Shown here piece after piece: positions 1-64,000 of a stretch of 64,000 bases of DNA. Below the pieces are notes generated by a model. The model did no database searches. It was not told the DNA's origin and saw only the letters and a program-made list of their open reading frames with translations. The stretch lies in assembly GCA_965221905.1 (NCBI GenBank), contig OZ244922.1:3264001-3328000 (forward strand), written 5' to 3'. The DNA comes from Chloroflexota bacterium (lineage in GTDB: Bacteria; Chloroflexota; UBA11872; VXOZ01). The position numbers and the translations under genes are program-made. Within the stretch, counting starts at the first letter, position 1, and each line of letters starts with the position of its first letter.

Positions 1-713
1 GGATGCTCGCAGAGGGCGCGGCAAGCGTTGTGGGAGCCGATAATCGGCGCTGTCGTGATCTCTATCACGTCCCAGAAGCCCCGGTCGCTGATGTGCGAAA
101 TATCCACGATCATGCCCTGTTCGTTCATCAGACGCACCAAGTCGCGCCCAAAGTGCGTCAGGCCGCCGCCGGTAACGTTCTCGAACGCGCCGTCGGCGGC
201 GTGAGCACGGTAGCTCCACGTGAGCGTCATGGAGCGCACGCCGAGACGATGGAGCACCGGCAGCACCCAGAGACTGCGTTCCAGCACCTCGGAATTCTCA
301 ATGGTGAGCACAGCCGCGATCCTGCCGCTCGCCACGATCGCTTCTATCTCGTCTGCCGTAGTCGCCACCGCAATCTGGTCGGGGTAGGCATCCACCTCAG
401 CCAGGAACCAGCCAAAGGCATCCATTGCGTACAACAGATGATTACCCCAGGCGCGGGTAACGTCCACGGCGCAGTAGACCACGTCGATTCCGCCGGCGCG
501 CAGCTTGGGCAGGTTGACCTGCATCTCGTGCCCCTCGGGTATCGCCGTACCCCGCAAGAACGCCACGGCGCTCTCCGGCTCCGTGCGGGCCGGCGCGTCC
601 GGCCCGGCTATGCTCTCCCCGTTGCGCCGGATGTAGGCGACAATCGCGTCATTGTGGGAATCGATGACGAGGGACGAATTGTGCAACTGAGCGGCAGTAG
701 ATTCCGTGGTCAT
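1..713 (-). CDS. Membrane dipeptidase (peptidase M19) family, runs off window edge
   Basis: Not in ORF track. Manual translation from ATG at 713: MTTESTAAQLHNSSLVIDSHND...LTIENS...GVRSMTLTW...GMIVDISH...IIGSHN, which are M19 motifs. RBS AAGGAG upstream. Confidence 0.85.
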   Translation of the reverse strand, partial: MTTESTAAQLHNSSLVIDSHNDAIVAYIRRNGESIAGPDAPARTEPESAVAFLRGTAIPEGHEMQVNLPKLRAGGIDVVYCAVDVTRAWGNHLLYAMDAFGWFLAEVDAYPDQIAVATTADEIEAIVASGRIAAVLTIENSEVLERSLWVLPVLHRLGVRSMTLTWSYRAHAADGAFENVTGGGLTHFGRDLVRLMNEQGMIVDISHISDRGFWDVIEITTAPIIGSHNACRALCEH

Positions 714-1208
714 ATTATCTCCTTATCCGATTAGTTGGATGACAGACACTTCATGGAAACCACTAAGAACTCGTACTAGAGCAGATCTCTTTTGCGCTGC
801 GTACGCTCGAATCTTGTTGGCAGGTCGTAGCGCGGGTGCTTGCTCCCCGCTTCCCCGTGTCAAGCATGGGGCTACGGTGCGCTCGGAAAAAAAGGAGCCC
901 CCCATCCATTGATGTAACTAGGTAAAGTCTAGGATTTAGTACCAATTCGTAGACTATTTACATTAGTTGAAAGTATGATACAATACGAACATATGAACCC
1001 ATCGGCGGCGCTAAAGTAACCCGTTTGGGCAGTTGCCGATCATCATGATTCTAGCTTAGTGCTTATTGGACATCTATCCAGGTAGCGTTGTATTTGCCAC
1101 GTACTTACAGTCTCTTATGACAACGACGCTGTGCCAAGACGATAGGTGTGGGCAAATCGCTGTATTCATTGCGCGCGGCAACCGGTATTGGCGCAAGGCA
1201 GATGGTCA

Positions 1209-1397
1209 GTGAACTTCGAATTTCTGGCAACACTAGCAACGGTGGTTATTGCGGCGATAGCCGTTGGCGGCCTCGTTCTGCGCTTGCAAGGGCAGGTGTC
1301 TGATCTGGGGCAGCGAGTAGCGCGCATCGAGGGTTTGCTAGAGGGTTACTTCATGCGCGACCGGACGGACACTGACACGCCGCCTCCGCAACGATAG
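1209..1397 (+). CDS. Small protein with N-terminal TM helix and coiled coil
   Basis: GTG start; hydrophobic LATVVIAAIAVGGLVL followed by DLGQRVARIEG. Confidence 0.55.
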   Translation: MNFEFLATLATVVIAAIAVGGLVLRLQGQVSDLGQRVARIEGLLEGYFMRDRTDTDTPPPQR

Positions 1398-1458
1398 TTC
1401 GCGCAACCTGCACCATTCTAACTGCCACAGCCGGTTGCCTCCGGGACAAACTTAACAG

Positions 1459-2421
1459 CTAGTTACCCTCTTTCGTCACAACGTCGATCAGCGCTTGGAT
1501 GTAGCCGTTGGCGAAGGCGCGGCCCCGGTGGCCCCACGCGGAGTCGCCGTCGGTCTGCGGCACGTGGTCGTCGATGAAGAAGCCGTCGAAGCCCACCTCA
1601 TGGTAGATCTGCATTGTCTTGTGCATGTCCACGTAGCCGGTATTGATGAACTCTTCCTGGAACTTCGGCACAGGACTTGAAACGTTGCGGAAGTGCACGT
1701 AGAGAATCTTCTTGCGCTCGCCAAAGTAGCGGATCATCTCGTAGATGTCCTCGCCCTGCATCTCGGCAAACGTGCCTTGGCAGAACTCCACGGCGTTGCA
1801 ATCGGAAGGATAGATTTCAATGAGGCGTTTATAGGAGTCGAAGTTGCGAAAGAGCAGGGGAATGCCGCCAAGCCTCTCCATCGGCGGGTCGCAGGGGTGG
1901 ATGCCCAGGCGGATGCCTTCTTCATCGGCAATGGGTGTGATGAGCTTGATCCAGTATTCGAGATTCTGCCAAACCTCCTCTTCGCTATACTCGCGCCCGT
2001 GGGAGATCGGCTTCTGCTCGGCCTCGGCGAAGTCGAATGCCGTCGCAACAGCTCCGCAACGAATCTCCGCGGGTGTGGTGCGCCAGACGTGGGAAGGCAT
2101 CCAGTGATAGCCAAAGATGGGTATGCCCGCTCGTGCCATGTTGCGTATGGTGTAGACCATGTTCTCGATCTGCTCGTCGCGGCGCGGGCCGCCCAGCATC
2201 ACGTCGTCGTAGAAGGAAACCGGCACGTTTTCCAGCGCAGCGAGCTTCAGACCGTACTGCTCGATGTCCTTGCGAAGCTTCACGAGGTCGTCGAGTTCCC
2301 AGCGACCGTTGTCTCCTGGCAAGTTCGCAGTGTTGAGTAGCACGTCCGTCGCGCCGTACTGCGCAGCGAATTGCAGATACTCCGGTAACGGATCGCGGAA
2401 TTGACCGAACCCTACTCTCAT
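1459..2421 (-). CDS. uxuA: Mannonate dehydratase (UxuA) family
   Basis: GIHPCDPP, FCQGTF, YVHFRNV and DHVP motifs; RBS AAGGAGGG. Confidence 0.8.
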   Translation of the reverse strand: MRVGFGQFRDPLPEYLQFAAQYGATDVLLNTANLPGDNGRWELDDLVKLRKDIEQYGLKLAALENVPVSFYDDVMLGGPRRDEQIENMVYTIRNMARAGIPIFGYHWMPSHVWRTTPAEIRCGAVATAFDFAEAEQKPISHGREYSEEEVWQNLEYWIKLITPIADEEGIRLGIHPCDPPMERLGGIPLLFRNFDSYKRLIEIYPSDCNAVEFCQGTFAEMQGEDIYEMIRYFGERKKILYVHFRNVSSPVPKFQEEFINTGYVDMHKTMQIYHEVGFDGFFIDDHVPQTDGDSAWGHRGRAFANGYIQALIDVVTKEGN

Positions 2422-2449
2422 CTCTACCCCTCCTTGAATTATCGGTGTA

Positions 2450-3241
2450 CTACGACATGCAGCTCTTCAAGTATACCGCCGTGGCGGGCAACGACTCTTC
2501 CGGATCGCCGGTAATGCCGCACTCCAACGCCATGAAGCCTTCGAAGCCGATTTCCTGCAAGGCGGCAAAGCCGGAGCGAAACTCCGTGTGGCCGGTGCCG
2601 GGTTCGGTGCGGTTGCTATCGGCGAGGTGGACGTGCTTGACATACTGCGCCGCCCCGCGAATGCTGGCCGCGATGTCCGCCTCCTCGATGCTCATGTGGA
2701 AGAAGTCGGCCATGATATTGACGTTGGGATGGTCCGCCGCCGCGCAGATGGCAGCGCCGTCCGCGAGCGTATTGGCCAGGTGGGTTTCATAGCGATTGAG
2801 CGGTTCCACGAGGATATTCGTTCCCTCCCGCGCGGCACTTTCGCCCGCCTCGCGCAGCAATTCGACGTAGAGATTTCGTTCGAGGTCCGCGCCGCTCTGA
2901 TAGGGGGAAAGGTCGGGGAAAATCGGGGTGCGGCCCCGCACCGGTACGGCAATCACACCCACCAATCCCAGTTCGCCGGCCAGGGCCAGCAACCCTCTAA
3001 AACGCTCCATGCGCGCGGCGCGGTCATCTTTGGTCACGCCCAGCAGATCGTGCTCGTTGCCGGTGCAGATTGTGCTGGCCTGTACGCTGCTATTACTGAG
3101 CGCCTGTTTGACCTCCGATAGGCGCTCCGCCAATTGGCCGTGCATCAACTCCACACCCGCAAAGCCGAACCGTTCCAGGTTGTCGACCTTCTCCTGGAAG
3201 GTATCTCCAGGCACTTTGTTTTCCTGACAGGCAATCTTCAC
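2450..3241 (-). CDS. Sugar phosphate isomerase/epimerase (xylose isomerase-like TIM barrel)
   Basis: EPLNRYE, DFFHM, HVHLADSNR and ALEC motifs; GTG start chosen by RBS GAGAGGAG. Confidence 0.85.
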   Translation of the reverse strand: MKIACQENKVPGDTFQEKVDNLERFGFAGVELMHGQLAERLSEVKQALSNSSVQASTICTGNEHDLLGVTKDDRAARMERFRGLLALAGELGLVGVIAVPVRGRTPIFPDLSPYQSGADLERNLYVELLREAGESAAREGTNILVEPLNRYETHLANTLADGAAICAAADHPNVNIMADFFHMSIEEADIAASIRGAAQYVKHVHLADSNRTEPGTGHTEFRSGFAALQEIGFEGFMALECGITGDPEESLPATAVYLKSCMS

Positions 3242-3384
3242 GAGACCAATTCTCCTCTCCCCTATAGGCCCGCCGATGGAACCCAACTTGGAACCATCGG
3301 GCATTTACAGTACATCAACTCATTCAAATGCGGGGGACAAGCCCCCGCGCTACGTTTTTGTAATCCCTAAGGCGGTTGAAGCCA

Positions 3385-4461
3385 TCACGGTACCAGCATC
3401 ACCTTCATGCCGTCAGCACCCTTGTGTGCCGCTTCGATAGCATCTGGGAACGCACTGATCGGGAAAGTGTGGCTGATCAATGGGTCAACAGAGACCTTTT
3501 CCTGCAAGAGAAGGTCCATTGCCAGCGGATACGTGTAGGGACTGAGATGCGCGCCGTGGATGTTAAGCTCTTTGCGGTCGCCGATGATGGTCCAATCGGC
3601 TTTCACATCCTCTCCAAACACGCTGAACTCGACGAACGTGCCGAGCTTGCGGACCATGTCCAGCCCTTGCGTCACGCCGGACGGGTGGCCGGTGGCTTCG
3701 ATGTACACGTCGCAGCCGTAGCCGTCCGTCAGGTCGAGGACAGCCTCCATCGCGTCAGGGCCGGTGGGATCCAACACGACATCGGCCCCAAATTCGGTAG
3801 CGAGCGCCCGGCGTTTGGGGTGAAGGTCTACGCCAATGAGTTTGGCCGGTGAATAGAGCCGCGCCGCCTGCAGCATGCAGAGGCCGATGCTGCCAAGTCC
3901 GGCAACCACTACCGTATCGCCTACGCTGATCTCGCCGCGTTCCACCGCGTGGAGCGCGCAGCCCAGGGGCTCCACGTACGCGGCCTGTTCGGCGCTGAGA
4001 CTTGCGGGCACCTTGTGGACGATGGCATTGCGCGGCACGCGCACGTGCGTTGCCATACCGCCATCACAAATTCCACCTTTGAAACCGAAAATATAATTAA
4101 CTTGGCACATCCAGTACTTGCCGCGCGTGCAGAAGCGGCAGCGCCAACAGGGGACGATTTGCTCCACCACTACCAGGTCGCCCTCTTGGATGCCCTGCTG
4201 TTCCGCCACAGCCGGATCGATTGACTCTACGTATCCGCTGAATTCATGCCCGGGCACCACCGGCGTGATCACGTACGGCCGGCGGGTATCGCTCCCCCAA
4301 AAGTGCCCGGCGCCGTCATAGCACTTGATGTCGCTGGCGCAGATGCCACAGGCGGCCGTGCGCAGAATCATGGAGGCATCCGTCATGACCGGCATTGGGG
4401 CCTGTTCTACGCGATAATCCTGAGGCCCGTAACAGACCACCGCCTCCATCGTGCCTGCCAT
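3385..4461 (-). CDS. Zn-dependent polyol/alcohol dehydrogenase (erythritol/threitol dehydrogenase-like)
   Basis: GICASD, GHEFSG, CxxCxxC structural Zn site, GLGSIG Rossmann motif. Confidence 0.9.
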   Translation of the reverse strand: MAGTMEAVVCYGPQDYRVEQAPMPVMTDASMILRTAACGICASDIKCYDGAGHFWGSDTRRPYVITPVVPGHEFSGYVESIDPAVAEQQGIQEGDLVVVEQIVPCWRCRFCTRGKYWMCQVNYIFGFKGGICDGGMATHVRVPRNAIVHKVPASLSAEQAAYVEPLGCALHAVERGEISVGDTVVVAGLGSIGLCMLQAARLYSPAKLIGVDLHPKRRALATEFGADVVLDPTGPDAMEAVLDLTDGYGCDVYIEATGHPSGVTQGLDMVRKLGTFVEFSVFGEDVKADWTIIGDRKELNIHGAHLSPYTYPLAMDLLLQEKVSVDPLISHTFPISAFPDAIEAAHKGADGMKVMLVP

Positions 4462-4710
4462 GCTCTTGCTTTCCTTACGTTTGGCAACCTGCCGGCTAAA
4501 CAGTCCGCCGCCTGCCACATTTCAAACCGCAGCGACGTTCTCAGTATGGTAAGGGTCTGGTTGCGGTGTCAAGGCAACGGGGAACGCACCGCGAGCCGCT
4601 GCGATCCCCCACTCAAGCCTGTAGAATCAACGCCGCTCTTTTCACCTTCTCACGAGGCAATTTGGAGAGCCGTGCAGGACAACCTCAGCACACCGCCTGC
4701 CCCCAAGCAG

Positions 4711-5532
4711 TCAACTGTTCGCAGCGCGGACGCTCTGATACTGGCAGCCCTGTGGAAAGTGGTGCACGGGCATGCCCGGGAAGTGCACTTTGAGATACGT
4801 AGCGAGCGACTGCATCCCCCACTCCTCGGCAGTGGCGTGGTTTACGACGAGCAGCGGCAGATCGCGGTCAAGCGCCCAGCTCCCGTCCGCCCAGAAGCGC
4901 ATGCCGTCATCGGTCACGAGCAGCGCATCGGGACCCGATCCATTCGGTGCTCGCAGTTGCGCCATCTGGGGCACCCGGCAGGCGGCGCCCGTACCGACGG
5001 CCAGGCGCTCGACCGTGCTGTTGAGGTCGCCGAGCACCTGCACCTGGTCCTGTCCGATTTCGCCGAGACGAGAGGCGAAGTGTTGCGCCAGCGCGTGGAC
5101 CGTTTGGGGCAATACATCAAAGAGCCCGTACCAGCCGCGCTCATCCGCGGCAAGCAGCGGGCCCTCAAAGCCAAGACCGCGCGCCCAGCTATCGCGTATG
5201 CCGTGCTCCGGCATCACGTCCCAAACGTCGTGGCAGCGGTAGACAACCATGCCGGACTCTGCCAGCCAAGCGCGTTTCGCTGCCGTGTGCGCGTCGGCGT
5301 ACGGGCCGGGATCATCGTCGCGGTGGACGTAATACGTCGGCTCGTGGGTAACAAAGAGGTTGCAGCCCGCCGCGTGGGCGGCTTTGAGGGTGGACCATTG
5401 GCTCTGCCAAGCGACGGCAATGCCGTGCACGTCGGTGCTGGGCTCTCCCGACTTGAATGTATCCACGGTGTGGGACCAATCCACCCACGTACCGACCTGC
5501 CGCATGTGGTGATCGAGATCAATCGCGCGCAT
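4711..5532 (-). CDS. Nif3-like dinuclear metal centre protein
   Basis: VDTFKSG, VTHEPTYY, VYRCHD and NHATAEEWG motifs. Confidence 0.8.
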   Translation of the reverse strand: MRAIDLDHHMRQVGTWVDWSHTVDTFKSGEPSTDVHGIAVAWQSQWSTLKAAHAAGCNLFVTHEPTYYVHRDDDPGPYADAHTAAKRAWLAESGMVVYRCHDVWDVMPEHGIRDSWARGLGFEGPLLAADERGWYGLFDVLPQTVHALAQHFASRLGEIGQDQVQVLGDLNSTVERLAVGTGAACRVPQMAQLRAPNGSGPDALLVTDDGMRFWADGSWALDRDLPLLVVNHATAEEWGMQSLATYLKVHFPGMPVHHFPQGCQYQSVRAANS

Positions 5533-5649
5533 CAGAATCTCACCTCGCCGTATCTTACTTATTGACAACAACTACATTCTAAGAATATACTACTCCCATC
5601 GAGCACCGCATCGTGTCTAGAGTCGTTCCAACAAAGGGAGTACCCTACT

Positions 5650-7032
5650 ATGGAACATCCTCTCTCCGATGTTCACCATTCGCGTCGGGCCGCTTTGGCT
5701 GGCGCCGGGCTGCTTGGCAGCGCCGTTCTCGTGGCCGCCTGCGGGGCTGCCGGGGCCGTTACACCCGGGCAGGAGGAAGCCGCGCCGGGGGCTGCGGGGG
5801 AGCAGCCGGCTTCATCCGGTGAAGTCACAACCGTCGTCGCCTACTTGAGTGTTTCGGGAGACTCGATCGCCCAATGGGAAGAGGGGATCGTAGCGCCGTT
5901 CGAAGCCGAAAATCCGAACATCAATCTCGAGCTTTCGCCGCAACCGGGAGGCTCGGCCGGCATGCGCGAAAAGCTGCAGGTTCAGCTCGCGGCCGGCGTG
6001 CCGCTGGACGTGTGGGAGTATGCGGCCATTGCGGAGACGATGGCGGAGAACGACTGGCTGATTCCCATTGACACCTACGTGGCGCGTGATCAGTACGATC
6101 TCACAGTCTTCGCGCCGAAGCTCTTCGATTTCTATACCCGCTATGATGGCAAGCTTTGGACCATTCCCTGGGGGCACGGCGGCAATACGTTCGTCATGGC
6201 GCTCAACCGCCAGATCTTCGATGAGGCCGGCATCGGCATACCGAGCGCCGACCTGGCCCAAACGTGGGACTGGGACGATTGGATCGACACGGGGTTGCGA
6301 CTCACCAAGCGCCAGGGCGACACTGTCGAGCGGTTCGGCATTGCTGATCAGGGCGGTTGGTGGAGTCATACGCTGCTCTGGGATACCGACTGGGTGAGCG
6401 AGGACTTGAAAACGATCACGTCCGACAACCCGGACATGATCGAAGGGATGACCAACTACTTCGACATGGTAGTGAAGTATCGCACAGTTCCCAAGCCTGG
6501 CGAACTCGACGAAGTGCACGGCATGAACCGCTACGAAGTCTTCAATAACGGCCTTACCGGTGTGGAACGGATGCCGCCCTACGCCATCACAGAGTTTACG
6601 CGCGTCGAGCAGAAGGTGCCGTTGGTGCTCGCTCCCTCGCCAATCGGGAAGCGCTCCGTGCCTGATGTGAACTGGCACAGCTTCGGTATCATCAATGGTT
6701 CAAAAAACCCGGACGCGTCGTGGGAAGTCATCAAGTACTTACTCGAAGACGGGCGCTATGCTATCTTCTTTGGCAAGATTCCTTCCCAGACCAGCTTGCA
6801 CTTATCGTGGTTAGAGGATGAGTTCAAGGATCTGCCGGATGTAAACCTGGCGGCAGCCACGAACAGCTTGGAGGCGGCGGTGCCGCAAACCCGGCTTTTC
6901 CGCCTCAATTGGTCGGCTGTATATCCGGTGATGCGCGACCAGTTCAATGAGCGCGTCTACACCGGCAAGGACGACGTGGCGACGGTGTTGAAGGAACTGA
7001 AGCCGGTCCTGCAGGCGATTGTCGAGAACTGA
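5650..7032 (+). CDS. Orphan ABC sugar-type extracellular solute-binding lipoprotein
   Basis: SRRAAL twin-arginine and AACG lipobox; SBP motifs FEAENPNI, NRQIFDEAG, WDWDD. Confidence 0.9.
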   Translation: MEHPLSDVHHSRRAALAGAGLLGSAVLVAACGAAGAVTPGQEEAAPGAAGEQPASSGEVTTVVAYLSVSGDSIAQWEEGIVAPFEAENPNINLELSPQPGGSAGMREKLQVQLAAGVPLDVWEYAAIAETMAENDWLIPIDTYVARDQYDLTVFAPKLFDFYTRYDGKLWTIPWGHGGNTFVMALNRQIFDEAGIGIPSADLAQTWDWDDWIDTGLRLTKRQGDTVERFGIADQGGWWSHTLLWDTDWVSEDLKTITSDNPDMIEGMTNYFDMVVKYRTVPKPGELDEVHGMNRYEVFNNGLTGVERMPPYAITEFTRVEQKVPLVLAPSPIGKRSVPDVNWHSFGIINGSKNPDASWEVIKYLLEDGRYAIFFGKIPSQTSLHLSWLEDEFKDLPDVNLAAATNSLEAAVPQTRLFRLNWSAVYPVMRDQFNERVYTGKDDVATVLKELKPVLQAIVEN

Positions 7033-7093
7033 TCGCCAGCGCCGCACGTCCGATTCGTGGACGGTGGTGCACGCATGAGCGGACAGTAGTGAT

Positions 7094-7129
7094 AGAGGGG
7101 TGCGGAAAACCGCACCCCTCTTCTTCTTT
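7094..7129 (+). terminator. Intrinsic terminator after SBP gene
   Basis: AGAGGGGTGCGG-AAAA-CCGCACCCCTCT hairpin followed by pyrimidine/T run. Confidence 0.75.
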
Positions 7130-7542
7130 ATCTTCCTGTTGGCAGAGAAATCCACTTCGCGTCGCTAAAATTAACACGCGGCCTGAACACTCCCCACCCG
7201 CCCATTCTTTGTATCCCACCTACCGCCATCCTGCCTCAGGCAGAAGATCGCCATTCAATGTATCGGCGGTCATGCGCTGAACTAAGCCTTGGTAAGGGTT
7301 TTCCCGCCAACAGTTGGTTCGCCAATTGAAAGTGATTGTTTCTACTGCGTAATGCTACTGTGCGAGAGAAGCTGGACTATCCCCGCTTCCACCGCGGGGA
7401 GGTAAGTCGCCGCAAGACAATTCTGTTTGGATGTACCTGCCGCGGGCAGGCATCCACTATGCGGCACACGGAATGCGAACGGCGCGCCCATCTCTCGGTA
7501 TAATGAAGTCACCGCCTCATACATTCCGTAATCGGACACGCC

Positions 7543-9393
7543 ATGGAACCGGATTTCAAGTCAGCACTCTTTCGCTTCTCGCCGCGTCCCAACAGCGCCC
7601 GGCGCATTCCTTGGCGCGCGTGGTCGAGTGAAGCTTTTGCCGAGGCGCAAGCGCGGAACAAGCCCATCCTGCTCTGCATCACTGCCGCGTGGAGCCAGTG
7701 GTCGCATCTGATGGATGAGCGCGCCTATTCCGACGATACGGTGCAGTATCTCGTCAAGAGCGACTTCGTGCCGGTCCGGGTGGACGCCGCCGAGCGGCCC
7801 GACATCGACCGGCGCTACAATCGCGGCGGCTGGCCCACCACGGCTTTTCTGACGCCGGAAGGCGAACTGATGGCAGGCGCCACCTACATCCCCGTGCAGG
7901 AGATGCGCGACTTTCTGGTGGAACTGGCTGAAGAGTACCGCAAGAATCGCGATATCATCCGCGAGAAGCTCGGCGCGTTGGAAGAGAAGCGGCAGGAAGC
8001 GGAGGCCGCGGAAAAAGCCGCGGACGGCGTGCTGACACCCGCGATTCCCGCCGAATCGGTTGCCTTCATTACGGCTGCATTCGACCGCGTGAACGGCGGC
8101 TTGGGAGACGCGCCCAAATTCACGCATACCGAGGCGCTGGGCTTTGCGCTGGAGTGGTGCCAATACACGCTCGACTATGACTTAGCCGCCTTGGTCAAGC
8201 ACTCGCTCGATATTATGGCCCTAAGCAACCTCTTCGATCGCGAAGACGGCGTGTTCTTCCGCTTCGCCAACGACGCCCAGTGGGAGAACCCGGAACGTGA
8301 GTGTACCCTGGAAGAGAATGCGGCCCTGGTCTCGCTCTACGTGGAGGCCGCGCATGTCTTTCGTGAGGAGGATCTTGCCAAATCTGCTGTGCGCGTGCTG
8401 CAATTCATGCTCGATAAGCTGCATGATCCCGCTACCGGCGCATTCTACGGGGGATTCTTTGCCCCGGAAGAGTACTTCCGCCTGCCTGCAGCGCAGCGGC
8501 ACACCATCGATGAAACATGCGTTGACCCCGTAATCCACGCCAAAGAGAACGGGCTCGCAGCGCAAGCCTTCCTGGATGCCTACCGCATGACGGAGAACGC
8601 CGCGTACCGCGACCACGCGGCTACGGTCTTGGAACACCTGTGGGGGAGCATGTGGCATGCCGTGCGCGGTATGGCCCGCAATTGGAACGGGACAGCCTAC
8701 GGTTGGGGCTGGCTGCCGGACCAAACTGCCGCGGCCCGCGCCTTCGTGCACGCATATGAAACCACCGGCGAACGTAAGTATCTCGACCGCGCCCAGGCCG
8801 TTGCCGAGCACATCTTGCGAGTCCATCACGATCCCAAGACCGGCGGCTTCTGGGATAGCGCGCCCGACCGCGTGAAGACATCGGGCGGCGACCGATCCCA
8901 AGCGACGCTGGGGCTACTGGCCCATCGCCAGGAGGTGATGGCGGATACGGCTGCGGCGGCTGAACTCCTGGTTCGGGTGTGGCGCCTCACCAGTAACGAG
9001 CACTATCGCACGGTGGCGCAGGACGCCCTGGCGAACTATGCAATGACGTTTCGGCACTTTGCGCATTTCGGCGCGCTTTACGGACAGGCGGTTGATCGGC
9101 TGCTGCGCGCGCCCACGCATGTCGTCGTGATCGGCTCCCACGATTCGCCTGCGGCCCAAGCGCTGTTCGACCAAGCCCTGCGCATCCATACACCGGCACA
9201 GATCATCCAGTGGCTTGACCCGGAGCATGACGCGGACTTGCTCGCGGCCCGCGGGATTGCGGTGGGAGAGTCGGCACCTGCGGCACGGGTCTATGAAGGC
9301 GAGAAGGAATTGGCTGGGGCTGCGACGCCGGCGGAGCTCGCAGCTATCTTCGAGCAGGTGCAGCCGGAGCGGGAAGAGAACGAGGAACTCTAG
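7543..9393 (+). CDS. DUF255/YyaL (SPATA20-like) thioredoxin plus alpha/alpha-barrel protein
   Basis: IPWRAW..EAF..A...NKPILL, ERPDIDRRY..GGWPTT, FDRVNGG.G.APKF. The usual CxxC appears as WSQWSH. Confidence 0.85.
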   Translation: MEPDFKSALFRFSPRPNSARRIPWRAWSSEAFAEAQARNKPILLCITAAWSQWSHLMDERAYSDDTVQYLVKSDFVPVRVDAAERPDIDRRYNRGGWPTTAFLTPEGELMAGATYIPVQEMRDFLVELAEEYRKNRDIIREKLGALEEKRQEAEAAEKAADGVLTPAIPAESVAFITAAFDRVNGGLGDAPKFTHTEALGFALEWCQYTLDYDLAALVKHSLDIMALSNLFDREDGVFFRFANDAQWENPERECTLEENAALVSLYVEAAHVFREEDLAKSAVRVLQFMLDKLHDPATGAFYGGFFAPEEYFRLPAAQRHTIDETCVDPVIHAKENGLAAQAFLDAYRMTENAAYRDHAATVLEHLWGSMWHAVRGMARNWNGTAYGWGWLPDQTAAARAFVHAYETTGERKYLDRAQAVAEHILRVHHDPKTGGFWDSAPDRVKTSGGDRSQATLGLLAHRQEVMADTAAAAELLVRVWRLTSNEHYRTVAQDALANYAMTFRHFAHFGALYGQAVDRLLRAPTHVVVIGSHDSPAAQALFDQALRIHTPAQIIQWLDPEHDADLLAARGIAVGESAPAARVYEGEKELAGAATPAELAAIFEQVQPEREENEEL

Positions 9394-9438
9394 CCACAAA
9401 CTGCGCCGCGCGGCGCACTGCAAGGCGCTACAGATCGG

Positions 9439-9876
9439 TCAAGCACGATCGGTTGCGTCGGTCTCGGGATCGGCATGCTGAATCGCGGTGCCCCCCTCTT
9501 TTCTGAGAATCATTCTCGCCGTGTCCAGGTCAGTGCCCTGTACGACCACAAGCACCTGCACGCTCGTATCTTCCACTGGTATCGGGGGCGCCTTTTGACG
9601 GGTCAAGCGAGTATTGAAAAGCGCACCGGCCGCGCCGCAAATAACCATGACCGGCAGCAGGAATTCGCTCGGCACGAAGAATACCGTCGCCAGACCCAGC
9701 GCCCCGCCGATGACGCTCCCTTGCGCTCCGCGTAAGAAGACGCGGAACAGAGCGGCCCGAGAACCCTCGTGCTCGACCGGCACCATCTCCACGTCGAAGC
9801 CAAGCACCGCCAACTCCTCTACCGCTTGGAGCGCCGCATTCCGCGTGTGAAACGATCCGACAACCTGGATTGACAT
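9439..9876 (-). CDS. Hypothetical membrane protein (general stress protein-like)
   Basis: VVGSF....AA..AVEEL...GF N-terminus and a Gly-rich TM hairpin. Confidence 0.6.
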   Translation of the reverse strand: MSIQVVGSFHTRNAALQAVEELAVLGFDVEMVPVEHEGSRAALFRVFLRGAQGSVIGGALGLATVFFVPSEFLLPVMVICGAAGALFNTRLTRQKAPPIPVEDTSVQVLVVVQGTDLDTARMILRKEGGTAIQHADPETDATDRA

Positions 9877-10090
9877 CAGGCATGCCTTTTAGTTATGGAG
9901 TCAAAGCACCAGCCATGACAAGCGCCGACTTTGAGGTGTTTTCAATGCGTTTTGGCGAATAGAATTCTCAGTGTCTATCGCCACTCTAGCGGTCTCCTAT
10001 CAAGATGACCTGGACATCGCCGCCCCTCGACGAAATACAACACTCTTTTGATGAAGTAAGGAAGGTGTGACTGCCTGCGATCCAGCAAAG

Positions 10091-10546
10091 TTAACGCCCC
10101 ATGCGGGCACGTGACGCTTCGCCGGATCCGACATCGTCATCACTCAGCGCGACGAGTTTCGGACCTCTCTTTGCAAGAGATAGCACAAAGTACATCGGGC
10201 CAGTTGCATCCTTCATTTTTTCCACAATTCTTGGCAGCCCTACGGTCAACATCAGGTGAACTTGCTGCGCGTTTACCGTGTTCTTAGTCCCACCGAGGCC
10301 CCGAACCCATACGACAGACACTCCCTCTCTCTTGAGTTGATCACCGTGCACTCTCTTCGCAGCGTGATCTTTAGTTATCCAGGCAAATTGGTTTTGCGCA
10401 AGCCACGAAATGAGGTCGGGGTCCTTTGCGCCGCGCTTACCGTACACCTCCGGATGCGTAATCGAGTGTCCAATTCCTGCAAGCTCGCGTGCTACCCGTG
10501 GCGGTAGGCTCTCATCGAGAAAGAACCGGATAGTCTCAGGCGGCAT
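10091..10546 (-). CDS. PIN-like toxin (VapC45/DUF5615-like)
   Basis: RFFLDESL, G.KD.DLI, WITKD motifs; overlaps the upstream DUF433 gene. Confidence 0.8.
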   Translation of the reverse strand: MPPETIRFFLDESLPPRVARELAGIGHSITHPEVYGKRGAKDPDLISWLAQNQFAWITKDHAAKRVHGDQLKREGVSVVWVRGLGGTKNTVNAQQVHLMLTVGLPRIVEKMKDATGPMYFVLSLAKRGPKLVALSDDDVGSGEASRARMGR

Positions 10547-11273
10547 TGGACAGTAGCTGTTCCCACTCTAATGCGTCCCTAACTTGATCCTCATGCAAAT
10601 CGAACATCTCTGCGAGGGTCGCCTCGTTGTCGCCAGCTTGATAGAGGGACCAAAGAGAACGAGTCTCAATGCGAGTGCCCCTAATGCACGGCGCTCCGAA
10701 CTGGATTTCAGGATCGATGAGCACAGTTGGCGATGGCTGCCATAGTGCGGGCGTTCCCCCTGACGTAAACATGAGACCATGGTTCGCAGGGGTTAGGAAT
10801 TCAGACATGAACTCCTCAATCGCAAGCTGGCCGTGTTTTGTTGCCGCAATGAGCTCCTTGGAAAATTGCACGAACACGTCCGAACCTGCAGTCCACATCT
10901 GCTCAGTAACGAACGGTTGTGGGATTCCGCGAAGCTCCCGAATATATGTCTCGGCTGTCACGATGTCCTTGTAGGAGATTCCCCGTGATCGTAGCAAGGC
11001 AATCATGCGCATTCGCACGAGATCAGAGAACGTAATTACCCGTTCCGTGCTGGAGACTCTCACCGGTTCCTTCCACTCCGTCCCACGACGAATCCATTGC
11101 GACACGTGGTAGGTGGTTGCTGCAATGAACTTGTCGTGCCGCTGTTTCCACTGCCAAAGGTCAATTGCCGGAGGAGGCGTGGTTGCTCTCAGCAGCACCG
11201 CAGTTTCTCGAATGGTATACACTCCCGCAAAGAGCTCAGCATCGGGATGTTCTAATCTCGAAATCTGTGTCAT
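10536..11273 (-). CDS. HTH + DUF433 antitoxin (VapB45-like)
   Basis: C-terminal IDPEIQFGAPCIRGTRI...V.DALEWE; N-terminal YTIRETA.LL HTH. Confidence 0.85.
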   Translation of the reverse strand: MTQISRLEHPDAELFAGVYTIRETAVLLRATTPPPAIDLWQWKQRHDKFIAATTYHVSQWIRRGTEWKEPVRVSSTERVITFSDLVRMRMIALLRSRGISYKDIVTAETYIRELRGIPQPFVTEQMWTAGSDVFVQFSKELIAATKHGQLAIEEFMSEFLTPANHGLMFTSGGTPALWQPSPTVLIDPEIQFGAPCIRGTRIETRSLWSLYQAGDNEATLAEMFDLHEDQVRDALEWEQLLSNAA

Positions 11274-11363
11274 GGCTCCATTTCTTTTCCCGGACGAGGG
11301 AACCCATTCATCGATTAATGGATGCTTGATGCCAGCCAGTTTGCCGTAACTCAGAAGATGAAA

Positions 11364-11729
11364 CTACTCGGCGCGGCGGGTGAGCAACGTCACCGCGTAG
11401 ATCAGTGCAATGAGCGGGACCGCCGAAAAGACCAGTGCCAGCCACCAGTCGCCACGCATATTCCCCGCCAGGATCGAAAGCGCGAGTGATGCATCGGCGA
11501 TCACGTTGACCAAGATAACTGCCGATCCGATCATGAGCAGCCGGCGGGGAGGCGCGTTCAGCACCACCATATAGAGGAGCACAGCCGCCGTAACCGGATG
11601 GATAAGCATAAGCGTGAGGCGCGACCAGAGGTCTCCTCCATCAGCAAAACCGCCCGTAAGGGCTGTCAATCCTGCTAAGAGGGCATGGATCACTCCCAGC
11701 GCGAGCACTACGACCCGAAACATCTTCAT
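11364..11729 (-). CDS. Hypothetical 4-TM membrane protein
   Basis: Four hydrophobic segments; RBS AGGAG. Confidence 0.65.
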   Translation of the reverse strand: MKMFRVVVLALGVIHALLAGLTALTGGFADGGDLWSRLTLMLIHPVTAAVLLYMVVLNAPPRRLLMIGSAVILVNVIADASLALSILAGNMRGDWWLALVFSAVPLIALIYAVTLLTRRAE

Positions 11730-12069
11730 GTTGGCTCCTGTACCTCGCTTTCTTCCTGCCGGTGATGTACGACGGCAGACAATTCGTGCATTTCATCCTG
11801 CTGCTGCTTGCGAGATCGGGCGCCGGCATAGGATTCCATACATCGCAGGAGAACCACTCACGTGCAAAGTGGCACGTCTCCACACGAACAGCTAGAGACG
11901 TATCTCCGGAAAATCAGGGCATTCCGGTCAAAGAGAGAGCCACATAAAGCCCAATTGTTGAAGGGCTATGGCGCTCGTGCCAGAGCAGTTTTGATACGCT
12001 GCCACGCTCTGGTATATAATGCCAGTCTTAAGTGCACTATACCTCTTTCTCCATGAAGGGTACAACCGT

Positions 12070-14151
12070 ATGAAGGCGTATGCGACGAGTTCAATTCGTA
12101 ATGTTGGGCTCTTCTCACATGTAGGCGCGGGCAAGACCTCTCTTGCGGAAGCGATGCTGTTTACTACCGGTGCAGTCAATCGTCTTGGCTCCGTAGACAA
12201 CGGCAGCACGGTGTCAGACTACGATCCAGACGAGGTCAAGCGCCAAATCTCTCTCAATCTTTCACTCATTCCCGTGGAATCCGGCGACGCCAAGATCAAT
12301 CTGCTCGACACGCCGGGCTACGCGGACTTTTCCGGTGAGGTAGCCAGCGCGCTCCACGTATCGGATGGCGCAGTGCTGGTGGTGGATGTGTCAAGTGGTG
12401 TGCAGGTAGGCACTGAGGAGTCATGGGAACGGATTACGGCAAATGAGCTTCCACGCTTGATATTTGTCAATCGTATGGATCGCGAGAATGCCGACTACTT
12501 TGCCACCTTGGAGAGCCTTCAGGAGTTCTTTGGCAGCAGTGTGGCGCCACTCCACGTTCCCATCGGTTCCGAAGACGACTTCAAGGGCGTGGTAGACCTC
12601 TTGGCGAACACTGCCTATCTCTACACCGAAAACGAAATAACCGAGTCCCCCGTTCCCGACGATCTTGAAGATACTGTCGAGGAGTACCGGCAGACGCTCA
12701 TCGAGAATGTGGTGGAACTCGACGACGCACTGACGGAGAAGTATCTTGAAGGCGAGGATATCACCGCCGAGGAACTTCAGGCCGCGCTTCACGAAGGTGT
12801 GCTCACCGGCCAACTAACACCGGTGCTGTGCGGCGCCGCAACCCGAAACGTCGGTGTGCAAGCGCTCATCGACGCCATCATCCGCTATCTCCCGTCACCG
12901 GCGGAGACTGCCGCCGCTACCGTAACCCATGCGGGTGAAGAGCAGGAGATTCCCCCTGATTCGGATGGACCGCTTGCGGCGTTTGTCTACAAGACCCTGG
13001 GTGATCCTTACGTTGGCAAACTCTCCTTTATTCGAGTCTACTCCGGCACGATGCGCTCAGACTCCCGAGTGTGGAACGTCAATGCTGAATCTGAGGAGCG
13101 TATCGGACAGTTGCTCTTTGTGCGCGGTCGCGAACAGGCACCGGCAGAGCACATCGCTGCCGGTGATATGGGCGCGGTGGCAAAGCTGACTCAGACACTC
13201 ACCAGCCACACGCTTGGCGAGCGCAAGCAACCGCTAGCGTTGCCGGCTGTCACGTTTCCACAGTGGCTCTTCACCGCCGCCATCGAGCCAACGTCGAAAG
13301 AAGACCTGGAAAAACTCAGCAGTGCGTTGGCCCGCGTTACAGAAGAAGACCCGAGTCTGCACGTTGAACGGCAACAGATCACCGGTCAGACACTCTTCTC
13401 AGGAATCGGCGAAACGCACATCAACGTCGCGCTGGAACGCATGAAGCGCAAGTTCGGCGCCGACGTAAAGACGATCCCCGTGAAAGTACCGTATAAGGAA
13501 ACGATCACCAAGACCGCAGCGGCGGAGGGCCGCTTTGTGCGCCAGACCGGCGGCCACGGACAATACGCGGTCTGCAACATTGAGATCGAGCCCACGGCAA
13601 GAGGAGAGGGCTTCGAGTTCGTGGACAAGATATTCGGCGGTTCGATCTCGGCCCCGTTCCGCGAAGCGGTGCACAAGGGTGTCCGCGAATCGATGAAAGA
13701 GGGCACGCTCGCCAGTGGCGAAGTGGTAGACCTGCGCGTGAGGCTGGTAGACGGCAAGGAACATACGGTCGATTCCTCCGACCTAGCATTTCAGATTGCC
13801 GGCTCCATGGCGCTCAAAGAGGCAATGGACAGGGCGAGACCGGTCTTGTTGGAGCCGATCTTGCAGGTGCGGGTACGCGTGCCGGAAGACCGCATGGGCG
13901 ACGTTATCGGGGACCTCACCAGCCGCCGCGCCAAGGTACACAGCATGGACATGGTGTCTCCCGGCACGATGGAAATCCAGGCGGAAGTGCCCCAGGCAGA
14001 GGTGCTGCGCTACGCCACCGACCTGCGCTCGCTCACCCAGGGACGCGCTACCTTTTTTTCTGAGTTCATAGGCTACGAGCAGGTACCTGCCAGCACGCAG
14101 GAACAAGTGGTTGAAGCGCACAAACGCGAGAAGGAAGAAGCTTCGGCATAG
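12070..14151 (+). CDS. fusA: Elongation factor G-like protein (EF-G2 type, outside the str operon)
   Basis: SHVGAGKT, DTPGYADF, NRMDR, QTGGHGQY and HTVDSS motifs. Confidence 0.9.
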   Translation: MKAYATSSIRNVGLFSHVGAGKTSLAEAMLFTTGAVNRLGSVDNGSTVSDYDPDEVKRQISLNLSLIPVESGDAKINLLDTPGYADFSGEVASALHVSDGAVLVVDVSSGVQVGTEESWERITANELPRLIFVNRMDRENADYFATLESLQEFFGSSVAPLHVPIGSEDDFKGVVDLLANTAYLYTENEITESPVPDDLEDTVEEYRQTLIENVVELDDALTEKYLEGEDITAEELQAALHEGVLTGQLTPVLCGAATRNVGVQALIDAIIRYLPSPAETAAATVTHAGEEQEIPPDSDGPLAAFVYKTLGDPYVGKLSFIRVYSGTMRSDSRVWNVNAESEERIGQLLFVRGREQAPAEHIAAGDMGAVAKLTQTLTSHTLGERKQPLALPAVTFPQWLFTAAIEPTSKEDLEKLSSALARVTEEDPSLHVERQQITGQTLFSGIGETHINVALERMKRKFGADVKTIPVKVPYKETITKTAAAEGRFVRQTGGHGQYAVCNIEIEPTARGEGFEFVDKIFGGSISAPFREAVHKGVRESMKEGTLASGEVVDLRVRLVDGKEHTVDSSDLAFQIAGSMALKEAMDRARPVLLEPILQVRVRVPEDRMGDVIGDLTSRRAKVHSMDMVSPGTMEIQAEVPQAEVLRYATDLRSLTQGRATFFSEFIGYEQVPASTQEQVVEAHKREKEEASA

Positions 14152-14342
14152 ATCCCTAAATGCATCTGACACGCGCTGTGCCACCAGCGCAAAACGGCAA
14201 CCAACTCCCTAGGAGGCCCGTACCACGTGCGGGGCATGCGTTAGATTGCCCAGGCCAACCGGCGACAAGACTCCTTCTCTATTGGGAGACCATCGAAAAA
14301 CCCTCGTCAGAAGCAAATGACTAACTCCCTCTCCTTGGGGAG

Positions 14343-14629
14343 TGTATAGAACGGGTACCTGGGTTACACATGTTCGGGCACATAGGTTACACCATAGAAC
14401 TTGGGAGTTTTCGTAGAATGCAATGTCCTTGCCTTGAAAGCTAGATCCATTCAATACCCTAGTGCACACGGTTTGTTTCTCTGGCACAAGCTGCAAGCTG
14501 AACATGAGCACGTTGTGTCGCCAGTTGCGTCTCAATCCCCGCCCAACCCAAAGCTCCCGTAGGTGTCAATCAGTAAAATGTGTAACCCATGTCCCCGAAC
14601 AACTGTTACCCATCTCCCCGGTCTGTACA
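14343..14629. mobile_element. Non-autonomous IS481-like MITE (287 bp) with 5-bp TSD GGGAG
   Basis: ~50-bp imperfect TIRs with TGT...ACA ends; GGGAG at 14338-14342 and 14630-14634. Confidence 0.8.
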
Positions 14630-14740
14630 GGGAGAGGGGCGGGGTGAGGGGAAATCTTCACTGTTCCAGCCAGAATCCGCGTGTTCGTCAGAGTTTCGCA
14701 AACATCTTTCGAGAGAGTGTCACACTTTTGGAGGTAGGGT

Positions 14741-15061
14741 ATGAGACCGGTTAACGTCGCACCGATTCTTTCGGAAGATTCGCTCTTTCGCATTGTTGCC
14801 GGCACAGCGCAGAGTCAGGTCGGCATACTCGTGCTGGGGCCCGGCGAGAAGACCGGCGGCCTCCACGCCAGCGATCACCCGCAGTCCGACCAAGTGGTCT
14901 ACATCGTTTCAGGAAACGGCGAGGCGACAGTCCGCGACCAAACAGCACCCCTCGCCCCAGGCGATGTGCTCATCATCGAAGCCGGCGACCCCCACGAACT
15001 CCGCTGCACCGGCGACGAACCCCTCCGCACGCTGAACGTCTATGCCCCGCCCACATACTAG
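14741..15061 (+). CDS. Cupin domain protein
   Basis: H...DQVVYIVSG.G and PGD...IEAG.PH motifs; RBS GGAGG. Confidence 0.85.
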   Translation: MRPVNVAPILSEDSLFRIVAGTAQSQVGILVLGPGEKTGGLHASDHPQSDQVVYIVSGNGEATVRDQTAPLAPGDVLIIEAGDPHELRCTGDEPLRTLNVYAPPTY

Positions 15062-15327
15062 ATAGCAGCGCAATAGCGGAAAACCCAGCAGCATGTTGAC
15101 CATCCCTCGCTCAGTAGTGCGAGGATTAGCCTTGCTGAGCCAATCCAGACAGAAGTAGCGCAGTTCCTTCTGTCCAAATGCCGGAGCATGACGATAGAAT
15201 CCATCGCTGCGGTCAAGCCCACTGTGTTCCTTGAAGCCATATCGCTATCGAACTGAATTCTAGTCCATATTACAATCGTAACGAATGGCTCAGAAGCTAT
15301 AATGGAACTGCCGGGGAGTGTGGTTCA

Positions 15328-16929
15328 ATGAGTGGGAGCACAACGCGGGACACGTCAGCGATTATGCGACGGGTCAAATCGCGCGACACGGCACCAGAGA
15401 TTGCTATCAGAAAAGCTCTTTGGTTGCAGGGGATACGGTATCGACTGCACGTGCAAGGCTTACCAGGCAAACCGGACTTGGCGCTTCTCAAGAAGCGAAT
15501 TGCAGTCTTCATTGACGGTGACTTCTGGCATGGGGGACAATGGCGAAAACGTAATCTTACGGCGCTTCACGAGCAGTTTCGGACCACCTCGACGAAAGGC
15601 TACTGGATGAGCAAGATCCGGCGCAATATGGATCGAGACGCAAGAACCACGGCGTCTCTATTGGAAGAGGGCTGGACTGTTCTGCGGCTTTGGGAAAGTG
15701 AGATCAAGGATGATCTAGCCGGATCAGTTGAGACGGTCGTAGATGTGTCCAGAAACGGGGCTGAACCATCGAACTTAGCCCTTTTGCCGCAGCGAACCGT
15801 CGCTGAGTTTTTTGCGGGCATTGGGCTTGTCCGCTTGGGGCTTGAGCGTCAGGGATGGTCGGTGAAATACGCCAACGATATTGCCCCTCAAAAGGAGGAG
15901 ATGTATACGGCCCACTTTGGGACCGACGCCGAGTGTTTGCATGTGGGCGACATTCATGAGGTTGATGCCAAGAATCTACCAACGGTAACACTCGCTACCG
16001 CTTCATTCCCATGCAATGACCTGTCACTAGCAGGTGCGAGAAAGGGCCTCGCTGGAAAGCAGTCTTCAGCGTTTTGGGGTTTCGTACGCGTGCTGGAGGA
16101 CATGGGAGGTCAGAAGCCGCCCTTAGTTCTTATTGAGAATGTGCCTGGCTTCTTGAGTTCGCACCAAGGTGAGGACTTTAGGCGAGCGCTCACAGCACTG
16201 AATCGACTAGGATACGCAGTTGACCCGTTTGTGATTAACGCTTCTCACTTTGTTCCTCAGAGCCGCGCACGATTGTTTGTGGTGGGTCGATTGTGGAAAG
16301 AACACCAGAAGCAAGAGACTAGCCTACTCCAAGACTCGGCCATTACTATTGCGCGATCAAAACAGTTGCTTTCGTTTATCGCAGCGCATCCTGAGATCAC
16401 GTGGAGTCTTCGTCCTCTACCAACCTTGCCTCATCGAACGCAAACCCTTGAGTCGGTCCTAGAGGACTTGCCTGACGACGCGGCAGAGTGGTGGAGCGAA
16501 AAGAGAGCAGTGTACTTGTTCAACCAAATGAGCGAGCGTCACCGCGTGATAGCAGACCGCATGATTAGCGATGACTGTTGGTCATACGGAACGGTCTTCC
16601 GACGGGTGCGCTATGGCCGATCCATGGCGGAATTACGTACCGATGGAATTGCTGGCTGCTTGAGGACTACGCTGGGTGGAAGTGGTCGACAAATTCTCTT
16701 TAAGGCAGGCCACGGGCGCTACCTCGTACGTCTATTGACACCGCGGGAATGCGCTCGCCTCATGGGAGCAGATGACTTCACTATCGACGTGCCGCTCAAC
16801 CAAGCGCTCCATGCTTTTGGTGACGCGGTGTGCGTACCGGTGATTGACTGGATTGCGGAGCACTATCTTAATCCAGTCGTGAATGAGTTCATTCGCGGAT
16901 ACCCCCTACGGCTTGCTCAAGAACCATGA
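15328..16929 (+). CDS. Vsr very-short-patch endonuclease fused to DNA (cytosine-5)-methyltransferase
   Basis: N-terminal MRRVKSRDTAPE, LPGKPD, FIDGDFWHG, GWTVLRLWE (Vsr). C-terminal FFAGIG, SFPCND, IENVPG, PQSRAR (C5 MTase). Confidence 0.9.
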   Translation: MSGSTTRDTSAIMRRVKSRDTAPEIAIRKALWLQGIRYRLHVQGLPGKPDLALLKKRIAVFIDGDFWHGGQWRKRNLTALHEQFRTTSTKGYWMSKIRRNMDRDARTTASLLEEGWTVLRLWESEIKDDLAGSVETVVDVSRNGAEPSNLALLPQRTVAEFFAGIGLVRLGLERQGWSVKYANDIAPQKEEMYTAHFGTDAECLHVGDIHEVDAKNLPTVTLATASFPCNDLSLAGARKGLAGKQSSAFWGFVRVLEDMGGQKPPLVLIENVPGFLSSHQGEDFRRALTALNRLGYAVDPFVINASHFVPQSRARLFVVGRLWKEHQKQETSLLQDSAITIARSKQLLSFIAAHPEITWSLRPLPTLPHRTQTLESVLEDLPDDAAEWWSEKRAVYLFNQMSERHRVIADRMISDDCWSYGTVFRRVRYGRSMAELRTDGIAGCLRTTLGGSGRQILFKAGHGRYLVRLLTPRECARLMGADDFTIDVPLNQALHAFGDAVCVPVIDWIAEHYLNPVVNEFIRGYPLRLAQEP

Positions 16930-17903
16930 CAAGCGCTAAAGCTGAAGAATCAGCCCTCGCGGCTATCAAGGCATGGCATGACGGACTGCCCGACTATTCA
17001 GGTGGCAAGGCGCGTGGCAGCATCGCTGCGGCACTGGTAACGCTTGAGCGCCTGAAAGAGTGCTATGATCTTGACATAGACGCTCACACTGCAAAGGGTG
17101 GAGCACAAATAAGTGGGCTTACGCCAGGACGAATAAAGAAGATTCTCGCGCATTTCGGTGAAGAGAGAAAGTACTTAGTTGAAGGAGGAAGAACGAACCG
17201 TGGCGCGCGAGGTGCGATGGGAACACTCCTCAATGCGCTAGAGCCTTTAGCAATGAAGGACCTTCGAGACTCAGAGCGTGGTCGCATCCTAGATGCCATG
17301 CAAGAGTTCCTCGTAGAGCGAGTTGTGGATTACTTTAACCGTCAGCGATTAGACCCTCCGTACGATCCGGCAGAGAGCACTTGGCATGCTATCCACCAGA
17401 TACTGCAAATAGCCAAGAAATCTGGGAAGTCCGGGCCCGTGGCTCAGCATCTTGTCGGGGCGAAACTGCAATTGCGGTTTCCTGACATTGAGGTACCGAA
17501 TAACCCCGCAAGCGCCGCCGACCAGCAAACGGGACGGGCCGGTGATTTTCAGATTGGGGATACCGCGTTCCACGTTACAGTTGCCCCGACGAGAGACAAT
17601 CTCTTTGAGCGAGTGAAGGAGAATATCCAGCATGGGCTGCGTGTCTACGTCTTGGTTCCTGACGAGAAAGTGACGACCGCGCGGGGATTCGCGGAAGAAC
17701 AGCTTCCAAGCCAAGCATCCCAGATCGCTGTGTGCGCGATCGAGTCGTTCGTGTCGCATAATATCGACGAACTATCCACGTTTGCGAAGGGCCAGCTTCT
17801 GCAGGGATTTCGGGCGCTCCTTGAGGCGTATAATCGGCGTGTAGACGCTGTGGAGTCAGATAAGTCCGTGCTCATTGACATTCCAGCAACGTTGCCGCAA
17901 TGA
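16926..17903 (+). CDS. DUF4928-family protein, putative restriction endonuclease
   Basis: GPVAQHLVGAKLQLRFP, ADQQTGRAGDF, FHVTVAP; ATGA overlap with the MTase. Confidence 0.75.
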   Translation: MTSAKAEESALAAIKAWHDGLPDYSGGKARGSIAAALVTLERLKECYDLDIDAHTAKGGAQISGLTPGRIKKILAHFGEERKYLVEGGRTNRGARGAMGTLLNALEPLAMKDLRDSERGRILDAMQEFLVERVVDYFNRQRLDPPYDPAESTWHAIHQILQIAKKSGKSGPVAQHLVGAKLQLRFPDIEVPNNPASAADQQTGRAGDFQIGDTAFHVTVAPTRDNLFERVKENIQHGLRVYVLVPDEKVTTARGFAEEQLPSQASQIAVCAIESFVSHNIDELSTFAKGQLLQGFRALLEAYNRRVDAVESDKSVLIDIPATLPQ

Positions 17904-17980
17904 TCATTGGAGTTTTCGCTCAGGCCACCGACTTTGTGTGCAAGCGCCCTTTCCTGTGGAAAGCCGGTAGGAGGCATGCA

Positions 17981-18163
17981 ATGTCAAGCGAGGAAGAAAG
18001 AGCCAAAGAGAATGCGCCTACGCAGGACCGCAATGATATCCCCTTTGAAAAAGGGTATCAGCCTGAGAGGAGCAACCTAGACCCCCGTAATCCACCTCAG
18101 GGTGGATCCGGCGTTCCTCCAAAATCACAGACTGGCACAAGCCAAGCTGAGAAAGACGATTAG
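17981..18163 (+). CDS. Small hydrophilic peptide (60 aa)
   Basis: AGGAGG RBS ~6 nt before ATG; EKGYQP...NPPQGGSGVPP. Confidence 0.5.
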   Translation: MSSEEERAKENAPTQDRNDIPFEKGYQPERSNLDPRNPPQGGSGVPPKSQTGTSQAEKDD

Positions 18164-18284
18164 GGACAGCAACCTGTATAGGGATCGTACGGGTCTTGCG
18201 AATTCTGGGTCCATGTTGGGATTGCCGATCCAGCGCAGTCATGAGTAGTATGGCGGTCTCAATTCCATTTGCCGGAGCAGGGCC

Positions 18285-19061
18285 ATGGAGACCTCCACCG
18301 CTGTCAAGCGCATCGTATGCCTTGCCAACTCTCGCAAACAAAAAGAACGCTGTATCGCCGGCAAAGAACTTTTGTCGGATGGGCGCCCCGGTGGGTGGGT
18401 GCGGCCCGTCAGCGACCGAGGGGATGAAGCAGTTAGTTCATTCGAGCGGCAGTACCGGGACCACAGCGAGCCGCGCGTGCTGGACGTTATCGACGTGCCG
18501 GTGCTTGAGGAGCGGCCAAACTCGTACCAGTCGGAAAACTGGCTGCTTGACCCGCATCCAGTTTACCCGCCCGTCTTTTGGAGTAAAGTGTGCCGCGTCA
18601 CCCTGGATGACTTACCACAGTTCACCGACCCGGCGGGGCCGCTATGGATTAACGGACACAGCAGCAACAATGGACGGAACGACAGAATCCCGCTCTACCT
18701 TGCCAATTCCCTTGATAGTTCTTTGCGTCTCATCCAGGTTGACCGGTTGGAATTGTCCACGACTAAGGCACAGTCCAAGCTAAGAGTGCAGGGACGCTTC
18801 TTGTATAAGCTGCAGGGGCGTTTCCGGTATGATGGAGTAGAGTTTCGGCTGAGCGTTACCGATCCCATATACGAGCAAGCGTTCGGAGAACGGCCCAATA
18901 GCAGCTATAGGCTTGAAGCCTGTTTCCTTACCATAAGCCTCGGCGGGCCGCACAAAGGCTACGCCTACAAACTCATCGCCGCCATCATTGCGCCTTCACA
19001 ACCAACTGTAACGGACTCTCCCATCGAGAGCACAGCGCAAATTCCGTTGTTCACCCATTAG
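18285..19061 (+). CDS. Dual OB-fold domain protein, copy 1
   Basis: KRIVCLANSRK...CIAG, WVRPVS, YQSENW, LSVTDP, LTISLG...YKLIAAII. Confidence 0.8.
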   Translation: METSTAVKRIVCLANSRKQKERCIAGKELLSDGRPGGWVRPVSDRGDEAVSSFERQYRDHSEPRVLDVIDVPVLEERPNSYQSENWLLDPHPVYPPVFWSKVCRVTLDDLPQFTDPAGPLWINGHSSNNGRNDRIPLYLANSLDSSLRLIQVDRLELSTTKAQSKLRVQGRFLYKLQGRFRYDGVEFRLSVTDPIYEQAFGERPNSSYRLEACFLTISLGGPHKGYAYKLIAAIIAPSQPTVTDSPIESTAQIPLFTH

Positions 19062-19110
19062 CGCATCGATGTGAGCGAAATAGTGAGATAACCAAGAAGA
19101 GGGCATATGC

Positions 19111-19797
19111 ATGGCAGATGCCGCCGCAAAACGCATCGTGTGCCTTGCCAACTCACGCAAAGAGGGCGACCGCTGCATCGCGGGGAAAGAACTCTTGGCG
19201 GATGGCAGTCCCGGCGGGTGGGTGCGGCCCGTAAGCGACCGTGAGGATGAAGCGGTCAATGAAAGCGAGCGGCAGTACGAAGATGGGGATGAGCCGTGCG
19301 TGCTTGATGTTGTCGATGTGCCGCTGCTCAGGGCGCGACCGAAAGGCTACCAACAGGAAAACTGGCTGCTGGATCCGAGCCAACGTTGGAAGCGAATTCA
19401 CCAAATTGGGCCGGATGCACTACAGGATTTTGCTGAACCGGCTGAGCCGCTCTGGGTTAATGGCTACCACACGAATTACGGGCGGAACGATAGGGTGCCG
19501 CATGACCGCGCCAAGTCGCTGGATAGTTCGTTACGACTTATACGCGTCAGCGCGCTGGAGCTCGACGTGTTTGCACCCAGGATAGACGTTGGTGACTTTA
19601 AGCGGCGGATCAAGGGCCGGTTCCAATATACTGGTGAGGAGTATCGGCTTTGGGTCACCGATCCTGTCTATGAAGAGGCCTACTTGAATCGGCCAAACAA
19701 CACCTATACGGTCGGCGATTGTTTTCTTACGGTGAGTCTCGGTGAGCCTTACCAGGGATTCGCCTACAAGCTCATCGCCGCCATCATTGCGCTTTAG
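19111..19797 (+). CDS. Dual OB-fold domain protein, copy 2
   Basis: Close paralogue of 18285-19061 with the same motifs. Confidence 0.8.
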   Translation: MADAAAKRIVCLANSRKEGDRCIAGKELLADGSPGGWVRPVSDREDEAVNESERQYEDGDEPCVLDVVDVPLLRARPKGYQQENWLLDPSQRWKRIHQIGPDALQDFAEPAEPLWVNGYHTNYGRNDRVPHDRAKSLDSSLRLIRVSALELDVFAPRIDVGDFKRRIKGRFQYTGEEYRLWVTDPVYEEAYLNRPNNTYTVGDCFLTVSLGEPYQGFAYKLIAAIIAL

Positions 19798-19811
19798 TGG
19801 AGAGACATAAC

Positions 19812-20447
19812 GTGAGTGCAAAGCACCGTTCAGTGTTCACCATCGGACACTCCAATCACGAGTCAGACGTGTTTGTGGCGTTGTTGCGGAAGCACGGTGT
19901 GAACGTGGTGGTGGACGTCCGTTCAGCGCCGTACAGCCGCTACCTGCCCCACTTCAATAAGGAATTTCTGACAGATTCCTTGCAGAAGATCGGCATTCGC
20001 TATGACTTCCAGGGCAAGGAACTAGGCGGACAGCCGTCTGACCGCGCGTATTACGACGCCGACGGGCGTATCATGTATCACGCACTGGCGGAGACCGACG
20101 CGTTCAAGCACGGCATCGAGCGCACTTTGGCGAGCGCGGCTGCAGACCGCATCGCCTTGACGTGTAGCGAAAAAGAGCCGCTGGACTGCCACCGCACGTT
20201 GCTGATCAGCCAGGTACTTGTGAAGCGCGGTGTTGCCTTGGCGCATATTCGCGCAGACGGACACCTGGAGAGTCACGACGACGCTATGAACCGCTTGCTC
20301 GACTCATTCGAACTGCCGTACAACGGTGATCTCTTCCGCTCCCGTGAGGCGGTAATTGATGACGCCGTCGCGCGCCGGGCGCAGCGGGTCGGCGCGCGCT
20401 TGCGAGATCCGTCCGCGGGCGGCGCTGATTGGGGGCGTGCGCTCTGA
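19812..20447 (+). CDS. DUF488 family protein
   Basis: FTIGHSNH, VDVRSAPYS, ELGG, CSEKEPLDCHR. Start may be 19797 or 19812. Confidence 0.85.
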   Translation: MSAKHRSVFTIGHSNHESDVFVALLRKHGVNVVVDVRSAPYSRYLPHFNKEFLTDSLQKIGIRYDFQGKELGGQPSDRAYYDADGRIMYHALAETDAFKHGIERTLASAAADRIALTCSEKEPLDCHRTLLISQVLVKRGVALAHIRADGHLESHDDAMNRLLDSFELPYNGDLFRSREAVIDDAVARRAQRVGARLRDPSAGGADWGRAL

Positions 20448-20917
20448 AACTTTACACCATCGGCTTTACCAAGAAGACGGCCGCAACGTTCTTTGACCTG
20501 CTCAGGACATCCGGCGCGAATCGCGTGGTGGACGTGCGGCTACACAATACCTCGCAACTGGCGCGTTTTGCGCATGGCGACGACATGCCGTATCTTCTAC
20601 AGAGGGTTTGCCGGATGCAGTATATCCATGCGCCGGACTTGGCGCCCACCAAGGCCCTGCTGGATGGCTACCGCGGTGGCGACATCGACTGGGAAGTCTA
20701 CGAGCGCGACTTTCTGGCGCTGTTGGATCAACGGCGCATCTCTACAGAAGGTATTCGACCCACCGGAGGAAGACGCATCACGAAGAGATTAAAAGCTACC
20801 ATCGCCAACAGTTGCCTCCTGTGCAGCGAGCATGAGCCCGATCACTGCCACCGTCGGTTGGTGGCGGAGTACTTCCAGCGGCACTGGGGCGATGTCGAAA
20901 TCGAGCATCTCACTTGA
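20444..20917 (+). CDS. DUF488 family protein, second subtype
   Basis: KLYTIGFTKK, VDVRLHNTSQL, LCSEHEPDHCHRRLVAEY; probable CTG start overlapping the upstream TGA. Confidence 0.8.
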   Translation: MKLYTIGFTKKTAATFFDLLRTSGANRVVDVRLHNTSQLARFAHGDDMPYLLQRVCRMQYIHAPDLAPTKALLDGYRGGDIDWEVYERDFLALLDQRRISTEGIRPTGGRRITKRLKATIANSCLLCSEHEPDHCHRRLVAEYFQRHWGDVEIEHLT

Positions 20918-20934
20918 GTAAAAGGGTTTAGACT

Positions 20935-21570
20935 CTGTTTGATCTGCTCCATGACCTGGTTGAATGGGTATTGGCCTGGGCGGATTCACCGTTCGGCGGT
21001 TTGGCGCTCTTCGTGCTGTCGGCTGCGGAGTCGATCATCTTTCCGGTGCCGCCGGACCCCTTGCTGATAGCCTTGGGTGTGGGCAAACCGAGCTTTGCCT
21101 TGGTCTTTGCCGCCATCTGTCTCGCCGGTTCGCTCCTGGGCGCCAGCGTCGGCTACGTGATCGGTATGTGGGGCGGGCGCCCGGTGGTGGACCGCCTCTT
21201 CTCGCAGGACAAGATTCAGTTCGTCGAACAGAAATACCAGCGTTACGACGTGTGGGCGATCCTTATTGCCGCGCTCACACCAATACCCTACAAGGTCTTC
21301 ACCATCACGGCCGGCATGTTTCGGTTGCACTTCGGCCGCTTCATGCTGGCGTCGCTGATCGGACGCGGCGCGCGCTTCTTCGCCGTGGGCTTCTTAATCG
21401 CCTTCTTCGGTGAACCGATTGCGGCGTTCATTGATGAATACCTTGACATTCTGTTCATTGTCTTTATGATTCTGCTTGTCGGCGGTTTCTTCGTCATCAA
21501 GCTAATGACGCGTTCGGGGAAGCCGCCGGGGCCGGATGGGACGACGACTACGGAGGAGGCCGCGCCGTAA
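20935..21570 (+). CDS. YqaA/DedA (VTT domain) membrane protein
   Basis: AESIIFPVPPDPLL, TPIPYKVFTITAG, GRGARFF. Start at CTG 20935 or TTG 20971. Confidence 0.85.
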   Translation: MFDLLHDLVEWVLAWADSPFGGLALFVLSAAESIIFPVPPDPLLIALGVGKPSFALVFAAICLAGSLLGASVGYVIGMWGGRPVVDRLFSQDKIQFVEQKYQRYDVWAILIAALTPIPYKVFTITAGMFRLHFGRFMLASLIGRGARFFAVGFLIAFFGEPIAAFIDEYLDILFIVFMILLVGGFFVIKLMTRSGKPPGPDGTTTTEEAAP

Positions 21571-21749
21571 GTGGGTAACTACAGGAGTAAGTCTTTGACG
21601 ATTGGGGCTATGACTGCGGCAAGCGTCGACGGTCTTAGAGCAGAACCGTACAAGGTATGAGAGTGGAGAGTAGGGCTTCAGGCCGTCACTCCAGCGAAAG
21701 CCGGACTCCAGGGGGTGCAGCAAAGGTGGATTCCCGCATGCGCGGGAAT

Positions 21750-22067
21750 TGTAAGTGTCAGGTAATTCGTTGACAGAATGGGAACATGAAACAACAAGAG
21801 ATGATGCCAACGTATCGACTGCCATACACATTAGGTAGTTCTGTCACGAGCAGTATCAGTTCATGCAGCAAAGACGAGCATCGTAGGCAGCACGAGAGTC
21901 GTTACTCCGGCGAAAAGCCTGCCCCGTACTTGATACGGGGCAGGAGTCCAGGGGGTGCGGTGAAGATGGATTCCGGCTTGCGCCGGAATGACGGAGATGA
22001 ACATCTTCAACCTTCCATGGTAATAACTGGATTGACGAATCTGTCAACGAATTAGTCAACACTTACA
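21750..22067. mobile_element. MITE (318 bp) with 28-bp TIRs (IS21-like TGT...ACA ends) and 5-bp TSD GGAAT
   Basis: Left end TGTAAGTGTCAGGTAATTCGTTGACAGA; right end reverse complement TGTAAGTGTTGACTAATTCGTTGACAGA; GGAAT at 21745-21749 and 22068-22072. Confidence 0.8.
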
Positions 22068-22166
22068 GGAATGACGATTTGGGACGCTTTCTACCTTAAT
22101 TGGAAGACGACTCTAAACCCACAGTACTCTATACTCACAGTAGACAAAGAGTACGAGGGTGCGGTC

Positions 22167-22577
22167 ATGCAGAGTTACTATGACATTCTCGGCGTTTCTG
22201 AAGATGCCGAAACCGAAGAGATCGAAACGGCGTTTCGGCGCGCGCTCGCGTGCGCGCAGTCTGAAGCGGTTGAAGCCGAGACCGCTGACGTCGCCGTCCG
22301 CATGCGGACGCTGGCGGAAGCCTATGAAGTTCTTTCCAATCCCGCCTACCGCGCCGCCTATGATCTAAAGCGGGAGCAAAAGGAACCGTTTCCGGTACCG
22401 AAGCCAATCGCGGGGTCCAAGCTCTTTCGCGCGTTGAAGGCAAGCGGCTCCACCCTCGTCAAGGATGTGAAGGAACAGTACGAGAGCGATCCCACCATCA
22501 AGGCAGACTTCGACCGTTCCATCCAGCTTGGGCGCAAAGTCGCCCGTGCCGCGCGCTTCCTCCGGTTCTTACGCTAG
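22167..22577 (+). CDS. J-domain-like protein lacking HPD
   Basis: SYYDILGV...A..EEI..AFRR and EAYEVLSNP..RA.YD. Confidence 0.75.
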   Translation: MQSYYDILGVSEDAETEEIETAFRRALACAQSEAVEAETADVAVRMRTLAEAYEVLSNPAYRAAYDLKREQKEPFPVPKPIAGSKLFRALKASGSTLVKDVKEQYESDPTIKADFDRSIQLGRKVARAARFLRFLR

Positions 22578-22829
22578 GGAAGCGCTACTCTCGCCCCTTG
22601 TCGCCGCGCGATCTTCCCAATTGTCCGCCGCGCTCACTCGGCTCGCGCCGAGGCTACGTAGTCCGCGATTGCATCTACACTAATCACCTTGCCCGAGACG
22701 GTATTCGTCCTAAGCGACAAGAAGCGGGGGACAAGCCCCCGCCCTACGGCTAGCTAATGGGGCGCATCTTGCACAGAGAGGGCTTCTAAGCGAGTCTATC
22801 CGCTCAGTGTCAACAGCCAATAGCGCACA

Positions 22830-22863
22830 CTCTCCTCCGCGCCACTGAGGACGCGGAGGAGAG
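22830..22863 (-). terminator. Hairpin downstream of SBP gene
   Basis: CTCTCCTCCGCG...CGCGGAGGAGAG inverted repeat. Confidence 0.5.
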
Positions 22864-22895
22864 CGGTTAGTCTATAGACAATGCGCCAAATGGGA

Positions 22896-24275
22896 TTACT
22901 TTAGTTCATCCGGGCGCTCGCTCAAGACTGCGTTGGCGGCGTCTGCCGAGGCTTTCATCGCCTCCGGTACCGTCTTTTCGCCGGTGTACATCGGCTCAAG
23001 CTCAGCACTGGCGGCCTTGCGCCACGCGTCCACGTCCGGCGTGATGAAGAAGTCCCGTCCGTGCTGCTGCCACTGCTCTATGATTGGGGAGAAGTCCAGG
23101 TTAGGGAAGTTCTTCTGGAATTCACCGGTGACGCTCGCCAGGCCGGGATAGTTCTGGGTCGTCCAGAGCGTCTGTCCCACTTCACCGGCAAGGACCTTCA
23201 TCACGTTCCAGGCAGGGTCCGGCACTTTGCTCAACCCCATGATCGACCAGGAGTTGCTGTGCACCTCTACCGTCCGCGCCGCGGGGCCGCTGGGAACGGC
23301 GGTCATGCCAAGGTCGTCGCCAATCTTTCCCACCACGTTCACGAGGGGATACATGTGGAAAGAGTCCATCGCGGCAATACCACTGCCCATCACCGAGCCG
23401 CCGCCCCGCGTCCGCAGTTCGCCCTTCTCTTCTCCCCAGGGGACGATCTTGTGCTTGAGGATGAAGTCCACGAATACCTGCGCGCCGCCAATGGCGAGTT
23501 GGTCCTCCCCATACACCACCATATCCCGCGCCTCATTCAAGACCTGGCCGCCATTGTTGAGGATAAAGGTGCCTAGTCCCACGTTTATCCCCGTGTAGCC
23601 GAAGTTGTAGCCCCATTGCTCGGTATCGTCACCCGTGCGTTTGGTGAGCTTGGTCGCATTCGATATGACGTCGTCCCAGGTCCATTCGGGGGTGGGGTGC
23701 TCCATGCCCTCCTTATCGAAGATCGCCTTGTTGTAGAAGAGCAGTTCGCCGCTCACCTGGAACGGCAGCGCATAGAGCTTGTTCTTGAAGAGCCACGACG
23801 CCGTGTCCAGGAACTCCTCGCGCGCTATCTTGTCCCTGGCCATTTGCTCGTCGAGCGACGCAAACGTGCCCCGTGCAGCGCCAACCTGCACCCAGTTGAT
23901 CTGGTTTACGACAATATCGTAGGTTGACTGGCCGCCGGCGAACTCGGTCTGCAGCTTCTCCCACAGGTTGGTGCCCGGCGGGGTGATCACCAACTTGACG
24001 CGCTCACCTTGTAGGACGTCGTTTGAAGCAACTTCCATGTCGCCCAGGGTCTTATTGCGCTCCTCGCCCAAGTTGTAGCAGGCCCATATGACTTCGGTGA
24101 CTTCGGTCGCCTCGGGCGCCGCCTCTTTGGCTTCCGGCTCCTCAGCCGCGGGTGCATCCGCCGGCGCCGCTACCTGCACTGTGCCGCACGCAGCCAAGAA
24201 TACGCTCGCCGTGGCTGCGGTAATACCGAGAAAGCCACGCCTCGTGACAGGCATCATCATATCTTTACGTTTCAT
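22896..24275 (-). CDS. Orphan ABC extracellular solute-binding lipoprotein
   Basis: TRRGFL and AACG; YALP, YNKAIFDKEG, WTWDD. Confidence 0.9.
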   Translation of the reverse strand: MKRKDMMMPVTRRGFLGITAATASVFLAACGTVQVAAPADAPAAEEPEAKEAAPEATEVTEVIWACYNLGEERNKTLGDMEVASNDVLQGERVKLVITPPGTNLWEKLQTEFAGGQSTYDIVVNQINWVQVGAARGTFASLDEQMARDKIAREEFLDTASWLFKNKLYALPFQVSGELLFYNKAIFDKEGMEHPTPEWTWDDVISNATKLTKRTGDDTEQWGYNFGYTGINVGLGTFILNNGGQVLNEARDMVVYGEDQLAIGGAQVFVDFILKHKIVPWGEEKGELRTRGGGSVMGSGIAAMDSFHMYPLVNVVGKIGDDLGMTAVPSGPAARTVEVHSNSWSIMGLSKVPDPAWNVMKVLAGEVGQTLWTTQNYPGLASVTGEFQKNFPNLDFSPIIEQWQQHGRDFFITPDVDAWRKAASAELEPMYTGEKTVPEAMKASADAANAVLSERPDELK

Positions 24276-24583
24276 CGCCTACTCCCTCCACTCAATTGGG
24301 GTAAACCAACACAATACAGTGCGAGTATAGACCCCTCCCTCCCCCGTGTCAAGAGCATTGGAGTAAGCGAAAGCGATATTAGTCGACCTAACACCTGGAC
24401 TCGGTTAATGTTCTCTTGCCATTGTAAGCGCGCTCCTGGTTAGCACGCCGTAGCGGCGAACCAGAGTTCGGGGGGCTTGTCCCACGCTTCTTGGCGCAGA
24501 AAGGAAACACCATCTTGAGCAAGGTGCTTAGCAGCGTGAAAGGCAAACACCCGGTAACACGCGTGGGACAAGCGAAAGAGAGG

Positions 24584-24731
24584 CTAGAAGCTATCTCATA
24601 AATCGGCTCGACAAGCCGACTCGTGCTTCGACCCTTCGTCAGAGCCCGTACTGAGCCTGCCTGTCCTGAGCAAGTCGAAGGGTCGCAGGGCAGGTCTACA
24701 TAGAGCGATGTACTTGTGAGACGAGTTCTAG
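24584..24731. mobile_element. Probable small MITE bounded by CTAG
   Basis: Ends CTAGAAGCTATCTCATAAAT and reverse complement CTAGAACTCGTCTCACAAGT; internal palindromic repeats. Confidence 0.45.
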
Positions 24732-24894
24732 CGCCATTTCCAGGTAGTTTTCACGGGAGACGGCCCACCGCCCGCCTCTGGATTCCGGCCCCGTACTTGA
24801 TACGGGGCCGGCTTTTTGCCGGAATGACGGACAGGCATTGTGGACGACACGTGTATGTCATATTTGAGTGGACAATGTACTAGGGCTCGCAAGG

Positions 24895-25764
24895 CTAAGG
24901 GGTATCGTCGATGCCTTGAGGCTTGCCGTTGCCGTCGCGGATTAAGGCCATGAGGTTCTCGGCAGCTTGCGAGACCGTGACCGGCGTCTTTGCGTCGACG
25001 CCGCGTTGGCGTAGCTCGCCAAACAATTCGCTCAGGATCGGCGGTGAGACATTGACCTCGCGCAGCATCTCATCCTGCTCGAAGAGGTCTTCCACGCAGT
25101 AGCGGCACACGATGCCGCGCTGCCCATCCAACACGTACACGCCGTCCGAAATCGCCGGGATCAGGTCCAGGTGATGCGTTGAGATGATGAGTGTCGTCCC
25201 CCGCTCGCGGTTGAGGGTGTTAAGCAAAGCGATAAGGTCGACGCGGGAGGCCGGGTCGAGACCCTCGAACGGCTCATCCAACACCAGCAAGTCAGGCTGC
25301 ATCACCAACGCGCCCGCCAGAGCCACACGGCGCTTCTCCCCGGCCGAGAGGTAGTGGGGCACTTTGTCCTTGAGGTGCGAAATGCGCAGCGTTTCCATGA
25401 CGGCGTCCGTGAGACGCGCGATCTCCTCCGACGGCAAACCGTAGTTGCGGGGCGAAAACGAGATGTCTTCCCACACCGTCGGGGCCAGAATCTGGTATTC
25501 CACGTTCTGTAGCACAACGCCGATGCGCTGGCGGATTTTGGTAAATTCCGCGCCAGGGTCGTGCCCCAATACCTCCACCGTACCTTCGCTCGGGCGCAGC
25601 ATGCCGAGCAGCAGTAGCAGGAGTGTGCTCTTGCCCGCGCCGTTCGCCCCCACCACCGCCACGCGGTCCCCCGGCCAAATGGCAAGGTCGCACCCCGCCA
25701 GGTCAACCTGCGTGCCGTCGGCATAGGCGTGACGGAGATTGTGAGTCTTGACGTGGGGCTGCAC
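24895..25764 (-). CDS. ECF/cobalt-type ABC ATPase (CbiO/EcfA-like)
   Basis: GANGAGKST, LSAGEKRRVALAG, LLVLDEP; GTG start inferred. Confidence 0.85.
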   Translation of the reverse strand: MQPHVKTHNLRHAYADGTQVDLAGCDLAIWPGDRVAVVGANGAGKSTLLLLLLGMLRPSEGTVEVLGHDPGAEFTKIRQRIGVVLQNVEYQILAPTVWEDISFSPRNYGLPSEEIARLTDAVMETLRISHLKDKVPHYLSAGEKRRVALAGALVMQPDLLVLDEPFEGLDPASRVDLIALLNTLNRERGTTLIISTHHLDLIPAISDGVYVLDGQRGIVCRYCVEDLFEQDEMLREVNVSPPILSELFGELRQRGVDAKTPVTVSQAAENLMALIRDGNGKPQGIDDTP

Positions 25765-26252
25765 GGTGACAATCCTAAAGATACAATCACATTCGCTCTT
25801 GTCATTATAGTACGCGTGGAATGGGTTTGGGAACGCGAAATTGAAAAGCGCGAGATACGGGAGCGCAGCAAAGCAGCGCAATGCCGCTGTTGGGAATTCG
25901 CGCCGTGTGCGGCGGATTGAGCAGTTGGCACAAAGAAGCCGAAATGCTCGAAGCACGCATAGCTTGAGGTCCGGGCATATTCAAGCCAAGAAAGCGCGGA
26001 CCCAAGCGTCTCAATTCACCCAATTGCGATAGATTCTCCCAAAATCCCAAGTGACAAGCCTGGTATTCAGGGCTGCATCTCATACTTCTCTTGGGTTTCC
26101 CAAACACGGGAAAAAGGCCCAAATGCAACTCTAATAAAGCGATGGTCTCGGGCAGAACCACGCTCTTACCCGCGAATTTGACATTCTCTTGTGCAATGCT
26201 GCACAATCCTAATTTAGTGACGTGTTCGCAAGAAAATAAGGAGAAGATGTGG

Positions 26253-27659
26253 ATGAACGCAAGCACCGTATTTAGTGGCATCACCCGCCGCAAGATGCTT
26301 GGTGGCTTTGCCGTCGGGGCCGGGGCCGTGCTCGCCGCAGCGTGCGGTGGCGCGACTACCGAAATGCCTGCCGAAGAAAAGGCTGAGATGGCCGAGCCCA
26401 AGGCCGAGACCGAGGCTCCTGTGGCCGAAGAGGTCTCAATCCTCTATCTCACCTACACGCGGCCGGCCCGCAACGAGGCCGAGCAAGCGCTCTATGCCGC
26501 GTTCGAGGAAGCCAACCCCGGCATCAAGTTGGACCTCAAGATCGTTGATGGTGGCGGCACCGGCGTGCGCCAGAACATTCCGATTCTCTTCGCCGCGGGC
26601 ACACCCGTGGGTCTCTTCGAGAATACCTGGGGCACCTGGCTGCAGTTCGTAGAAGGCGACCTCATCGTCTCCCTTACCCCGTTCATGAATCGTGACGGCG
26701 TCGATCCCTACGCTACCTTCATTGCAGAAGGTGTGGACTTCGTCTCCAACCGGGGAGAGACCTATGGCTTCCCGGCCAGCATGTCGGTCGACACGTGGGC
26801 CTACAACAAGACCCTCTTCGATACTGCGGGTCTGGAGTATCCGCCCACCGATCCGGACGATCCAAGCTGGACGATGGAGCGGTTCATCGACACTGCGGAG
26901 AAGCTCACCATCGGCACCGAGCAGTTCGGCATGGGCCGGGGTTACACCGGTTTCAATACCTTTGGCATTGGTGACGGTACATTCTTCGGCGGTCTGGCAT
27001 GGGATGCCGAGAACCAGAAGGCGACCATGAACAACGAGCACTATCGCCAGGGCCAGAACTTCTGGGCAGACATCATCGACAAATTCCGCGTCATGCCGAC
27101 GTCAGAGGAGCATGGCGCGCTCACCGGCGGTAGGGCCGGTCACTACTTCTACTCCACCGGCGCGTTTGGCATGTCGGTCATGTTCGTGGTGCCGCCGGAA
27201 GCGGCCGACGCTCCGTTCGACTGGGGTATTGGCGCGCTGCCGTACACGGGCGATCCGCCAAACCACTCCGGCCGCCACTACACGCACGCGACTTTCGTGG
27301 GCAACACCGATCACGTCGACCAGACGTGGGAAGTGCTGAAGTGGCTGTTGGACGGCGACAACGGCCTCACCTACCTTGAACTGACGGGTCACGTGGTTAC
27401 CCCGATGCTGCACCTCTTCGATCAGGCAAAAGCGCACTGGGAAGAAAAGCAAGGCGGCAAGGTGGACGCTTCTGCTTTCTTTGCGGAAGCGCAGCACACG
27501 CCGCAATCCGGCCACGGTATGCTGAAGTACTCTAACTTCTACGAGATCAGAGACGTGCTCCAGCCGATCTACAACGAGATCCGCGCCCGCACGACAACAC
27601 CAGAAGAATTCTTGCCCTTTGCCGACACCCACATCAACGAGAATCTCAAGGTCGAGTAG
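26253..27659 (+). CDS. Orphan ABC extracellular solute-binding lipoprotein
   Basis: TRRKML and AACG; FEEANPGIK, YNKTLFDTAG; RBS AAGGAG. Confidence 0.9.
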   Translation: MNASTVFSGITRRKMLGGFAVGAGAVLAAACGGATTEMPAEEKAEMAEPKAETEAPVAEEVSILYLTYTRPARNEAEQALYAAFEEANPGIKLDLKIVDGGGTGVRQNIPILFAAGTPVGLFENTWGTWLQFVEGDLIVSLTPFMNRDGVDPYATFIAEGVDFVSNRGETYGFPASMSVDTWAYNKTLFDTAGLEYPPTDPDDPSWTMERFIDTAEKLTIGTEQFGMGRGYTGFNTFGIGDGTFFGGLAWDAENQKATMNNEHYRQGQNFWADIIDKFRVMPTSEEHGALTGGRAGHYFYSTGAFGMSVMFVVPPEAADAPFDWGIGALPYTGDPPNHSGRHYTHATFVGNTDHVDQTWEVLKWLLDGDNGLTYLELTGHVVTPMLHLFDQAKAHWEEKQGGKVDASAFFAEAQHTPQSGHGMLKYSNFYEIRDVLQPIYNEIRARTTTPEEFLPFADTHINENLKVE

Positions 27660-27716
27660 GAACGGCAACGGCTACCGGACGCTCACTTTCACGAGCGTTT
27701 GTAGGAGTTCGACAAT

Positions 27717-27755
27717 AGAGGAGGGTCACCCAATGGGTGACCCTCCTCTTGTTTA
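27717..27755 (+). terminator. Intrinsic terminator
   Basis: AGAGGAGGGTCACCC-AAT-GGGTGACCCTCCTCT followed by TGTTT. Confidence 0.8.
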
Positions 27756-27872
27756 CCTCAATGCAACTCTTGGTCTTGATATGTCCCTGTGTTCCGCGGC
27801 CTAACTGCCAGCCCCGTCGCGTCGAAGGATTAGCACCTGCGCTGGCCTGCCCGCACTAAGCAAGCCACACCT

Positions 27873-28979
27873 TCAAAACAGCGCCACCTCTTGGGGAATG
27901 GTCCCCAGCCGCTGGAAACCGTCGGCCTTCAGCACGTAAATGTCCTCCACGAGCCAGGAGGATTCCAGGGCGGATACGTTATTCTCCTCAAACGTAATTT
28001 CCGGTTTAACCTCCAGGCTATACGGCAACAAGCTGCCGAGTTGCGGTTCCTCGTGCACCTCCATGCCGACCCCGTGAATCCACCACATGTACTCTTCGAC
28101 ATTCTTGAACTCTGCCCGGCAAGCGGCAAAGACCTCGCGTTTGCTCATACCGGGTCGGATGAAGTTTTCCATGAATATCTGGCGATCGCGGTGTTCTTGC
28201 CAAACGGCATAACTCTCCTTGAGCGGCGTGCCCAGGCAGAAATTAAACTTCTGGTCGGAGAAGTACCCACCGGCCACCGCTGAGTAGTCAACGCGATACA
28301 CCAGACCTTCTTCCACCTCTTCCGGCCCGCGCACGAGCACGGAATCCGGCTGCTTGTACTGGCCCCGGCCCGGCACCATCCAGGATATGGGGGCGGCATA
28401 GACGGGCAGCGCGTCGTGTTTGAGCACCGTTGCGGCCCAGACGTTGTTCAGGTCCCGGAAGGAGATGCCGGCTCGTATCTCCTTCTGCATCTCCCTGTAT
28501 CCTGCCTCGGAGGCGGCCACGGCCTTCTGTATCCAAGCTAGCTCCCGCGGCGTCTTCATACTCCGCACCCGCGCCAAGAGCATGTCCGCAGCCTCGAACT
28601 GCACGTTTGGCAGGAGCTCTCGGAGCTTTGCCAGGTCGCTTATCGCAGCATAGTCCATGTCGAGACCCACCCGCGCCTGCCCAAGTTTTCGCGCCTGTAT
28701 CTCCTCGGCCACGACCTGGAGCCGCGCGTCCCGCGTCTGGTCCGGTCGGAATCGGTCGAGCGGCATGTCGAAATCCGCCATGCGGCTGCCGCCGATCGCA
28801 AACGACTTGTCCGGCGGCGCGATGCACGTCATCCATGCGCCCAGGCCCTGCGGCTCGTTCAGCCACGGCTCTTCCGTGACATCTCCCGCTAAGTAGGCGC
28901 AGTTGCGCATGCCGAGCGTGAGCAACGCGTCCAGGCCCTGCTCTTCCATGAGTCGTGTGATCAAAGGAAAGTCAGCCAT
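27873..28979 (-). CDS. M24 (Xaa-Pro peptidase/creatinase-like) metallopeptidase
   Basis: RSMKTPREL, D..GGYFSD, HGVGMEVHE, VEDIY. Confidence 0.85.
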   Translation of the reverse strand: MADFPLITRLMEEQGLDALLTLGMRNCAYLAGDVTEEPWLNEPQGLGAWMTCIAPPDKSFAIGGSRMADFDMPLDRFRPDQTRDARLQVVAEEIQARKLGQARVGLDMDYAAISDLAKLRELLPNVQFEAADMLLARVRSMKTPRELAWIQKAVAASEAGYREMQKEIRAGISFRDLNNVWAATVLKHDALPVYAAPISWMVPGRGQYKQPDSVLVRGPEEVEEGLVYRVDYSAVAGGYFSDQKFNFCLGTPLKESYAVWQEHRDRQIFMENFIRPGMSKREVFAACRAEFKNVEEYMWWIHGVGMEVHEEPQLGSLLPYSLEVKPEITFEENNVSALESSWLVEDIYVLKADGFQRLGTIPQEVALF

Positions 28980-29006
28980 GTGTTTCTGCTCCGTGTTATG
29001 CCGGCT

Positions 29007-30368
29007 TCACGCGTGCAAATTGGAAATTGGCAAGCGTGAAGCCGCCGTAACGCCAGCCGCGCCGCGATCCAGAGCGCTCACCTGCACCCACAGTTCGTCA
29101 GGTAGACCGTCGCCATCCATTTCCACAGGGATGCGCACGCGCTCGAGCCCCGGTACGGGTGCAATTGCATGCCCCAGTTGGATGCGAAGCAGGATATTGG
29201 GCTCTTCCATGGTAGCCGCAGGATCGGCCGGCGTGAGGGGATCTCCGGTATAGAGGACTGCCAGCGCCCGCTTGATATCGAACACGCCGCCATTCTCCAC
29301 GGCCACGTCCACTATGAGCCGTCCGGCGTCGCGGCGGAGTGTGCATCTTTCCGCCTGGACCTGCAACCTACGGCAGAACTGCTCAGGCCGCAAGGACACT
29401 CCCGCGTGGGCGTCCACAATCCCGTGACCCAGCCAGGGATCCCAGCCCCCGCCCCGTGCCGTGTTACGCAGAATCTGGCGGATTTCCTCGTTAGAAAACT
29501 GTGGATACTGAGAGAAGAGAAGCGCGGCGACGCCCGCGCCGAAGCCATTCGCCATGCACCCTCCGTGAAACGATACGTACTCGCCGTTGCCGCCCGTGCC
29601 CCAGATGGTGTCGCGGGGGTCATCCGTGCCCTCGCCGCAGGGAGCGGCGAATTCCGTATACGCGGTAGCGGGCGCGATGCTGGCTGCTGCCCCGTGCCGG
29701 TTGGTCGAACCCACCGGAATAGAACTGTCTACGGCAGAAATGGGCGATACCATGCGGCGGCCGCGATTGTCGCCAGCACCGCGAAATACCAAACAACCGG
29801 CGTCGTATGCCCTGTCGAAGGCGTCGATGAGCGCGGGATTCTCGGTGGGATACGTGAAATCAGTGCCCTGGTGGAAGAGCGATTCGCCGGTCTCCTTATT
29901 CTTGGCAATGTAACAGTGGGAGAGTACAATAATCCGCGCGCCGTGGGCAACCGCATAGTCAATTGCACGCACCCAGCCGCCCTGATTAGTGCGATTATAG
30001 GCGGCCCGCAGCGTCATGATGCGACAGTCGGGCGCAACCGCGGCAATCTCTCCCACGAGAAACGACCCGTGATCGCGGAAGTAGTGTTTCGTGGCATCGT
30101 ATGGCGGGCCTTCGTACTCCAACGTGGCGTCCTCCTGGTCGAAGTCCCAGCCGTGCACGTCGCCGCGCAGCGGACGGGGATTGACCCAGAGGTGCCCCGC
30201 GTGATCGGGATGATAGTGGTAGGCAATGTCGATGACGGCAACGATCACGTCCTGGCTGCCGCGCGTGACGGCATGCGCTTCCGGCGCCCGCATCTGCTCG
30301 AGCGCCCAGTCATACGGCGCGCTCACACCCTGAGGTAGTCCGTTCTTGCTCAATAGCGTAACTGCCAT
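29007..30368 (-). CDS. S8 subtilase-fold protein with Cys in place of the catalytic Ser
   Basis: VAVID, DHGS, FAAP, GGCMANGFGAGVAALL, GHGIVDA. Confidence 0.75.
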   Translation of the reverse strand: MAVTLLSKNGLPQGVSAPYDWALEQMRAPEAHAVTRGSQDVIVAVIDIAYHYHPDHAGHLWVNPRPLRGDVHGWDFDQEDATLEYEGPPYDATKHYFRDHGSFLVGEIAAVAPDCRIMTLRAAYNRTNQGGWVRAIDYAVAHGARIIVLSHCYIAKNKETGESLFHQGTDFTYPTENPALIDAFDRAYDAGCLVFRGAGDNRGRRMVSPISAVDSSIPVGSTNRHGAAASIAPATAYTEFAAPCGEGTDDPRDTIWGTGGNGEYVSFHGGCMANGFGAGVAALLFSQYPQFSNEEIRQILRNTARGGGWDPWLGHGIVDAHAGVSLRPEQFCRRLQVQAERCTLRRDAGRLIVDVAVENGGVFDIKRALAVLYTGDPLTPADPAATMEEPNILLRIQLGHAIAPVPGLERVRIPVEMDGDGLPDELWVQVSALDRGAAGVTAASRLPISNLHA

Positions 30369-30643
30369 AAGCTTCTCCCCTTGTCTCGAAATAGTGCCCG
30401 GCTAGTTAGAAAGAGTGTGCAAGTAATCGGCAGCCAACCCATCCGTTCATACTTCGACAAGCTCAGCACGAACGGATACTGGCATTCCAACGCCGAATAA
30501 GAAGCCAAACTGTACTTTACAGGCTGACACGGCGCTCTTGGCGTGTATCCAGTTCAGAGCCAAGAGCGCCGCATGCAACGCCCCACTGACAGAGTTGTCA
30601 AAACCGTGATGGGCCAGCGGCCCGGGTCGGCCAAAGCCTTCTG

Positions 30644-32073
30644 CTACTTATCCGCGTAGTACTCGTTAAGAAGCGCCTGCACTTCTTTGCTGGCGTCGCG
30701 CATGGCTTCCTCGACCGTTGCCTCTTGATTCCAGGCGCGCGCCCGATGCGCACCGAATGCGCGAATGTACGGCAGCCACACAGCGTTGATCTGGAACGTA
30801 AAGAAGGCGCCGGTGCGCAGGGGTTCCAGATATGCATCCAGCTCGCGCGGCGGCCGGGACTTCTCGGTCTGCAGCCGGGAATTGTCCCACACGGTCCGCT
30901 TGACCGACAAGCCATAGTTGTTGATGGTGTACTGGCCTAACTGCGACTCGTCGTCTGTGACGTAGAACTTCATCAGTTCCCAACCTTCGTCGGGCACCTT
31001 AGTCTGGGACCACAGATAGAAGCAAGCACCGACCGCCGGCACCTTGTCGACCTTGCCTTTCACCATGGGAACCGCATGTATGGGCATTTCCTCAACCTGA
31101 GGCGAACCCCAAGCGGATTCCTGACCGAGCAGGAGGTTCATCATCGCGGTGCGCTGGTAGGCAAAGGGCGCATGATACGCCTTACCCGGCTCAACATTCT
31201 CAGTGATGGCCGCAACGTCGTCTGCGGTGGGTGAGACGCGCCACTTGAACTCCAAGTTCCAAAGGAACTGGATGACCTCGATGAATTCGGGCTCGTGCAT
31301 CGTGGATTTGGTATGGTCCTCGGAAAGGAACGTCGCCCCGTTCTGGCCCAGGAAGCCCAAGACGTCTGCGGTGACCTGCTTGTTGTTGAAGAAACCCCAA
31401 ATCTGGTCTGTTTCCACGCTCGACCGTTGGGTAATCTCGCGAGCCACATCAACGAACTCACCGCCGTCGTCCGGGTTCCAGGTGAGTGAGCCTCCGGGCG
31501 GATTCAAGCCGTACTTGTCGAAGATGGACTTGTTGTAAGCCGTGGCCGTAGTAATCTGGTTGATCTGAGTCACCCAGTAGGTACCGTCAGGGTCTTGACC
31601 CCAATCCTGCGCAATGACGTCCTCGAAGTCGGCGGCATCGCGCTTGTAATAGTTGGTGAGTTCGAAGCAGTGCCCGGCGTCGCGGCGTTGCGGATAGAGC
31701 ACGATGCCATGGTGGAAGACGTCCGGAGCAGCGCCGGCCGCAAGTTGTGTGTTGACCTTATCCGACACTTCACGATATATCGGGGCCGACCAATCGACCG
31801 TGATGCTGGGGTTCTGCTCCTGGAAGCGGTCAACCACCGTTTTGCCCCAGAACGGCTCCACGGCCGTTTGGTCGTTTGATATGAACAGGGCGGTGACGGT
31901 CTTGGCTTCCATGGGCTTGGCCGCCTCTTCAGCGGCCTTGGGCGCGTCCTCCTTGGCAGCAGGCTCCATCGTGGGCGCTGCCACCTGACCGCACGCCGCA
32001 GCGAGCCACACCGAACCAGCGCTTGCGGCTGCCGATCCCAAAGCAGGGAGCGACGCGATAGTGTCTTTGCCAT
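30644..32073 (-). pseudogene. ABC solute-binding lipoprotein with a frameshift in the signal peptide (real or sequencing error)
   Basis: RBS GGAGG plus MAKTLSRRSLL is out of frame with LGSAAASAGSVWLAAACG and the rest of the SBP. Confidence 0.75.
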
Positions 32074-32505
32074 AGCTAAGCCTCCATAAGTTCCGCACTT
32101 CGTATGCTCTGACTATTGAGACGACGCTATCTAACTCTCACTCGAGACTGGCTGGCGAATCCTCCCTTCCGTCAAGCGGGGTAGGCATCTACACTTAGGA
32201 GGAACATACATCACGTCTCTACAAAAGTCAACCCCCCCCCCCGAACGTTTGGAGCCCTCTTGACCTAACGGCGACGCGTAAGAAACTAGACCCAATTTCC
32301 TCTTCGGCACGTTCGGGGTAGGCTCTTTCGAAGAAAACACAGAGCGAAGCGAGCCGAATATCGGCTATGCCACCACCAAGGCTGTTCACCCTTCGACAAG
32401 CTCAGGACAGGCACGTTTAGGGCGTACGTTTGCGCTCCGCATAGGTAGCGATATCGTAGGTTTGCGCTTCGACAGGCTCAGCGCGAACGGACATAGGCCG
32501 AAGAG

Positions 32506-32654
32506 GAGACCTTTGCGTAACTTGAGCCGGCGGGTTTGGTCGTAATGACGAGGTTTCCCCCCTCACCCCCGTATCAAGTACGGGGCAGGCTCTAGCCCTC
32601 TCCCTCAATGGCGAGGGGATTCTGAACCTCCGGGCCCGGTTATGCAATGGTCTT
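32506..32654. mobile_element. IS5-like MITE (149 bp) carrying REP palindromes
   Basis: TIRs GAGACCTTTGCGTAAC and reverse complement AAGACCATTGCATAAC. Confidence 0.55.
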
Positions 32655-32676
32655 CAAAAGGGAGAAAACCCAAGTC

Positions 32677-33807
32677 TTAGCCCGCGGCGGCGCCGACAGG
32701 CTGCAGGACCTCCTGCAAACGGGTAATCACCGTCGGCACGTCTTCGGGTCGCAGCGTAATCGGATCGATGAAGAGAAATCCCTCCTCGGCGTAGTGGTCG
32801 CGTGTGTAGATAGGCGGGCTGCCGTCTATGAGCGCCTCGCACACGGCCACGGCATCCATGCCCGCGACTACCGGATCAACCACGATCTTGGTGCGGGTCT
32901 GCGGATTGCCGGTGACGTCCCGCTCGGCAAAGACGTTGACGCCGGGAATGCCTTGCAGCGCCGCCACCATCACGTCCACCTTGGCGTTTTGCCCGGATTC
33001 CCACGCGGCGTAGTCGAGGTCCGCGAGCCACTCCATGCGCTCGATGACGCTCACCACGCCTTCCTTAGAGGGTTTCATAGCGCGCCCGATGCCGGTGCCT
33101 TGCAAGGCCGCGGCGGCGACCAGGTCGCGCTTTCCGGCGATCACGCCTGACGTGAAGCCGCAGAGGTGCTTGTGGCCGCTGAAGCAGACGGCGTCCGCGC
33201 CCTCCGCCAGCAGGCGGTGAGCAAAGAATGCCCCGGCAGCGGCGTCAACAATCACCGGAATATTGTGGCGGTGGGCAATCTCGGCAAATGCCGGCAGCGA
33301 GAGTTGCCCGCTGGTGGCGGTCATGTGGGAGATTACGTACAGCGCCGCCGCGGTCTCTTCTGTGATCGCATACTCCATTTGTTCGGGCAGCGCGCGGTTG
33401 GCCTCGCCAAATTCCACGGCGCGAGCCCCGCTGAGGCGGATCATCTGCGTCACCGGCGCGCCAAACCCCACCGTGTGCCGCTTCTGAATGATCACTTCGT
33501 TCTTCATGCGGCTGGTATCGGGCAGGGCCAGCACTTTACCGAGATGCGTGCCGGTCATGGCCCCTGCGCACAGCACCGCGATCGCCGAAGCCGCGCAATG
33601 GGTCACCGTGCCGGCCTCCGCGCCGGTAGCATGCGCGATTGCCGCGTCGGCGGCCGCCAGCAACTCCGTCATGCGCGCAAACTCCGGCGCCGCCTCAACA
33701 ACCCGTTCAACCACTTCCGGGGGTATCGAAGATGCGCCGAGCGTCGTCTGTGTCCCTGCGGTGTTGATGATTGGCGTCAAACCATATCGCTCGTGATATC
33801 TGGACAT
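32677..33807 (-). CDS. SelA-like PLP enzyme (DgaE-like ammonia-lyase family)
   Basis: IINTAGTQT.LG.S, VIVDAA, FSGHKHL (PLP lysine), GIGRAMK. Confidence 0.8.
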   Translation of the reverse strand: MSRYHERYGLTPIINTAGTQTTLGASSIPPEVVERVVEAAPEFARMTELLAAADAAIAHATGAEAGTVTHCAASAIAVLCAGAMTGTHLGKVLALPDTSRMKNEVIIQKRHTVGFGAPVTQMIRLSGARAVEFGEANRALPEQMEYAITEETAAALYVISHMTATSGQLSLPAFAEIAHRHNIPVIVDAAAGAFFAHRLLAEGADAVCFSGHKHLCGFTSGVIAGKRDLVAAAALQGTGIGRAMKPSKEGVVSVIERMEWLADLDYAAWESGQNAKVDVMVAALQGIPGVNVFAERDVTGNPQTRTKIVVDPVVAGMDAVAVCEALIDGSPPIYTRDHYAEEGFLFIDPITLRPEDVPTVITRLQEVLQPVGAAAG

Positions 33808-33880
33808 AAGGGGCAATCTCCTCTCACTTGGCACCCAAACTGTTATAGGTTCTTCAATGTACTTCGGTTTCCTAAAGTGC

Positions 33881-33908
33881 GTAGGGGCACGGCATGCCGT
33901 GCCCCTAC
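33881..33908. repeat. REP palindrome family B, GTAGGGGCACGGCATGCCGTGCCCCTAC
   Basis: Perfect 28-bp palindrome; variants at 39625-39652, 45593-45620 and 61136-61163. Confidence 0.8.
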
Positions 33909-34070
33909 ATTGGATAGCGCTTTTTGCGGTAAGTTACCGCTAGGGCTCGCACCTAAACACTATCTGCGACCGCAATTCATCAACGAAGAGATTCACTCTT
34001 GCCAAGTGCTAATCCCTCGTCCATACATCCGCAAGATGTCGCGTAAGGCGCATTTGCTATGCCGTCAACC

Positions 34071-35498
34071 CTAACCCTTGTATTTTTCCTCCGTATCATC
34101 GAGGATGGCCTGAATTTGCGGCTTCAGCGCCAGCAGGCCTTCATCCACGCCAGCGGTACCGGCGTAGACCGCCTTGAGCCAGTCCTTCACCTCGGCAGAA
34201 CCACTGAAAGCGAAATTGGGAACAACCCAGCCTGGGTCGTAGCCGCCGGGGTAATCGAGAACGTCGATTATTACGTTCAGCCGGACCTTGTCCTTCAGGT
34301 CGGGGAAGGTCTCGTTGGCCCAGGTCTCCATCAGGTCGGCGCGCGGCGGAATCGTGCCCTTACCCGAAGCCCAGTTTAGGGTGCTGCCTTGCCACGCCAC
34401 ATACTGCCAGGCTTCCTCGGGGTGCTTCGCATTCGTCACGACCCCGTTGGCATCCGTCCATTGGAATGAGGCCACGTTCTTCACAGTCGGCAAGGGCGCG
34501 AAATCGATTGGCAAGTCTTCGTCGCGAATACGCTGCATCATATCGCCAAACGTGCCGCTGGAAAGCGTATTCAAGAAAGCCAGCTTGCCCTGATAGAAGA
34601 GTTTGACGATGCTGCCCTCGCCGAACAGGTCCGCTCCCTGGCCGGGTTTGAGCATGGCGCCATGCTCGTGCACCATCGAGAAATATGCCTTGTAGCACGC
34701 CATCGTCTCCGGGCTATCGCAGACGGCACTCCGGCGGTCATCGGAAACCCACTGGCCGCCCCAGAGGAAAGGAAGATTGCCCACGAGCGCGCCGGTACCC
34801 ATGTTGGAAGCGCCGACAGTCGCAACAGTACCGCCCTCGGTAACGGTGGTCTTCTTTGCCATGTCAATATAGGCATCCCAGTTCCACTCCGGGTCGCCCC
34901 ACGTGGCGGACGGCTCATTGAGACCGGCCTTCTCCAGGATTTCCCGGTTATACGGCAACGCCATCATGTTGCCGCCGGTCTGGTTGGGCAGACTGTTGAT
35001 CTCGTTGCGGATGCGACTAATCGAGTTGAAGATGTTTTGCGGATAGTGGCTCAGATCGAAGTTGTCGCGCTTGATATAATCGGCGAGATCGACAAAGTAA
35101 CCGAGCAGATAGGTAGCGTTATCCGCTTCCCAGGCAGCATCGGGTTGCTCTCCGGCCGCAAATGCCGTCCGGAATGATTCCTGGTAGGCGTGCATGTTGT
35201 GGATGACTTCCACCGTAACGCCGGGGTGCGACTCTTCGAACGGCGCTACGAGGGTGTCTGGGTAGTTCTCTAGCTGACGGGCATTGAGCCATGTGCCGTA
35301 GCGGATGTGTACCGGCTCCTTCTCGGGAGCGGGCTCTTCCGCTTTCGGCTTGGCTTCCTCTTTCATTTCCTCTTTGGCAGCTTCGGGCGCCGCCATAGGC
35401 GCCTGCCCACAGGCGGCAAGGAGCACGCCAACGCCGGTAAAACCAGCGCCGACCAGTATGCCACGTCGGGTAAAATGCAACTTATCACGCTCAGACAT
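34071..35498 (-). CDS. Orphan ABC extracellular solute-binding lipoprotein
   Basis: TRRGIL and AACG; FEESHPGV, YNREILEKAG, WNWD. Confidence 0.9.
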   Translation of the reverse strand: MSERDKLHFTRRGILVGAGFTGVGVLLAACGQAPMAAPEAAKEEMKEEAKPKAEEPAPEKEPVHIRYGTWLNARQLENYPDTLVAPFEESHPGVTVEVIHNMHAYQESFRTAFAAGEQPDAAWEADNATYLLGYFVDLADYIKRDNFDLSHYPQNIFNSISRIRNEINSLPNQTGGNMMALPYNREILEKAGLNEPSATWGDPEWNWDAYIDMAKKTTVTEGGTVATVGASNMGTGALVGNLPFLWGGQWVSDDRRSAVCDSPETMACYKAYFSMVHEHGAMLKPGQGADLFGEGSIVKLFYQGKLAFLNTLSSGTFGDMMQRIRDEDLPIDFAPLPTVKNVASFQWTDANGVVTNAKHPEEAWQYVAWQGSTLNWASGKGTIPPRADLMETWANETFPDLKDKVRLNVIIDVLDYPGGYDPGWVVPNFAFSGSAEVKDWLKAVYAGTAGVDEGLLALKPQIQAILDDTEEKYKG

Positions 35499-35951
35499 TC
35501 CTCTGCCTCCTGTAACTATTGTCGATACAACACCTGATATCTCTACACTGTCGCGGCCAAAGCTCCGCCGGCGAACGCCGATGGGTACACACTTCGCGTC
35601 AGGCCGCACCGTTCAGTGCACGCTGCTTATACTCTAAGCCCTATCGCAAAGTGCAGTCAAGATTATCAGCAGGAAAGATACTGCCGTGGAATGGTGCAAG
35701 CCGTTGCTGCACCTGCGGCACACTCGACGCGGGACTTGCCGCATCACCAGATACACACCGAGCGATCTGCAAGGGTGTTCGGGGGAATCGCCGGGGTTGC
35801 GCTTATCGAGAGAAGACGATTGCGGGACCGTAATCGCCGCTGAATTAGGTACTCTTCGGGTACCTCTACACACGCAGACACGCCTGGGCAAAGTGCGCCC
35901 AAGCGTGCTTCACATGTAACGTGGAAAATACCGAGGTGTCGTTCGCGAGGT

Positions 35952-36245
35952 TCAGCCGCCTAGCGGCAGCAGTTCAGCAAGGCTAGTCAGCGCAACGACG
36001 GCAGCGCCGACTGAAAGGATCCACCACTTTATGCCGCGAATCTCGCCGCGAAGCGCATCAATCTCACCACGCAATCCACCAATGTCGCCGTGCGCTCCAG
36101 CAATGTCACCATGCAGTCCGCCAATGTCGGACTGCAATTCAGCTTTCAACTGGGCAAGATCAGCCTTCGTCGCCAAATGTTCGTAGCCGCCTTCAATCCG
36201 GCTTACCCGTTCGCCGAGTGAAGTCGTTTGCTCTGCCGTCGCCAC
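35952..36245 (-). CDS. Small coiled-coil protein with C-terminal TM (DUF1640/CCDC90-like), long copy
   Basis: LATKADL motif, heptad repeats, IKWWILSVG TM segment; RBS AGGAGA. Confidence 0.7.
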   Translation of the reverse strand: MATAEQTTSLGERVSRIEGGYEHLATKADLAQLKAELQSDIGGLHGDIAGAHGDIGGLRGEIDALRGEIRGIKWWILSVGAAVVALTSLAELLPLGG

Positions 36246-36319
36246 CGTGCGATCTCCTGAATGCAGGCCCTTCATGTCCCCATTGGCCACATTCGCGTTT
36301 TCTCAAATATTTCGGGGAT

Positions 36320-36550
36320 TCAGCCGCCAAGCGGGAGCAGTTCAGCGAGGCTAGATAACGCAACGACAGCGGCGCCGACTGAAAGGATCCACCACTTTAT
36401 GCCGCGGATTTCACCGTCCTGCCTAGCAATGTCAGCCTTCAATTCGGCTTTCATCTGCGCAAGGTCGGCCTTCGTCGCCAAGTGTTCATAGCCGCCTTCA
36501 ATCCGGCTTACCCGTTCACCGAGTGAAGTTGTTTGCTCCGCCGTCGCCAC
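36320..36550 (-). CDS. Small coiled-coil protein with C-terminal TM, short copy
   Basis: Near-identical N- and C-termini to 35952-36245. Confidence 0.7.
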   Translation of the reverse strand: MATAEQTTSLGERVSRIEGGYEHLATKADLAQMKAELKADIARQDGEIRGIKWWILSVGAAVVALSSLAELLPLGG

Positions 36551-36715
36551 GTGCGATCTCCTTCTATGCACGATCCCAACATTCTTTATACTACATTTGT
36601 GCCATATGCACAAGTATTAAACATTTCTATAGCGCGAAGGAGTCTTGTGCTTTAGAAAGCTCTTCGTCCTAGTGTTGTGATTTAATTCCAGCGTGACACA
36701 AATTAGCGCTACTGG

Positions 36716-37687
36716 CTAGCTCACCTGGTAGCCGCGGTTGACATCCGGCAATCCGACCGGTTTGCCCAGCGCTTCCGCCATGGCGCGCACGTGGTAGGGG
36801 AGCGCGCCGCAACACGCGCCGATGAATTCAATGCCGATGCCCTCCGCTTCCTTGGCATACTCCGCCATGACAAAGCGGGTAACTACACGCGGCTCGACGC
36901 GCGGGTAGAGACCGGCGCGGCTAATGGCTTGGTTGAAGACCTCGCCCGGCTCCAGTTGGTACGCCGTCGGCTGGACGCACACAGGTACCGAGACCGCATC
37001 CCGAATGCGCCGCGCCATGTCGTTCATGGTCTGCCAGGGGCGCATACAGTTCAGCCCCACCACATCTGCTCCGTTGTCCACCAGGCGTTGCGCCGCCTCC
37101 ACCGGATCGTAACCGTCGCGCGTAAACTCGCTGTCGCGGAAGGTGAGCGTAACCACGGCAGGGACGCCCGCCTCCTTGACGAAGGGGATGACCAAGCTCG
37201 CCTCTTCTACCGAGTAGAAGGTCTCAATGATAAATACGTCCACACCGGGCTCCATCTGCTCTGCAACTCGCCGCGCAAAGAACTCCTGTGCCCGCTTGCG
37301 GTCGTCTGCGTCTAACCGCTCCCACTTGGATGAACCCGAATAGATGAACTGGCTAACGGTGCCGGCCACGTAGCGGTCCGGCCCGGCGGCCTCGCGGGCC
37401 AGCTCCACCGCTACTCTATGCAACTCCTCCTCGCGCCCAAAGGGTCGCACACCCCAGGACATGGCCTGCAAGAGCTCCGCGCCCGCGCGGGCGAACTCAT
37501 GGTGCATTTCCAACACGGCTTCAGGGTAGTCCAGCACGGCCATAGGGATGTGCGAGGCATAGCTGCCCACTACCCGGCGTTCCAGTTCAAGGTAATACGC
37601 GCCGTCGCCAAGCAGCGGCCCTTGCGCGAGACGCTCGAGAAAATCCGCTTTCACCAGCTTACTCCTCGTGGTTACAATTGCTTGCAT
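36716..37687 (-). CDS. Homocysteine S-methyltransferase (BHMT-like) family
   Basis: LGDGA, HHEFARAGA, IIETF, GLNC and GACCG zinc ligands. Confidence 0.85.
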   Translation of the reverse strand: MQAIVTTRSKLVKADFLERLAQGPLLGDGAYYLELERRVVGSYASHIPMAVLDYPEAVLEMHHEFARAGAELLQAMSWGVRPFGREEELHRVAVELAREAAGPDRYVAGTVSQFIYSGSSKWERLDADDRKRAQEFFARRVAEQMEPGVDVFIIETFYSVEEASLVIPFVKEAGVPAVVTLTFRDSEFTRDGYDPVEAAQRLVDNGADVVGLNCMRPWQTMNDMARRIRDAVSVPVCVQPTAYQLEPGEVFNQAISRAGLYPRVEPRVVTRFVMAEYAKEAEGIGIEFIGACCGALPYHVRAMAEALGKPVGLPDVNRGYQVS

Positions 37688-37891
37688 GCCTATCATACTG
37701 GAATAATGGCAGAGTACCTATTCTGATTCTGCAGCGAAACCGCAGTCTTGCCCCGCCACAGCCCCGCCGACCGGCCCTTCAATGGTCGCCGCAGTAAACG
37801 GAGGAAATAGCTGATAGCACGTGTGCCGGAAGGTGCCCGACCACCCAACTATTGAGGAGAGTAGACAAACATGCTAGAATGACCTCGTAAG

Positions 37892-37968
37892 CGGGGCGTG
37901 GCTCAGCCTGGTAGAGCGCAGCGTTCGGGACGCTGAGGCCGGCGGTTCAAATCCGCCCGCCCCGACCA
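37892..37968 (+). tRNA. tRNA-Pro(CGG)
   Basis: Cloverleaf: acceptor CGGGGCG/CGCCCCG, anticodon arm CAGCG-TTCGGGA-CGCTG, GGTTCAAATCC T-loop, encoded CCA. Confidence 0.97.
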
Positions 37969-38120
37969 AGCAGTGAGACAAAGGCATCGTTTTGCCGTGT
38001 CGTCTACCATTGCTTACCCCTACCGTCCGCATAGCGGTCATGTAATATGCGCTCGCAGTTGCGCGCGCTCAGCGAGTGACAGTGTAGCCGTTGCCGCTAA
38101 TCAGCAACGGGAGGTTTGGA

Positions 38121-38432
38121 ATGCAGCAGCAACCGCAACAACCTGCAGTAGATAAACTCGTCATTGCCGTGGTGCGCAACGATGACGCCAACACTATCGT
38201 GGACGAACTCGTGAAGCGGCGCATCGGCAATACGCGCATCAATACGGCCGGAGGCGTCCTGCGCCGGGGCAACGTGACCCTGCTCGTCGGAGTGCCGGCC
38301 AGCCAGGTCGATGAGACGCTTGACGTGATTCGCGAGAACGTGAGCGGCCAACCCCTCACCGGCCGCGGCCAAACCGACAACAATCGCGGCGTGGCCTTTG
38401 TCGTCGATGCCGGCCGCTATGTGCGGTTGTAA
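38121..38432 (+). CDS. Cyclic-di-AMP receptor (PII-like DarA/PstA family)
   Basis: KLVIAVV...DA, T.GG.LRRGN.TLLVGV, G.AFVVD. Confidence 0.8.
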   Translation: MQQQPQQPAVDKLVIAVVRNDDANTIVDELVKRRIGNTRINTAGGVLRRGNVTLLVGVPASQVDETLDVIRENVSGQPLTGRGQTDNNRGVAFVVDAGRYVRL

Positions 38433-38733
38433 GCGGGCGTGAAATAAGAGTATTCGTTCATCCCTCGGCCCTTTGCCAAGCTCAGGACAGGTTCAGGACG
38501 AACGGATGCTTTTTTCTTTAAGGATTCTTGCCAGCTAAACCCTTGCGGCTCGTTAGCGTGAGAGTTCCGTTAATCCGTTCAAGGTGAGCACTTCGACGAG
38601 CTCAGCACAGGCTTGTCGAACCATGAACGGAGATCGGCGAAGGCTATTCCGCACATTGGTTCAGTTGCGGACCCACTGGCCCGCCCCTCCGTTTAAGGTC
38701 GCCCCAAGACACGCCACCGGTGCCTAGAAATCC

Positions 38734-39525
38734 TCACACGCCTTTTGACGTCAGGAACTCCAAACTTGACCGCAGGCAGTCGAAGGCATCGCGCCGGCAA
38801 GTGTCTTGCTCTACGGCATACCACTCAACGCCCGCCTTATTTCCGGCCTCAATTATGCCGTCCCAGTCCAAATTGCCCTCACCTACCGGGCACATGACCG
38901 GTCCCTCGTCGGCGTCTACTTCCTTATCTTTCGCGTGAATTACGGGCACCCGGCCGGACGCCTGTGCAAGCAGCCGCGCTGGATTGGCTCCGGCGTGCGC
39001 GACCCAATAGACGTCAAATTCAAGCGTAAAGTCCGGCCCGCCTTCTTCAAGGAAGATGTCAATCAGAGTCTTCGGCCCGGGGGCAATGCGCTCAAATTCG
39101 TGGGAATGGTTATGGTAACCGAAGGTCAGGCCGCCGGCCTTGAGCTTCTGGATAACCGGCCGTGCCGCCTCGACAAAATCACGGTAGCCCTGCTCGCCCT
39201 GGCTGCGATAGGGTTGCGGAATGCCGCCGATCGCCACATAGTTGCAATCCAACACGCCGTGAAAGTCGATTTCGGCCTGGGTATTCTGCGCCAAGTCTTC
39301 CCAACTGCGATGCGTGGCAATACAGCGAATGCCAACGTCGTCCAGCATCTGTTTCGCCTCCTGCACAGTGATCTCCGGGTTTGCGCTTTCAAGAGCTCCT
39401 ACCGCGGAAAACTGGGCAGCCTCATAGCCCATCCGGCTGATCTTCTTTAGCGACTCCTCCAGACCTTGCCGGGTCTGCGTAAAGTCCCGCACGGTGTACA
39501 TCTGCGCCGCCACTTTGCTCGGCAT
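38734..39525 (-). CDS. Sugar phosphate isomerase/epimerase
   Basis: AAQMYTVRD, YHNHSHEF, EFDVYW, IHAKD, VEQD. Confidence 0.9.
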   Translation of the reverse strand: MPSKVAAQMYTVRDFTQTRQGLEESLKKISRMGYEAAQFSAVGALESANPEITVQEAKQMLDDVGIRCIATHRSWEDLAQNTQAEIDFHGVLDCNYVAIGGIPQPYRSQGEQGYRDFVEAARPVIQKLKAGGLTFGYHNHSHEFERIAPGPKTLIDIFLEEGGPDFTLEFDVYWVAHAGANPARLLAQASGRVPVIHAKDKEVDADEGPVMCPVGEGNLDWDGIIEAGNKAGVEWYAVEQDTCRRDAFDCLRSSLEFLTSKGV

Positions 39526-40132
39526 CGTTATCTCCTTGTGCTCGGAATGTCTCAAGCGAAAGGGTTGTTCTCACGTGATTATATACTCTTTGTCGCTGCC
39601 TCCAAAGCCTAAGCCCAAGACTACGTAGGTGCACGGCATGCCGTGCACCTGCTATGTTCAGGTGACCACAGGGATAAGAAAGCAGCAGTTGCCACTTCCT
39701 AGCACAAGTTCTGTAGGCAGGGCAATTGTCCTCAATGCTGACGTGATATCTCCTCGCGGCCGACAAAAGGTAAAATCAGCATCATTTGGCTTGGTAGCGC
39801 AGGTTTGCAACCTGCGTCTGTCTGCCGCAGGCCGATGATCCAGTTTGCCCCTTTCATTTCGTGCCGCAAAGCAGAGGCACACCCTCACCCCAACCCTCTC
39901 CCTCGATGGAGAGGGAGCATCGCACAGAGAATATGGATTCCCCGCTGGCGCGGCAACGACGATCGCATCCATAGCGCGGGGGCTTGTCCCTCGCGCTGCG
40001 CCCAGCGAAAGCCACTCCACTCAAACTTTGAGCAGGACAAACCACCCGTTAAGAGCAACAGCGGCGCGCAACACCTCGTCACACGCCGCCCAAAAGCTCA
40101 AAGAACCTAGAATACACCCGTCTGGGAAGTCT

Positions 40133-40417
40133 TCAGGCCGCTCCGCCGGAAACGGCGGGCACGATGGAGACCTCGTCGCCATCGCTGAGCGCAGTTTCGA
40201 GGCCGTCCATGAAACGGATGTCCTCGCCGCGCACGTAGATGTTGATGAAGCGCCGCAGATCGCCGTCTTCATCGCACATGCGCGCCTTGAACCCTTCGTG
40301 GGCCTCGTCCAACTTCGTAATCAGGTCTTCGATAGTGCTCGCGTCTTCCACAGTGACCTCGGCCTTGCCGCCGGCCAGGGGACGGAGCGGGGTGGGAATC
40401 TTCACAGCATTTGCCAT
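40133..40417 (-). CDS. MoaD/ThiS/CysO-like sulfur carrier protein
   Basis: VKIPTPLR, RRFINIYV.GEDIRF, C-terminal VSGGAA. Confidence 0.9.
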   Translation of the reverse strand: MANAVKIPTPLRPLAGGKAEVTVEDASTIEDLITKLDEAHEGFKARMCDEDGDLRRFINIYVRGEDIRFMDGLETALSDGDEVSIVPAVSGGAA

Positions 40418-40443
40418 TGTTTTGTCTTATCCTTCCTAGAAAC

Positions 40444-41706
40444 TCACACCGTTACGGGGGCGCGTTCCAGTCCGCGCACCGCCTCTTCGAACGATTCTAC
40501 GTGGGGCGTAATCTGGATCGTCAAATCAAGGGTATCGGAGACCGCCTCTTGCGCCTTGAGCCCATTGCCCGTGACGTAGGCAACCGTGACCTCGTCGGGC
40601 GCGATCTGCCCGCTTTCGGCCAGCTTCTTGAGGGTGGCAATCGTCACGCCGCCCGCGGGCTCGGTGAATACGCCCTCTGTCGACGCCAGTAGCTTGATCG
40701 CTTCCACCACCTCATCGTCGGTGACGGACTCGATGATACCGCCGGTATCCTGCGCAATCTTCACGGCGTGGTAGCCATCGGCGGGATTGCCGATAGCCAA
40801 CGAATGGGCAATCGTGGTCGGCATCTTCACCGGCCTGATAGCGGTGGTATTGGCGGCGAAGGCTTCCGCCACCGGGCTACATCCCTCGCCTTGTGCGCCG
40901 GAAATGCGCGTGTGCGGCGTGCCCGACAGCAACCCCACTTTGTACAGTTCGTTCAGCCCCTTGTACACCTTGGTGTACAACGAGCCGGAGGCAATGGGCG
41001 CCACAATGTGGTCCGGCGCGCGCCAGCCCAACTGCTCCACCACCTCGAACGCCAGCGTCTTCGATCCCTCCGAGTAGAAGGGGCGGATATTGATGTTGAC
41101 GAAGGCCCAAGCGTAGCGGTCGGCAAGCTCGCTGCAAAGGCGGTTCAGCTCGTCGTAGGTGCCTTCCACCGAGACCAACGTAGCGCCATACACCGCCGCG
41201 TTCACCACCTTGCCGTGCTCCACGGTGTGGGGCAGGAAAACGAAGGTGCGCAGGCCGTTGCGCACACCGGCGGCGGCCGTTGCGCTCGCCAGGTTGCCGG
41301 TGGAAGCGCACGCGAACGTATCGAACCCAAACTCCTTGGCCTTGGCTACCGCCACCGAGACCACCCGGTCTTTGAAGGAGAACGTTGGATTCACGCTATC
41401 GTTCTTGACGTAGAGTTCCTTCAGACCCAGTGCCTTGCCCAGGTTGTGGGCGCGCTGCAAAGGCGTAAAGCCGACCCGCCAGTCCAGGTCTTCGCCGTGC
41501 TCCACGGGGAGCAGGTCCTTATAGCGCCAAAGCGAAATCGGCCCCTGCGCGATCTTCTCGCGGCTGGTTATCTCGCGAATGGCGTCGTAATCGTATTCGA
41601 CCTCCAGAGGGCCGAAACAGAAGGAACAGACATGCGTCGGTTGCACAGGATAGCGCTCCCCGCACTCCCGACACTTCAGTCCTCGTATTCGTTCCACATT
41701 GTTCAT
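40444..41706 (-). CDS. thrC: Threonine synthase-like PLP enzyme
   Basis: N-terminal Zn ribbon CREC...CSFC; NPTFSFKDR, CASTGNLA, EGSKT, TGNGLK. Confidence 0.8.
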   Translation of the reverse strand: MNNVERIRGLKCRECGERYPVQPTHVCSFCFGPLEVEYDYDAIREITSREKIAQGPISLWRYKDLLPVEHGEDLDWRVGFTPLQRAHNLGKALGLKELYVKNDSVNPTFSFKDRVVSVAVAKAKEFGFDTFACASTGNLASATAAAGVRNGLRTFVFLPHTVEHGKVVNAAVYGATLVSVEGTYDELNRLCSELADRYAWAFVNINIRPFYSEGSKTLAFEVVEQLGWRAPDHIVAPIASGSLYTKVYKGLNELYKVGLLSGTPHTRISGAQGEGCSPVAEAFAANTTAIRPVKMPTTIAHSLAIGNPADGYHAVKIAQDTGGIIESVTDDEVVEAIKLLASTEGVFTEPAGGVTIATLKKLAESGQIAPDEVTVAYVTGNGLKAQEAVSDTLDLTIQITPHVESFEEAVRGLERAPVTV

Positions 41707-42126
41707 AGTTCGGCGTCTCACTTGCTTCGACTAGCTCAGAACTAACATTTTCCACTCGTGCACCGTCTCATGGACTAGCCCGGCGCCATCTCCGGTATGT
41801 CGTTTACCTAGCTCCCTCTCCCATCGTCTCTCACTCCCTCTCCTAACATCTCTTAACTCCCTCTCCCCGTGGGAGAGGGTTGGGGTGAGGGTCTTGCGCT
41901 CATCTGCGTTCCGACACCGGACGCAGCTTTTCAAGAATTATGTTCGCTAAGATATTGCCCGCAGCGGGGCATGCACGGCAACCCACCAACGTCCGTCGAC
42001 GTCACGCTTCTGCCGTACGTGTGAGTCCCGCCGCGCCTGACAGCGTGCCCATAGAATAGGCGAGTGCCGTCCAACGTGTCAGGTACGAACAGCCGTTCGC
42101 ATTCATCCGAAATCAGAATTCCCATT

Positions 42127-42171
42127 AAATAAGAACAACCCCTTTCTCTTTCCTTATAGAGAGGGGTCGTA
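42127..42171 (-). terminator. Probable terminator of the riboswitch expression platform
   Basis: ACGACCCCT...AGGGGTTGT hairpin followed by TCTTATTT on the minus strand. Confidence 0.55.
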
Positions 42172-42185
42172 TGTCGCAATATTTC

Positions 42186-42304
42186 CCCTTATCTTGCCCC
42201 AATGCGCATGGGGCCGGAATTGGCACCCTGTCGTGGACTAAAATAGCGTCCACCGGGATGCCGGGCTTCACAGGGCCGTTTCCCTCCACCTCTCTTGATA
42301 AGGC
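42186..42304 (-). promoter_or_regulatory. SAM-I riboswitch
   Basis: Minus strand: CCTTATCAAGAGAGGTGGAGGGAAACGGCCCTGTGAAGCCCGGCATCC...GGTGCCAATTCC...AAGATAAGG. Confidence 0.9.
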
Positions 42305-42618
42305 ACCGGTTATTCAATTGTTAACGAGCGCAGACGTTCGGCTCACTCGCCACCTGCCTGCATCTCAGTCACGGGATATATTAACACAGCCCCGCAAGCT
42401 CGTCAAACGATACGGTTAGAGCACCCAACATAGGCAACATCCGATAGACAAGCTGTACAGTTAACTTAACCCATGCCTGCTCGCCAGTGATGACTTTGGT
42501 GGAGCGACGATATGGTTGCCTTGTAGGTAGCCACTGAGCCCGCGAAGGTCATTGGCTTGCGCATTGCCCCCAATAGACATGATAGCGTGGCGCATTTCAA
42601 AGGAGAAAGAAACCCTCG

Positions 42619-43329
42619 ATGGCAACCGAGAAACTCCCGGAAGGACTGGTTCCCAGCGGCAGTTCACTCACGTTCACGGAAGATACCATCCCCGAAGCCC
42701 TCCAAAAGGAACACACGTTGGCGGCAGGACGTTGGGGCGTCCTCCACGTGTTTGCAGGCAGCGTGCGGTTTGTGAACCTCGAGACCAGTGAAGAGAGCGA
42801 CGTTTCTGCGCCCGATCACGTGATCATTCACCCGGAGGCACCGCACAGAGTACATCTCACCGGGCCGGTACAATGCCGCGTGGATTTCTTTCGAGAGTTG
42901 GACCACGACTCCACCATGCGCACGCCGGGCAGCTTTGCCGGCGATGAGGTGCGGCAAAGTTTCGATCGCTGCGAGGCCGCCGGCGACTTCGCTGAGACCT
43001 TCTACACTGCCTTTATGAATGCCTCTCCCGCGATTGCCCCGTTCTTTGCCAAAACGGAGTTCGCTCGCCAACGCACGCTGCTCCGGGATTCGGTATACCT
43101 GATGGTGACCCAGGACGTCTCGGACCCGGAGATGCGAGCATTGCTGAAAAAACTTGGCGAACTCCACAGCCGCGCCGGCCGCAACATCGCGCCAATGCTC
43201 TACGAACTGTGGCTGGACAGCATCTGCAAGACGGTAAAAGCCCTCGATCCCGAATGGACCCAATCACTCGAAGACCACTGGCGGGTACGCCTGCGCGCCG
43301 GGATGCAGATCATCACGGCGGCGTATTAG
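42619..43329 (+). CDS. DUF1971 (TehB-N-like cupin) fused to a single-domain globin
   Basis: FTEDTIPEAL.K.HTLA.G.WG.L.V..G...PHRV; then FAETFY..F...SP.IAPFF..T.F.RQ..LL, LGELHSR, YELWLDS. Confidence 0.75.
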   Translation: MATEKLPEGLVPSGSSLTFTEDTIPEALQKEHTLAAGRWGVLHVFAGSVRFVNLETSEESDVSAPDHVIIHPEAPHRVHLTGPVQCRVDFFRELDHDSTMRTPGSFAGDEVRQSFDRCEAAGDFAETFYTAFMNASPAIAPFFAKTEFARQRTLLRDSVYLMVTQDVSDPEMRALLKKLGELHSRAGRNIAPMLYELWLDSICKTVKALDPEWTQSLEDHWRVRLRAGMQIITAAY

Positions 43330-43428
43330 AGGGTCTGCGGAGACTCCTTTCACCGCGGAAAACGTGCTTCCCTAAACCGATGGACAAAGAAACTGCACAA
43401 GATGAATGTCCACTCGAACGTTGGAAAA

Positions 43429-44190
43429 TCACAGGTGTTTTTCAAAGCTTAGGTACTTCGACAGAACATCGTATTCAAGGATTATGCTCGTATCAGTCGC
43501 CTGATTTAGTCTTCTGGCTCTTCCTGGGTGTAACTTGCCGCTACGCTCCCTAAAGGCAACATTTACCACTCTCTTGCCATAATCCTTGATTAGCTCAACT
43601 GCGGGAACATAATCCTGATCACCCGAAACAACAACCGCCACGTCGTACACGTCTTTCAAGAATGCCATGTCACAAGCCAGTTTTACGTCGACTGACTTTT
43701 CTCCCCTAAACTTCCTCTCAAACAAATCGTATCTGACTATTCCCGATCGCCGGAATTCGACTGCGTCATGGTGTGTGGCGATATCTCCTTGTATGCGTAT
43801 CCACCCCTCAAATCGCCGCTGTATGCCTTCTTGGCGCTCCTCGAGGTCGTCCACAATCGCTAACATTCGCTCCATCCGAGATTCCACATCGACGAATTTG
43901 TCTAGCTGCGCCTGAAAGCAGGGATGCTTTGAAAGAATCGAGTTGAGGTTTTTGGGCTGTCTAGCTAGCTTTCTTAGACTATATGGATAAAACTCTATGT
44001 CTTGAACCACATACCAATAGGTGCGAATCCGCAATCCCAGATGGCTAGATTCGGAGGCGATGTAGTCAAATAACTTAGTCCAGTCGGCTCCCTTCGGCAA
44101 GTAGTCTGTTTTTTGGAACTCATCCTTGAAAAGACCACCAATGGAATGCCGAAAGTTTTCACCATCAACGAAGATGCACACTCTGTTCAT
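43429..44190 (-). CDS. NYN domain (LabA/DUF88, PIN-like) ribonuclease
   Basis: IFVDGEN, EKSVDVKLACD, VSGDQDYVP..E..KDYGK.V; lower GC than its flanks. Confidence 0.9.
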   Translation of the reverse strand: MNRVCIFVDGENFRHSIGGLFKDEFQKTDYLPKGADWTKLFDYIASESSHLGLRIRTYWYVVQDIEFYPYSLRKLARQPKNLNSILSKHPCFQAQLDKFVDVESRMERMLAIVDDLEERQEGIQRRFEGWIRIQGDIATHHDAVEFRRSGIVRYDLFERKFRGEKSVDVKLACDMAFLKDVYDVAVVVSGDQDYVPAVELIKDYGKRVVNVAFRERSGKLHPGRARRLNQATDTSIILEYDVLSKYLSFEKHL

Positions 44191-44202
44191 GTTTCCCGCC
44201 TT

Positions 44203-44274
44203 AAACAAAAGCGGCGAACACGCAGTTCGCCGCATCGCCAATAAGCGTCTAGGACGCACCTAGACGAAGCCTCA
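44203..44274 (-). ncRNA. Candidate twin-hairpin leader or antitoxin RNA upstream of the NYN gene
   Basis: CGTCTAGG-TGCGT-CCTAGACG and GCGGCGAAC-TGCGT-GTTCGCCGC-TTTTGTTT. Confidence 0.55.
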
Positions 44275-44279
44275 CTTCG

Positions 44280-44308
44280 ATTCTATCTCAACCGGCAACT
44301 TGAGTCAA
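44280..44308 (-). promoter_or_regulatory. Sigma70-type promoter for the leader and NYN gene
   Basis: TTGACT-N17-TAGAAT. Confidence 0.7.
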
Positions 44309-44432
44309 TCGTCTCACGTTCGAGTTCATCGTCTGGTCTGCCAATAGGCAAGTACCTAGCCTGCATGTCACCGCTTGTCTATGCTAGTATACGGTATCCG
44401 TATTCGCGCAGCGTAAGAGGCAATGGTATCCC

Positions 44433-45506
44433 ATGCAGGTGCAAATTACCGCGCCGATTCATGGCGCGATCCTCAATCGGCACGACGGGCGGCAGGACGA
44501 CGCGGGCTTGCACATCACCGTGCAGGGCGTGGTGAGCGAAGCCGATACCGTGACCGTGAACGGCGTGACGGCCACGATAATCGGCGCCACGTTCACGGCG
44601 GACTACACCCTGGACGTCCACGAGACGGTGCTTACGGCCGTGGCGGAACGCGGCGGTGAGACGCTAACCCATGCCGTGACGGTGCTCTGGGACCAGCGTT
44701 CGTTCCCGCGCTACCGCTTCTCGCTGGACGACGACGTGTTGTTTCTGCGCGATATCGCCTTGGAACGGCCGCGCTCGCTCTTCGATAACTTCTACCTGGG
44801 GTTCATGCGCGACCTCCGCGACCGCTACGGCACCAAGACCCACATCAACATCTACTACGCTTACGAGGACTTCGACCTGCGGCAGATGCCGGATACGTAT
44901 AAGTCCGAGTGGCGCGACAACGCCGACTGGCTGCAACTTTCGTTCCACGCCCGCACCGACCATCCGCGCGATCCGTATAAGGAAGCGTCGGCAGAGAAAC
45001 TCATAACCGACTACCGGCAGGTGCGCGACGAGACGCTGCGCTTTGCGGGCGAGCAGAGTTGGTCGCACTTCACTACGATTCACTGGGGCGAGGGCACCCG
45101 CCTGGGCTGCCGCGCGTTGCGCCAGGAGGGTATCTGGGGCCTGGCGGGCTACTTCATTCCGGCCCCGGACCTGCGCGTAAACTACTACCTGGACCACGCC
45201 ACCACCGCTTACCTGCATACCCACGACTACTGGATGGACTACAGCGAGGATATTCTCTTCGTTACCCACGATCAGGTCATTAACTCGCACAAGACGCCGG
45301 AGGAAGTGACGGCCCATCTGGACTCCGTGGGGCAAGACCCCCACCGCAGTGAGATCATGGAGCTAATGGTCCACGAACAGTACTTCCGCAAAGAGCTGCG
45401 GCATTACCAGCCCAACGTGCCTGCAAAGACCGAGGCGGCCATCCGCTGGGCGACCGAACACGGCTACAAGTCGGTCTTGTACAACGAGGGCTTCCTGGGC
45501 GCGTAG
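44433..45506 (+). CDS. Hypothetical: Ig-like N-terminal domain plus deacetylase/NodB-like barrel
   Basis: Beta-rich N-terminus (ITAP..G, TVTVNG); SLDDD, SFHA, TIHWG, MVHEQYF. Confidence 0.6.
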   Translation: MQVQITAPIHGAILNRHDGRQDDAGLHITVQGVVSEADTVTVNGVTATIIGATFTADYTLDVHETVLTAVAERGGETLTHAVTVLWDQRSFPRYRFSLDDDVLFLRDIALERPRSLFDNFYLGFMRDLRDRYGTKTHINIYYAYEDFDLRQMPDTYKSEWRDNADWLQLSFHARTDHPRDPYKEASAEKLITDYRQVRDETLRFAGEQSWSHFTTIHWGEGTRLGCRALRQEGIWGLAGYFIPAPDLRVNYYLDHATTAYLHTHDYWMDYSEDILFVTHDQVINSHKTPEEVTAHLDSVGQDPHRSEIMELMVHEQYFRKELRHYQPNVPAKTEAAIRWATEHGYKSVLYNEGFLGA

Positions 45507-46332
45507 GGGGACCTCCGCACAGTGCTGCGAGTCTATCGTGGGTGTTGAACCCGGGATTTTCTTGGATTCTCACCTTTTAGGAACAAAACTGTGTAGGGGC
45601 ACGACATGTCGTGCCCCTACGGGTCAATCGCACTTTTCAAGGGGTCAAGCACAGAGAGAAAGCGAACGCCAAACAGTGTAGCCGCGCCCTACCCATCCAA
45701 CTTAGACAGAATAATGTCTCCCAGGAAGGAAGGGATTAGCGCTGTACCCAGGGCTATGGTGACCGTCGTGTTCTTCGGTCAAAGCAACGGAATGGCCTCT
45801 TGGTAGGGGCCTTGCTTAGTCTCTATCGAGATCCTCTTCGCCGATTAGGGCGCTGAGCGAGGTATCGAGGGCTGCCGCGATTCTCGCCGCCGCGCCGTGA
45901 TATTCTGCCTGCCTCTTTCCACCGTGCTGGTTCCGCCTCAGAACTAAGGAGCAGTCAGGGCACAAGCAGTGCCGGTCATCTAGCCGACCGGCCGTTTGGC
46001 CGGCTACTTTGCACGCGCAGATTAGGGCAGCTTCAAGTATTCGTTCCACACTCCTCTAGTCTGAGCGCGCTGTCGTGCACGTTTCCAGCATTGACTTGAC
46101 TCCGGTGTCAATAGCCCTTAGTCTACTCAGAGAGGATAGCATATGCTATTGCTCAGATTGTCTAGCAGTATGGAGGATACGCCCCTTGCCAACAGGGAAT
46201 CCACTGCGCTTACAGGGAGCGATTGGATAGCACGCTGGCAGTGGGCAGCCTTCACGAGCCGACCGCGTCGGCAAAAGGAGGAAGAGAGGGTCTTAGAGAT
46301 ACGCGTTGCGCGCAGACAGAAGGAGTAAAATA

Positions 46333-46548
46333 GTGGAAACTCTGCAATTGGCAGCCCTCGTCGTAGCGGCTATTGGCGCCATAAACTGGGGCCTGGTCGG
46401 CATCGCCAAGATCGATCTCGTAGCTCTCATCGCGGGCGGCCTCAAGTTTGGTGAAGTCAACAGCATATCCCGCGTTCTGTATATCGTCGTCGGCATCGCC
46501 GGAATTCTCGCCATTGTCTTGGAATTCACCGGTGGAATCGGCGCATAG
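46333..46548 (+). CDS. DUF378 small membrane protein
   Basis: IGAINWGLVG...DLVA, SRVLYIVVGIAG; RBS AAGGAG. Confidence 0.85.
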   Translation: METLQLAALVVAAIGAINWGLVGIAKIDLVALIAGGLKFGEVNSISRVLYIVVGIAGILAIVLEFTGGIGA

Positions 46549-46852
46549 TCTTGCCGCGGGGTATGCGGAGCCGCAGGAGTTGCAATGGCTATGCTTGTAG
46601 CTTCTCACTGCGCTCGTCTTCTGCTCGTCGATCGAACGAAGTCAATGAAGAAGCGAGGACACACTTTATTGTGTGTCCTCGCTTTCGTCTGCGCAAAAAT
46701 GGGACGCAGTGCTCTTTAATTTACACCCGCCGTCTGCCGGTCCGTTCACGACCCTGAGCGCCTATGCCGCAAAGACCGGCTCTGTACTAGCCCGTGAGGC
46801 GCGCCGCTACGGGGAGTATGGATTTGCGTACACCCGTAGTCGAATCAGCGCA

Positions 46853-47572
46853 CTACGTACACTGCCAGGCCGGATCGATATTCACCGCGCCAATACTCCA
46901 GTCCTGCATCCGCCAGCCATCGCCTTCGCGTGCAAACGTATATTGCTGACCGGGATAGGTCACGACTTCTCGCGACGTTTGTTCTTCATCGCTGGCCGTA
47001 CAGTTCAAGACAGCTTCGTAGGTCCACACCTCTTGGGTCTCGACCACCACTTCACTCTCGTCTTCTGAGACACTTTGCACAATGCATGTATTCAACTGCA
47101 GGACGATGGCGGTGATTCGATTTACGCTATAGGTATCGGTAATTTTGCCCACCAGATATGCAGCAGAGGCTTGGGCGCGTGCCGTCACCTCTCCCCACGT
47201 GGCACTGAGTTGTGCCGCATCCAGCTCACCGCGCATGACCGCGGCTTGGCTCTCGTTTGCCGCAACAATCGCGCCGCTGAGATCAGATGTACAGGGATCG
47301 CCTACCGCAATTGCCGTTGCCGGCGTCCCTTCCGGTTCCGGCGTTGGCGCAGGCGGCGGTGTTGGTATTGGAAGAGGCGTCGGAGTCCCAAGCGTAGGAA
47401 AGGGAGCAACTGAGGGCGTCGGCTCCAACTCCATAGCCTCCGTCGTTGGCGTGGCTTCTACCACCTCATCGGCGCCGGGGTCTGTCAGCCGCAAAGCCAC
47501 AGCCGTTCCGGCAACCACCACCAATACAACAATCAAAATGATGAGCATTCGAATGACCCACGTCCAACTCAT
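46853..47572 (-). CDS. Membrane-anchored protein with Pro/Thr linker and IMS/NTF2-like C-terminal domain
   Basis: N-terminal TM, PTPTP linker, C-terminal YTFAREGDGWR. Confidence 0.65.
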   Translation of the reverse strand: MSWTWVIRMLIILIVVLVVVAGTAVALRLTDPGADEVVEATPTTEAMELEPTPSVAPFPTLGTPTPLPIPTPPPAPTPEPEGTPATAIAVGDPCTSDLSGAIVAANESQAAVMRGELDAAQLSATWGEVTARAQASAAYLVGKITDTYSVNRITAIVLQLNTCIVQSVSEDESEVVVETQEVWTYEAVLNCTASDEEQTSREVVTYPGQQYTFAREGDGWRMQDWSIGAVNIDPAWQCT

Positions 47573-47684
47573 GTTCACCCTCCTATACTCTACTACCTGA
47601 TACCATACTACTCTGAATCACTACACAATGCACAAGACGCCAACACCGCTGATGAATGCAAGGTGCTATAATGAGTGTGTTTGC

Positions 47685-47708
47685 GGAAGTGGGGAAAGCC
47701 CACTTTTC
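47685..47708 (+). promoter_or_regulatory. Leader hairpin of the nusA operon
   Basis: AAGTGGG-GAAAG-CCCACTTTT after a TATAAT -10 box, resembling rimP/nusA leaders. Confidence 0.5.
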
Positions 47709-47763
47709 TTAATTCTTGGCAGTAGCCCAAGGAAATTGTCGGCAGACGGGGAAGGTATCGCGA

Positions 47764-48948
47764 ATGAAGAACGACTTTGGATCCGCGATCGCGCAGATTG
47801 CCAGTGAAAAAGGCTTGAATCAAGAGGACGTGATCAGCGCGTTGGAGACTGCGATTCTTTCTGCATATCGGAAAGTCACCGGCGACCCGGTACCGAATGC
47901 CGTAGCGTATTTCGACCTGCAATCCGGTGAATCGAAGATATACGTGCCCAAACTGGTTGTAGAAGACGTAGAGGACCCCGAAGCCGAGGTCAGCCTGGCT
48001 GAAGCGCAAGTAATTGACTCCGAGGCAGAAACCGGCGACGAAATTGAAGTGGAGATAACGCCTCCCAACGTGGGACGCATTGCCGCCCAGGCCGCACGCC
48101 AGGTATTGTTGCAATCGTTGCGGGAGAAGGAACGCGACCACGTCTACGATGAGTTTATCGACCGCGTGGGCGAGGTTGTGAGCGGAAGGGTGCAGCGGGT
48201 AGACAATCGCGGCGTGGTGCTCGACTTCGGCCGGGCAGAAGCGCTGATGTCGTCCGCAGACATGGTACCGGGTGAGCGTGATCGCTACCGCTTGGGCCAG
48301 CGGCTGCGCGCTTATATAGCTGAAGTGCGGAAGGACCTGAAGGGACCCGTGGTTCGCGTTTCGCGCGCCCACAAGGACTTCATCCGGCGCCTCATCGAAC
48401 AGGAAGTCCCCGAAGTGCAATCCGGCACTGTAGAAATCAAGGAGATTGCCCGCGACCCGGGATCGCGCACAAAGGTGGCTGTATTCGCTAAACAGGAGGG
48501 GCTTGACCCGGTTGGGTCATGCGTCGGCATGCGGGGAACGCGCATCCAGAACGTGCTGCGGGAACTTGGCAATGAAAAGGTGGAAATCATCGAGTGGAGC
48601 GCGGATACCGCCACATTCATCAAGAATGCGCTCTCCCCCGCTGAGATTCAACTGGTGGAACTCATCGAGGTTGACGATCAGCAGGTAGCCTCCGTACAGG
48701 TCAGGGCGGACATGGTGTCGCTGGCTATTGGCCGCGACGGCCAGAACACACGGCTCGCCAATAGACTCACCGGGTGGAAGATCAACATTCGTTCACTAGA
48801 GGAAGAGCAAGCCGCCGCCGATGCACCGGCCGCGGTCTCAGCGGAGGCGTCAGCCGAGGTGGAAGACGCGCCGGCGCAAGCAGCGGCCGCACAGCAGGAC
48901 GCTGCGGAATCTCTTGAGACAGAGGAGTCAGCAAGTAGCACTAGTTAG
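47764..48948 (+). CDS. nusA: Transcription termination factor NusA
   Basis: GRIAAQAARQ, EVPEV, ARDPGSRTKVAV, DPVGSCVG, AIGRDGQN. Confidence 0.97.
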   Translation: MKNDFGSAIAQIASEKGLNQEDVISALETAILSAYRKVTGDPVPNAVAYFDLQSGESKIYVPKLVVEDVEDPEAEVSLAEAQVIDSEAETGDEIEVEITPPNVGRIAAQAARQVLLQSLREKERDHVYDEFIDRVGEVVSGRVQRVDNRGVVLDFGRAEALMSSADMVPGERDRYRLGQRLRAYIAEVRKDLKGPVVRVSRAHKDFIRRLIEQEVPEVQSGTVEIKEIARDPGSRTKVAVFAKQEGLDPVGSCVGMRGTRIQNVLRELGNEKVEIIEWSADTATFIKNALSPAEIQLVELIEVDDQQVASVQVRADMVSLAIGRDGQNTRLANRLTGWKINIRSLEEEQAAADAPAAVSAEASAEVEDAPAQAAAAQQDAAESLETEESASSTS

Positions 48949-49076
48949 ACACTGTGCATGACACGCAGTGAGGAAGTTCCTTGAGCGCGCCTTGCACAGC
49001 AGCCGTGGCCGGCAGCATGGTGACGGCCACTTGCACGAGACCAAAAAGGGAAATGAAGTCTTTGAGGGTGGGTGCG

Positions 49077-49367
49077 GTGAATCTGACAGCGACGTCACAG
49101 CAAAAGCACATACCCCAGCGTACGTGCCTCGGCTGCCGGGCAACGAAACCTAAGAGAGCTCTGGCGCGAATTGTGCGCACGCAGGAAGGGCGCGTAACAA
49201 TTGACACCACAGGAAAAGAGCGTGGTCGCGGCGCCTACCTATGTCCCGATTCTGACTGTGCAAGAAAAGCGCTCAAAGCAAGCACCCTTAACCGGGCGTT
49301 GCGAACCAGCATTGATGATGCGGCGCTGGCAGAACTGCTGGCGTGGGCCGAGCAGTTAGTAGAATAG
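49077..49367 (+). CDS. ylxR: YlxR/RnpM family protein
   Basis: PQRTCLGCR, GRGAYLC; position between nusA and infB. Confidence 0.9.
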   Translation: MNLTATSQQKHIPQRTCLGCRATKPKRALARIVRTQEGRVTIDTTGKERGRGAYLCPDSDCARKALKASTLNRALRTSIDDAALAELLAWAEQLVE

Positions 49368-49455
49368 GTCGACGCACCCTCTAAACCGTCCAAATCCTGG
49401 AACGCTCCCTCCGTCCACTGCAGTGAGAGAGCATTCCGCGAGAGGAGGAACAACA

Positions 49456-51348
49456 ATGAGAACAGGTTCTAGATATAGAGGCGGCCCGCGCAGGCGATCT
49501 TCCGGCCGTAAATCGTCGGAGCAGCAAGACCGCACCGCAGGCTCCTTACATGGGACAGCCGTCAGCGAAGCCCCGCCGGCACGCAAGATTAAGCTCCCGC
49601 AAGACATTACGGTCGCCCAACTCGCAGAGCGGCTTGAATTGAGCCCTACAGCCATAATCAAGGAGCTCTTCACACGCGGTACTGCCGTCACCATTAATCA
49701 AACACTCGACTACACCACCGCCTCACTTGTCGTTGAGTCGTTGGGTCATAGCGTAGTAAAAGAAGAGGTGAAACCGGCAGCGGCCAAGCCAAGAGAAGAC
49801 GTGTTGCTTGAAATTGCCAAGCAAACGGGTACAACCGAGCGGCGGCGGCGGCGTTTTGAAAAGCGCTCTCCGGTCGTCACCGTGATGGGCCACGTCGACC
49901 ACGGCAAGACTTCACTCCTGGACGCGTTGCGTGAGACCAGCGTGGCGGAAGGCGAGTCGGGCGGTATTACCCAGCGCATCGGTGCTTACCAGGTAACCAA
50001 CAACGGCGACACCGTTACTTTTATCGACACGCCCGGTCATAAGGCATTTACGGCCATGCGCGCACGGGGCGCAAAGGTAACGGACCTGGCCGTGATCGTG
50101 GTCGCGGCTGACGACGGGATAATGCCACAGACCATTGAGGCCATCAATCATGCACGGGCGGCAAAGGTCCCATTCCTCATCGCTCTCAACAAGATCGACC
50201 TACCGAACGCCAACCCTGATCGCGTGAAGCAACAGCTTACGGAACACGAAATCGTCATTGAAGAGTATGGCGGCGAAGCGGTGCTGGTAGAGGTCTCCGC
50301 CCAGACGAAAGAAGGCTTGGACGACCTCTTGGAGATGATTGCGCTCCTCTCAGAACTTGAGGGTGTACGCGCTGATCCCCGTATTCCGGCGCGGGGCGTT
50401 GTGATCGAGAGCAACATGGACAAGAGCCGCGGCCCTGTGGCAACCGTGCTTGTGCAGGAGGGCACACTCCACGTGGGCGATACGGTGGTCTGTGGCAAGA
50501 CTTCCGGTCGTGTGCGCGCGCTCTTCGGCGAAAGTGGCGTGTCAGTATCCGAAGCCGGCCCTTCCGTGCCGGCCGAGATACTTGGACTCAGCGCGCTGCC
50601 CGCTCCCGGAGATACGATCATCGTCGTGGTCGACGAAAAGGCCGCGAAGACTCTGCTGCAAGAACTCACGGAGCGCGAGCGGGATGATACGGAGCGGATG
50701 TCGCTGGATACGCTCAGTGCGACTGCCGGTGAGGGCGTGGAAGAGTTGGATATTGTCCTTAAGGCCGATATCCGCGGCTCAGTTGAAGCCATCCAACAAG
50801 CCTTGGAGCAACTCTCAAACGAAGAAACTCGCGTACGAGTCATTTACAGCGGCGTCGGCCCTGTGAGTGAGTCAGACGTGCAACTGGCCATCGCCGGCAA
50901 CGCATTGATTGCCGCATTCAACGTGCGCCCAGACGCCGCTGCTCGTTCGCTGGCGGACTCGGAGACTATTGAAATCCGCTACTACAACGTGATTTACACC
51001 CTCATCGAAGAAATGCAGAAAGCCTTGCTCGGACTACTTGATCCTTTGATCATTGAAGTGATAGATGGGCAGGCAGAGGTGCGGGCAGTCTTCAATCAAG
51101 TGCGTGGGCAGACGGTGCTTGGCGCAATCGTCCGTGAGGGCACAATGCGCCGCGGAGCCCAGGTGCGTGTGCTGCGCAATAAACGGCAATTGCTCAAGAA
51201 CACTGTCACAAGCCTGCGCCGGTTCAAAGATACCGTGCGCGAGGTGACAAGCGGTTACGAGTGCGGTATCGGCATTGGCGAAATCTATGACGTGCACGAA
51301 GGCGATGTGCTCGAGACGTTCCATATCGAAGAGAAGGCACGCGTCTAG
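49456..51348 (+). CDS. infB: Translation initiation factor IF-2
   Basis: [27 protein letters not shown]. Confidence 0.97.
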
Positions 51349-51387
51349 CGTCATTGGAAAGGGGCTTGCTCTTCTTCGCATGGAGCA

Positions 51388-51427
51388 AGCGGAAAGCTGC
51401 GGGTCTCGAGGCCCGCAGCTTTCCGCT
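51388..51427 (+). terminator. Strong hairpin after infB
   Basis: AGCGGAAAGCTGCGGG...CCCGCAGCTTTCCGCT. Confidence 0.6.
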
Positions 51428-51733
51428 ACTTTGTGGGTGACACTTGCAACAAGAAATCTAAGAAATAGACTGCAGTATTAGTAGGGGTGGGCCTAGAGTC
51501 GGCACATATTCAGAAGAAGGTGAATTCGACAGGACATGCCACCTGCTACTTAGCCCATCACTCTAACATTGTGTACCCCCTACGGAGACCGCTCATCTTG
51601 ATTTTAGCTAGTGGAGAAAGATCTGCCTGGCCTCTACTTCACACGCAAATCATCGAGTTTCAGGCATAGTGGTAGGGCTTTAGGCATGTGGGAAGCAAGG
51701 TAGACTCCTTGGATCCTTCGAAAAGGAGAGCTC

Positions 51734-52918
51734 ATGGATCAAGAACTAGAACTATTGCAGCGAGACCCATCTGAGGAAGATGAGAGCGATCTCGGCTCGT
51801 TTAGGACGGAAGCAGTAGTCACATCGACTGATTGGACTACCGAGACTATCTTGTCTCAGCTACGACGTGGGAATATCGAATTATCACCTCGGTTTCAGAG
51901 GCGAGAAGCATGGACAAATAGTAGAAAAAGCGCCTTCATTGAATCACTCTTTCTTGGCCTGCCTGTGCCTCAACTCGTACTAGCAGAACGACCGGATCAA
52001 AGGGGGTCATATATTGTTATTGATGGTAAGCAGCGGCTTCTTTCCATTCGTCGATTTGGGGTTGAATTGTCCTGTGAGGAATTTGACCCTTTGAAGTTAG
52101 CTGGCTTGAAAGTCAGATCCGATCTCAATGGACAAACATGGGCAAGACTAAAGGATCATCCCGATTTCCAAGGCGACAAGATTGCTTACGAGAACCAAAC
52201 CATTCGAACAGTGGTTGTCAGGAATTGGAGTGAGGAAGCGTTTCTCTATTTGGTCTTCCATCGACTTAACACTGGCAGCGTCCCTTTATCGCCTCAAGAG
52301 CTACGCCAAGCCTTACATCCCGGCCCGTTTACTGATTTTGTAGAGCAGTACTCATCCGACAGCCAATCCATCAGAAAGGCTCTTAATCTCCGCAAACCAG
52401 ACTTCCGAATGCGTGATGTTGAGTTATTGATACGTTTCTTTGCTTTTGCAGAGTCGATTGACAGCTATAACGGCAATCTAAAGGAATTCCTTGACAATAC
52501 ATCTGAGCATTTCAATAAGAGCTGGGATTCGCGACAGTTGGAAGTCGAACAGATAGCCAATCGATGCGATCAAGCGATAGACATTACGTTCCGAGTCTTC
52601 GGAAATGATGCATTCAGGCGATGGCAGGCCCCGAACGGATATGAGCGCCGATTCAACCGAGCAGTCTTCGACATCATGACGTACTACTTTAGCCATGACC
52701 AAACAGGAGAGCTCGCTGTCAGTAAGAAAGATGATGTAAAGGCGGCATTTTCAGAGCTATCCAAGAATGATGAGCAATTCACAGAGGCACTTCAAACAAC
52801 TACAAAGAGCGTTCAAGCAACTTTCAACCGACTAGGAAAGTGGGGACACAAGCTACAGGCAGTGCTTGGGTGCCCTTTAGAGATTCCCGAGATCCTTTCG
52901 ATTAGTCGCTCAAAGTAA
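51734..52918 (+). CDS. DUF262 (ParB/Srx-like, GmrS-like) protein
   Basis: PRFQRR..W, FIESL.LGLPVP, VIDGKQRL, FHRLNTG..PLSPQELR. Confidence 0.9.
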   Translation: MDQELELLQRDPSEEDESDLGSFRTEAVVTSTDWTTETILSQLRRGNIELSPRFQRREAWTNSRKSAFIESLFLGLPVPQLVLAERPDQRGSYIVIDGKQRLLSIRRFGVELSCEEFDPLKLAGLKVRSDLNGQTWARLKDHPDFQGDKIAYENQTIRTVVVRNWSEEAFLYLVFHRLNTGSVPLSPQELRQALHPGPFTDFVEQYSSDSQSIRKALNLRKPDFRMRDVELLIRFFAFAESIDSYNGNLKEFLDNTSEHFNKSWDSRQLEVEQIANRCDQAIDITFRVFGNDAFRRWQAPNGYERRFNRAVFDIMTYYFSHDQTGELAVSKKDDVKAAFSELSKNDEQFTEALQTTTKSVQATFNRLGKWGHKLQAVLGCPLEIPEILSISRSK

Positions 52919-52926
52919 ATAACGCA

Positions 52927-53541
52927 ATGGCGAATTCCACTAGGTTTCGAAAGCTACGGACGAGAATTGGTGAATTGCGCAGGCACTTTCTACCAAGAGA
53001 CTTTGATGCGACTGGGGCTTACACAACACGGCAGTTCGACCACGCGCGGGCCTTTAGACTTCTGGCACATGCAGAGATCGAAAGCTTTCTTGAGGATGTG
53101 GCATTCGACACTGTAAATATGGCATTCCAGGCTTGGGTAGACAACGGAATCATTACGCTACCACTAGTAGCAATGGTTGCATATGCAGAACAGAACCTTG
53201 GAATAGTTCCTGACAGAAAGACTAAGATAGAGAAAGATTTAGTTGATCGCTTAGAGCGTTCACTGAGCAAATTCAATGGATATGCCAAGGCAGGGAATCA
53301 CGGCATAAAAGAAAAGGATGTATTGAAACTGCTTCTTCCCGTTGGAATGAGCGAACGGGACATCGATTCAACGTGGTTGGCAACGACAAGCTCATTCGGC
53401 CGCGCCCGTGGTGAAACGGCTCACCGGTCGAATCAAGTAGACCGCCCACCTGACCCTCGGACCGAGTTTGATATTGTGATCCAGATCCTTGAAGGGCTAG
53501 CGGACATTGACGAAAGGTTACTGAAATTACGCTCTACCTAG
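52927..53541 (+). CDS. HEPN-domain protein (RiboL-PSP/MAE_28990-like), putative RNase
   Basis: LAHAEIESFLED and Rx4H motif RGETAH. Confidence 0.75.
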   Translation: MANSTRFRKLRTRIGELRRHFLPRDFDATGAYTTRQFDHARAFRLLAHAEIESFLEDVAFDTVNMAFQAWVDNGIITLPLVAMVAYAEQNLGIVPDRKTKIEKDLVDRLERSLSKFNGYAKAGNHGIKEKDVLKLLLPVGMSERDIDSTWLATTSSFGRARGETAHRSNQVDRPPDPRTEFDIVIQILEGLADIDERLLKLRST

Positions 53542-53928
53542 TTTGAACATGACTGCCCTGCAGTGATTGATCCAGGGCGTTAGTTGCTTAAGCTTCCAGA
53601 CATCCTCAAGCCAGTCAGCAGCGTTCATCTACACACTGGTACGCTGCACATTCTAGGGAAACTACAAGGTCATCCTCTTAAATGTAGAGGGCCGGAGTGA
53701 CTGAACCCCAGAAGCACAGTTCAAACCCGAATAATCTATCAACCGATCCTTTGCATCCAACCGAGCTTTAATTTCGAACAGTTGGCAGCCTTACTAGAAA
53801 GAGAACCCGTACTACCTTGCAGGGAGTATTCATAGCAAGCAAGAGTTGTCACCTAGAAGTCTTGGACTTTGCCACAGCGATATTGCGACCTGGGGAAGTG
53901 CACGCGGCGAACACGAAGGGAGTATCGT

Positions 53929-54354
53929 ATGGACTTGCGAAAGTTGGAGCGGTCAACCGCTTTGTTGCGCGAGGAATTAACCGATATCTTGCGCTCGGAA
54001 GTGCGCGATCCCCGTCTTAACGAAGTAACGGTCTCGGCAGTGCGCCTCTCCCGCGACCGGCGACACGCCCGCGTGTTTGTGATCGCGGCGCAACAAGGAC
54101 AGGAAGAAGAACAGGCCGTACTCGCCGCCCTGAGCCGCGCTGCGGGCTATGTGCGTCGCTGCTTGGCGCAACGACTCTCGTGGTACAAGGCCCCGGAGAT
54201 AACATTTCAGCTTGACGAGGGTATGAAGCAGGGCGATCGCGTTCTCGCTTTGTTCAATGACCTTGAATCAGAGGAACCTGCACAAGCAGAAGGTTCGGAA
54301 TCTGTTGCCGGCGAATCCGGTAACGAGCGCCCGGAGAAGCATTCTCCCCAGTGA
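53929..54354 (+). CDS. rbfA: Ribosome-binding factor A
   Basis: EVRDPRL..VTV..V.LS.D..HARVF, PEITF.LD. Confidence 0.92.
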   Translation: MDLRKLERSTALLREELTDILRSEVRDPRLNEVTVSAVRLSRDRRHARVFVIAAQQGQEEEQAVLAALSRAAGYVRRCLAQRLSWYKAPEITFQLDEGMKQGDRVLALFNDLESEEPAQAEGSESVAGESGNERPEKHSPQ

Positions 54355-55442
54355 AGGATACACTTACGGCACCTACTATAAAGTCAGCGTCTGCGACTAA
54401 ATCGCAGGCTGCAGATATTCCTGCGACCCTGCAAGAGCAGCGGGACACGGCATTTTCACCCCTGGAGTGGGAAAGGGCCTGCGCGCTGGTGCTGGAGGCG
54501 CAATGCATCCTTTTTACCACCCACGCCGGCCCTGACGGCGACGCCATCGGCAGTATGGTCGGGCTCTCTATCGCGCTGCGTGCAATGGGCAAGACGGTGG
54601 CAATGGTCTGCAGCGATCCGGTACCGCAAGATCTCACCTTCGTGCCGCATTCGGACCAAGTCCGGCCTTTACACGATCTCGCCAAACTGCCCTTTGCCCC
54701 CGACCTTATCATCGTATGCGATGCTGCCAGCCTGGCACGCCTCGGCGCAGTGTATACCGAGAGTCAGTCATGCTTTGAAGCATTGCCGATTCTCAACCTG
54801 GACCACCACCAGACGAATTCGCGGTTCGGTCGGGTCAATCTTGTTGATTCGACCGCAGCCGCAACGGCCGAGATCGCCCACGAACTGTTGGAGCGGTTGC
54901 ACGTAACGATTACGCAGGAAATCGCCACGGCGCTGATGACCGGCCTGGTTACCGATACGTTGGGGTTTCGTACGGGTAACGTTACGCCGCGTACGCTAAC
55001 ACTTGCCGCGCACCTACTGGAACACGGCGCGCCGCTCAACGAGATCGGCTATCGCGTATTTCGCGCCACGCGGTACGAGAAACTAAAGCTCTGGGGATAC
55101 GGCCTCTCCAACCTGCAACGCACGGAAGATGGGCGCATCGTGTGGGCCGAACTGCCTCGCGCAATGCGCACGGAATTAGGCGCCAAAGAGAGCGACTTGG
55201 TAGGACTGGCTTCGTTTATCGAAGATATGGAGGGTGTGGATGTTGTCATCCTGGCGTGGGATAGCAAGAAAGACCCCACACGTACACGGCTCTCCCTGCG
55301 TTCGCGCACCGTAAACGTGGCCGCCATTGCACAGACGCTTGGCGGCGGCGGCCACTCCGGCGCCGCCGGTGCACTGCTTGCCGAACCGCTCGCCGTGGGT
55401 CTGCGCAAAGCTGTTGAAGCAGCAAAGGCACACCTCGCCTGA
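54351..55442 (+). CDS. nrnA: DHH/DHHA1 phosphoesterase (NrnA-like)
   Basis: H..PDGDAIGS, DHH, TDT..F, GGGGH..AAG. Confidence 0.88.
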   Translation: MKDTLTAPTIKSASATKSQAADIPATLQEQRDTAFSPLEWERACALVLEAQCILFTTHAGPDGDAIGSMVGLSIALRAMGKTVAMVCSDPVPQDLTFVPHSDQVRPLHDLAKLPFAPDLIIVCDAASLARLGAVYTESQSCFEALPILNLDHHQTNSRFGRVNLVDSTAAATAEIAHELLERLHVTITQEIATALMTGLVTDTLGFRTGNVTPRTLTLAAHLLEHGAPLNEIGYRVFRATRYEKLKLWGYGLSNLQRTEDGRIVWAELPRAMRTELGAKESDLVGLASFIEDMEGVDVVILAWDSKKDPTRTRLSLRSRTVNVAAIAQTLGGGGHSGAAGALLAEPLAVGLRKAVEAAKAHLA

Positions 55443-55571
55443 CCTGTGCGATGCGAAGCCCGGCCTCGCTAAGGTGACCGCCGGCTTGCCTGGGACCAAC
55501 TCTGACTTGCTTGGAACGAGCACTGTCTGGTTCCGAGGGAACACTGACGTGCTCCGCAGGAGCGCAGGATC

Positions 55572-56465
55572 GTGCGTCACGGCTTTCTAAACATCGCCAA
55601 GCCTCCCGCTTGCACTTCCCACGACGTTGTAGACGCCATCCGCCGTCTCTTAGGGCAACGACGCGTGGGCCACGCGGGTACGCTTGACCCGCTCGCCTGC
55701 GGTGTGCTCGTCATCGGCGCTGGGCATGGAACGCGTCTCATCGAATATCTCGCCGACACGCGCAAGACGTACCACGCCCGTATCCTGCTCGGCAGCACAA
55801 CGACCACCGACGACAGCGCCGGCGACCTGCTGGAGGAACGACCAGTAAACGTCGACGCAGCGGCAGTCTGCGCTGCTCTGGAGCAATTTAGCGGCACCAT
55901 CGCACAGGTGCCGCCCGCGTATGCTGCCGTGCACGTACAAGGAACGCGCGCCTACGTGCGGGCGCGACGCGGCGAGGCCGTAACGCTCACGCCGCGACAC
56001 GTGACGATCTTTGGTCTGGAACTCCTAGAGCTGCGGCTACCACGGCTCAGCCTCGAGGTGGAGTGCTCGACGGGAACCTATGTGCGTGCCCTGGCCCGTG
56101 ATCTGGGAGAAGCGCTTGGCTGCGGCGCCCACTTGGAAGCGCTCACGCGCACCCACGTTGGTGCATTCGCGTTGGAAGAAGCCGTGCCCCTCCACGCGCT
56201 GGCAGACCGTGCGGCCGATCAAGGCTGGGACACGGTCATGCTGCCTTTGGATCGGCCCTTGAGGCACTGGCCCGCCTGCCTCCTAAGCGCTGAGGAAGCT
56301 ACACAGGTGATGAACGGCATGCGCGTCGCAGTCTCCAGCGCAGTATGCCCGGGACAATTCGCGCGCGCCTACGATCCGCAAGGACGCCTGCTTGCGGTGC
56401 TGCAAGCAGTGGACTCCCCTACGCCGCTCTGGCAGCCGGTCAAAGTCTTTCGCTATAATCCATGA
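55572..56465 (+). CDS. truB: tRNA pseudouridine(55) synthase
   Basis: GHAGTLDPLA.GVL, CSTGTYVRALARDLG. Confidence 0.95.
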   Translation: MRHGFLNIAKPPACTSHDVVDAIRRLLGQRRVGHAGTLDPLACGVLVIGAGHGTRLIEYLADTRKTYHARILLGSTTTTDDSAGDLLEERPVNVDAAAVCAALEQFSGTIAQVPPAYAAVHVQGTRAYVRARRGEAVTLTPRHVTIFGLELLELRLPRLSLEVECSTGTYVRALARDLGEALGCGAHLEALTRTHVGAFALEEAVPLHALADRAADQGWDTVMLPLDRPLRHWPACLLSAEEATQVMNGMRVAVSSAVCPGQFARAYDPQGRLLAVLQAVDSPTPLWQPVKVFRYNP

Positions 56466-56528
56466 AGATGCACGCCACATTGGCCCGCGACGCCAGGACG
56501 TTGGCAAGCGTAAGGATAGGCAAACGCA

Positions 56529-57488
56529 GTGGAGGTTTTTCGCCGAGACCCGGAGACTCTTGAGTCTGATCGTCCCACTGTGCTCACCATCGGCAAATTC
56601 GACGGTATACACCGGGGACACCGGCACGTATTGGAAGCCGTTGCGGCGCGGGCGCGCGCCAATGACTGGCAATCCGCCGTCATCATCCTCTGGCCGCCGC
56701 CGCCGGAGGTGCTGCGGCCCGGCGCGCAGATACCCCGCCTCTCCACTCTGGCCGAACGGGAGGCGGCCATCGCCGCCAGCGGCATCGACCTGCTGATTCT
56801 CTGGCCCTTCACGCTCGAGCTCTCTCGCCTGACACCGCGTGACTTCATGCAGGTCTTGCGCGACCGTCTCGATCTGCGCGTGCTCGTTATCGGCAGCGAT
56901 TTTGCCCTGGGCCACCAGCGCAGCGGTACACCCGACGTGCTGCGGGAGTTAGGCAGAGAACTCGGTTTCGACGTGGAAGTTTCGCCACCCTACGTGCATG
57001 AGGGTCAGGCTGTTAGTAGTTCGCGTATTCGCGGGCACTTGTCCGCAGGCGACCCGGCGCAGGCGGCGCGACTGCTCGGCCGCTGGCCGACGCTCACCGG
57101 CACGATAGTTCGCGGCGCCGGACGCGGCAAAGACCTCGGCTTTCCAACGGCCAATCTGCACCTCGCCGAGCCGCTCGCCGTGCCCGCCCACGGCATCTAC
57201 GCTACCTTCGCGACGCTCGCGCCGGAAGCCGAGGCCGTGGTGCACCGGTCGGTTACCAGCATCGGCGTGCGCCCCACGTTCGGCGACGCAAACGCGCAGA
57301 CCATCGAGACGTACCTGCTGGACTTTGGTGGCGACCTCTACGGCCGGACGCTCCGCCTGCACCTAGTGGCAAAACTCCGCGACGAACTGAAGTTTACTTC
57401 CGTCGCGGCCCTGATCGCGCAAATGGAGCAAGACGTCATCCATGCTCGCGCCGCCCTCGCTCCACACCCGCTGCCGGAACAATCCTAG
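56529..57488 (+). CDS. ribF: Bifunctional riboflavin kinase/FAD synthetase
   Basis: FDGIHRGH, SSSRIR, LGFPTANL, IGVRPTF. Confidence 0.95.
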   Translation: MEVFRRDPETLESDRPTVLTIGKFDGIHRGHRHVLEAVAARARANDWQSAVIILWPPPPEVLRPGAQIPRLSTLAEREAAIAASGIDLLILWPFTLELSRLTPRDFMQVLRDRLDLRVLVIGSDFALGHQRSGTPDVLRELGRELGFDVEVSPPYVHEGQAVSSSRIRGHLSAGDPAQAARLLGRWPTLTGTIVRGAGRGKDLGFPTANLHLAEPLAVPAHGIYATFATLAPEAEAVVHRSVTSIGVRPTFGDANAQTIETYLLDFGGDLYGRTLRLHLVAKLRDELKFTSVAALIAQMEQDVIHARAALAPHPLPEQS

Positions 57489-57676
57489 CGCTCACATGTT
57501 CCGCCATTCCCGGTAGCGCAGGTTTGAAACCTGTGCCGTCGTGGTGTGGTGTAGTCCCTGTGATCGACCCTTGTTACATGCGATGACATTGGGGCATCTA
57601 TCCCGCTTCATGGCGCAATCTGGGAAACATTGCATTGATCGGCACCAAGCGCATCGAGCATACAGCCGCCCACACT

Positions 57677-59617
57677 CTATTCCGGCTCTCCGCCCGTGAA
57701 CGGCCCGGAGCCTTGAAAGCCGGGCATTCTCCCGCCACCCGGTTTGCGGCGGCCGAACGGCGGCATGGGCGGGCCGGTATCGGATTCGTCTGCCTGTGCC
57801 GCTTCCGGCTCGGTGCGGAACTGAATGCTGTGCAGTTTGGCGTAGAGGCCGCCTTGCGCCTGCAACTCCTCATGCGTGCCGGACTCGACCGCGCGGCCTT
57901 GGTCTATCACCAGGATGCGGTTGGCCGCCCGCACGGTAGAAAGCCGGTGGGCGATAACGAAGCTCGTACGACCTTGCCGCAGGGTGTTGAGCGCCGCCTG
58001 GATCAGCTCTTCAGACTGCGAATCGAGCGAGGACGTGGCTTCATCCAAGATGATGATGCGCGGGTTCTTCAGGAAGACGCGAGCAATGGCCACGCGTTGC
58101 TTTTCGCCGCCGGAAAGCCGGAAACCCCGCTCACCCACCACCGTCTCGTACTTTTCCGGCAACCCCACAATAAAATCATGGATCTGCGCCGCCTTGCAGG
58201 CATCAATCATATCCTCTTCGCTGGCCTCCGGGTTCGCGTAGAGCAAGTTCTCCCGCAGCGAGGTGTGGAACAAGAAGGGCTCCTGCGTCACCACACCAAC
58301 GTGCTGCATGAGAGACAGATACTGAAGGTCACGCAGATCGGCGTCGTCCAACTGCACCTGGCCGTTCACCGGATCGTAGAGCCGCGGGATAAGGTAGGTC
58401 AGGGTCGTCTTGCCCGCGCCGCTCGGGCCGACAAGGGCGATCATCTCGCCCGGCTCGGCTGTAAACGAAATGCCCTGGAGTGCCCAGGCTGCTTCATCGT
58501 TGTAGCGGAACCAGACATCGTTGAAGGAGATGCGCCCCTGAACGTCAGCGACTTCACGCGCGTCAGGTGTATCGAATATCTCCGGCTCCATGTCCAAGTA
58601 TCCAAAGATACGGTCGAACAACGCCATCGCACCCTGCACGTCCACGTAGACATTGGCCAGTTGCGACGAGGGGCCGTAAAGGTTTCTGAGGAAGGCGACG
58701 AAGGCGATGATGGTGCCGAGGGTCAGATCCCCTGCCATCACCTGGCGACCCCCAAACCAGTAGATTGCCGCCGGCCCGATGGAGGCGAAGAGCCCTAAGA
58801 ACATGAAGAACCAACGGCCGACCATAGCTTGCTTGATGTTCAAGCGCAGCAGGTCCCGTCCGATGCCGCGAAAACGCGAGTCCGCGCGCTGCTCACCGGA
58901 GAACGTGCGCATGAGCAGGTAGCCGCTGATATTCATCATCTCGTGCAAGAAGGCGCTGAGATCGGCCTGCTTTTCCTGGGTCTCTCGCGAGACTTGACGC
59001 CGGTACCGTCCCACACGGCGCGTCGGCAGCACAAACGCCGGTGTGACGATGAGGGCGATGAGCGCCAGTTGCCAGTTCATTAAGAAGAGCACGATGATCG
59101 TGAACACCACGGTAAAGATGTTCGTAATGATCGAGATGAGGGTGCCGGCTATGACGCTCTGCACACCGGCGACGTCGTTGTTGATCCGGGAGATGATCTC
59201 ACCGCTGCGGGTCTTGGTGAAAAAACGCAGCGACATGCGCTGCATGTGCCGAAAGAGATGCTTGCGCAGGTCGTAGACGATTCCCTGGCCGACCAGGGCG
59301 TTCAGATAGCTCTGCAACACGCTGATCAAGCCAGAGAAGAACGGCAGCGCGACCATGCCGAAGACGAGCAGGTTGAGCAGTCCGTAGTCTCTATGCGGTA
59401 TGGCGGTGTCAATGACGCTGCGCATCAGCAGCGGCGGGACCAAGCCAAGGCCGGTGACTGCCAGTACGCAGATGAGAATGACGATTTCATGCGGCCAATA
59501 CGGCGCCAGGTAGCTCAAGACGCGGCGTACGCCGGCAGCAGTCAGCGGCACTTTGGGCTGACCCTCGTTATCACGATATGATCGATGCATTCCCCATCCG
59601 CCGCCACCGTACATCAT
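57677..59617 (-). CDS. ABC exporter (TM domain plus ATPase)
   Basis: GPSGAGKTT, LSGGEKQR, ILDEATSSLD, IAHRLST. Confidence 0.95.
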   Translation of the reverse strand: MMYGGGGWGMHRSYRDNEGQPKVPLTAAGVRRVLSYLAPYWPHEIVILICVLAVTGLGLVPPLLMRSVIDTAIPHRDYGLLNLLVFGMVALPFFSGLISVLQSYLNALVGQGIVYDLRKHLFRHMQRMSLRFFTKTRSGEIISRINNDVAGVQSVIAGTLISIITNIFTVVFTIIVLFLMNWQLALIALIVTPAFVLPTRRVGRYRRQVSRETQEKQADLSAFLHEMMNISGYLLMRTFSGEQRADSRFRGIGRDLLRLNIKQAMVGRWFFMFLGLFASIGPAAIYWFGGRQVMAGDLTLGTIIAFVAFLRNLYGPSSQLANVYVDVQGAMALFDRIFGYLDMEPEIFDTPDAREVADVQGRISFNDVWFRYNDEAAWALQGISFTAEPGEMIALVGPSGAGKTTLTYLIPRLYDPVNGQVQLDDADLRDLQYLSLMQHVGVVTQEPFLFHTSLRENLLYANPEASEEDMIDACKAAQIHDFIVGLPEKYETVVGERGFRLSGGEKQRVAIARVFLKNPRIIILDEATSSLDSQSEELIQAALNTLRQGRTSFVIAHRLSTVRAANRILVIDQGRAVESGTHEELQAQGGLYAKLHSIQFRTEPEAAQADESDTGPPMPPFGRRKPGGGRMPGFQGSGPFTGGEPE

Positions 59618-59689
59618 GCGCTTTGCTCCGTATTCGTCTTGCTTCTACACAAAACCATTCGCAGCCCTAGACATCTCGCCACGAAACAC

Positions 59690-60119
59690 ATGCAGTCCAA
59701 TACTTTTCGCCACAGATTGTGTGACCGCACACACAATCTACATTCTCCGGTAGCGCAGGTTTGTAACCTGCGTCTGCGAGGCCGCTTTCCTTCGCGGAAC
59801 CATTTGCAGTCCTATGCTTTTAACCGTGGATTATATGCACGTCCGCACAGTCCGCACCCTCCGGTAGCGCAGGTTTGTAACCTGCGTCTGCATGGCCGAT
59901 TTCCTTCGCGGTTTCGCTTGCAGTCCCTTGCCTTTCGCCGTAAATTGTATGCCCGTCCGCACAAATCACATTCTCCGGTAGCGCAGGTTTGTAACCTGCG
60001 TCTGCGAGGCCGCTTTCCTTCGCGGTTTAGCTTGCAGCCCTAGGCATCTTGCCGTAAATTGTATGCCCGTCCGCAACCGTCCACATTCTCCGGTAGCGCA
60101 GGTTTGTAACCTGCGTCTT
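59690..60119 (+). repeat. Tandem array of ~114-bp units with invariant REP-like core CCGGTAGCGCAGGTTTGTAACCTGCGTCT
   Basis: Cores at 59747, 59861, 59975 and 60090 (periods 114, 114, 115). Confidence 0.9.
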
Positions 60120-60706
60120 CTCCACTTAGCGTCTGTCCAAAGGAGCAAGGAAAAGCACATATGTAGCGATTAACAGATTGTCGGACACGGCGCCGCGATT
60201 CTCCGTTTCCCTCGCAACCCTCTATCCCCGCAAATTCTCCCGCCTCTAACCGTGCAGGCGAGAGGCGGCCTATTGGCTACTACATCTATATTAACCATTA
60301 CGTGAACGTTGTACAACGACAAGACGACGGTAAAGGCGCACGCATGACGTGACTGTGCAATCGCAAGCAGTTTGGCGTTGCACGGCATAAGCAAGCGAGG
60401 AGAGGGAGGCGTGTGGTAAGCCAATCGCCCGTCACTCCGGCGGATGCCGGAGTCCAGTGGCTTGGCGAAGAAAGATTCCCGGGCACGCTGGAATGACGGT
60501 CAGGTTTTGCGGCAATAGGTGAATAGCGAAATGTGTCAACGAAAGAACTAGCGCTTACAGGAGTGACAAGACAAGGTGACTCGCGAATCCCATGGTGATA
60601 ATGGTGATAGCGGTGCTGAAAATTCCATCACCAAATGCTTGGGCCTCTCGTGCTATGTCGCGAAGCACAAGATGAGGTACATATGACCCAGGAACCACAG
60701 TTACCG

Positions 60707-61069
60707 CTAGAAGATTTCGCTAATCTTCTTGCCCGAATAAAGGATATTGATGACAACCAACGCGGCCCAAACGATAGCAACGCCCATTAATCCGACCATG
60801 TCGGCCGCGATCGGAGTCAAGGGCACTGCGAAAACAAACGAGCATATCGGCACGGCTGGGGAGAGAGAGCTTTTGGGGGCACTCTGAAGGCGCGCTTCAA
60901 CGCGGCTGTCGATCACGGCGTCGAGACGCTCCATCAGCATGTCGGCCAGTTCGTCGTTGTACTCAGTGCCGAGTTCCTGCCGCGCCGAGAGGATTGCCCG
61001 CAACTCTTCGCGGGTGCCATCGGCTTCCTGGCGCTCTGCTTTGTTTTGGTCTGCCCCGCTACTGCTCAT
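60707..61069 (-). CDS. Small membrane protein, paralogue 1
   Basis: SARQELGTEYNDELADMLMERLDAVID.RVEARL followed by two TM helices. Confidence 0.75.
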   Translation of the reverse strand: MSSSGADQNKAERQEADGTREELRAILSARQELGTEYNDELADMLMERLDAVIDSRVEARLQSAPKSSLSPAVPICSFVFAVPLTPIAADMVGLMGVAIVWAALVVINILYSGKKISEIF

Positions 61070-61302
61070 GCTCACCTTCCCTCTCGCCTGGATCAATTGT
61101 GTTTGCGCCGGCACATTTCCTGCTAATCGCCTATTGTAGGAGCACGGCATGCCGTGCCCCTACCCTAATTTCAAAGCAATCCGACCACTATTCTTCGAGC
61201 TAAGGCTCCAGTCTTCGAGCTAAGGCTCCAGATATTTCGCTCCGCTTGCGAGGAAAAGACCACGATGCAGGAGATCGGCTTCATCGGCATTATGCAGCGA
61301 GA

Positions 61303-61665
61303 CTAGAAAATGTCGCTGATCTTCTTGCCGGAGTAAAGAATATTTACGACGATCAACGCGGCCCAGACGATAGCTACACCTCTGAAACCGACCGTACTGG
61401 CCGCAACCGCGGTCAAGGGAATCGCGAAAACTATCGAGATGATCGGCACGGCTGGGGAGAGAGAACTCTTCGGGACATTCTGCAGGCGCGCTTCAACGCG
61501 CCGGTCAATGACGGCATCGAGACGCTCCATCAGCATGTCGGCCAGTTCGTCGTTGTACTCCGTGCCGAGATCCTGCCGCGCCGAGAGGATGGCGTCCAAC
61601 TCCTCGCGGGCGCGCTTGGCCTCTTCGCGCTTTGCTTTGCTCCGGTCTGCCTCGCTATTGCTCAT
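61303..61665 (-). CDS. Small membrane protein, paralogue 2
   Basis: Highly similar to 60707-61069; RBS AAGGA. Confidence 0.78.
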   Translation of the reverse strand: MSNSEADRSKAKREEAKRAREELDAILSARQDLGTEYNDELADMLMERLDAVIDRRVEARLQNVPKSSLSPAVPIISIVFAIPLTAVAASTVGFRGVAIVWAALIVVNILYSGKKISDIF

Positions 61666-61804
61666 GCTCTATTTTCCTTCAATTTTCTAACGATGGTTGT
61701 TGCATGCTATGCTGCACTTGCCCTTTGCCGCATACGAGACTCTTGGCACTTTCACCCCGTCAGCGACAGCAGAAGCCTGCTTGCCCATCCAACGAGAGTC
61801 AGCC

Positions 61805-62164
61805 TCAGTCTCTTCTGCTTGCCGCGTAGATGATGTTGATCACAATGATGGCAATCCAGGGAGACCAAATGGTAAAGCCGGAGGCAAGAGGGCCCATAAT
61901 GGCACCGGCGATAGCCATCGCAGGCAGACCGGCAATGAGAGAGACAATTGGCAGCACCAATGGGGATGCGCTGCCTCTTCGTTTCTTAAGCTGCGCCTCG
62001 ACACGCTGGTCAATGGTGGCATGCAAGCGCTCGACAAACGAGTCAGCTAGCTCGGTGCCGAATCGCTCACCCAACTCTTGATGGGCCGCAACCATGGCCT
62101 GCACTTCCCGGCGCAACTGCGCGTCGCTCGGCGGCTCTGCCTTCTCTTGCTTATCCGCAACCAT
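61805..62164 (-). CDS. Small membrane protein, paralogue 3 (diverged)
   Basis: AAHQELGERFGTELADSFVERLHATIDQRVEAQL followed by two TM helices. Confidence 0.72.
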   Translation of the reverse strand: MVADKQEKAEPPSDAQLRREVQAMVAAHQELGERFGTELADSFVERLHATIDQRVEAQLKKRRGSASPLVLPIVSLIAGLPAMAIAGAIMGPLASGFTIWSPWIAIIVINIIYAASRRD

Positions 62165-62541
62165 AGAGCACCCTTCGATTTCTTTAACCGTATCGCCTCA
62201 TTCTTGCAGTTTATACAGTTAGCATATCAGAAAGTTAGAAGGGAACTGCAATCCTCTTAAGTTAAGGGGTATACCATACACCATCGAACCGTGCAACTCT
62301 TTGGAAGGTACTATGTCTCTCGGCAGTCCAAACCCAGTCCCATGCTTCTATCACGCAAGGCTACGGCCCGGCGGGGTCTCAAGAGTGAGGCGGCAATGTA
62401 GTTCTCAAGGACAAGCGAAGACGCACATGGCGAGGCCCGCACCATATATGAATTGCGTTTGGTCTTCAACCGGCCCTATCGGCAAACCAGCCGTTTCCAA
62501 GGACGCCGTCGGCATGGCCAACCGCTAATTGCCTCAGCGCA

Positions 62542-63552
62542 CTAGAGCGTAACCACGCTGCCCGTGCGGCTGGCCTCATAGGCGGCCAGAATGATGCGCA
62601 GGTTCATCAGACCGTCCTCGGCCGGGGTCGGCACTGGCCCTTTGCCATCCAACGCGTCGCAGAATGCGGTGAAGACGCGGGCAAAGGCATCAGGCGCAGC
62701 GGGCCTGGGCTCCGGGTACTCGCAATGGTCGCCCTTCCAAAGTTCGATTGGGCGATCTGTGCCGCCGCCGCCAAGCAAGATCGACCCCTCCGTGCCTTGG
62801 ATTTCACGGCTCGAAGTGCTCCTGTCCGCGCCCCAGCCGTTTTGAATCGAGGTGATGGCGCCGTTTTCGTGACGCAATATGGCAAGAGCGGTGTCTTCCA
62901 CCTCGAAATCGCGCGCAAAGGTGCCGACTGCGCCGAAGACTTCCCGGACCTCGGACTGCATAAGATACCGCGCCAGGTAGATGCTGTGGTAGCCGTTATC
63001 GAGCAAGGCCCCGCCACCGCCGCGCCCGGCCTTGGCGCGCCAGCCCGGGTCATAGGCCGCCGTGCCCTGGTAGTGATAGTTGCCGAACCCTTCGAATCGC
63101 ACCAGATAGGGCGTGCCGATTGCGCCTGCGTGCACCAGTTCCAACACGCGGCTCGGCACGCGCTGGCGCGAGTAGTTGTGGATCAGGGAAAAGACGACAC
63201 CGGCCTTCTCAATGACGGCAATCATCGCCAAGGCCTCGTTCTCGTTTGCGGCGATGGGCTTCTCCAAGAGAATGTTGTGTCCCGCCTCAGCGGCCGCAAT
63301 TGTAGCCGTATGGTGCAAGTGGTGGGGGAGGCAAATGTCTACGTAATCAATGTCGTCACGGGCAAGCAGATCGTGGTAGTCGATATAGCGCGCCTCGGAC
63401 GGGATCTGAAAACGGTCACCCAGCAGGTCGCGCCGCTCCGCCGCCGGATCCGCCACCGCCACCACGGAAATACGGCCCGCCAGCTCCACATAGCCCGGCA
63501 GGTGTCCTTGTTCCGCAATCCGACCGCAGCCGATGATGCCAACTCGCTTCAT
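62542..63552 (-). CDS. Gfo/Idh/MocA oxidoreductase
   Basis: GIIGCGRIA, LLEKPIA, GGGALLDNGYH. Confidence 0.92.
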   Translation of the reverse strand: MKRVGIIGCGRIAEQGHLPGYVELAGRISVVAVADPAAERRDLLGDRFQIPSEARYIDYHDLLARDDIDYVDICLPHHLHHTATIAAAEAGHNILLEKPIAANENEALAMIAVIEKAGVVFSLIHNYSRQRVPSRVLELVHAGAIGTPYLVRFEGFGNYHYQGTAAYDPGWRAKAGRGGGGALLDNGYHSIYLARYLMQSEVREVFGAVGTFARDFEVEDTALAILRHENGAITSIQNGWGADRSTSSREIQGTEGSILLGGGGTDRPIELWKGDHCEYPEPRPAAPDAFARVFTAFCDALDGKGPVPTPAEDGLMNLRIILAAYEASRTGSVVTL

Positions 63553-63694
63553 TGATCAATTTCCTTCATGATGTCATTAGTTTCGTCAACTATGACGCAG
63601 ATTGCGATTGCGCCTGTAAGACGATGCAAACACTCCAACTTCACTCTCTGTATCTCCCAAACTGCGACTCTCGTGATTCAGATAGCCATCCTCA

Positions 63695-63789
63695 GTAGCG
63701 CGGGGGCTTGTCCCCCGCCTCTTCCCTCTAACTGGGTCAGTTCAAACAGTCTCCTCATTCCTGCCGTAGCGCGGGGGCTTGTTCCCCGC
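63695..63789 (+). repeat. Two REP family A palindromes GTAGCGCGGGGGCTTGTCCCCCGC
   Basis: Copies also at ~827-850, 3330-3353 (reverse), 22724-22747 (reverse), ~24470 and ~39972. Confidence 0.75.
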
Positions 63790-64000
63790 CCCTTCGCACG
63801 AACGACTGATCTCAGAACTCTCCTTCCAGATCGTATACCAGCGAGCCGGAGAAGTGATAATCTTGCCACCTCTCGACGAGGCCCTTTCGCACCGGATTGT
63901 TTAGAACGTATTCTGCTACTTCCTCAAGGCTCTCCTCATCCCGCAAGATACGATCCCAGAAGCTCTCCTGCCAGATTCGACCGGTCACACCTAATTTCCA

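Follow-up and report, generated by a model that had tools for sequence, protein, structure and literature searches.

Is the small RNA encoded just ahead of a bacterial NYN/LabA-like nuclease gene a partner of that nuclease, as an RNA antitoxin is of its toxin, or only the leader of its message? The question is raised by a locus in a 64,000-nt stretch of DNA, referred to hereafter as the window (Chloroflexota bacterium GCA_965221905.1, contig OZ244922.1, positions 3,264,001-3,328,000), in which two hairpins with unrelated stems carry the same pentaloop. An original prediction read the locus as a candidate RNA-antitoxin (type III-like) system. To our knowledge, hardly any function has been assigned to stand-alone bacterial NYN/LabA-like nucleases.

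Layout of the locus

The features of the locus, in window coordinates, are as follows.

44308-44280, minus strand: sigma-70-type promoter, TTGACT-17 nt-TAGAAT, matching 10/12 consensus positions in a promoter scan
44308-44303, minus strand: -35 element, TTGACT
44285-44280, minus strand: -10 element, TAGAAT
44270-44199, minus strand: whole twin-hairpin motif, matched by covariance model R1 (61 bits, E 2.9e-15)
44266-44246, minus strand: hairpin 1, 8-bp stem, pentaloop UGCGU (loop 44254-44258)
44245-44234, minus strand: single-stranded linker of 12 nt between the hairpins
44233-44211, minus strand: hairpin 2, 9-bp stem with 7 G-C pairs, pentaloop UGCGU (loop 44220-44224)
44210-44203, minus strand: U tract TTTTGTTT, directly after hairpin 2
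44190-43429, minus strand: NYN/LabA-like nuclease gene, 253 aa, ATG at 44190
43333-44372, no strand assigned: variable cargo slot between two genus-conserved genes, here holding the whole promoter-RNA-NYN module

The promoter, the two UGCGU hairpins, the U tract and an NYN start some 12 nt further on had all been predicted, and each was found at its predicted position, with exactly 12 nt between the U tract and the ATG at 44190. Transcription would start near 44273 on the minus strand. With 3 promoter-like sites in 3 kb where 1.3 would be expected, the same scan makes the promoter by itself weak evidence. Hairpin 2 and its U tract have the form of an intrinsic terminator and were listed as one by a terminator scan. 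The predicted fold of a 96-nt and a 71-nt RNA comprised exactly the two hairpins (z = -3.0 and -3.9), and none of 200 shuffles was as stable as the native leader RNA. The CGCTT reported after both 3' arms is present in the window, whereas it is not conserved in homologues. The gene was also correctly described as lower in GC than its flanks (45-50% across NYN vs 58-66%). A GTG-started 276-aa ORF was rejected as the true gene; it merely runs through hairpin 2, and the homologues start at ATG.

The nuclease

Pfam detected a single family in the 253-aa protein, NYN (PF01936), at 57 bits against a curated cut-off of 24.2 and over residues 144-236 only. The acidic catalytic motifs DGEN, EKSVD and SGDQD, said to be intact, were all found, and D9, G10, E11, D168, D174, D191 and D193 did not vary in 119 aligned homologues. 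The structural model (pLDDT 95) has a helical insertion of ~70 residues at about residues 72-140. Its nearest solved fold was the LabA-like 2qip (E 1e-5), and the MARF1 NYN domain and T5 FEN were among the further matches. The protein is thus modelled with a PIN-like fold and conserved acidic metal-binding residues. A homodimer prediction scored 0.02, a value that speaks neither for nor against one loop per protomer, an idea of the original prediction for which we found no support.

Searches of defence-system models with PADLOC gave no full-length match. The HEC-09 and NYN models aligned over ~50-residue stretches of the catalytic core only (E 4e-8 and 5e-5), and NCBIfam and PHROGs likewise gave only short core matches. 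HEC-09 is an unrelated NYN defence candidate that is reported not to have protected when it was tested (bioRxiv 10.1101/2024.01.29.577857).

Conservation of the twin-hairpin RNA

The proposed check was a search upstream of NYN homologues for covarying stems with fixed UGCGU loops, and its outcome was positive. Among 160 NYN loci from many phyla, 80 from genomes and 80 from metagenomes, model R1 was matched directly upstream and on the strand of the gene in 141 (68/80 and 73/80, respectively). Compensatory changes occurred in 14 of 16 pairs; covariation was 0.588 vs 0.300 in shuffled alignments (0/500 shuffles as high), and it fell to 0.11-0.18 when the pairing partners were slid. The metagenome set, left out of the building of R1, gave compensatory changes in 15 of 16 pairs and a covariation of 0.512 vs 0.266. 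All 7 modelled pairs of hairpin 1 showed such changes, as did 7 to 8 of the 9 pairs of hairpin 2. G-U pairs made up 121 of 958 cells in the summed per-pair counts, which indicates that the structure is an RNA of the sense strand. It is this conservation with covariation in other genomes that makes the leader more than a product of chance.

The loops are near-fixed across phyla and the stem sequences vary. Among 125 distinct motifs, loop 1 was UGCGU in 77 and loop 2 in 80, and G occupied the second position in 112/113 five-base loops of hairpin 1 and 107/109 of hairpin 2. Correlated loop changes in the two hairpins (UGCGG/UGCGG, UGUGU/UGUGU) were few and followed clades. In 83/125 motifs, at least 5 of the 8 nt that follow hairpin 2 were U. 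The linker measured 10-16 nt in most homologues, with AUAC in 27/125, and both it and the 5' tail of the RNA differed in sequence between homologues. Exactly two such hairpins were found in 84/141 loci; only one of 4 loci flagged by the screen (L049) had a real third hairpin. A sigma-70-type site lay at most 70 nt upstream of hairpin 1 in 90/120 distinct homologous loci vs 5/120 control stretches. A CPR-type variant keeps the hairpin-plus-terminator layout with a different first loop and a second loop that is not conserved, and when canonical, variant, inverted and hairpin-plus-terminator forms are counted together, some form of the RNA was present in 160/160 loci. These data support a genuine and conserved structured RNA in the leader, one specific to this NYN family, and also a family norm in which promoter, structured RNA, terminator and nuclease follow in this order.

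The original prediction had also called for a search of Rfam, and no such family is in Rfam 15. Positions 43000-44800 of the window gave nothing relevant at E up to 10 (two chance matches, E above 8), and the leaders of 14 loci gave no match at the gathering threshold. The case for a new family of structured RNAs without an entry in Rfam 15 is well supported; this RNA family would be bound to one compact NYN family.

Distribution and genomic context

The NYN family was found in Chloroflexota, Planctomycetota, Patescibacteria, Nitrospirota, Acidobacteriota, Pseudomonadota, Binatia and other groups, and phyla are intermixed in its tree. Within the genus, only 2 of 17 genomes have an intact NYN gene. 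Few genus genomes, intermixed phyla and low GC together mark the module as sporadic and, it appears, horizontally mobile. Viral contigs yielded 0 relatives, and at 1e-10 nothing in plasmid or phage records matched.

The genes flanking the cargo slot are kept in 16/16 genus genomes, and the cargo differs. It is CBASS in one genome (G003) and methylase or helicase genes in four (G013, G005, G015, G007); a retropepsin-like gene is among the other cargo. This supports the assignment of the module to a defence slot in this genus. Outside the genus, most immediate neighbours are housekeeping genes, and a defence, toxin-antitoxin or mobile-element neighbour was present at ~13 of the 72 loci represented in a tally of Pfam names. 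No conserved partner gene emerged from 1299 flanking ORFs, the largest family reaching 10/160 loci. The family in those 10 loci is an antisense ORF that overlaps the leader and the start.

The 3.52-Mb genome of the window has one true R1 copy. The next-best match there scored 24 bits and corresponds to an ordinary terminator that lacks the loops, and a match within the window at 51359-51439 (15 bits, E 0.11) was taken as noise. No further copies were found in 150 other genomes of the phylum with 32 candidates scored per genome, a depth that shows rarity of the motif but not its absence.

Loci in which RNA and gene part company

The motif was present in the genomes of 8 of 61 relatives. Two of these (G000, G011) have an intact NYN gene, in two (G026, G020) the gene is truncated or split, and in four (G005, G002, G010, G034) only 14-50 codons of it are left. 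In the six genomes with a broken or deleted NYN gene the RNA still scored 48-66 bits, and no intact NYN of this family without the RNA was found among the 61. Survival of the RNA in decayed loci is weak evidence, since the RNA offers mutation a target roughly tenfold smaller than the gene does.

In 4 of the 160 loci (L084, L085, L089, L186) the motif is encoded on the strand opposite to the gene, at a distance of 80-200 nt from the start of NYN, with a sigma-70-like promoter on its own strand (by eye). No second NYN remnant was present at any of them. In three, the RNAs are 84-87% identical, as compared with 65-68% for the genes, and L084 and L085 differ by a compensatory change in hairpin 2 (by eye). 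The four may descend from one single inversion event. Inversion together with its own promoter indicates that the RNA can be a separate transcript.

Models of RNA function

Judged from its sequence, the module is a self-contained unit of ~1 kb that comprises a promoter, a small RNA and an NYN gene, one of each, and it looks like an undescribed RNA-nuclease pair of the toxin-antitoxin kind. As our best explanation, to which we give an even chance, it would be a type III-like or AbiF/RCd22-like nuclease-RNA pair. The near-consensus sigma-70 promoter would drive a transcript of ~70-90 nt with two hairpins, each showing UGCGU. Because hairpin 2 and the U tract form an intrinsic terminator, most transcripts should stop there and become free small RNA, and NYN mRNA would arise by read-through only. 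The free RNA would be the cognate partner of the nuclease, which would bind the loops and stay inactive. The RNA would then throttle transcription in cis and, much like an antitoxin, inhibit the nuclease in trans, as experiments have shown for RCd22/AbiF and ToxI/ToxN. By analogy, a stop in transcription, for example upon phage infection, might let the RNA decay and so free the nuclease. The part of the type III-like proposal that stood is the promoter-RNA-terminator-nuclease layout; a tandem repeat array and a ToxN fold are lacking.

A less probable reading, though the one that comes next, is that the leader is autoregulatory and has no inhibitor role: NYN would bind or cut its own mRNA at the UGCGU loops as the transcript emerges, triggering stronger termination or decay and feeding back on its own level. 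The E. coli rne and rnc leaders, and Regnase-1 acting on a stem-loop of its own mRNA, resemble such an arrangement. The motif is in cis, as a 5' leader, in 141/160 loci; two identical loops suit one recognizing protein, and NYN is the sole factor that moves with the cassette between phyla. However, cis feedback is impossible at the 4 loci where a well-conserved RNA with its own promoter lies on the other strand, and RNA and promoter remain where the gene is gone. In addition, no antiterminator pairing was seen by eye in the canonical form, so that the very stable hairpin 2 looks constitutive.

It is unlikely that the RNA is instead a cofactor or substrate of the nuclease, serving as scaffold, activator or specificity element or being processed by NYN into an active small RNA. 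This would agree with the linkage of some form of RNA to the gene in all 160 loci, with an RNA that in some pairs is better conserved than the protein, with the existence of a trans arrangement and with the variable sequences of 5' tail and linker. However, a cofactor useless alone would not be expected to persist once the nuclease is lost, as this RNA does, and a strong terminator ahead of the gene suits RNA excess, as in antitoxin designs. Nor, at first sight, does any segment of the RNA resemble a guide that has matches elsewhere. In a stricter version that we consider improbable, the small RNA would be an obligate subunit of an NYN ribonucleoprotein nuclease, its UGCGU loops docking the protein and its 5' tail or linker helping to select targets; if true, this would be a minimal RNA-dependent PIN-like nuclease found across bacterial phyla, including CPR bacteria.

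There is similarly little chance of a plain attenuator and stabilizer read by the host, with hairpin 1 as a 5' stabilizing stem, hairpin 2 as an ordinary leaky terminator and loops that serve folding or a universal host factor rather than NYN: hairpin 2 does have every intrinsic-terminator feature and the CPR-type variant does keep the layout with altered loops, but the same pentaloop sits on two unrelated stems across at least ten phyla although neither termination nor stability needs it, the motif is found nowhere else in the genome of the window, and some loci are inverted. The inverted loci, an RNA that outlives its gene and the defence slot speak in favour of an RNA partner over a mere attenuator.

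Comparison with known systems

The claim that no NYN-based system of this kind has been described held in Rfam and in the openly accessible literature searched, where we found no NYN system with a small RNA or of type III TA character.

The rne, rnc and Regnase-1 genes resemble the module in that a nuclease gene has conserved stem-loops in its own transcript. Their elements are known to act in cis only and are not known as terminated small RNAs, whereas the RNA described here can be a separate, divergent gene; it lies in the nuclease's own mRNA in 141/160 loci and does not in 4/160. With LabA-like NYN proteins (PF01936; 2qip is VPA0982) and the MARF1 NYN domain, the protein shares the core fold and the acidic active-site residues, and it differs from them by the insertion at residues 72-140. 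No cognate RNA is described for either in the literature searched.

In ToxIN, CptIN and TenpIN, the RNA is in excess over toxin mRNA, the toxin processes the RNA, the RNA and protein form a cyclic assembly, and the systems are sporadic and mobile. Our module has in common with them a promoter, a structured RNA, a Rho-independent terminator between RNA and nuclease gene, a predicted excess of RNA over nuclease mRNA, and a sporadic, mobile occurrence. Their toxin has the ToxN/AbiQ fold and their RNA is a tandem array of 34-37-nt repeats, in contrast to the NYN protein and the two hairpins with unrelated stems found here. Membership of the ToxIN family was rejected: Pfam gave NYN only, the fold neighbours are 2qip, MARF1 and T5 FEN, and Tandem Repeats Finder returned 0 rows for the window. 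These type III families are treated in PMC8860590, PMC5772629 and PMC12283969.

AvcID likewise pairs a small RNA with a non-ToxN protein. Its RNA antitoxin (~171-300 nt) is abundant and labile and decays once transcription stops, AvcD is a deoxycytidylate deaminase, and the avcI-avcD interval has no terminator predicted by the authors (PMC10511110). The toxin's activity, the lack of a predicted terminator and the longer RNA set AvcID apart from our module, but it shows that a type III-like scheme can work with more than one toxin fold and without repeat arrays. Should the RNA neutralize the nuclease, the RNA-antitoxin (type III-like) class would gain its first NYN-fold member with this module.

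In RCd22/AbiF of the C. difficile phage phi027, a SigA promoter precedes an RNA of ~100 nt in which a conserved motif occurs twice and which ends in a terminator; toxin mRNA arises by read-through, and the toxin is neutralized by the RNA both in cis (17-fold repression) and in trans (direct binding) (PMC12373285). The likeness extends to a housekeeping-sigma promoter, a two-motif RNA, a Rho-independent terminator, then an RBS and a nuclease gene that would be reached by read-through only, and a single protein gene. AbiF is a HEPN/Abi_2 protein, whereas ours is NYN/PIN-like, and membership of the abiF-motif RNA/Abi_2 (AbiD/F) group was rejected on the lack of a match to RF03085 or any other Rfam family and on Pfam NYN only. 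A further difference is that the second motif copy here is the terminator hairpin itself. RCd22/AbiF was established by experiment, whereas the NYN module is predicted from sequence; as a ~1-kb cassette with a sigma-70-type promoter, it should lend itself to direct tests in E. coli. If the proposed pairing is true, it would be the second example, after RCd22/AbiF, of a small RNA with two hairpin elements that is both attenuator and antitoxin.

The twin-hairpin leader and its NYN gene

The original prediction placed a promoter, two hairpins with UGCGU loops, a U tract and the start of a NYN/LabA-like nuclease gene (NYN) in this order. All were present as described, since sequence inspection, scans, folding, the open reading frame (ORF) and base composition each agreed:

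44308-44303 and 44285-44280, minus strand: promoter, -35 TTGACT, 17-nt spacer, -10 TAGAAT (consensus scan, 10/12 matches)
44266-44246, minus strand: hairpin 1, 8 bp, loop UGCGU (sequence and folding)
between 44246 and 44233, minus strand: 12-nt linker from hairpin 1 to hairpin 2 (sequence)
44233-44211, minus strand: hairpin 2, 9 bp, G+C-rich, same UGCGU loop (terminator-like in scan)
44210-44203, minus strand: TTTTGTTT tract, directly 3' of hairpin 2
44190, minus strand: NYN ATG, 12 nt past the TTTTGTTT tract
43429-44190, minus strand: NYN ORF, 253 aa, of which only the C-terminal part (residues 144-236) was matched by Pfam NYN (57 bits)

The two hairpins were exactly the predicted fold of 96-nt and 71-nt RNAs (z = -3.0 and -3.9), and 0/200 shuffles were equally stable. 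The lower GC content claimed for the gene was borne out, at 45-50% as compared with 58-66% in its flanks.

The structural model of the protein was confident (pLDDT 95, pTM 0.90) and had a NYN/PIN-like core into which a helical segment is inserted (about residues 72-140), one of its helices being long (102-140). Its closest solved structures were the LabA-like 2qip (E 1e-5), T5 flap endonuclease and the MARF1 NYN domain. The acidic catalytic motifs reported as intact proved to be so: D9, E11, D168, D174, D191 and D193 were invariant in 119 aligned NYN sequences, and an active nuclease is expected on this basis.

Conservation and covariation of the RNA

Searches for relatives of the NYN protein gave 765 at E <= 1e-3 in a 90%-clustered collection and 68 clusters at E <= 1e-30 in a 50%-clustered library. 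Eighty loci were taken from species-representative genomes (44-61% amino-acid identity), with hosts that include Chloroflexota/Dehalococcoidia, Planctomycetota, Patescibacteria, Nitrospirota, Desulfobacterota, Pseudomonadota, Acidobacteriota, Binatia, WOR-3, Omnitrophota and Actinomycetota; 80 further loci came from metagenomes. The 200 nt upstream of the homologues had the same architecture nearly everywhere.

The window leader and 59 others, chosen by a custom hairpin finder, were aligned with MAFFT. The RNAalifold consensus consisted of a 7-bp and a 9-bp helix, with compensatory changes in 14 of 16 pairs. In this 60-leader alignment 97.4% of cells were paired, a percentage inflated by the hairpin-based selection, as compared with 84.0% in shuffles, and the covariation score was 0.588 against 0.300 when shuffled (0/500 as high) and 0.11-0.18 with the partners slid. 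A covariance model of the motif (R1) matched the sense strand just upstream of NYN at 68 of the 80 genome loci (opposite strand, 3; no match, 9) and at 73 of the 80 metagenome loci (opposite strand, 1; no match, 6). The metagenome matches lay outside the model-building set; their alignment, however, was fitted to R1, and it gave 99.3% paired cells, compensatory changes in 15 of 16 pairs and a covariation score of 0.512 versus 0.266. The covariation foreseen upstream of NYN homologues was thus found in both sets, with loops that are largely UGCGU. G-U pairs made up 121 of 958 cells (per-pair counts summed, 60-leader alignment). Read from the opposite strand, each would become an A-C mismatch, so the structure is that of an RNA of the NYN-sense strand, not of DNA.

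Among 125 distinct motifs, 77 had the UGCGU loop in hairpin 1, 80 had it in hairpin 2 and 59 had it in both; position 2 was G in 112/113 (hairpin 1) and 107/109 (hairpin 2) five-base loops. The 8 nt 3' of hairpin 2 held at least five U in 83/125 motifs and at least four in 98/125. A sigma-70-like site lay within 70 nt upstream of hairpin 1 at 90/120 distinct loci, as compared with 5/120 control stretches, and its -10 hexamer was a median of 21 nt away from hairpin 1. The suggested Rfam search (Rfam 15) matched no existing family at the leader places examined. We conclude that the original observation is real, far beyond chance, and that the twin-hairpin RNA is a new, widespread family tied to one NYN nuclease family.

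Leader variants

By eye, 14 of the 15 loci without an R1 match had a variant leader, in which hairpin 1 carries an AUUG-type loop and is followed by a conserved AAUAC just 3' and a plain terminator. The 13 proteins of this type in the tree formed one clade of CPR bacteria and two contigs labelled Gammaproteobacteria. The remaining locus (L167) had different hairpins, then a terminator. In CPR-type leaders (L151, L173, L194, L196, L200, L093 and others), some 100 nt before NYN begins, inspection by eye showed a CUUUGU past the AAUAC that could pair with the ACAAAG at the foot of the terminator stem and so might form an alternative structure. At L039:2368-2491 (the L010 place, in genus relative G011) hairpin 1 was followed by three tandem hairpin-2-like stem-loops, with a U tract on the last copy only. 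Hairpin 1 was present in two copies at L049, and L070 had an additional hairpin-1-like stem upstream of the promoter.

Inverted and orphan RNAs

At three planctomycetal loci (L084, L085 and L089) and at L186, the motif, complete with its U tract, lay on the strand opposite to NYN, 80-200 nt from the start of the gene. By eye, a promoter-like site was present at each locus on the strand of the motif (such as TTGACA-17-TATTAT in L085 and TTGCAT-16-TATAAT in L089), and no second NYN remnant was found behind any of the four inverted motifs. Since an inverted motif cannot be a leader, the RNA at these loci must, judging by its placement, be made as a separate small RNA. In L084, L085 and L089 the RNAs were 84-87% identical, versus only 65-68% for the NYN genes, and the hairpins 2 of L084 and L085 were seen by eye to differ by a compensatory change, G-C to A-U. 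These loci are compatible with one or two inversion events on the NYN tree.

The R1 motif occurred in 8 of 61 relatives. NYN was intact in G000 and in G011, truncated at residue 199 in G026 and split in G020. About 50 codons, with stops, were left of it in G005 and G002; only an orphan promoter and twin-hairpin RNA, with about 37 and 14 NYN codons, remained in G010 (L224, G010:C3) and G034 (L226, G034:C14). In all six genomes with a decayed NYN the promoter and RNA were intact (48-66 bits), and among the 61 relatives there was no intact NYN of the family without the RNA. This is the order of decay expected of a toxin lost before its antidote, but as a target the RNA is about ten times smaller than the gene, and we give the order modest weight.

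Working model

Hairpin 2 is very stable and had no competing pairing by eye, and it therefore resembles a leaky terminator that acts constitutively. With a strong promoter and then a strong terminator ahead of NYN, transcription would yield much small RNA and little mRNA. We propose, at about even confidence, that the RNA has two roles: in cis it would throttle transcription, and in trans it would bind the protein as an antitoxin-like partner. We infer that the nuclease may bind the RNA and be inhibited by it, may be toxic and may have some anti-phage role. With inverted and orphan RNAs set beside the prevailing leader position, pure cis autoregulation appears unlikely. That the RNA is a cofactor or substrate of the expected nuclease is more doubtful still, and a plain attenuator, for all the terminator form of hairpin 2, is the least probable reading.

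Mobility and genomic setting

The module is accessory and mobile. The twin-hairpin RNA was single-copy in the window's genome, full-length NYN was present in only 2 of the 17 genomes of the genus (G000 and G011), and phyla were intermixed in the NYN tree (quick IQ-TREE, 141 proteins). No recurrent flanking gene family was found among 1299 flanking ORFs at 160 loci; the largest family (10/160 loci) was an antisense ORF over the leader, and the others occupied at most five loci each, all close relatives. Searches of viral contigs, phage records and plasmid records found no NYN relative.

The flanks of the window module, a DUF1971-globin gene and a 357-aa gene, were kept in 16/16 other genomes of the genus, while the cargo between them varied (window 43333-44372; loci L214-L222). 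It comprised a CBASS operon in G003 (cyclase, 5e-100; E1-E2, 2e-165; TIR-SAVED effector, 2e-133), a 902-aa N6-methylase protein in G013 and G005, a DNA methylase in G015, a ResIII-type helicase in G007 and a 149-aa retropepsin-like gene in G004, G012, G016 and G015. Judged by the CBASS, methylase and helicase cargo, the variable slot that the module occupies in this genus is of the defence type. Beyond the genus the signal is much weaker: when Pfam names were tallied for 142 of 150 nearest-neighbour ORFs, which stem from 72 of the 80 genome loci, about 13 of the 72 adjoined a methylase, toxin (HicA, RES), Uma2, transposase, resolvase or terminase gene, and the remaining neighbours were housekeeping genes.

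At L112:2207-2500 (a Candidatus Magnetobacterium casense contig) NYN was split after about 17 codons by an insertion that resembles a small non-autonomous mobile element, about 270 bp long and bearing 23-base terminal inverted repeats. At L173:2451-3100, the region just downstream of a CPR-type NYN contained a group I intron (66.5 bits) and two tRNA genes.

Comparison with known systems

The classical type III systems ToxIN, CptIN and TenpIN have ToxN-fold toxins and RNA repeat arrays. The type III-like layout originally proposed holds in part: the terminator logic is common to both, whereas the NYN module has a Pfam NYN protein of 2qip-like fold in place of a ToxN-fold toxin, and its RNA is not a repeat array. 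The statement that no NYN-based system of this kind had been described stood, in that the pair did not appear in the literature searched for NYN with type III toxin-antitoxin systems, small RNAs or RNA motifs/Rfam. HEC-09, a NYN defence candidate whose architecture differs, was tested and did not confer protection (bioRxiv 10.1101/2024.01.29.577857); the match of the window NYN to the HEC-09 model spans only about 50 residues. As AvcID shows, an RNA antitoxin can also be paired with a toxin of another fold and act via RNA lability (PMC10511110).

The closest experimentally studied layout to the NYN module is RCd22/AbiF of C. difficile (PMC12373285). There, a SigA promoter drives an RNA of about 100 nt with two abiF motifs and a terminator, and toxin mRNA arises by read-through; deletion of RCd22 raises abiF 17-fold, and RCd22 binds the AbiF toxin, neutralising it in cis and in trans.
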